Source: Candidatus Thorarchaeota archaeon
GTDB taxonomy: Archaea > Asgardarchaeota > Thorarchaeia > Thorarchaeales > Thorarchaeaceae
DNA length: 32,000 nucleotides
Direction: 5' to 3'
NCBI GenBank assembly: GCA_008080745.1
Contig: SHMX01000001.1
Location: forward strand, 330,001-362,000
The notes under the pieces are model-generated. The model was not told the DNA's origin. It ran no database searches and saw only the letters and a list, made by a program, of their open reading frames with translations. This document shows, one piece after another, positions 1 to 32,000 of the stretch. Each line of letters starts with the position of its first letter. Within the stretch, counting starts at the first letter, position 1. Position numbers and translations under genes: made by a program.

Positions 1-584
1 CTTATCCTATAGAAGAAGCTGTATGTTTTTCGATGTTCTTCCGAACCTTGTTGACGTAAATCGTTCAAATATCTCTCAATGGTAGCATCATGAACTGTCG
101 GATCCATAATATCTGATAGTTCTTCAACATCAACAACTACAGCGGTTTCAAAATAATAGGCAAGAGGAAATTCAGTTATGTGAAAAATGATAAATTTGTC
201 ACGGGTTATACTATTATAGAGATGTTGGAATATAGACTGTTTTGAATAAAGCATACTCGCATCCAGAGTTGCAGGATTGAAATTTTCGGCTTCGCTTGAA
301 ACGGCTAGACGAAACATATCATCAAGCATATCCCCATCATAACCAATTCGGACAACATAGTAGGGAGAGTCCTTGCGCGTATCCTCAATTTTTCCGGTCA
401 CTTTAAGATATTCGTCAAAATCTCTACGGAATGTATCTGCCTCATTATCATTATCTAAGACAAAGAGCGACTGAGTGGGAGTTCCAAAGGCAGAAACAAC
501 TTTTTCATAAGCTTGGTAGCGAGCTCTTTTCTCAGGTTCGAATCTGCTAAGAATCGTATCCAAATCATGAGAGGAGTTCGCCAA
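1..584 (-). CDS. Hypothetical protein, runs off the left edge
   Basis: Translated by hand: stop-free minus frame from a probable TTG at 584 (MANSSHDLDTILSRFEPEKRARYQAYEKVVSAFGTPTQSLFVLDND...) to position 1. Start uncertain; no family recognised. Confidence 0.7.
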   Translation of the reverse strand, partial: MANSSHDLDTILSRFEPEKRARYQAYEKVVSAFGTPTQSLFVLDNDNEADTFRRDFDEYLKVTGKIEDTRKDSPYYVVRIGYDGDMLDDMFRLAVSSEAENFNPATLDASMLYSKQSIFQHLYNSITRDKFIIFHITEFPLAYYFETAVVVDVEELSDIMDPTVHDATIERYLNDLRQQGSEEHRKTYSFFYRI

Positions 585-837
585 GTATTCCGCACCCGCT
601 ATAGTTCTGTTCGTTCATTCACTGTTCTGTTGACACAGTTTATATCCCGTGTCAGTTGTCAATGATAGCGCACAATCAATGAGAGATTCCCATAAAGAAG
701 AACCATTGACATTCTGCAATTGATAACTTGACTCATATATTCTTTGCTCACCTATCTAGCTGATTCAATCCATTGAGTTAAAAAATGAAATTTACAGACC
801 CGATAAAGAAAGAAATGCTTGAAAATATACCATTAGA

Positions 838-2133
838 ATGAAATATCAAGGGAAAAGTCACGAGAGAATGATGAGTGTGATACATATGCAGCATACATCG
901 AAACTGATCAAAGGATCATTAAGTTCATTACTTGAGGGGAAATCTATAGCTCTATGCATTACGGGAAGTGTAGCAGCTGTTGAGTGTGTTGCTCTATCAC
1001 GAACTCTAATGCGTCATGGTGCAGAAGTATATACAATAATGAGTTCAGCGGGTCAAAAGATAATTCATCCACATTTAATGGAATGGGCTACAGGTAACCA
1101 AATAGTTACTGAGCTAACAGGTCAAATCGAACACGTGACACTAGCAGGAAAGCATAAAGACCATGTCGATCTCATTCTCGTCGCACCCTCTACTGCCAAT
1201 ACAATTGGAAAAATAGCCAACGGGATTGACGATACACCAGTTACCACCACGGTATCATCAGGAATAGGAGCGAAAATTCCAGTCGTAATTGTTCCAGCAA
1301 TGCATCAATCTATGTATGATCATCCAGCAGTTATGGACAATATTGCAAAACTTCGCGATATTGGAGTGCATGTGATGGCCCCCAGAATGGAAGAGGCCAA
1401 GGCAAAGATTCCCACGGTATCCTCAATAGTAGATTATGTTATAGGTGTGCTTGGACCACAAGACCTTGTTGGAAGGCATTTCCTAATTACTGCAGGCCCC
1501 ACGAGAGGGTGGATCGACCGTGTTCGATTTATTACAAACCCCTCAACGGGAAAAATGGGCATAGCGGTAGCACAGGAAGTTATTGCAAGAGGAGGGGATG
1601 TAACCCTCATTCTAGGACCAACTTCACTTGATGGTCCTGAATATGCTGACATCGTTCATGTTGAAACCTCACAAGACATGCTGGATGCGGTATTAGATAC
1701 TCTGAACAATCATAATGTTGATGTGTTCGTTTCAGCAGCCGCTGTACTCGATTATATCCCTAAAACAAAAGTGGACAAGAAAATGCCCTCTGGAAAGGAT
1801 TCTCTTACTGTAGAATTGGAACCAACGAAGAAAATAATTGAAGAGGCGAGAAAACACCATCCAGAACTATACATAGTGGGTTTTAAAGTAGAATCGGGAG
1901 TTTCCGATGAGGAACTTGAAAAGCGAGCGAGAAAGAAGATTGAAACAGGGATATGTAATATGGTGGTAGCAAACGATGCACTGCGAAAAGGTGTCGCGTT
2001 TGGAACTGATACTAACCAAGTCCTAATCGTTGGCCCTGAAGACATATTAGAAACAGAACTAGCTTCTAAAAGGGATATAGCAAGAACGATAGTTGATGAG
2101 ATTGTTCGAAGATATCCTAATAAGAGTCACTAA
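838..2133 (+). CDS. coaBC: Bifunctional phosphopantothenoylcysteine decarboxylase/phosphopantothenate-cysteine ligase
   Basis: ITGSVAA, EHV, APSTANTIGKIANGIDD, PAMH flavoprotein domain; ITAGPTR..IDRVRFITNPSTGKMG, AAAVLDY, VGFKVES, VVAND ligase domain. The start may be a later Met. Confidence 0.95.
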   Translation: MKYQGKSHERMMSVIHMQHTSKLIKGSLSSLLEGKSIALCITGSVAAVECVALSRTLMRHGAEVYTIMSSAGQKIIHPHLMEWATGNQIVTELTGQIEHVTLAGKHKDHVDLILVAPSTANTIGKIANGIDDTPVTTTVSSGIGAKIPVVIVPAMHQSMYDHPAVMDNIAKLRDIGVHVMAPRMEEAKAKIPTVSSIVDYVIGVLGPQDLVGRHFLITAGPTRGWIDRVRFITNPSTGKMGIAVAQEVIARGGDVTLILGPTSLDGPEYADIVHVETSQDMLDAVLDTLNNHNVDVFVSAAAVLDYIPKTKVDKKMPSGKDSLTVELEPTKKIIEEARKHHPELYIVGFKVESGVSDEELEKRARKKIETGICNMVVANDALRKGVAFGTDTNQVLIVGPEDILETELASKRDIARTIVDEIVRRYPNKSH

Positions 2134-2492
2134 AGAACTTCGAGCAAAGTTTCAGCCATTCTCTTCATATCCATGAATATCAGACCAAGTTGTGCATCCA
2201 CTTTGGCAAGTACAAGAAGAAGTGCACTATCACCAACTGAGGTTAGCAATGTATAACCCTTGTCACCCTTGACATATACCTGTTCAAGATTACCACGATC
2301 AAGCTCACCTGTTGCCTTGTCCCCCAAAGTAAGCATAGCTGCACTGATAGCAGCAACTCGCTCCTGTTCACTCTCTGGGAGAGCAGAAGATATCATCAAG
2401 CCATCAAGTGAAACCAGAGCGGCACCTTCAACACCTGGAACTGTTTCGAAGTCTCTGATGATTTTATTGATTTTGTCTACCCGACTGGTCAT
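2130..2492 (-). CDS. Roadblock/LC7 (MglB-like) domain protein
   Basis: 120 aa; GVEGAALVSLDGLMISS, ERVAAISAAML, ELDRGNLEQVYVKGDKGY, LGLI match the Roadblock/LC7 pattern. Confidence 0.92.
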   Translation of the reverse strand: MTSRVDKINKIIRDFETVPGVEGAALVSLDGLMISSALPESEQERVAAISAAMLTLGDKATGELDRGNLEQVYVKGDKGYTLLTSVGDSALLLVLAKVDAQLGLIFMDMKRMAETLLEVL

Positions 2493-2591
2493 AGTTGAAG
2501 CCTCTGGCCAATTAGAACAATGGATAGTCGCTTAAATCCTCATTAAAATCTTGTCGTATTATAGGTGAAAGATGCGCACCAATTGCGCATC

Positions 2592-5500
2592 CTAGACACC
2601 AAAGAACTCTTTTGGATCGAATTTTTCGTCTTCTTCCTGCTGTTTTTTACGTTCTTCTGCAGATGGGGCCTCATATTTGCTTCCTCGACGAGGAATTAAA
2701 TCATCTCCCCGCCTATAACGCATATAGAGATATCCAGCAATCACCGTAGCAAAAACACCACCTACTAGAAGAATCGGAATCCACGGGAATGGACGAATGA
2801 ACACATATCCTGTAAACACCACAGATAAGGTATCGTAACCTGATTTGACCCCTCTTAACTGAAGATCAAGTTCTCCTACTCTTCCGTTGGTCCAAGCAGA
2901 ATCAAGTACCACGTCATAAAGACCCAATCCAATCTCTGTCACGACTACTTCTGTGTAGTTTACCCATGCTTGAAGGTTCACAGATGTAACAGGAGTGCCA
3001 GATCTATCAGATAGCATAATATGAAGTGTAACTGAATCGCCCTCCCAAATAATATATTGACTCAGACTAATTGAGTCTACAACTAGTGAGGGCTTGAGAT
3101 ACCATTCAACCACATTGCTTAATGTCTTATTTCTTTCAAGTCCAGTAGGATGTGTTGTTGTGAAAGCCAATTTCCCTGCACCAATAGCTCCTGCAACAAT
3201 AACGGGTTCACCGTTACTTGTAGCGAGGATAGAGAGGTTACTCCAAACTGAACTGAAATGACCAATTGTATCAATAGAAGAACCTAGATTTGTAGGAGAA
3301 GAAACTAGTGGATGTCCAACATCATCTATAGATATGGAGGAACTGGTAGTAGATACGGTATATGATAGAGGCCAAGGAATCCAATCCGAAGAACCTGTAA
3401 AGCCAAGAGCAACAAAAGTTCCACCCCCACGAACATAAGAATCAAGAAGACCTTTATTTGCAGCCAAGTCGCTGGTCAAGGTCGAATAAGAATCAGGCTC
3501 CACAACAGTTACTCGGGATAATTGAAGAAGACGGATGAATTCAGACATGTTAGTTGCTTCATAGTAGAGATACTCGACACCCAAGGAATTTAGTGTGTCA
3601 GGCAGATACGAGGTTGCTCCAAGGGCTGCAACGGAGGGGACACCATTTCCTGGTCGATGATCACCAAAAGCTGTAGTGTATGCATCAATCGATGTTACAT
3701 GTGGAAAATTCTCCGTGGTGTATAGATGGACTTCAGGATCTCCAAAAAGAACCTGCTGATTTGCATAATCCACAGGTTGGAAGGATGATGGATTTGCATA
3801 ATCAATAGATGTTCTCCGAAGTCCCTCTGATAGAGCCTCCCCTGTAGAATTTCCATTGGTAAGATATTCAGTCATTAGGACCGAGAGATAGCAAGCAGGA
3901 TTGAAATAGACGGTTCGAGGTGCAGCAGTAACAGATACCGCACCGTGTTCCATAAGTGTAAGAGGGAGTTCTGTTCCGCCCAATAGACAAGCGGTCAGGA
4001 ATACTATTGGAGAACCTATGTTTCCTATTACCTGTTCTAAATCTTCAGTACTGCGGGTAACATGGTGATTGAATTCACCCTGAAATGCAACAGGATTAAC
4101 CAGACCATCATTATTAAAATCCCGTGTGGAGAGAGATTCTTCAAAACCCCAGGATGCATCTTGATCCCTCAAAGAGAAAATGCCAGGTCCAAGGGGACGT
4201 TCTGGGGGATCTGTAGGATACAGAGTTAGGGTTCCATGAGTGCTCATAGACCACAGACCAATCTGAGATGCAACAGATGAAAAAACTGCGTCAACACCAA
4301 CATGCATATCCACAGTGAAACCAGCAGATGATAGAAGCGACTCTGATTCTTCAATCTGGAAAAGATTTTGACTAGAGGCAAAATTATCATATACTTGATC
4401 GCCGTTGGTGTATGCATACATGGTCAGAAGAGAGGTATCAGCATTCTCAGCTGTTGAGAAAAGAAATCTATGTAAAAGGCCACGATTAATCATTACAGAG
4501 GTTGAAGTCTGAGTTTTTCCAGGTATACGCCCACCATTGAAATCTGTTTGTAGAGACCTATCAAAACTAACATGAATCAGGTCGGTCGGCGCTACAATAA
4601 CAATAGATTGACTACTTGAGCTGTTGTACGCACCCCGATCTGAGAGGAATGATTCAAAACTGTTTTCAGAGAATTCCATTGAATGTTTGTTAGGGATACG
4701 GTCATCATACCATCCATTCTCAGTTCTCGTAGCATACTGATCAGTGATGTAAATCTCGATCTCAGGGCCTATCAGATAAGGAGCCCAGGTTTCTTCAGCT
4801 CGGGTTGTTAATGAATTGTCATCACCACAAAGAGAGAAAATAGGTGCCCCATGCACTGCTGCTGAATACACAGCTGGAGCAAATAATTCGTTTCCATTTC
4901 CCAAAGGAACACTGAGAACAACGTCTGTTTCCCCAGAGAGTAAAGCAATTTGATCGCTTATCATAGAGTACGTACTCCAAGTTGATAGAAACGTATCCTC
5001 ACTCAAAGCAGTTTCAAGAGATGATGAATGAACATTCATTGGATCTACAAGAATGCTTGTATCGACTCCCAGTTGGTTCATTACCCACTGAGTCACCTGA
5101 GGTATTTCATTTGGAGTGACGTAAAGAAGAGGGATGTTCATCAGGGATGCAATTACTGCAGCATTTCCAGCAGATTCCAGATAGGATTGAATTGAAGAGT
5201 CAATTGTAGCCAGTTCCCAAGAAAGATTTACACCATTGTTTTCTTCAGTCGCATCCATCCAAGAACCAATGACTGTCCACTCACCAGGCATAGGATAAGA
5301 AACCTCAACACGCTCTATGCTAGGACCGGAAAGTATACTACCACTTGGTGCCCATGCTCCAAGCCGTCCTGTAGGGTCAACAAGTGCCATATTTAGATCA
5401 GTAGCCGCGTTGTTCCAGTCCATCGTAACATTTAGCCATTTAGCATTATCAGGCACAGTAATACTCTGAGTGAATCCTGGATGGTGCTTAATCGTTCCGT

Positions 5501-6413
5501 CCAAGGAAATTGGACTAGAAACTGAATTGGGAGAAAGGGTCAGTGTCCAAGTTCCATCTTCTGTTTTAGGCACCCAGAACTGCAAAGGCACAGGAGTTTC
5601 TACGTACTGTGATGACCTAGATAAGGATGCAACTCTATATGTCAAGTAGTCTACAATTAGACCATTGGGATTCTCTAGGGTATGAGTGAATATCGTACTT
5701 CCTGCAGGATAATCAAACGACCCTTCTATCCATCCAGCAGTAGAGCTTGGTGTAAAAGTTAAATCAACCGAATCGGAAGATGTCACAGTCACATCATGAC
5801 TAGTAGTAGTCGTTGGATTGTTTACAAATTCAAATGTTGCCGAACCTTCTGTTATTTCGATTTGCTCGAAGCTGTCTTCAACTACCGCAAAGACCGCTGT
5901 GGAAGAACTACGCCAATCATTCACAGCCAACATTGCTGCAATCTCAGCCGATGTTGTACCAGTTATTCTTGGAAAGATTGGAGTATCAATCAGCTTCTGA
6001 ATATCCAAAATTTCTGCTTCTGTATAATCCCCGATCACAGTTGCCTGAGTGGCTCCACCATCAATACTGAGATATTCTGCCCAATCTTCAGTTAGCCATC
6101 TCTCGCTATCGCCCAATTTGGAGTATATCAACGGAGAAATATATTGTTGTCCTGCATGATTGAATACTGCTGTGGGAATAGCTGCCATATAGGCAAACTC
6201 GTCAATAAGTGAACTTGAATTGGGATTCACGAAAGTTGCCTTTCGGAGGGGCAAGGGTTCTCCAAGATATGAAGATAGATATGAATTGGAGTTCCTTTGG
6301 ATATAGGCATCTGGAACTAAATCCGCCTTGAATATTCCGAGAGAGGCTAGCGAAGGAAGCAATAGTAACGAGATTAGCAGAATAGCACATGGTTTTGTGG
6401 TCCTTCTAAGCAA
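2592..6413 (-). CDS. Large secreted, C-terminally membrane-anchored protein with a peptidase C25 (gingipain/clan CD)-like domain, cell-wall-binding-2-like repeats and beta-sandwich domains
   Basis: N-terminal signal peptide; ASLMNIPLLYV and SAAVHGAPIF segments; DLNMALVDPTG...PMPGEWTV PPC-like domain; STHG...IVFLTACLLG...GAVSV...GEAL...LFGDP; C-terminal TM (FPWIPILLVGGVFATVIAGYLYM) and charged tail. Confidence 0.75.
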   Translation of the reverse strand: MLRRTTKPCAILLISLLLLPSLASLGIFKADLVPDAYIQRNSNSYLSSYLGEPLPLRKATFVNPNSSSLIDEFAYMAAIPTAVFNHAGQQYISPLIYSKLGDSERWLTEDWAEYLSIDGGATQATVIGDYTEAEILDIQKLIDTPIFPRITGTTSAEIAAMLAVNDWRSSSTAVFAVVEDSFEQIEITEGSATFEFVNNPTTTTSHDVTVTSSDSVDLTFTPSSTAGWIEGSFDYPAGSTIFTHTLENPNGLIVDYLTYRVASLSRSSQYVETPVPLQFWVPKTEDGTWTLTLSPNSVSSPISLDGTIKHHPGFTQSITVPDNAKWLNVTMDWNNAATDLNMALVDPTGRLGAWAPSGSILSGPSIERVEVSYPMPGEWTVIGSWMDATEENNGVNLSWELATIDSSIQSYLESAGNAAVIASLMNIPLLYVTPNEIPQVTQWVMNQLGVDTSILVDPMNVHSSSLETALSEDTFLSTWSTYSMISDQIALLSGETDVVLSVPLGNGNELFAPAVYSAAVHGAPIFSLCGDDNSLTTRAEETWAPYLIGPEIEIYITDQYATRTENGWYDDRIPNKHSMEFSENSFESFLSDRGAYNSSSSQSIVIVAPTDLIHVSFDRSLQTDFNGGRIPGKTQTSTSVMINRGLLHRFLFSTAENADTSLLTMYAYTNGDQVYDNFASSQNLFQIEESESLLSSAGFTVDMHVGVDAVFSSVASQIGLWSMSTHGTLTLYPTDPPERPLGPGIFSLRDQDASWGFEESLSTRDFNNDGLVNPVAFQGEFNHHVTRSTEDLEQVIGNIGSPIVFLTACLLGGTELPLTLMEHGAVSVTAAPRTVYFNPACYLSVLMTEYLTNGNSTGEALSEGLRRTSIDYANPSSFQPVDYANQQVLFGDPEVHLYTTENFPHVTSIDAYTTAFGDHRPGNGVPSVAALGATSYLPDTLNSLGVEYLYYEATNMSEFIRLLQLSRVTVVEPDSYSTLTSDLAANKGLLDSYVRGGGTFVALGFTGSSDWIPWPLSYTVSTTSSSISIDDVGHPLVSSPTNLGSSIDTIGHFSSVWSNLSILATSNGEPVIVAGAIGAGKLAFTTTHPTGLERNKTLSNVVEWYLKPSLVVDSISLSQYIIWEGDSVTLHIMLSDRSGTPVTSVNLQAWVNYTEVVVTEIGLGLYDVVLDSAWTNGRVGELDLQLRGVKSGYDTLSVVFTGYVFIRPFPWIPILLVGGVFATVIAGYLYMRYRRGDDLIPRRGSKYEAPSAEERKKQQEEDEKFDPKEFFGV

Positions 6414-6563
6414 TGATATTCACTCCGAGGGCAATGATACTTCATTTTCAATCCCACAAATATGGTTTTGTTGGATTAAGGTATCAAATACCATTGACCT
6501 CTTCGTGTTTAGACATTTTATCCTATTGGTGAGGTGTATTTTGATTCGATGGACAGATATCGA

Positions 6564-7418
6564 TTACTGAAACTCTAATAGATCCTCATCAAAGTCCTCA
6601 TCATCTTCTTCATCTTCTTCTTCCTCTTCAGGAAGTTTGTCATAGATGTCGTCTAGAACCTTGCGTAATCTACGTCTGGTGCTTTTGGGTATATCCCAAA
6701 GTTTCTGTTCTGCACGCTCGAAGACCTCTCTTGCTATATCGTAAATTTCGGCTTCGAGATAGCTCTGTGAAGCTTCAGTGAAGTATTCGGCAGCCTTCTT
6801 CTGCTTCCCTTGAATCTCCGCTATATCTCCAAGCAGGGACAAAGCATCTGCAGTACCAGCTTTATCATCTATCTCTTGGTATATCTTCAATGCTTTCTTG
6901 AACGTCTTCGTAGCACTAGTCCAATCTTCTTGTTCAGCCTCAACATTTCCCATGTCCATGATAATACTGGCTACACCTTGCTCATTACCCAGTTTCTTGT
7001 AAGCACGTTGGGCTTGCTTGAAATAATCCATAGCAGTTTCAACATCACCTTTGCCATGATGAGCAAGACCGAGGGCATAAAGAGCATCAGCAGAACCTTC
7101 TTCGTTTTTCACTGAATCAAATTGTTCCATAGCCTTTTCACAGGTTGTGATTGCTTCATCCCACTGTTCTAAGTTAATCTGAGCGACACCAAGATTATAC
7201 AAGGTATCACTGATACCAGTTTCATCATCAAGCTCTTTAAAGAGTTCAACTGAACGTTCAAAACACTCCAAGGCATCCTCAAACTCAGCGAGAGACATGT
7301 AAACATTACCTGCAGTATTGAAAATTTTAGCAGCTATTTCTTTTTCTCCAGCTTCTAGGGCAGCTTCACCTTGTTCCGTCAGTTCCATTGGATCCAAATC
7401 AATTTCATCATCGCTCAT
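6564..7418 (-). CDS. Tetratricopeptide repeat protein with acidic C-terminal tail
   Basis: Repeated TPR units (TLYNLGVAQINLEQWDEAI, ALYALGLAHHGKGDVETAMDYF, ALSLLGDIAEIQG); tail EEEEEDEEDDEDFDEDLLEFQ. Confidence 0.9.
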   Translation of the reverse strand: MSDDEIDLDPMELTEQGEAALEAGEKEIAAKIFNTAGNVYMSLAEFEDALECFERSVELFKELDDETGISDTLYNLGVAQINLEQWDEAITTCEKAMEQFDSVKNEEGSADALYALGLAHHGKGDVETAMDYFKQAQRAYKKLGNEQGVASIIMDMGNVEAEQEDWTSATKTFKKALKIYQEIDDKAGTADALSLLGDIAEIQGKQKKAAEYFTEASQSYLEAEIYDIAREVFERAEQKLWDIPKSTRRRLRKVLDDIYDKLPEEEEEDEEDDEDFDEDLLEFQ

Positions 7419-7486
7419 GAGGATTACCTCTCATACACAGGTTTCTACGCGCAGTAATATTGCTTTTGAATCCTTCTGACTGCACA

Positions 7487-8188
7487 TTATCGGCGCATGA
7501 TGAGTACCGGATTCTCAAGAAGCGGTCTAATTTCATCTTTAACGTGGAAGGTCTCATCTCCTACGGTGACTTCCAGCAATTTTCTCAGCTCAAAACGTCT
7601 CAAATAACCCACAGCTTGCTCTCGTCCCAGACTAAGATCACTCATGAGCTTACTGAGACCGTCACTCTGTCCACTGTATTCTGCAAATTTAGCAAAAACT
7701 GAACTCCACTGCATCATAGAAAGATAGAGCAATGTTCGAAGGAGACGATCAACATTCTCGCCAGTTTTCGCAGAACAAGGGATTACAGGTACACCGGCAA
7801 GAAAACTCATACGTTTCCTGAGTTCATCAACATGCCTAGCACCCTCTGCATCCTGCTTGTTTGCCGCTACAATACAGGGAACTCCTGGCAGGAAGAAAGC
7901 AATTTCTCGGAAGAAAAGGCGTGCACGAGCATCAGCCTCAGGATCTACCGAATCGACAACAAATATGATACCATCCGCGCCAGAGCTGAGAATCTTTCTC
8001 ATTGTTCTGAAACGTAATAGTCCGGGAGTGCCAAACATGAAAACACTCATACCATCAACATTTGCAAGTCCATGGTCCATTGCAATAGTAGTTCCACGGC
8101 GTTCGATATTGATACAAGCACCATCTGTGATGGTGTGAATCATCTTGCTCTTTCCTGATTCGTATGGCCCTGTGACTACAATCTTCAT
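7487..8188 (-). CDS. Small GTPase of the MglA/CvnD-like type with C-terminal helical (possibly winged-helix) extension
   Basis: G1 GPYESGKS, G2 region TTIAMDHG, G3 FGTPG(L), GADGIIFVVDS, G4 NKQD, G5 CSAK; about 75 extra C-terminal residues. Confidence 0.88.
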   Translation of the reverse strand: MKIVVTGPYESGKSKMIHTITDGACINIERRGTTIAMDHGLANVDGMSVFMFGTPGLLRFRTMRKILSSGADGIIFVVDSVDPEADARARLFFREIAFFLPGVPCIVAANKQDAEGARHVDELRKRMSFLAGVPVIPCSAKTGENVDRLLRTLLYLSMMQWSSVFAKFAEYSGQSDGLSKLMSDLSLGREQAVGYLRRFELRKLLEVTVGDETFHVKDEIRPLLENPVLIMRR

Positions 8189-8572
8189 GTTAATGCACCC
8201 TTTATTCAGGTATTGTTTCCCATATACGATATGGGGATTTAATGTTTATCGTATTAAATCCCATAGGTCGAGGACTCATCAGGTACTTATTTCGACGATT
8301 GCCGAAGTAGTGTTCTCCAAAGAAGTTATATCGACAAAACACGAAGTATTATATGAATAATATAATTGGAGCGAATTATCATTGTCCGAGATAAAAGAAA
8401 CAGTTCAGCAGGAATTCTGGTTATTCCATGAGGAAAATATCGACGAGCTGGTTGAACTTAGAAAATTCATGGATCCAGAAATAGACTTGAAGAGCCTAGA
8501 GGGAATTACAGATATCTTCGACCGTCTGAATCATCTTCTTGGCTAAGACTCGTATTCAAATTCGGTTATTTT

Positions 8573-8625
8573 ATGGAAGAGATGAGACCGTCCGCTCGCG
8601 ACGGCCCTCCTCAATCACTTTCCAT
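8573..8625 (-). promoter_or_regulatory. 3'-UTR stem-loop of selD, candidate SECIS element
   Basis: Minus strand AUGGAAAGUGAUUGAGGAGGGCCGUC-GCGAGCG-GACGGUCUCAUCUCUUCCAU folds into a long imperfect hairpin with a purine-rich 5' bulge, 18 nt after the selD stop. Confidence 0.55.
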
Positions 8626-8643
8626 TATTGGTTTAAAGTGATA

Positions 8644-9678
8644 TCATGGGAAATCGGTCTCTATGAATTCTACATCTTCAGCTAAAACAGCAGAAGGATT
8701 AGCGGAAGCTTTTCTTACGGTTCCAATAGGCCAAGCGGGTAAGCCATATCCATACAATTCTTGAACAAAACTCTCAACTTTCTCACGTGAGAGAAATACC
8801 AGCATTCCGCCAGCAGTCTCTGCACCAAGTCCAACGGAGAGTTTGTGTCCAAAGAATGATGCAAGTTCTAGGGTACCACGGATGACAGGAAGTACATTCA
8901 ACTGGATATCTACACAGCTCAGGGATGCAACATTCATTGCATGTCCAAGAACACCAAAGCCAGTCACATCAGTAGCGGCATGCACACCAATAGTCCTCAT
9001 AGCCTTGGCAACCTCAAGATTACTCTGAGTCATTATCTTCACTGCAGTTTCCTGCATTCTAAGAAGTTCATGTTCATCGAACTCTGCAAGAAGTGCGTCA
9101 CGCTTCTCATCCTTAAGATCACGATAAGACCTCATGGCAGGTTGAATACCAAGAGGCTTTGTCAATACAATTGCGTCACCAGGACGTGCACCACTTGAAT
9201 AGATGACATCATTTGGATGCAAAACACCCAGACAAATACCACCAAATACTGGACACGGATTTGTGATTGTCTGACCACCAGTAACTTTCGTGCCCAACCG
9301 TTCCATGAAGTCATTCATGCCCTTGAGGACATCTGCAATGATGCTTTCCTCCAAGTCTTTTGGATAAGCCATGAATGCTTGTAAGGATACAATATCCGTT
9401 GAACCCATAGCAAATACATCGTTTGTTGCATTACATGCTACAATCTCACCTTGCGTATAGGGATCATCATGGATTGGTGTAAACACATCCACATTTTCCA
9501 CAATGGCTATATCCTCACTCAGAACTTGTGTCACCGCATCATCACCTAGCTGACCAGAACATGAAGTTTCAGCGGGAAGCAGTCCAGCTTTTTGAAGTAA
9601 TCGGGTCAGGTCATCCTGCTTGACCTTGCAGCTTCAGCCATGCGAAGTTACCAATGTTGTCAGTCGTATTTTTGACAC
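8644..9678 (-). CDS. selD: Selenophosphate synthetase (selenide, water dikinase), selenocysteine-containing, 344 aa
   Basis: The ORF-track fragment 8644-9534 has DVFTP, GEIVACNATNDVFAMG, GGQT, LTKPLG, ATDVTGFGVLGH, ETAGGML. The same frame extends to a GTG at 9678 (GGAGGT upstream): MSKIRLTTLVTSHG-U-SCKVKQDDL...GDDA, with one UGA at codon 15. Confidence 0.95.
9634..9636 (-). other. In-frame UGA read as selenocysteine (Sec15 of SelD)
   Basis: CAT GGC TGA AGC TGC AAG: the UGA sits at the catalytic Cys/Sec position of the SelD (C/U)xxK motif. Confidence 0.9.
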
Positions 9679-9822
9679 TTGGGTATTCTACCTCCATATT
9701 TTCTAGGACGTAAATCCTAACACATTATGATTCAACATCCAAGATAAGTCCTGAGTTTCTGTTGTCCTGTCACAATGCTTATAGCAAACCCGAAGAGTCT
9801 TTTCTTTGAGACAGAGGATTGA

Positions 9823-11274
9823 TTGATAGTGGAGATCAAGAAGATAGCTGAAAATATCTATGAGATTCCAAAGGGTACCAACAAATGCATGAGAGTTCCC
9901 GTCCATGTCCATGCATCTCAAGCCCTTGTTAGCAAAATGAAGCAAGACAAGACGTTCACACAAGGAACAAATGTGGCATGTCTTCCAGGCATTCATTCTC
10001 ATAGTATAATTCTACCCGATGGTCATCAAGGATATGGATTCCCTATTGGAGGAGTTGCAGCCCTTGACTACGAGTCAGGAGTAATCTCCCCAGGAGGAGT
10101 AGGATATGACATCAACTGTGGTGTTCGAGTATTGCGCACGAACATGGACGAAGCAGATGTTCGTCCAAAGATTAGAGAGCTAATTGATAGGCTCTTTGAT
10201 GATGTACCAACAGGTGTAGGAAGATCAGGAAAGATCCGATTTCAAGGCAAGAAAGGCGTAGAAGAAGTTCTGGAACTTGGGGCAAAGTGGGCCGTCGAAA
10301 ATGGTTATGGTTGGGAAGAAGACCTAGAACATACCGAGGCAAACGGAAGCTTAGAGATTGCAGATGCCTCAAAAGTATCTGAACAAGCCAAGAAGAGAGG
10401 AACCAGTCAAGTTGGCACACTGGGGTCAGGAAATCACTTTCTGGAGATTCAGATGGTTGATCAGATATACAATGAGGAAGCTGCTAAAGCCATGGGAATC
10501 ACTAGAGAAGGACAGATTACAATTATGATCCATAGTGGTTCGCGAGGTCTAGGTCATCAAGTATGTAGTGATTATATCAAAACCATGACCAAAGCCATGC
10601 GGAAGTATAACATTGATGTTCCTGAACGAGAGCTTTGCTGTGCACCTACCACATCTCCTGAAGGACAAGCATACTTGGGAGCAATGAGCGCAGCGGCGAA
10701 TTATGCCTGGGCAAATAGACAGGCAATGATGCATTGGTCCCGGGAGGCAATATCAAAAGTATTGGGAGAAGATTCAGAAGACCTTGATATGAAACTGATC
10801 TATGATGTTGCCCACAATATGGCCAAGATAGAAGAACACGAAATAGAAGGAAAGAAGACAAAAGTCGTCGTTCATAGAAAAGGAGCCACTCGTGCATTTC
10901 CGGCGGGACATCCAGAAACTCCTGCAGCCTACAAAGATGTTGGACAACCAGTTTTAATTCCAGGTACCATGGGAACTGCTTCCTACATACTTGTTGGAAA
11001 CCCCAGAGGAATGGAATTGACCTTTGGTTCTACAGCTCACGGAGCAGGACGTCTTATGAGTAGAACCAGAGCTAAGAAGCAATTCTATGGGAAAGATGTC
11101 CAGAGAGATCTTGCAGGAGAGGGCATAATTGTCAAATCTACAAAGGCAGTGGTTGTCGCCGAGGAGGCCCCAGGGGCTTACAAGGACGTAGATGAAGTTG
11201 TCAAGGTATCTGATGCACTCGGAATTGCTAAGAAGGTAGTTAGGCTAAAACCGATTGGTGTCATTAAAGGCTAA
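9823..11274 (+). CDS. rtcB: RtcB tRNA-splicing/RNA ligase
   Basis: LPDGHQGYGFPIGG, PGGVGYDINCGVR, GTLGSGNHFLEIQ, HSGSRGLGH, YDVAHN, HRKGATRA, PGTMG, STAHGAGR, EEAPGAYK. Confidence 0.97.
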   Translation: MIVEIKKIAENIYEIPKGTNKCMRVPVHVHASQALVSKMKQDKTFTQGTNVACLPGIHSHSIILPDGHQGYGFPIGGVAALDYESGVISPGGVGYDINCGVRVLRTNMDEADVRPKIRELIDRLFDDVPTGVGRSGKIRFQGKKGVEEVLELGAKWAVENGYGWEEDLEHTEANGSLEIADASKVSEQAKKRGTSQVGTLGSGNHFLEIQMVDQIYNEEAAKAMGITREGQITIMIHSGSRGLGHQVCSDYIKTMTKAMRKYNIDVPERELCCAPTTSPEGQAYLGAMSAAANYAWANRQAMMHWSREAISKVLGEDSEDLDMKLIYDVAHNMAKIEEHEIEGKKTKVVVHRKGATRAFPAGHPETPAAYKDVGQPVLIPGTMGTASYILVGNPRGMELTFGSTAHGAGRLMSRTRAKKQFYGKDVQRDLAGEGIIVKSTKAVVVAEEAPGAYKDVDEVVKVSDALGIAKKVVRLKPIGVIKG

Positions 11275-12191
11275 TTCTTTTTTTTGCGAGTTCTGGCGGC
11301 AATATCCGCCAGAACCAAAGCAATTCCAAGCAGGATGATTGTAAATCCTACGAGGGTAAGTAGTGAGGGAATCTCTCCGAGAAATATAGCTGCTAGTATA
11401 GTTGCACCAATTGGTTCTCCGAGGACCGCAGACGAAACGACATATGCTGGAACTAGAGTAAGTAGATAGTTGTTGACTGAATGTCCCAAAGCGGTGGGAA
11501 ATATAGCCAGCGCGATGAAGATTACATATTCAGACCACTCTACAACAAATATATTGATTCCACTGAACATGCATATTGCTAGGGTGACGATTGACGCCGT
11601 AAAATATACTATTGAAGTGTAAACCGTTATAGGAAGTCCCTTTGCAAATTTTCTCCCACCTATGAAGTAGATTGCAAGAAAGAGTCCGCTCAATAGAGCA
11701 AGCATATCACCAAATAGAGCCCCAAAGCCCACAGTAGTCAGATCAGTCCAAGCAAGAAGAATCGCGCCAGTAACTGCTGTGAAAACTCCACTCCAAGATT
11801 TCCGCCCTAATGCTTCTTTGAGAACTACTGTAGAGAGAATTGCCGTGAAGATGGGAGAGGTGTTAACAAGAACAACACTAGCTGCTACTGTTGTCAGGAA
11901 TAGGGAGGTAAACCAGAAGGAAAAGTGTAAGGAAAGGATTACGCCGATGGCTAGGAGCCAAGTCCATCTGGTCTTTACTGTTGAATAGCTCTTTTTGAAA
12001 TCGTTCCGCGCCAAACCAGCGCTGGCCATAAGAATACCACCTAAAAGGGTGCGCCAAAACACAATCACCAAAGGATGCGATAAACTAAATCGAATCAAAA
12101 TGCTCGCGCTGGACACCATTGATACCGACAGTACAAGAAGGAGAATTATCTGGACCTTATTGTCATCATCAATAGTATATAGCTCTGCCAT
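11271..12191 (-). CDS. DMT/EamA family transporter
   Basis: About 10 TM helices, duplicated EamA pattern (SVVLVNTSPIFTAILS...LKE; LGEPIGATILAAIFLGE). Confidence 0.92.
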   Translation of the reverse strand: MAELYTIDDDNKVQIILLLVLSVSMVSSASILIRFSLSHPLVIVFWRTLLGGILMASAGLARNDFKKSYSTVKTRWTWLLAIGVILSLHFSFWFTSLFLTTVAASVVLVNTSPIFTAILSTVVLKEALGRKSWSGVFTAVTGAILLAWTDLTTVGFGALFGDMLALLSGLFLAIYFIGGRKFAKGLPITVYTSIVYFTASIVTLAICMFSGINIFVVEWSEYVIFIALAIFPTALGHSVNNYLLTLVPAYVVSSAVLGEPIGATILAAIFLGEIPSLLTLVGFTIILLGIALVLADIAARTRKKKN

Positions 12192-12194
12192 TAT

Positions 12195-12695
12195 TCACAC
12201 CGATATTTCTGAGTTGCAGAGTATACATACTTGAGTGTCATCTGTTTTTTTCATGGTCCATGATTCGCAATCTGGACATTCTTTTACTACAAGTGACGTT
12301 AGTTCGTGTTCTTCCAAGAAGGACACAACTTCATCAGTAGTAGAATACCCAATGACAGTGATGCCGCTAGCACCTCTAACCATTCGTGACAACATCTCCA
12401 AGTCACCTTGGAAAAAGGCAAGAACTGGTATCCTCTCCAGTATTGCTAACATTAGCTCCATACCCACACCAAGAGATGGCTTGGAAACCTCTGCAATCAC
12501 AAAATCACTCTCTCTCACCCAGCGAACATCACGTTCATAGATTTCTTTGGAGGGAAGTGGAGGAACAAACTGTGGTGCAAAGACCGAGTGTCCTTTCCTT
12601 TCAAGTACGGTGATTACACCCTTGTAAAAATCATCTCTTCGAAGTTGTTTGTGTATAATAGGACCTGAGAGATAGATCTGCACCATGAAGATCAC
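12195..12695 (-). CDS. Nucleoside 2-deoxyribosyltransferase/DNPH1-like protein with C-terminal zinc ribbon
   Basis: IYLSGPI, IYERDVRWVRESDFVIAEVSKPSLGVGMEL; C-terminal CPDC...CILC. Confidence 0.82.
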   Translation of the reverse strand: MIFMVQIYLSGPIIHKQLRRDDFYKGVITVLERKGHSVFAPQFVPPLPSKEIYERDVRWVRESDFVIAEVSKPSLGVGMELMLAILERIPVLAFFQGDLEMLSRMVRGASGITVIGYSTTDEVVSFLEEHELTSLVVKECPDCESWTMKKTDDTQVCILCNSEISV

Positions 12696-12708
12696 CTATG
12701 CAAGAGAG

Positions 12709-13080
12709 TTATTCCTCGGATGCAACTTTGCTTGGGATTGACATCAATTCATTTAGAGATGGAAGTGTTTCATCATCATCAATCTCTTCAATTTCGCCAG
12801 AACGCCCAAGAGATAGTTGTAGTTTGCCTTTCCACTCTTTAGCCCAACCATTTTTTATCTTGATTACTTTCCCAGCTGATAAATCAGAAGCTTTGCCAAA
12901 ACCCCAGAGAGAGAGAACAACACGTTTGGTTTCATCGGCCACCAATACCTCAGTTAGTTGAGTTTTTCTCCCACCGCGAGTAGTGATAATTCGTGGGGGT
13001 GCCACAGATATAACGCGAACTATCAATTCTGGTACGCCTTTATCAGGTTCAACATCTTCAATTTTCAATGATAACCACAA
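12709..13080 (-). CDS. ssb: Single-OB-fold single-stranded DNA-binding protein
   Basis: VRVISVAPPRIITTRGG, VADETKRVVLSLWG, GKVIKIKNGWAKEWKGKLQLSLGR; resembles short archaeal SSB/RPA. Confidence 0.85.
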   Translation of the reverse strand: MWLSLKIEDVEPDKGVPELIVRVISVAPPRIITTRGGRKTQLTEVLVADETKRVVLSLWGFGKASDLSAGKVIKIKNGWAKEWKGKLQLSLGRSGEIEEIDDDETLPSLNELMSIPSKVASEE

Positions 13081-13152
13081 TTAAGGAAAATTGCTCATTA
13101 CAAATCAAGCTTCCGAGTGAGGCAGAAAGAGGATTTATGAAGTTTGCAGCAT

Positions 13153-14742
13153 TTAATCTGTATCTTCATCATCTTCATCAGCATTATGCAACTTGACTGG
13201 TTCCATCCGTCCTAGTATCTGTTCGAGTTCTGTAATTGTTCTCTTTGTAACAGAGAGGGGTTCTTCTACTTTATCTTCAAGATGCTCTTCTTCAGAAAGA
13301 GTTACAGGTTCCATTACGCCGAGTATCTGTTCTAGTTCTTTGATAGCACTTCCCGAAACAGTCTCACGTGGATGTTCTTCCGTCGAAATATCTCCCACTT
13401 CTTCACTCTTCAATGCTCTGAGACTCTCTTCGATTTCGTCTTCAGAAACCATTTCGATTTCTGATTCAACTTCAGCATCGGCCTCAAGAGCTTCTGATAT
13501 TGCTTTCTTTGGATCAACGGGCTCATCGACAACTTCTGATTCTATATCCGGGGTTTCTTCAAACGACTCGGATATAATCTCCTCTGGGGGTTTCTCAGAA
13601 ATAATATCTTCCTCATATGATTCTTCAGCAGATTCTATATCTCCGCTCTCAGACACCTCGACATATTCCTCAACTATCTCATAGTCACCCGCTTCGATAT
13701 CGGCTTCATCGATTATCTGACCATCTTCATCTACAAGAACCTCGACTATTTCGTATTCCTCGTCTTCCTCAAGCTCTTCTTCATCATATTCTTCATCGTC
13801 ATCTAAACCATCAAGTTGAGAGATCTCTTCTTCGAGCTCGTCTGCAAAGCGCAAAATTTCCGTTGCTGGCAAATCAGGAAGGGTGACACCAACATATTGG
13901 GCAGCTGCATTCATCAAGATTCGCAACATCTCATCACGGCGACTCTTATCTACAGCAACCATCGGATATGTGGGGACACCAAGTATTTTCTGAATCACTT
14001 CCGGTCGCATTGCGTTAGGTTTGTCCTGTTTATTTGCTATCACAAATAGAGGAACTTTTGGAGCATCTCTTCGAATGAGTTTCATGATATCTTTGCTTAC
14101 TATTACATTTCGCAGAGAAGAGTCACAGACCAGAAAGATGACGTCTGCACCATGGAAATAAAATCTCCAGAGCTTTCTGAAACGTTCCTGCCCTGCAAAA
14201 TCCCAAAGTACAAGGCTGTAGTTTCCAAAACGGATATTTTCAACAGTTTCTAGATTTAATGCAATGGTTGGTACATACTGAGTAGGAGGGGTATCTCCTA
14301 ATAGAAGATGAAGTGTGGTGGTCTTACCCACACCACCCTCTCCGACTAGGGCGATTTTGAGTTTTGTAGTAACCGATGATTCGATAAGACCTTCAAAATC
14401 TTGAATCGTCATTCCTAGACCTTTTGAACTGATGTATTTCTTTAGAATCTTAATTCCTTTCTTCAATTTCTCGCCAAGGCTTTTATCGTCCTCACCAAGA
14501 TCACCCACCATCAGTAAAATTGTATCATTTGTGACCTCGGATGCCATCATCTTATGTTCATGGATATTTAGGGGGATGTTTATGAAGTCACTACCCGATG
14601 CTTGTTTTATCTCAGACCGAGTAGCTAAAAACTCATCAATTTCCGCCTGTGAAACCTCTATGGGCCAATATTGTGCAGTGGCCAGAACTTTACCCGAGAG
14701 ATCGATAAGGAATGTATTGTGAATCACGTCTATATTCACCAT
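13153..14742 (-). CDS. Arf/Rag-like small GTPase with N-terminal longin/roadblock-like domain and long acidic C-terminal region
   Basis: GEGGVGKTT, PTIALN, WDFAGQERFRKLWRFYF, ANKQD; about 125 aa N-terminal alpha/beta domain; Glu/Asp-rich C-terminal half. Confidence 0.88.
   Translation of the reverse strand: MVNIDVIHNTFLIDLSGKVLATAQYWPIEVSQAEIDEFLATRSEIKQASGSDFINIPLNIHEHKMMASEVTNDTILLMVGDLGEDDKSLGEKLKKGIKILKKYISSKGLGMTIQDFEGLIESSVTTKLKIALVGEGGVGKTTTLHLLLGDTPPTQYVPTIALNLETVENIRFGNYSLVLWDFAGQERFRKLWRFYFHGADVIFLVCDSSLRNVIVSKDIMKLIRRDAPKVPLFVIANKQDKPNAMRPEVIQKILGVPTYPMVAVDKSRRDEMLRILMNAAAQYVGVTLPDLPATEILRFADELEEEISQLDGLDDDEEYDEEELEEDEEYEIVEVLVDEDGQIIDEADIEAGDYEIVEEYVEVSESGDIESAEESYEEDIISEKPPEEIISESFEETPDIESEVVDEPVDPKKAISEALEADAEVESEIEMVSEDEIEESLRALKSEEVGDISTEEHPRETVSGSAIKELEQILGVMEPVTLSEEEHLEDKVEEPLSVTKRTITELEQILGRMEPVKLHNADEDDEDTD
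13189..13344 (-). repeat. Duplicated 16-aa motif in the GTPase acidic tail
   Basis: IKELEQILGVMEPVTL (13297-13344) and ITELEQILGRMEPVKL (13189-13236). Confidence 0.9.
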
Positions 14743-14862
14743 TTTTCTTGATTTACTTGGACGAATACTAACCTTTCTTACTATGTCATCTTAATACAGT
14801 ATATCAGATATATGGGTGCTTTATATCCACAGCACTATAAAATGTAATTGTGAGGGACAATA

Positions 14863-15798
14863 ATGAGTCAGAGTATTACAATAGAGCCAGGTAGCCTTCA
14901 GAAGTGTGATGATATTGCAAGAATATACAATGCGGTCAGTTCCAGAGATAACCCAGATCATGTGGATATAGATGGAGAGTACTACCGTTCAGCATACCAA
15001 TCACCAAGAGTGAATGTGGAAAGAGATGTAATCTTGGCCAGATTGAAGGGAGTGGGAATAGTAGGATATGGCACTGCCTTTAGGGCTAGTGAACAGAATA
15101 TACCGATATCACGTACATCTCTTAAGGTACATCCAGAATATACGGGACTGGGAGTAGGTTCTAGATTATTTCAAGAAATCATGAAGATTGCTAAGGCTCA
15201 GAAATCTCGAAAGGCTATATGTAACATTCCGGACTTTAGGCCCTCAGCACTTGAATTTGCTCAGAGAAGAGAAATGCGTCCCACTAAATATTGGATCAAG
15301 ATGTCTCACCTTGATATTCGGACGGTTAAATTAGAAGAGAAAACGAGTGATCTAGTCATTAAAGAGATACATCCTGTTGCTGATGCAGAAAGGTGGGCAA
15401 ACCTCCAAAATGAGATATTCCAAGACCGTATTGGATATACCCCTGTGACTCCGGAGTTTCTCACGAATTTTAGTCAAAATGATAGGTTTGTATCAGAATT
15501 TGCACTATTCGGAATTTCAAATGGAGAACCAGTTGTCTATGTAATGGGGACAAAATTATCGTCATCATCAAATGAGGAAATACGCCTTTTGATAGAAGGA
15601 ATAGGCACACTGAAAGAACACAGACGCAAAAGGTATGGTAAATCAATACTACATGAGCTATTCCGCAGAGCCAAATCTAAAGGAATCTATCGATCGGATT
15701 TAGTAGTGGATAACGAAGAAGAAGCTGCAAGACAATTCTACTTGTGTTTAGGTTATGAAGAACGCTATCGTCGCATACGATATGAAATAAACCTTTGA
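14863..15798 (+). CDS. Tandem-domain GNAT acetyltransferase (MshD-like architecture)
   Basis: Two acetyl-CoA-binding motifs: VHPEYTGLGVGSRL and IGTLKEHRRKRYGKSIL; EAARQFYLCLGY. Confidence 0.85.
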   Translation: MSQSITIEPGSLQKCDDIARIYNAVSSRDNPDHVDIDGEYYRSAYQSPRVNVERDVILARLKGVGIVGYGTAFRASEQNIPISRTSLKVHPEYTGLGVGSRLFQEIMKIAKAQKSRKAICNIPDFRPSALEFAQRREMRPTKYWIKMSHLDIRTVKLEEKTSDLVIKEIHPVADAERWANLQNEIFQDRIGYTPVTPEFLTNFSQNDRFVSEFALFGISNGEPVVYVMGTKLSSSSNEEIRLLIEGIGTLKEHRRKRYGKSILHELFRRAKSKGIYRSDLVVDNEEEAARQFYLCLGYEERYRRIRYEINL

Positions 15799-15802
15799 AC
15801 AA

Positions 15803-16450
15803 TCAGCTTTCTCTTGCTAACTGAAATATCCGAGTCTTTCTTTTTTCTTCCTCGTAAGAAAATTCTGACTCATGAGAAATATCGGATTGTAGTGGAAAAC
15901 CAGTTATTGATGGATGATAATTGGGGTCTCCAAAAAATTTCACGAGGATGCCGTTTCTCTTGCAGACGTGATATAATGTCGCCACAGCAACAGAGGTCCA
16001 AGAAGAAACATCTAGTGTCCCGACATCCAAAAATTCCCGTACCATCAGGCTGAAGGGTTGAGCAAAATCAGCTGAAACATTTGCAGCTATTATATCCAAA
16101 GCCAATTTTCTACCTTTGATATCAGCATTCATGTACATCTCAATCAATCTATTCATAGCTGTATCTGAACCCAGAATAGACATGGTACGAAGTCCTAACA
16201 GCCAAGCATCGAGATCATCGGATTTTACTAATTCTTCACAAATATCCAGAACACGACGGTCTCCACGCAGTGCCAACTCATACATAACAGTTTCACGTAA
16301 AGGTAATTGCAAAGTGGAATTATTAGCAGACTGAAACAGCTTCCCCGAATCAACATTGCTATAGGGACGAGAGAAATCCCAATTATCACTAGGATTTCGA
16401 ATTATGCAGAGTTCGCAAGTTGTCATAAAATAGAATTCCAATGATGCCAT
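15803..16450 (-). CDS. Hypothetical protein with HEAT-like helical repeats
   Basis: ELALRGDRRVLDICEELV, LLGLRTMSILGSDTAMNRLIEMY resemble HEAT repeats; no family assigned. Confidence 0.6.
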   Translation of the reverse strand: MASLEFYFMTTCELCIIRNPSDNWDFSRPYSNVDSGKLFQSANNSTLQLPLRETVMYELALRGDRRVLDICEELVKSDDLDAWLLGLRTMSILGSDTAMNRLIEMYMNADIKGRKLALDIIAANVSADFAQPFSLMVREFLDVGTLDVSSWTSVAVATLYHVCKRNGILVKFFGDPNYHPSITGFPLQSDISHESEFSYEEEKRKTRIFQLARES

Positions 16451-16710
16451 TTAAGCCCGTAATAACACAGTTTCGATGAATTCGAACCTAAAATCGGGAA
16501 TAATTTAGCAAAGAACAACAAAATAATAGCCTATAATTACCTAATATTGCAAATGAATTCATTTTAACACCTCGGAGAAGTTGTAGAAGCACCATATATC
16601 TTCAATAGTATAATGAAACATACTAAGACCCAGTTACACTCTATGACAATTTCTAATTGATTTCTTAATACTAACATCTTAGATCAACAACATCTGATGA
16701 GGAGAAGCAT

Positions 16711-17109
16711 ATGAGTGAAGCTACCGAGAGAAACACCACCTTCGGTGAAACCAGGCACTTATCGCCAAGATATAAAACGGAAACAAAAAGCCCTCCAATA
16801 GAAGAGAGAAAAGCACTAATCGAAATGATACAAAAATCACCCCGTTCTGCGAATTTTTGGTATCATTTGGGTGTGTATCTAAAGGATCAAGGAAATTTAG
16901 AAGAAGCTGAAGATGCATTCCTCACCACTGTGGAATTAGACGGAAACTTCAGAGAAGCTTGGTTGAATCTTGTATGGATATATGAAATACTAGGAATGAG
17001 AGAGGAAGCGGTCATGGCCATTGAAATGTTAGAGCTATCGACCGAAGAGGAGAATGATCTACTTAATATTCAATTCTTTGGTGACGATACACTTCATATG
17101 TCAAAATAA
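16711..17109 (+). CDS. Small TPR protein
   Basis: SPRSANFWYHLGVYLKDQGNLEEAEDAFLTTVELD and AWLNLVWIYEILGMREEA. Confidence 0.85.
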   Translation: MSEATERNTTFGETRHLSPRYKTETKSPPIEERKALIEMIQKSPRSANFWYHLGVYLKDQGNLEEAEDAFLTTVELDGNFREAWLNLVWIYEILGMREEAVMAIEMLELSTEEENDLLNIQFFGDDTLHMSK

Positions 17110-17244
17110 AAGAACCTAACATTAAAGGAATAATGGGGCCCGATTGGGCCCGAGAATGAATGCGTATCGAGCAATCCTGATTTCTCCAAATGGGACCGGA
17201 TTGGCCCGCAAAAGCGAACCATCCGCGTCCGGAAACCCGTTCCA

Positions 17245-17412
17245 TCGTGCACGGAAAACACGTTATGCGCAAGTATTTGCAAGGGGGACCTGCATTTATT
17301 TGGGACCAAATGCTTAGAACTCGTATCTTTGGGACCGTTTGTGTTGCGAATGCGAGTTCAAGACGGGGCCCGTGCACGAGTACCGGGTACTCGAAGGCAA
17401 TTCTAATCTATA
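17245..17412 (+). ncRNA. Candidate structured RNA, copy 1 (unrecognised family)
   Basis: 10-bp closing stem 17245-17254/17370-17379; hairpins 17269-17280, 17292-17313, 17317-17359; motifs AAGGGGGACC, TTAGAAC and TAATCTATA shared with copy 2. Confidence 0.55.
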
Positions 17413-17589
17413 CTTTTCCGCATAAGAAGCTTTCTAGTGTCTTAGGGGCAAAAGAAGACCCCATAACCCTGCGATTATCCTAAAAATCGGTTCATATGCC
17501 TGCGAATATCACAATTAAAGGGCACCATGATATGAGATATTCGCAATGTTAGATGGCTATTGATGAGAATTAAGAAAATAATAAGGGGG

Positions 17590-17611
17590 GACCGTTCGAA
17601 ATTGAACGGTC
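17590..17611 (-). terminator. Stem-loop downstream of the longin-like gene
   Basis: GACCGTTC/GAACGGTC 8-bp stem just past the stop at 17620, followed on the minus strand by CCCCCTTATTATTTTCTT. Confidence 0.5.
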
Positions 17612-17619
17612 AAACGCAA

Positions 17620-18759
17620 TTATCGTGGGAAGTTATCACGTAAGAGCCGGAGATGATGGTGAATCAGCTCACGTAGTTTGTTATCTTCTGGATTGCTCTC
17701 AAGATCCTGAGGTAGTGAGGCCAAGAAATATTCTGGGAAGAACAACCGTACACGAATATCGTTCAAGAGGAAAATCCATTTGTCAGTTTCACCTGATACT
17801 TCCTCTCTTCTTCGCTCGGATACCACCCTATATTTAATCAAGGTCTGAACGGCTGCTTTCAACTCCTTTGGAGGTATTCCAAGGGTGGCCTCTAATTCAG
17901 CCATATTCTGGGGACGCCTACGGAGTTCGCTTAATGTATCATAGCAATCAGGATCTGCAAGAATTTCTGCAATAGAAACCGTATCTTCCGGGGTCTTCTT
18001 CCACTCTCTGAGAAATTCTAAGACTTCCATCTTGTATTCTGCGGCTAGTTCAGGGTCCAATACTTTTCCTGCGGCTTCCATTGCTAAAAGTGGAGGTGCA
18101 CGAAATACCTCAAGGTCCTTTATCATGAACACGCATGTTCGACCAATCTCATCAACCCATTCCGTCTTGACTAATCCCAACTCTTCAAAGGGGGACAGAA
18201 TAGAATCTACACTAACACTGGGAAGGCCAGTGACCATCTTCAACCATTCTTCCAAATCTTCTTTCGATATTCCACCCTTCCATAATTTCGGAAATACAGC
18301 TCTTGACAGCTCATCTGCAAAAAGACGGGCGAGCCGAGATTCATCGGTCATTCCTGCAAGACGAATGATTCTTCGATAAGTGTTCTCAAGCTCCTCTTGA
18401 ACCTCACTATCTGTCATGGTGGCAACAGAATTGGTAAGGTGCGAAACTATTGATGTGATGGCAGCTTCGTAGGATTTGGGGTCTTCTGATGTATTCAAAA
18501 GTAGGGATATACAGTACTGTTCTTCCTCACGTACTATTCCAGTGTAGTAAGATGCAACTGCATATTCTTCCCCGCCAATTCTGACACTCAGAGACGAAAA
18601 TCCAGCTGTTGCATCACCCATAGCATGTGATGTGAAGATTCTCATAATCTCCGTGTTGAGGTCTTCTCTATAGTAATCTGCAAAATCAGCAGGAACCTTT
18701 GCCTTAAGTACGGCTCCAACTTTCGAATCCCAATCGATAAGTACTAATGCAACAGGCAT
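17620..18759 (-). CDS. Longin/uDENN-like domain protein with C-terminal winged-helix-like regions
   Basis: N-terminus VLIDWDSKVGAVLKAKVP...ASYY...YCISLLL resembles longin/uDENN; C-terminal helical/wH segments (ELEATLGIPPKELKAAVQTLIKYRVV). Confidence 0.65.
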   Translation of the reverse strand: MPVALVLIDWDSKVGAVLKAKVPADFADYYREDLNTEIMRIFTSHAMGDATAGFSSLSVRIGGEEYAVASYYTGIVREEEQYCISLLLNTSEDPKSYEAAITSIVSHLTNSVATMTDSEVQEELENTYRRIIRLAGMTDESRLARLFADELSRAVFPKLWKGGISKEDLEEWLKMVTGLPSVSVDSILSPFEELGLVKTEWVDEIGRTCVFMIKDLEVFRAPPLLAMEAAGKVLDPELAAEYKMEVLEFLREWKKTPEDTVSIAEILADPDCYDTLSELRRRPQNMAELEATLGIPPKELKAAVQTLIKYRVVSERRREEVSGETDKWIFLLNDIRVRLFFPEYFLASLPQDLESNPEDNKLRELIHHHLRLLRDNFPR

Positions 18760-18871
18760 TCTTGTTTTCTCCAGGTCCCTTGGTTGAACTTATGCGAAAG
18801 AACAACCTATTCTATAGCGTTGTTCGCTGAGTCACTAAAAAAGCTTGTCACTATTTTTTCCGCATATTTTC

Positions 18872-19564
18872 TCAGAGGCTTTTTCTAGCATTTTCCTTCA
18901 TAAAACGAATAATTTCAGACTTGACCAATGAAACTACTTCTTTCAAGGGAAAGGTTGCATCGATGACAAAGTAATTCCCCCAGTCACTCTTTACCATCTC
19001 TAAGTAAGCCTTGCGTACTTCTACCAATCTATCATGTTTCTCAAATTGCTGATTTGTTTCACAGCCTCTACCAGTTACTCTACAGAGACCCTCTTCTGCA
19101 GAGATATCCAAGATGAATACGATATCGGGTTCTATAGCGGCTATTCCTTCTCGGTTTTTTTTCAAAATCTCCGACCAGTGTAAACCTGTGCTAGTACTTT
19201 GATATGCGCCAGTAGCAAAAAAGTAACGATCCATCAGGACTATTTTCCCATCCTTTAAAGCTGGAATCAGTCGGTTCCGAATGTTCCAATCACGATCCTT
19301 AATGAATAAATCAAGCTCCTCAGATGGAGTGAGCTCTCCCATGGGAGATCTTCGGCGAATCTCTTTACCCCATTTGCTCTCATCCGTTGGCTCTCTAAGA
19401 ATAGCTACCTGAAAGCCCATTTCAGTTAGATTTTGAGCCACACTTCGGCAGACTGCCGTCTTTCCCGCCCCATCGATACCTTCAAGAACAAATAGATATC
19501 CAGGATAATCTTTTCCAGTCTTTTGAGCCACAAGAGTTCGCCTGCCAATGATTGTTCGATGCAT
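18872..19564 (-). CDS. tmk: Thymidylate kinase
   Basis: LFVLEGIDGAGKT, LREPT, LMDRYFFATGAYQ, PDIVFILDIS, QFEK, VIDA. The start may be a later GTG. Confidence 0.95.
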   Translation of the reverse strand: MHRTIIGRRTLVAQKTGKDYPGYLFVLEGIDGAGKTAVCRSVAQNLTEMGFQVAILREPTDESKWGKEIRRRSPMGELTPSEELDLFIKDRDWNIRNRLIPALKDGKIVLMDRYFFATGAYQSTSTGLHWSEILKKNREGIAAIEPDIVFILDISAEEGLCRVTGRGCETNQQFEKHDRLVEVRKAYLEMVKSDWGNYFVIDATFPLKEVVSLVKSEIIRFMKENARKSL

Positions 19565-19708
19565 AGATTTCCCCGTATTAGTCCTTCGGTCACACGAGTT
19601 GTCAGTATGACTGGTTAAAGTTTCATAACAAAATCACGCCCATCAAACAATATTTAAGCAACCATTGCGATTATAATAAGTGAGAGAGGACTTCAGGGGA
19701 CTGAAGAT

Positions 19709-19871
19709 TATAGATTATTGACATGACATCTGACGTGTTTAATCGTCTGGGCACCCCTCCCATGTAACAAACTGCGATAGCGACTTGCGTCAAACCGCGT
19801 TCGTTCGTTCTAATAGCCCTTTTTACGGGCTAGGTCCCCTTGCAGAGTTCTCTGCCCAGTTGATTCACGAT
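19709..19871 (-). ncRNA. Candidate structured RNA, copy 2 (unrecognised family)
   Basis: Minus strand: CUGGGCA/UGCCCAG and AUCGU/ACGAU closing stems; GCAGAG/CUCUGC and UAGCCC/GGGCUA hairpins; long stem capped by a GCAA tetraloop; motifs AAGGGGACC, UUAGAAC, UAAUCUAUA. TTTTAAAA TATA-like box near 19898-19905. Confidence 0.55.
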
Positions 19872-20024
19872 ATCGGATGCCATTGTTAGATTTCCGATTT
19901 TAAAATTATCAATGAATAAGATGAGACTATATCCAAAAATAGGAATTAACAAAGAAACTAATACCTAAGAAGGAATATATGCTGTCAGGTGCATAATCAA
20001 AGTAAATATCGGGACTTGTTCTGA

Positions 20025-22235
20025 ATGAAAGGGAATTCAAATTCTGATGACGTGTTATCAGAATCAGACCAAAAATTTAGAATTATACTAGAAGAAGCAC
20101 CGATTGGAATTATAACTTGTGATAAGATGGGATGGATTCAGAGCATTAACAAAGCCGCCCTTGAACTATTAGACTCGCCTTCAGAAAAACAAACAAAGAA
20201 AATAAATCTCCTTGAATTTAAGCCATTGAAAGATGTGGGGTTTTCTGAAGATCTTCATAGTTGTTTAACAACCGGAGAAATTGTGCTAAAAGAATCAACC
20301 TATACTTCAAAATGGGGGAAAACAGGTCAATATATGTACAAATTAGTCCCATTAGTGAGAAACGGGAAAGAAATAGAGGGTGCGATATGCATCATCGAAG
20401 ATATCACATCACTTCGCGAGTCCGAAACCAAAGTGGATTTGTATAGGAAGATAATGGAATACTCAAATGATGCTATTGCAATTTTAGATCCATATGGCAG
20501 ATATATTGAGCAAAACTCAACACACGAGTTGCTTTTGGGATTTTCAGATTCAGACTTGGAAGGTATGACTCCTGCGATACATCTGGGAGAGGACGTCTTT
20601 TCGACAGTCTTTCAGAAACTGGTTGAAACTGGACACTTCAGAGGAGATGTGATAAGCGAAAGAAAAGATGGAAAAATAATAGATATCGACCTTGCTGCTT
20701 TCACCATTCATGGAGAAGATAATAATCCACTATATTATGTTGGAGTGAAACGAAACATTACACCGCAAAAAGAAGCAATGCGAGCAGTAGAACAGAGTGA
20801 GGCACGTCTGGCAGAGGCACAACGTATAGCTAAGATAGGAAGTTGGGAATGGGATATTGTACAAAACAAAGAAATATGGTCTGATGAGGTCTATCGTATT
20901 TTCGGCCTCAACCCAGAAGGTTTCGCAGCTAACTATGAGGCGTTTCTAGAGGCGGTTCATCCTGATGATAGAGAAATAGTAAGAGAGTCAGTACAAGCAG
21001 CACTTTATGAACAGGAACCATATAGTCTCGATCACCGCATTATTCGCCCTGACGGATCAGTCAGATTTGTCCGAGAAGAGGGGGCCGTATACTTCGATGA
21101 TAAAAAAAATCCTGTCAGAATGGTTGGCACGATTCAAGATATTACTGAAAAGAAATTGATTGAGATGGACCTTGAAGAGAGCGAGGAGATTTATCGATTT
21201 CACTTTGAAAATGCCACCGATGTAATACTATCACTAGATTCAGAGGGCAAGATTCTCAAAATATCTCCCTCTGTGGAATATCATATTGGATATAAGCCAG
21301 AACAGCTTGTTAACAGATCTTTCCTTGAAATAGACATTATTGCACCAGAATATATTGATCAAGCGCTTAAGTATTATGAAGACATACTAAAAGGAGATGG
21401 CATAGTTAGAGGTGTGTTTGAGTTTGTTACCAAAAGTGGAGAACGTATCTTTGGTGAGATAAATGGAAGATCACTTCAGCATAAAGGAAAAACAGAAGCT
21501 GTTATTGTGATCCGAGATGTTACAAAGACCGTAAGAACTGAAAAACTCCTGAAGACAGCAAGAGATAGTGCACTTCTCTATCTTGATTTGATGGGGCATG
21601 ATCTGGCAAATCAATTACAAGCTATACTCAGCACAACATCACTATTAATGAACAACATTTACGATTTGAGAATGTTTATGCAACTGGAACAAGTTATGGA
21701 ATCGGTCGAGAAATGTGCCAACATAATTTCACGTATTAAATCAACAGAAGATATGATAACTGCCCCCTTAAGACCAAGGTCTCTTGTTAAAGCAGTCAAG
21801 GAATGTATAAGAGATATCCAAACTCGCAGTTCAGATATAAACATCCATTTTTCAAGTCCATTGAAGGATGCCTCAATCTTTGCAGATCAATATTTGGAAA
21901 TAATCATTCATAACATTTTGGAAAATGCCATCGGACACAATCCAAAAGATGAGAAACATGTGTGGATTGAACTAGTGGAAACTGAATACTACTACGATCT
22001 CTCTATCGCCGATAATGGCCCTGGATTATCATTAAGAGAGAAACAAGGATTATTCGACTTGGAACGCCGTTTTGGAGGAGTAGGAGTCCATCAAACCCGC
22101 CAGATAGTTGAGAAATATGGTGGCAGTGTAAAGATAGAAGATAGAATCTCAAGTAAACAAAATCAGGGACTAAAATTCATTCTTAGATTTCCAAAAAAAA
22201 GTAGGTCATCATACATACAAGGTCACCGAAAATAG
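20025..22235 (+). CDS. Cytoplasmic multi-PAS (four PAS/PAC) sensor histidine kinase
   Basis: Four PAS-like units (LEEAPIGI, MEYSNDAI, IGSWEWD...HPDD, FENATDVI); H-box LMGHDLANQL; N-box NILENAIGHN; G1 DNGPG; no TM segments. Confidence 0.92.
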   Translation: MKGNSNSDDVLSESDQKFRIILEEAPIGIITCDKMGWIQSINKAALELLDSPSEKQTKKINLLEFKPLKDVGFSEDLHSCLTTGEIVLKESTYTSKWGKTGQYMYKLVPLVRNGKEIEGAICIIEDITSLRESETKVDLYRKIMEYSNDAIAILDPYGRYIEQNSTHELLLGFSDSDLEGMTPAIHLGEDVFSTVFQKLVETGHFRGDVISERKDGKIIDIDLAAFTIHGEDNNPLYYVGVKRNITPQKEAMRAVEQSEARLAEAQRIAKIGSWEWDIVQNKEIWSDEVYRIFGLNPEGFAANYEAFLEAVHPDDREIVRESVQAALYEQEPYSLDHRIIRPDGSVRFVREEGAVYFDDKKNPVRMVGTIQDITEKKLIEMDLEESEEIYRFHFENATDVILSLDSEGKILKISPSVEYHIGYKPEQLVNRSFLEIDIIAPEYIDQALKYYEDILKGDGIVRGVFEFVTKSGERIFGEINGRSLQHKGKTEAVIVIRDVTKTVRTEKLLKTARDSALLYLDLMGHDLANQLQAILSTTSLLMNNIYDLRMFMQLEQVMESVEKCANIISRIKSTEDMITAPLRPRSLVKAVKECIRDIQTRSSDINIHFSSPLKDASIFADQYLEIIIHNILENAIGHNPKDEKHVWIELVETEYYYDLSIADNGPGLSLREKQGLFDLERRFGGVGVHQTRQIVEKYGGSVKIEDRISSKQNQGLKFILRFPKKSRSSYIQGHRK

Positions 22236-22376
22236 GGAGAAGTTAATCAACGGTAATTTAATGAATTAGATTAAGTAGTAAGTGACAATAATCAGTACGA
22301 ATGAAAGAGTTTCATTTAGTCAAGTTTAAGAGGCGATTGTTGTAGGATAGGTTATCCTATCCTAGAAGGTTTAACC

Positions 22377-22862
22377 GTGAAGATTTTGTCAGCTCTACTA
22401 ATTGTTATAATGTTTCTAAACCCATTATCAGCTGCGGATAATGAATCAGTGCTCGAATATATTCCAGCAGCCGAGGGTGTATCTTTGAGAATTGATTTCG
22501 ATAACGGGACAGTTAGGACATTCAATGACTTGTCAGCTGATACCGTACTAAATCTGACAGAGTCTGTCATATCAGTAGAATATGAATGGCAAGGAGATCT
22601 GGTATTCGTTACTGCAATTGGGGGAGTTGAAGAGAGTCCTCAGGAGGGATTGTGGTGGCAGTACTGGGTGAATGAAGAGCTAGGACCAGTAGCTGCAAAC
22701 AAATACATTCTTGATAATCAAGATGTAGTTGAATGGAAACTCTCACCGTATAACGCTCCAACCACAACTACAGAAGACCCATCACTCTATCTCAGTCTTT
22801 TACTTCTCGGAACAATTGGTATAGGATTTCTAATATTCATTTCAAAAAGGGGAAAATCATGA
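22377..22862 (+). CDS. DUF4430 (transcobalamin C-terminal-like) surface protein
   Basis: Signal peptide; GDLVFVTAIGG, WWQYWVN...AANKYILDNQDVVEW; C-terminal TM anchor. Confidence 0.8.
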   Translation: MKILSALLIVIMFLNPLSAADNESVLEYIPAAEGVSLRIDFDNGTVRTFNDLSADTVLNLTESVISVEYEWQGDLVFVTAIGGVEESPQEGLWWQYWVNEELGPVAANKYILDNQDVVEWKLSPYNAPTTTTEDPSLYLSLLLLGTIGIGFLIFISKRGKS

Positions 22863-23593
22863 ATATCCGTTTGATTTCGATAATTATCATAACAAGCATT
22901 ATTTTTTCAGGGACCGTATATGGCGCTGAAGAATATGGAATACCTCATCCAGACTTGATTAACAATCCAGAATTTGTTTGGGAGATATTAGACAGCCCGA
23001 ATACACCCTTCGACCTATTTTGGACTGGCACAACAGCATGGTACGCAGAAACAAGCAGTACAATGACGTTTAAAGTAAATCAGATTGCACAGGATGTACA
23101 GGGTCGATTCACTCTGGGAAATATCTCAGTAGTGGCAAATGATACTGATATTGCGAAAGAATTTGTGCTTGGTGTATGGGGACTGACATCATTTCTCCCA
23201 GGATTGATTATTGAGGTGGATGAAACCAGTCTATCAGAGCTAAACACAACAGCTTACGCATCTGCTGAAAGGGTTGCTGGAAATTATCTTAATGGTACTA
23301 TGACATCTAGTTATGAAACGCTTGTGATTAACGGGCAGACATATGAATGTATCACTTTCTCCTATATTCAAGACGAAACTAGTTTTGGTACCCCACAAGA
23401 AACCAAACTCTCCTATGATCTCGATACTGGTGTGATTGTCTATGCTAAGACCAGTTATTCATTTGGTATTCCATTTGTCTTAGAGTTTGAAATAAGGTCG
23501 ATAACTACTGCCAATGTGATGCTAATTCTAGGCATAAGCACAGGAGCAGTGATTTTACTGATAGGAATCGTGACAATATTCAGAAGGAAATAG
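22859..23593 (+). CDS. Secreted, C-terminally anchored hypothetical protein
   Basis: Signal peptide, beta-rich body (KLSYDLDTGVIV), C-terminal TM plus RRK; start overlaps the upstream stop. Confidence 0.8.
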   Translation: MNIRLISIIIITSIIFSGTVYGAEEYGIPHPDLINNPEFVWEILDSPNTPFDLFWTGTTAWYAETSSTMTFKVNQIAQDVQGRFTLGNISVVANDTDIAKEFVLGVWGLTSFLPGLIIEVDETSLSELNTTAYASAERVAGNYLNGTMTSSYETLVINGQTYECITFSYIQDETSFGTPQETKLSYDLDTGVIVYAKTSYSFGIPFVLEFEIRSITTANVMLILGISTGAVILLIGIVTIFRRK

Positions 23594-23602
23594 GTGTTTT
23601 GA

Positions 23603-24214
23603 ATGGAGACCCAGGAAACAAATCAAAGAATATCTCGAAGTAGATGGGTCTCCCTAACCTCAATCATGACTGCATTGGCACTAGTAGGAAATTATGTGTT
23701 AGTGGGAATACCAAATGTTGAGTTTGGGACCACTATCTTATTCGTCACGGGATATCTCTTCGGCTTCCATATGGCTGCCTGGAGTACCCTCATAATGTCG
23801 ATAATATATGGAAGTATAAACCCGTGGGGTGCCTTCATTCCTCCAATATGGATCACTCAGGTTGTGGGCTGGCTTTTTATTTCTGCATCTGGCTCAATAC
23901 TTGGAGAAAAAGAAAGATTCACGACCAAAAATAAAGAACGAATGATTGAGTTAGGACTAACTGGAGCATTTCTTACTTTATTCTTTGATCTCATTACCAA
24001 TGCAGGGTATGCATACGCATTCTCTATCCCATACTACATAACAATCCTATCAGGAATAGTTTTCATGGTTGTGCATGTTGTATCCAATTCGATCATATTT
24101 GCGTCAGCAGTGCCAATATTAGAAGATACCATACGACAACACATGACCGATTTAATCTGGTTTGATTCAAAAGACCTACCGGAACATAGTAGCGAAGAGT
24201 CAAAAGCAGGGTAG
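23603..24214 (+). CDS. ECF transporter S component (possibly cobalamin/CbrT-like)
   Basis: About six TM helices; IMTALAL, IPNVEFGTTILFVTGYLFG, HVVSN. Substrate inferred only from the DUF4430 neighbour. Confidence 0.8.
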   Translation: METQETNQRISRSRWVSLTSIMTALALVGNYVLVGIPNVEFGTTILFVTGYLFGFHMAAWSTLIMSIIYGSINPWGAFIPPIWITQVVGWLFISASGSILGEKERFTTKNKERMIELGLTGAFLTLFFDLITNAGYAYAFSIPYYITILSGIVFMVVHVVSNSIIFASAVPILEDTIRQHMTDLIWFDSKDLPEHSSEESKAG

Positions 24215-24241
24215 GTCTAAGGATAATGGAGAGTATACATC

Positions 24242-24877
24242 TTGTGGATTCATGAAGTTACTGAGGTTGCAGAACCCGCTGATGGAAGAGTAGCGCCATC
24301 CTTTAGGCCATATCATGTTGCAGTTGCATTGATTATGATTGGACGACAGCAGCCAATTGGAAGATATGAACTATGCAGTAACCTGTCTATTGGAGAGGGT
24401 AGTGCTCGTACCCTTCTCAAAAGACTCTCAGAGAATGATTTCATCACTCCAGAGGGAAAACAGGGACAAAAATTAACCAGAAAAGGACAAAATCTCTTTG
24501 AAGATATTGTTGAGGATGTTCCTTTTGGATTGTTCCTAGAAATCCCCAATCTAGTTGTTTATGAAAAGGCCTATGCTAACATCGTTAAAGGAAAGGCAGA
24601 TAGGGTCAAGGATGGTATTAGACAGAGAGACGAGGCCATCATTCAGGGAGGATATGGGAAAGCTGGAGCAACGACCCTGATTTTCACTGATGGAATGCTC
24701 GAAATGCCACCGGACCATTTCAAGGTGGTACTTGAATATGAAGCAGAAGCACTACTTATTCGAGAGAGTCTTAGACCAGAAAATGGAGATGTAATAGTTG
24801 TCGGGTCGAGTGATGAAGCAAATCTCGCCAGAGAAATCTCTATGGCGGCTGTAATGACGCTCTTCAGAGAGGATTAG
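24242..24877 (+). CDS. Archaeal HTH protein of the DUF4443/DUF2111 type
   Basis: PSFRPYHV, PIGRYEL...LSIGEGSARTLLKRL, GQKLTRKG, GIRQRDEAI...GAGATTL. Confidence 0.78.
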   Translation: MWIHEVTEVAEPADGRVAPSFRPYHVAVALIMIGRQQPIGRYELCSNLSIGEGSARTLLKRLSENDFITPEGKQGQKLTRKGQNLFEDIVEDVPFGLFLEIPNLVVYEKAYANIVKGKADRVKDGIRQRDEAIIQGGYGKAGATTLIFTDGMLEMPPDHFKVVLEYEAEALLIRESLRPENGDVIVVGSSDEANLAREISMAAVMTLFRED

Positions 24878-24880
24878 CAA

Positions 24881-25684
24881 ATGCAAATGGATCTGTTTGG
24901 AAACGTACCCCAGATTGTTATTGATGTCCACGAGACCAGTGGAAAACGGATGAATTCAGTCAAGTTGCTTATGGAGATGCTCAAGAAGGAGGAGATTCCG
25001 TTTACGGTGGAGAAAATACCAATAGGTGATGTTCTTGGTATGGAAGGAATTGCTATTGAGAGAAAAACCGTCAACGATCTCGTTAATACTCTCAAAGGAA
25101 GCAAGTCGGGAGTACCACGACTCACGAAACAGATGGATGCACTCTTAGAATACGAAAACCCCTACCTTCTGATCGAGAATATCTTAGCAATTCGGCGGAA
25201 CCCCCTGAAAGGTTGTGTGTATATTCCATTCAAATCAAACAAGACAAAGAGCAAACCCTTCTATGTAACGATGGAACGAGCAAGCTACATTCATCCTTCC
25301 GCGCTTGATGCCCTTATTGAAAGCATCAAAGAGAGAGGAATAGAAATTATTGAGGGGTATAATGCTCTTCACTCAGCAGGTCTACTCTATGGAATCCTAG
25401 TAGGCGATGGTGAGAAGAGAGAAACCAAGGGTAAACGACTCCCCACCATAAGAACACGAAAAGGATTGGACTCGATGGCTGATGAGCAGGAATTCTTCAT
25501 TGCAGGACTTCCTAGCGTAAATGTAGTTCGAGCAAGGGCTATTCTAGAGAAATTTGGTACCCCTTTTGACGCCATAACACAGCTGGATGAATGGACTCAA
25601 ATCTCCGGTATCGGACCAAAAACCGTTGCAGGGGCAAAAAAGGTGTTGTATACAAATTATCAAGCACCCGAAGAGAAAGATTAG
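24881..25684 (+). CDS. Short XPF/ERCC4 structure-specific endonuclease with tandem HhH
   Basis: IVIDVHE, PIGD, IERKTVNDL (ERKxxxD), C-terminal GLPSVN...ISGIGPKT; no helicase domain. Confidence 0.88.
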   Translation: MQMDLFGNVPQIVIDVHETSGKRMNSVKLLMEMLKKEEIPFTVEKIPIGDVLGMEGIAIERKTVNDLVNTLKGSKSGVPRLTKQMDALLEYENPYLLIENILAIRRNPLKGCVYIPFKSNKTKSKPFYVTMERASYIHPSALDALIESIKERGIEIIEGYNALHSAGLLYGILVGDGEKRETKGKRLPTIRTRKGLDSMADEQEFFIAGLPSVNVVRARAILEKFGTPFDAITQLDEWTQISGIGPKTVAGAKKVLYTNYQAPEEKD

Positions 25685-25761
25685 TATCACGTCCACCTCG
25701 ATAATCTTAAAAGGACTGACTATTCTATGGCCAGAGAATACCTTACTAAGGTGAATAGATT

Positions 25762-26850
25762 ATGGGTGACGTTCGCGTTGCAATAGCAGGACTAGGAAAT
25801 TGTGCCTCTGCGCTTATCCAAGGCGTACACTACTATCGAGATGCCAAAGCAAATGAGGAGATTCCAGGCCTTATGCACGTCGATTTCGGCGGGTATTTCC
25901 CAAAAGATTTGAAATTTGTCGCCGCCTTTGAGGCAAACTCTCGCAAGATTGGTCTGGACATAGCAGATGCTATATGGGTAGAACCAAACTGTTGTGAGAA
26001 GTTCGCTCCCGACGTTCCAAAGACTGGTGTGAAAGTGCTTCCTGGACCGATATCTGATGGTGTAGCACCACATATGCGTGAATCATTCTTTGCATATGAT
26101 GAAAGTGAGATTGAACCTGTTGATGTTGCTGAAGAGCTCAAAAGGGTAAATGCAGATGTTCTTGTTAGTTATCTACCCGTGGGAAGTGCAGATGGATCAA
26201 GAATTTACGCCCAAGCCGCCCTCGACGCAGATGTTGGTTTTATCAATGCGATTCCAGAATTTATCGTGTCAGACCCCGAAGACCCTATTGCAAAAGGCTT
26301 CGTTGAAAAGGGAATACCCTGTGCGGGTGATGACATCAAGAGCCAACTAGGAGCAACTATCCTCCATCGTGTGTTAGCTCAGTTGTTTGACAAGAGAGGT
26401 CTAATTCTCAAGAATACTTACCAATTGAACATTGGAGGAAACACGGACTTTGAAAATATGCAAGTTGAAGACCGATTATCCTCAAAGAGAGTGAGTAAGA
26501 CTGAAGCCGTAACAAGTTGTGTAGAATATGAATTACCCACTAAGATTGGGCCTAGTGATTATGTACCATTCCTTGAAGATAACAAGGTCTGTTACATAAG
26601 TATGCGATCAAGAGCTTTTGGAGACCTCCCCCTAGATCTTGACCTCAAACTCTCAGTACAAGACTCACCAAATAGTGCAGGGGTCATCATTGATGTTATT
26701 CGAGCGATTAAGATTGCACTAGACCGCGATATAGGTGGAGAACTCTCAAGCATCAGCTCATACAGTTTCAAACATCCACGTTATCAGATTGATGACTTTG
26801 AAGCAAGAAAACGAGTAGACGAATTTATTGAAGGAAAAAGAGAACGCTAG
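25762..26850 (+). CDS. ino1: myo-inositol-1-phosphate synthase
   Basis: IAGLGNCASALIQG, YLPVGS, GDDIKSQLGAT, YQLNIGGNTDF, SKRVSKTEAV, IGPSDYVP, DSPNSAG, SSYSFKHP. Confidence 0.96.
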   Translation: MGDVRVAIAGLGNCASALIQGVHYYRDAKANEEIPGLMHVDFGGYFPKDLKFVAAFEANSRKIGLDIADAIWVEPNCCEKFAPDVPKTGVKVLPGPISDGVAPHMRESFFAYDESEIEPVDVAEELKRVNADVLVSYLPVGSADGSRIYAQAALDADVGFINAIPEFIVSDPEDPIAKGFVEKGIPCAGDDIKSQLGATILHRVLAQLFDKRGLILKNTYQLNIGGNTDFENMQVEDRLSSKRVSKTEAVTSCVEYELPTKIGPSDYVPFLEDNKVCYISMRSRAFGDLPLDLDLKLSVQDSPNSAGVIIDVIRAIKIALDRDIGGELSSISSYSFKHPRYQIDDFEARKRVDEFIEGKRER

Positions 26851-26907
26851 TCACCGAAGTGACCAGCTTCTCGGTCAGTGTACACACACTGACATTCTAT
26901 TTCTTTT

Positions 26908-28044
26908 TTACAGTTTTGTGAAACTCTCTGCAGTCTTCTTGTCAAGACGTTTAATGACCTCAACAAGGAGGGTAACTGCATTCTCTACATCAGATAAATC
27001 AAGTAACGCATGATGAGAGTGTATATGACGTGTAGGTATGCCTATGAATAGAGAAGGTGCACCCATTCCAGTTATGTGGATAACACCAGCATCTGTTCCT
27101 CCAGATTTGAGAAAAGCAGGTTGATGTCTTACGCCTATCTCTTCAGCAATATCCATCACGAATTGTCTGAAGCGTGGATTTGGAATCATAGAGCCATCTC
27201 CAGCAGATATTGAAACACCCTTCCCCATTTTCTGGACAATACCCTCCGCACCAGGTACATCCCCAGATATGTCCACATCCAGAGAGAAACCAATATCAGG
27301 TTGAATCATCTGAGCTGATGTTCTAGCCCCTCTCAGTCCAACTTCTTCTTGAGTCGTGGATACCATGTAGAGAGTATTGGGATGCTCAATCTTTTCTTCT
27401 GATAAACGCCGGAGTACTTCAAGACCGATGAACACACCAATTCTGTCATCAAAGGCTTTTGATGCTGCAAGCTTGACCTTGCGGGTTTCCTCTTCACCAT
27501 TCCCATCGTCTTTCTTTTCCTTTCTGGTTCTCTCCATAGTTCTGAAGAAGGCATAAGGAACTGCAGGATCACCCACTCTAATGCCGAGGTCTTTGGCCTC
27601 CTTCTCAGAAGATGCTCCAATATCGATGTACATCTTATCCTTGGTAACCACCTTGCTGCGAGCCTCCGCGCTAAGAATATGGGGAGGCGGTGCACCAATG
27701 ATACCTATTATCTCTGCATCACCTTGAGAGGGATGAATAAGGACCTCTTGAGTTAGAAGAGTCTGATCCCACCAACCACCAAGCTGATGAAACTTAAGGA
27801 ATCCATTCTTTGTAATCTCTGTGATAACAAAACCAATCTCATCTATATGGCCAGCCAACATTATCTTTGGCCCTTTCGAACCGTGTTTGAAGACTACAGA
27901 ACCCATTCTATCATATTCTATGCTCTCTGCGTATTTTTTACCATACTCAAAAGCAACTTTCTGTGCCTCATGCTCGAAACCACTAGGGCCAAAAGCATTA
28001 CACAGTTTTTCTAGAAAATCAATATTCAATTTCGCATCAGCCAT
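26908..28044 (-). CDS. M42 family (TET/FrvX-like) aminopeptidase
   Basis: GPSGFE, LAGHIDEIG, GGWW, KAFDDRIG, TTQEEVGLRGA, DVD, GGTDAG, IPTRHIHS. Probable start ATG 28044 (ORF track begins at 28083). Confidence 0.95.
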   Translation of the reverse strand: MADAKLNIDFLEKLCNAFGPSGFEHEAQKVAFEYGKKYAESIEYDRMGSVVFKHGSKGPKIMLAGHIDEIGFVITEITKNGFLKFHQLGGWWDQTLLTQEVLIHPSQGDAEIIGIIGAPPPHILSAEARSKVVTKDKMYIDIGASSEKEAKDLGIRVGDPAVPYAFFRTMERTRKEKKDDGNGEEETRKVKLAASKAFDDRIGVFIGLEVLRRLSEEKIEHPNTLYMVSTTQEEVGLRGARTSAQMIQPDIGFSLDVDISGDVPGAEGIVQKMGKGVSISAGDGSMIPNPRFRQFVMDIAEEIGVRHQPAFLKSGGTDAGVIHITGMGAPSLFIGIPTRHIHSHHALLDLSDVENAVTLLVEVIKRLDKKTAESFTKL

Positions 28045-28118
28045 GATATGTCCATCCAATGCCGTATCTGATTGATGTTGCAAACGATTGAATAATTATG
28101 TCTAGCTATTTCCGCCAA

Positions 28119-28655
28119 TTACTTCTTTTGAATACTCTTTGTTGCCAAAATCCTGAATGCCTCTTCCACATTCTGACCAGTAAGGGCACTGGTCTCCAGA
28201 TAACCCTCAAGATTTTGTTCTTTTGAGAAGGTCTCGCCCATCTCGGTACTGATGACACGGTCATCAATCAAATCCACCTTGTTTGCAAGAAGCACAATGG
28301 GGATTCTTTCTCCCAGAGCATTCTCGGTCTCTTGAATCCACTTTGGTAACTCAAGATAAGTACTCTTTCGAGTCACGTCAAAGACAAGAAGTGCTCCCTT
28401 TGATCCTCTGTAGTAACTGGTTCGAATGAAGTCAAACCGTTCCTGGCCTGCAAGATCCCAGACCAGTAGTTTCACCATAACATCTTTTTCATTCTGTTCG
28501 ACCTTGACAGTCTTGACAGCGAACTGAGAACCAATCGTGACAATATACTGTTCAGAGAACTTCTGAGTGAGAAATCGATTTACCAGTGCGGTCTTTCCAC
28601 TCCCGCCTGCTCCTATCATCACAACCTTGCGCATGTAATCAAAGCCTTCAGACAT
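28119..28655 (-). CDS. Rab-like small GTPase
   Basis: GAGGSGKT, VTIGSQF, WDLAGQERFDFIRTSYYRGSKG, NKVD, ETSA; no C-terminal cysteines. Confidence 0.93.
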   Translation of the reverse strand: MSEGFDYMRKVVMIGAGGSGKTALVNRFLTQKFSEQYIVTIGSQFAVKTVKVEQNEKDVMVKLLVWDLAGQERFDFIRTSYYRGSKGALLVFDVTRKSTYLELPKWIQETENALGERIPIVLLANKVDLIDDRVISTEMGETFSKEQNLEGYLETSALTGQNVEEAFRILATKSIQKK

Positions 28656-28906
28656 AGTTTATCCCCGCATGGGTATTTTATTCGTCTTGAACAGAGTGAA
28701 ATGTCGGTAGTTTACAAACCGATATGGTTCATGACTTAGGTTTTGAATGTATATTGACATTATATAGCCTTTTTCGCAACGGACCTCTCCCTTTTCTTCA
28801 CGTTCAATCAGATGAAAAAAAGGCGCGTTAGTCCTAGAAATATATGACACAGCCAAAGGTATTATATCACGCCAGACTCGATTTCCTCTAGTCGGGAGGA
28901 CAAAAC

Positions 28907-29095
28907 ATGCAGCTAGTCACAGTCAAGATGAGCGAGCTCTACGTCGATGGGCTCGATAAATTAGTCGAGAAGGGAATGTATCCTTCAAGAAGCGAAGCCA
29001 TCCGTGTAGCCGTTCGCGACCTTTTAATGAAAGAACTTTGGCCTCAGGGAGGACCAGCTATTCTCCCCGAGTTCGATGTAAAAGTAGTGGAGTGA
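28907..29095 (+). CDS. Ribbon-helix-helix (CopG/Arc/MetJ) transcriptional regulator
   Basis: MQLVTVKMSELYVDGLDKLVEKGMYPSRSEAIRVAVRDLL; GGAGG upstream. Confidence 0.9.
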   Translation: MQLVTVKMSELYVDGLDKLVEKGMYPSRSEAIRVAVRDLLMKELWPQGGPAILPEFDVKVVE

Positions 29096-29187
29096 CCTAT
29101 CCTCTCCACTACAGACAGCCAAAAAGCACATTAAGTATGGTTCTGTGGACATTATATCGACACGCCAACTTATGGAGGCCTTAGAAT

Positions 29188-29730
29188 TTGAATTTTAGAA
29201 TTCTGACAAAAAGTATGAAGTTCGCCTTTCGTGCTACAAAACGAGTGACTGCGTTCATTATCATTTACGCTATCCTCATTGTATTGGTAGCGAAGGGATT
29301 GCAGGGAGCAGTTACACTCCCTGGAGGCTATGGTGAATTACCATGGCTTTTGATGGCGTTTGTTGTTGCAACTCTTTATGCCATTCTCATATCACAGTTC
29401 CGTCGAAAGGATATTGCAATTCTCAAATGCGTTTCTTGGAATAATTCAGATATCATGCTTCTCATCATAGGAGAGGTAGTCCTTGTTGCACTTAGTGCAT
29501 TCCTGGTTGTCTTCCAGCTCAGTGTTGAAATCCTCGGACTGATCGCTTACTTTGACCTACCAGAGACCGGAACATCTCTACTTCATCAAGTCCATGATAT
29601 AATTGCTCTCCAAGCAGCACCTATGATTACCGCTCTGTTTTATGTGGTAATACTCCAACTTCCAGGCTTGATTTTCGCACAACTACGAGCTATGAGAATA
29701 CCACCAATGAGAGCTCTCAGGGAGGAATAA
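29188..29730 (+). CDS. Short FtsX/MacB-like ABC permease
   Basis: Four TM helices; RRKDIAILKCVSW motif; C-terminal AMRIPPMRALREE. Confidence 0.8.
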   Translation: MNFRILTKSMKFAFRATKRVTAFIIIYAILIVLVAKGLQGAVTLPGGYGELPWLLMAFVVATLYAILISQFRRKDIAILKCVSWNNSDIMLLIIGEVVLVALSAFLVVFQLSVEILGLIAYFDLPETGTSLLHQVHDIIALQAAPMITALFYVVILQLPGLIFAQLRAMRIPPMRALREE

Positions 29731-29733
29731 ATT

Positions 29734-30420
29734 ATGGCTAATCCAATCATTCACGTTCAATCAGTTAACAAAGAATATGGTCGTGGAAAGAAGACCGTCG
29801 CCGCGCTCAAAGATGTTGATATAGAGATCCTTCCAGGCGAGTTTGTGTCCGTTCTCGGTCCGTCCGGCTGCGGTAAATCAACTCTCCTGCACGTTATGGC
29901 AGGCCTCGAACAGCCCACCTCTGGTAGAGTCCTCCTCGATGGCGTTGATGTCACTCTCATCAGCGAACGCGACCTCCCCAAAGTCCGTGCCCAGAAAATC
30001 GGCTTCGTCTTCCAAGCTTTCCTGCTCCTCGAAGACCTCACAGCCTTCGAAAACGTCGAGTCCGTCCTCTGGCCCTCTGATGAACTCAAAAAAGAAAAAC
30101 AACAAGCCATGGCACTCGAAGTCCTCAGAGAAGTTGATATGTTGGAGCGGAAAGACCACTTCCCCCGCCAGCTTTCAGGAGGAGAACAGCAGAGGGTGGC
30201 GATAGCGCGAGCACTAGTGAACAGTCCGCCGATCCTGTTTTGCGACGAGCCAACGGGAAATCTCGACTCAAAGACCGGGGACACCATCATGAAGGTGATC
30301 TCAAGAATTAACAAAGAGCGAAAGATGACCGTGGTACTGGTGACTCACAACGAGGAGCTAGCGAAATACGCAAAGCGTACTCTGCGCATGCGAGACGGCC
30401 GGATCACCTCGGACAGATAA
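29734..30420 (+). CDS. LolD/MacB-type ABC ATP-binding protein
   Basis: [45 protein letters not shown]. Confidence 0.95.
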
Positions 30421-30427
30421 TGGTTCA

Positions 30428-30453
30428 AGGGTATGAGCCTTCGCTCATACCTT
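30428..30453 (+). terminator. Stem-loop plus T-rich tract after the ABC ATPase
   Basis: AGGGTATGAGC-CTTC-GCTCATACCTT followed by ACTCTTTCTTTT. Confidence 0.65.
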
Positions 30454-30639
30454 ACTCTTTCTTTTCCTCAATCAGACCAGCTTGAACAAGTCCTTGTCGC
30501 ACATCGTTTATTAAACTTGGATGGCGGTCCATCCAATCCCTCAGAATCTTTCTGTTTCCACGATTTTCATTGGATAAATCAGCAAAACATCCATTTATGC
30601 TAAAGGTGTCTTATTCTAGTATACGGTACTTCAGCTGGG

Positions 30640-32000
30640 GTGAAAAGTACGACAACAACAAGATGCAAACTCTGTGATGAAGAGATAGTCTTTGATATTG
30701 ATGATGCCTCGACCTATCTCTCAAAGACAGAGACTGGAAATCCTCTAATTGGAATATTATATACTGTAAGAGTTGAGCACAGATACAAGGAGGGCGTGGC
30801 ACACATCAACGTCATTGTAGTAGACGAAAGAGGGGAATATCGAGCTCACAAAGACTGCTATGAAGAGGTGAAGCTCGAAGACCCACTCACAAAGTATGAG
30901 GAGATAGTGAGGCAGTTTCCCATCGAAATACGTCATTTTCTTTCTCTTGCCACACCCGTGGATAAATTTGCAATCTCGAATATCACCCTACCAGAATCAG
31001 CTGAAGTTTCAGAATGGACAGAGATATTGAGGAGTCTTAGAAAAGAGAATCCAGAGAGCCAACTCTTCTCGTTTCTTGATAGCAAATGGGCATCAATCAC
31101 AGGACGCACGGAGGAATTACTTGAGATGTCTGTAGAGAAGGATTCGTGGATCTATCCAGTACAGATTCGGGTTAAAGGGCGAAAGAAACTGACACCGGAA
31201 CTATTGGAGAAGACAAAGGAACTTACATCTCTTGTATATCCCGATCAAATCGAGTTGGAGGCTGCTTTGGCACAGGGCGAGAATTACATACGGTCGGTCT
31301 CCATGGAAGATATGGAGAGTCTGTATCAGCAAATGACAGAGAAGTGGGGACACGATACCCGAGTGGGAATCAAGACAGCCATGACCTTCTTGCAGGGAAT
31401 GTATTGGTATCTCAAATACAGAGTGGGCACTCAAGAAGAGAGTCTAAAGCCATTAGAGACCGCCTTTAATTTCTGCCAAATTGTGGAAAATAGAGAAGCA
31501 ATATCGATGATAGGGAATCTTTATGCTAGTGTGCTTCGAAATAAGGGAGAATCCGAGGAGGCACGAAAGGTTCTCAACCTCGTTCTAAACGTCTGTAGAG
31601 AGCTTGGAGATGAGAGATGTCAAGTAGTGGTTAGTGCCAATCTTTCGATAGTAGAATTCAAACAGGGACTTTTTGAGCAGTCCTTGGAAAGAACCAGGTG
31701 GGTCTATGAACACCCCATAACTCAAGCAGACCTCTATCTTAGAATTACAACCCTTGCAAACATGGCTGAGAGTCTGTTTACCCTCAAGAGATACCGAGAG
31801 GCAGGGGAGATGTGTAAGAATGCACTTGAGATAGAAAATATTCCTAATGACCTCTATATCGGTCTTTTGTCCAAACTCAAACAGATTGCAGTAAAGACCA
31901 ATTCGATGTCCGATATCCAATGGGTCAAGGAACATATCCCAGACAACGAATATATGAGTACCCCAAAGGGACATAGATTATTGTTAGACATCAAAGCAGT
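30640..32000 (+). CDS. TPR-containing protein with N-terminal putative Zn-binding domain, runs off the right edge
   Basis: Translated by hand from GTG 30640: MKSTTTTRCKLCDEEIVF...VEH...HINVIVVDERG, later TPR-like helices (GNLYASVLRNKGESEEARK, NMAESLFTLKRYREAGEMC). No stop before the edge. Confidence 0.8.
   Translation, partial: MKSTTTTRCKLCDEEIVFDIDDASTYLSKTETGNPLIGILYTVRVEHRYKEGVAHINVIVVDERGEYRAHKDCYEEVKLEDPLTKYEEIVRQFPIEIRHFLSLATPVDKFAISNITLPESAEVSEWTEILRSLRKENPESQLFSFLDSKWASITGRTEELLEMSVEKDSWIYPVQIRVKGRKKLTPELLEKTKELTSLVYPDQIELEAALAQGENYIRSVSMEDMESLYQQMTEKWGHDTRVGIKTAMTFLQGMYWYLKYRVGTQEESLKPLETAFNFCQIVENREAISMIGNLYASVLRNKGESEEARKVLNLVLNVCRELGDERCQVVVSANLSIVEFKQGLFEQSLERTRWVYEHPITQADLYLRITTLANMAESLFTLKRYREAGEMCKNALEIENIPNDLYIGLLSKLKQIAVKTNSMSDIQWVKEHIPDNEYMSTPKGHRLLLDIKA

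Follow-up and report, generated by a model that had tools for sequence, protein, structure and literature searches.

Two related elements lie in inverted orientation at about 17190-17437 (copy 1) and 19727-19901 (copy 2) of the window, i.e. the whole stretch of 32,000 nucleotides that was analysed. The locus raises the question of whether they are genes of a structured RNA and, if so, on which strand they are encoded and how the RNA may act. An earlier note on this DNA had described them as an unrecognised structured RNA motif with conserved linkers and covarying stems. All parts listed in it, namely closing stems, small hairpins, UUAGAAC and G-tracts, were found in place, as were AAGGGGGACCU and AAGGGGACCU (2 matches vs. 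0.10 expected). Copy 1 is located between convergent genes, and the gene downstream of copy 2 was confirmed as tmk by its affiliation with the Pfam family Thymidylate_kin.

Distribution and family assignment

The two elements are members of a single family of genes for a structured non-coding RNA, which is specific to Thorarchaeota and previously undescribed; that this is a real structured RNA family we regard as highly likely. Within the 3.16-Mb genome, the 12-13-mer GGTCCCC(C)TTGCA occurs at exactly two sites, one per copy and inverted, and the pattern AAGGGG(N)ACCT..TTAGAAC matched genome-wide at the two copies only. The same kind of pattern search in relatives, with one mismatch, performed no better than its reversed-pattern control. 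A covariance model (R2), seeded from five sequences of one genus, yielded many further homologues: copy 1 was detected at 65 of 81 Thorarchaeota loci and in 23 of the 26 genomes of the family, with one copy per genome, and in none of 125 genomes of other families in the phylum. With nhmmer, 49 of 54 loci had copy 1 and about 22 had copy 2, their relative position and orientation being constant; most genera carry copy 1 without a copy 2 nearby. At all loci with an R2 match, copy 1 is directly downstream of, and co-directional with, a conserved gene for a protein of 379 amino acid residues. Nothing convincing was found in the sister family f2 beside a 65%-identical orthologue of this gene, nor was the RNA found at the loci of its 26%-identical paralogues. 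The 379-aa protein itself has a longin/DENN-like and a winged-helix part. The RNA family occurs in nearly every Thorarchaeota genome searched, amid a conserved neighbourhood of small-GTPase regulators, a class of proteins central to debates on eukaryogenesis.

Searches against Rfam 15 at the gathering score gave no match across the window. At E ≤ 10, the region 17000-20100 had two chance matches only, both outside the elements, and at ten orthologous loci no match fell at the RNA at E ≤ 5. The Rfam snoRNA models had no match at the element, and inspection of the consensus for a C/D-box or H/ACA guide sRNA revealed no C box and no pocket with ACA. The genome encodes RNase P RNA on contig 12 (RF00373, 163 bits) and SRP RNA on contig 2 (RF01857, 94 bits), and neither model matches at this locus. 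The family is absent from Rfam 15 and not assignable to any described class, and hence we call it new; novelty of its mechanism is a separate matter.

The earlier note had also allowed for a non-autonomous mobile element, and a transposase origin was first suggested by one genome, G009. There, the copy 2 homologue adjoins an open frame of 92 codons with 60-64% identity to the C-termini of full-length DDE_Tnp_1 transposases of the same genome, and the tblastn alignment continues into the motif. The elements would then be decayed IS relics, either the 3' part of a DDE transposase gene or a MITE. The seeming colinearity with the transposase coding sequence proved a post hoc coincidence. Profiles of copy 1 and copy 2, run with all filters off, had no match in the full-length transposase genes; conversely, the transposase had no match in 17001-20100 of the window at E ≤ 10 and none at all in the genome of the window (G000). 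In G009, the fragment runs antisense to the likely RNA and cuts the copy short at profile position 139 of 228, which indicates that the IS inserted beside or into the element and was not its source. Unlike a mobile element, the elements are single-copy and syntenic over 16 genera. They are neither chance resemblances nor IS relics, and we give the latter origin next to no credence.

Architecture and covariation of the copy 1 RNA

The copy 1 RNA is predicted to comprise approximately 215 nt, arranged as a long terminal helix (P1), a junction, a variable hairpin and a 3' hairpin. The real unit is wider than the 17245-17412 delimited before and reaches from about 17190 to 17437. Its core (17230-17385, minus strand; R2 72 bits, E = 5e-16) includes inner and outer P1, the junction, P2, the variable P3 and the conserved single strands. 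All coordinates of its parts refer to the minus strand. The P1 5' strand GAGUACCCGGUACUCGUGCACGGG (17369-17392) is predicted to form a duplex of -30.7 kcal/mol with the P1 3' strand (17231-17255), a pairing to which covariation also points. CCCCGUC (17362-17368) would follow as a single strand in the junction after P1 and occupies (nearly) invariant columns of the 47-sequence alignment. The P2 hairpin GAACUCG/CGAGUUC (17317-17359) carries ACGGUCCC in its loop, corresponding to the plus-strand GGGACC at 17331-17336, and a second conserved GGUCCC (17302-17307) is placed in the P2-P3 junction. The junction single strands are invariant and C-rich, consisting of CCCCGUC and two GGUCCC. A further single strand, CUUGCGCAU (17265-17273), is conserved in the alignment before the P1 3' strand. 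The 3' hairpin P5 (17193-17232) has a conserved 5' strand, ACGGAUGCGG, in the orthologues; in G000 it reads CCGGACGCGG..GGUUCGC UUUU GCGGGCC..CCGGUCC, and at least 8 bp are formed in 39 of 42 orthologues.

Two details of the first description need revision. The GGGACC that is kept throughout the family is the one at 17302-17307, formerly assigned to a hairpin loop, and not the first AAGGGGGACCU, which had been taken as the conserved linker. UAAUCUAUA had been counted as part of the motif; since even the sister species does not conserve it, it lies outside.

In the first alignment, 89.5% of the cells in predicted pairs could pair, compared with 70.7% in shuffled alignments and 28-42% in slid controls, and in a larger alignment 87.0% compared with 68.4%; as both were fitted to the covariance model, pairing is somewhat inflated. 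None of 500 shuffles reached the observed value in either case. Between 31 and 35 pairs changed on both sides (35 in the first alignment), and the larger alignment contained 460 doubly changed cells. P1 pairs are represented by up to six pair types across the orthologues, and between G000 and its sister species a compensatory change in P1 replaces GUGCAC/GUGCAC with GUGUAC/GUACAC. P2 (helix 3 of the model) was 97% paired, with G.U pairs on the minus strand. RNAalifold, applied to plain MAFFT alignments of all orthologues, recovered P2 alone because MAFFT misaligns the variable P1. A candidate pseudoknot of copy 1, CGCAA/UUGCG, is complementary in many orthologues and absent in several.

The copies might instead function as DNA, that is, as inverted protein-binding or recombination sites around tmk and the 379-aa module, for example as GGGACC-rich repeats resembling origin recognition boxes or operators. 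They are indeed inverted with two genes between them, and the copy 1 locus holds the only cluster in the genome of at least four same-strand GGTCCC within 300 nt. On the other hand, the stems vary and yet pair, with a strand-specific excess of G.U pairs, as expected of RNA and not of duplex DNA sites, and copy 1 persists without a neighbouring copy 2 in most genera. DNA sites are therefore a very improbable explanation.

Strand, putative promoter and ends of copy 1

The copy 1 RNA is, with good confidence, encoded on the minus strand of the window, as the reverse complement of what had been proposed. Three lines of evidence lead to this assignment: the gene order, the asymmetry of G.U pairs in P1 and P5, and a BRE/TATA-like block that is conserved. 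Summed over 45 orthologues, P1 amounts to -1085 kcal/mol on the minus and -858 kcal/mol on the plus strand, with 114 vs. 25 G.U pairs; the corresponding sums for P5 are -993 and -818 kcal/mol. The block at 17421-17437 (minus strand) reads CTAGAAAGCTTCTTATG; it resembles promoters of the same genome, namely those of tRNA-Arg (GGAAAGCTTTATGAC) and RNase P RNA (AGAAATCCTTTATAC), and may serve as the promoter of the copy 1 RNA gene. An octamer YUCWUAUR is located 45-84 nt upstream of CCCCGUC in 38 of 45 orthologues, where 0.011 would be expected per window of this search.

The orientation given earlier, with copy 1 on the plus strand and copy 2 on the minus strand as a 5' element of tmk, draws on folding energies. 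Compared with shuffled controls, both copies fold well on these strands (z = -2.84 and -2.85), the mean minimum free energy of the whole copy 1 region is slightly lower on the plus strand (-54.8 vs. -52.2 kcal/mol), and in G000 the plus strand has a U.G pair in an extension of P2 where the minus strand has a C.A mismatch. In addition, copy 2 of genera g1 and g3 has a long hairpin that is more stable on the minus strand (-25.6 vs. -19.2 kcal/mol), where two G.U pairs and a GCAA tetraloop are present. Against this orientation, copy 1 shows a clear preference for the minus strand in P1 and P5, and its promoter-like block reads correctly on that strand alone; P1 of copy 2 slightly favours the plus strand (-424 vs. 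-402), on which alone the conserved CUGCGA/UUGCAG pairing contains an invariant G.U. The TTTTAAAA box is present where the note had placed it; its reading as a TATA box did not hold, since it is not conserved in the orthologues, and on the opposite strand it constitutes the U-run after the 3' hairpin. That copy 2 serves tmk as a leader is likewise disfavoured, as this gene and the likely RNA are on different strands and as tmk does not adjoin copy 2 in G009, where it is missing from this position. The earlier orientation is accordingly improbable for the pair of copies, and the locus illustrates that a strand call from a single sequence can be overturned by family-wide G.U statistics.

Two observations bear on the ends of the putative molecule. 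A U-run of at least four residues within 35 nt after P5 occurs in only 14 of 40 orthologues, compared with a background of 9.5%. Moreover, a contig of 159 nt from a relative covers the equivalent of window positions 17236 to ~17379, which is the P1-closed core, and adapter sequence abuts at 17236; the run is labelled metatranscriptomic and flagged as probably DNA, so that the contig gives a weak hint of a discrete molecule. Gaps in the coverage of the window by run X3 were given no weight. Such ends exactly at the limits of P1, together with a compact junction bearing invariant unpaired nucleotides, could also fit a self-cleaving or otherwise catalytic RNA. No Rfam ribozyme family matched even at E ≤ 10, a cleavage-site signature was not recognised, and the single-copy, family-restricted spread is unlike that of most self-cleaving ribozymes. 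We consider catalysis quite unlikely.

Copy 2, a diverged paralogue

Copy 2 is a more diverged, older paralogue that was kept in six genera. R2 did not match it even at E ≤ 1. From its homology to copy 1, its RNA is probably encoded on the plus strand (19727-19901), an assignment less certain than that of copy 1 given that folding energies are split and do not decide it. The putative P1 is formed by 19727-19753 (5' strand) and 19852-19879 (3' strand), between which CCCCUCCCAUGU (19754-19765) and GGUCCCCUUGCAG (19833-19845) are located; a 3' hairpin with UUUU (19871-19901) follows. Ten pairs of P1 changed on both sides among 16 orthologues. Downstream of copy 2, the conserved genes run in the direction of the plus strand. 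At 11 of 18 loci the first of them encodes a DUF4430 protein, and a gene for a membrane protein similar to an ECF S component comes next. The DUF4430 gene is directly preceded by a conserved palindrome and a TATA-like stretch of its own and was kept in G009, in which the IS fragment disrupts copy 2.

A stand-alone RNA or a leader of the adjacent genes

We propose that copy 1 is the conserved single-copy member of the family, which would be transcribed on the minus strand from its own BRE/TATA-like promoter after the 379-aa gene. P1 would close a junction bearing P2 with its conserved loop, the variable P3 and the invariant C-rich single strands, and P5 would come next as the 3' hairpin, often with a U-run behind it. 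The product may be a stable RNA acting alone and in trans, its invariant C-rich loops being offered to a partner, either a protein or a G-rich RNA. The logic would be that of an RNP scaffold or decoy and not that of a leader of the adjacent gene. The next gene is convergent in G000 and its sister species (genus g1) as well as in genera g5 and g7; since in G000 and the sister species the RNA is intact with compensatory changes in P1 despite this arrangement, it appears to be independent of the downstream gene. Taken jointly, family identity, a stand-alone RNA and a trans-acting mechanism form a reading towards which we lean by a narrow measure, while binding of a protein or RNA in trans as the mechanism is in itself a tentative suggestion. 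A multi-site 'sponge', as conceived from the four GGUCCC in G000 (extra copies at 17285-17290 and 17192-17197), was weakened by the orthologues, which typically have two.

The alternative with most support is that each copy is a leader acting in cis, as a riboswitch or as an attenuator that depends on a protein. A sensor domain would then be combined with a terminator-like hairpin (P5 and U-run). For copy 1 the target would be the gene of a 529-aa Arf/Roc-type GTPase, for copy 2 the operon encoding the DUF4430 (transcobalamin-like) and ECF-S-like proteins. Vitamin-uptake genes are classic targets of riboswitches. A co-directional conserved gene after each copy in many genera suits such a leader equally well: the GTPase orthologue is the next gene after copy 1 in at least 24 loci, and the gene after copy 2 commonly encodes DUF4430, the C-terminal domain of transcobalamins (PMC4350170). 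Invariant junction nucleotides combined with variable stems are typical of aptamers. Furthermore, AUGCG in the invariant 5' strand of P5 has its complement in a conserved CGCAU ahead of the 3' strand of P1, and the two might form an anti-terminator. Several observations argue against a leader. Where a convergent gene comes next, copy 1 is still intact and its structure under selection; the start codons are 80-300 nt away; the DUF4430 gene possesses upstream elements of its own and outlasts the disruption of copy 2 in G009; and no obvious metabolite is common to both downstream genes. At E ≤ 10, the Cobalamin riboswitch model (RF00174) matched nowhere in the genome; the DUF4430 context is present. 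We regard a cis-acting leader as unlikely, albeit worth keeping in view.

More speculatively, the RNA might be a partner or regulator of the surrounding Asgard 'eukaryote-like' GTPase module (the 379-aa protein and the Arf/Roc-type GTPase), or the paralogues might represent a new archaeal class of riboswitch or attenuator that controls the GTPase gene and the transcobalamin-like uptake operon; both are doubtful. If true, either would place a lineage-specific layer of RNA control near the origin of eukaryotes. To our knowledge, very few structured non-coding RNAs are known in Asgard archaea beyond the universal ones, and the family can now be addressed directly by metatranscriptomics, structure probing and pull-downs.

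Comparison with known RNAs

In size class (200-300 nt), paired termini and a putative promoter of its own, the Thorarchaeota RNA is similar to archaeal RNase P and SRP RNAs, from which it differs in that neither model matches it and both RNAs are encoded elsewhere in the genome. Riboswitch leaders such as Cobalamin (RF00174) share the multi-helix junction, the invariant unpaired bases and the hairpin with U-run, and the transcobalamin-like and ECF-like uptake operon downstream of copy 2 adds to the likeness. Unlike in the Cobalamin riboswitch, copy 1 is kept without a co-directional next gene, and the downstream gene has a putative promoter and operator of its own. CsrB/RsmZ, 6S RNA and Y RNA resemble the RNA of our study in the termini paired as a long helix, in repeats (here GGUCCC) displayed in loops or junctions and in the apparent stand-alone gene; the resemblance is one of logic only, with no similarity in sequence or model and with mostly two motif copies in the Thorarchaeota RNA. 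Orphan structured non-coding RNA motifs of the Weinberg/Breaker type (e.g. PMC5737381) are comparable in their conserved junction nucleotides and covarying stems as well as in lineage restriction, intergenic site and conserved synteny. In contrast to these motifs, the Thorarchaeota RNA is archaeal, has a promoter-like block of its own and is represented by two diverged paralogues at one locus.

Two conserved elements and their genomic setting

The two related elements lie in inverted orientation, and the sequence elements that the earlier note listed for copy 1 (17245-17412, +) and copy 2 (19871-19709, -) were all found at their coordinates. Conservation of UAAUCUAUA, one of these elements, does not extend to the sister species, and this sequence was excluded from the motif. 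By chance the conserved short words of both copies would be far rarer than observed: AAGGGG(N)ACCT has two matches where 0.10 are expected. In combination with TTAGAAC this word is confined to the two copies within the whole 3.16-Mb genome, where the 12-13-mer GGTCCCC(C)TTGCA also occurs exactly twice, once in each copy and in inverted orientation. On the strands first proposed (plus for copy 1, minus for copy 2), both copies folded better than shuffled controls (z about -2.85).

The flanking genes agree with the earlier description. A TPR protein gene and a 379-aa ORF converge; tmk comes next, and then a PAS histidine kinase gene on the other strand. The 379-aa ORF (17620-18759, -) encodes a longin/DENN-like plus winged-helix protein without a Pfam family, and is a single-copy core gene present in 61 of 61 genomes of the family with 80-86% identity. 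In nhmmer searches an orthologue of copy 1 was located directly downstream of this gene in 49 of 54 loci and one of copy 2 upstream of it in about 22 of 54, from six genera, with constant relative orientation across loci; in the sister species, both copies are arranged as they are here. The copies are therefore syntenic elements, each with its own orthologues, and old paralogues of each other.

Structure, covariation and distribution of the copy 1 RNA

Placed on the minus strand, the copy 1 RNA extends from about 17400 down to 17190. In order, its fold has an optional 5' hairpin; the long terminal helix P1, interrupted by internal loops; UCCCCCGUCA as a junction strand; helix P2 (GGAACUCG / CGAGUUUC) with ACGGUCCC in its loop; GCAUUGGUCCCC as a further junction strand; the hairpin P3, which is variable; ACUUGCGCAUAAC and then a U-rich stretch; the 3' strand of P1; a linker; and the 3' hairpin P5 (ACGGAUGCGG ... 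CCGCUCC). The 3' half of P5 is locally duplicated at 17133-17210 in the genome under study and its sister species (CGGGCCCAAUCGGGCCCC adjoining GCGGGCCAAUCCGGUCCC on the RNA strand), so that additional GGNCC motifs follow the RNA. At the end of the 379-aa gene (17585-17616, -) a hairpin GACCGUUC..GAACGGUC is followed by CCCCCCUUAUUAUUUU, a further ACGGUCCC-type word on the RNA strand directly upstream of the RNA's promoter-like block.

Pair counts exceeded those of shuffles in two alignments, both fitted to their models. A covariance model seeded with five sequences of one genus (R1, seed alignment A7) aligned 43 orthologues (A8); in this fitted alignment 89.5% of cells paired (shuffles 70.7%, slid controls 28-42%), and 35 pairs were changed on both sides, a level reached by 0 of 500 shuffles. 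With a second model (R2), the likewise fitted alignment A10 paired in 87.0% versus 68.4%, with 460 doubly changed cells. As many as six pair types occur at one position in P1 and P3, and compensatory changes in P1 separate the genome from its sister species.

The scan for further homologues recovered 65 of 81 Thorarchaeota loci with R2 (A10), one copy in each genome, all co-directional with the 379-aa gene and 90-900 nt past it. Matches were present in 23 of 26 family genomes; elsewhere in the phylum, 125 genomes of 26 other families gave 0. In the sister family, no RNA was found beside the 65%-identical gene. The remaining family genomes gave weak matches with correct placement, which suggests divergence rather than loss.

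Strand of copy 1

In an alignment of 47 sequences, the P1 mismatches on the plus strand are systematically A.C or C.A, corresponding to G.U on the complement. Summed over 45 orthologues, the P1 duplex energy is -1085 kcal/mol on the complement versus -858 on the plus strand, with 114 versus 25 G.U pairs; the summed energy of P5 is -993 versus -818, and P2 gains extra G.U pairs on the complement. Minimum free energies of the whole region do not discriminate between the strands and lean slightly to the plus strand. A conserved block on the complement, CTAGAAAGCTTCTTATG, is similar to the tRNA-Arg and RNase P RNA promoters of the same genome. It includes a TATA-like octamer that 38 of 45 orthologues have 45-84 nt before the core (0.011 expected). 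A run of four or more U within 35 nt past P5 occurs in 14 of 40 orthologues against a background of 9.5%, enriched and not universal. The earlier note was right in kind in proposing a structured RNA, but its extent was incomplete and its plus strand for copy 1 is most likely wrong, as the P1 and P5 energies, the G.U counts and the promoter-like block favour the minus strand.

Copy 2

P1 of copy 2 is supported by covariation across sixteen orthologues, in which both partners of 10 pairs have changed. The P1 energy is -424 kcal/mol on the plus versus -402 on the minus strand, and the conserved CUGCGA/UUGCAG pairing includes G.U on the plus strand only. For the middle part the values are -297 (plus) versus -301 (minus), and in two genera (g1 and g3) the long hairpin includes two G.U pairs when read on the minus strand, where its tetraloop is GCAA. 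Energies other than the P1 bias leave the strand undecided; the RNA is placed on the plus strand (about 19727-19901) by homology with copy 1, the P1 bias and the co-directional conserved downstream genes. With this placement, the TTTTAAAA box read as upstream of copy 2 becomes a U-run past the 3' hairpin.

In one relative (G009) a 92-codon frame matching the C-terminus of DDE_Tnp_1 transposases directly adjoins the copy 2 homologue. A transposase origin of the motif was rejected: profiles of both copies did not match full-length transposase genes, the transposase had no match in the genome under study, and the G009 element is cut off at the junction. The fragment is therefore an IS piece inserted beside or into copy 2. 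This DDE_Tnp_1 (IS4/IS5-like) gene fragment, at L033:4675-4899 (+) with an open C-terminal frame, replaces part of copy 2; full-length copies lie in G009 at L036:577-1497 and L037:1498-2220, with 0 members in the genome under study.

Gene context and possible function

The ancestral Thorarchaeota order is the 379-aa gene, the RNA and a 529-aa Arf/Roc-type GTPase gene, all co-directional. The GTPase gene lies at 13153-14742 (-), and here a TPR gene, a 215-aa gene and a GNAT gene are inserted between it and the RNA. In several genera the word AUACACA(C/G)(A/G) is conserved upstream of the GTPase gene, about 40-60 nt past P5 (for example L076, L081, L075, L088, L109), and may be a piece of the GTPase promoter or of a longer RNA 3' region.

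A gene for a secreted protein with DUF4430, the transcobalamin C-terminal domain (PMC4350170), lies downstream of copy 2 in 11 of 18 loci. In the window this gene, the sole one in the genome, is followed by genes for a 244-aa anchored protein without a Pfam family and a multi-pass membrane protein of 203 aa resembling an ECF S component, and the cluster (22377-24214, +) is likely an uptake operon. Only in this genome does a PAS/HATPase sensor kinase gene (20025-22235, +) separate copy 2 from the DUF4430 gene, which comes directly after copy 2 in the sister species and other genera. A perfect palindrome, TAGGATAGG-TTAT-CCTATCCTA (22344-22365, +), about 12 nt upstream of the DUF4430 GTG start, is conserved across genera (L071, L070, L078, L086, L082, L032, L089, L100, L097, L090, L114). 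The palindrome probably serves as operator for a transcription factor, for which the DUF4443/PH0730-like regulator of the same cluster (24242-24877) may be a candidate, and could also form an RNA hairpin beside the ribosome-binding site.

The main rival to an independent RNA gene is a leader or attenuator of the downstream genes, a somewhat doubtful reading kept alive by the GTPase orthologue, downstream of and co-directional with copy 1 in at least 24 loci, and by the DUF4430 gene after copy 2. However, copy 1 is intact in three genera (g1, g5, g7) where its next gene is convergent, and the DUF4430 operon has its own palindrome directly upstream of the start codon. We therefore prefer an independent RNA gene, and tentatively favour a stand-alone RNA whose invariant C-rich single strands would be offered to a protein or a G-rich RNA. 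None of the runs recorded as RNA contained the sequence. One 159-nt contig from a relative, 95-99% alike, matches the P1-closed core exactly (17236 to about 17379) and adjoins an Illumina adapter at 17236; from a run labelled metatranscriptomic but flagged as probably DNA, it hints weakly at a discrete short molecule and does not distinguish between the strands.

Comparison with known RNA families

The genome encodes RNase P RNA and SRP RNA at other loci and has no match for a Cobalamin riboswitch; all three identities were rejected. Against Rfam 15, the window had 0 matches at gathering scores and chance matches only at E <= 10, and ten orthologous loci gave no match at the element. The novelty assumed in the earlier note stands: the finding is real and the RNA family is new.
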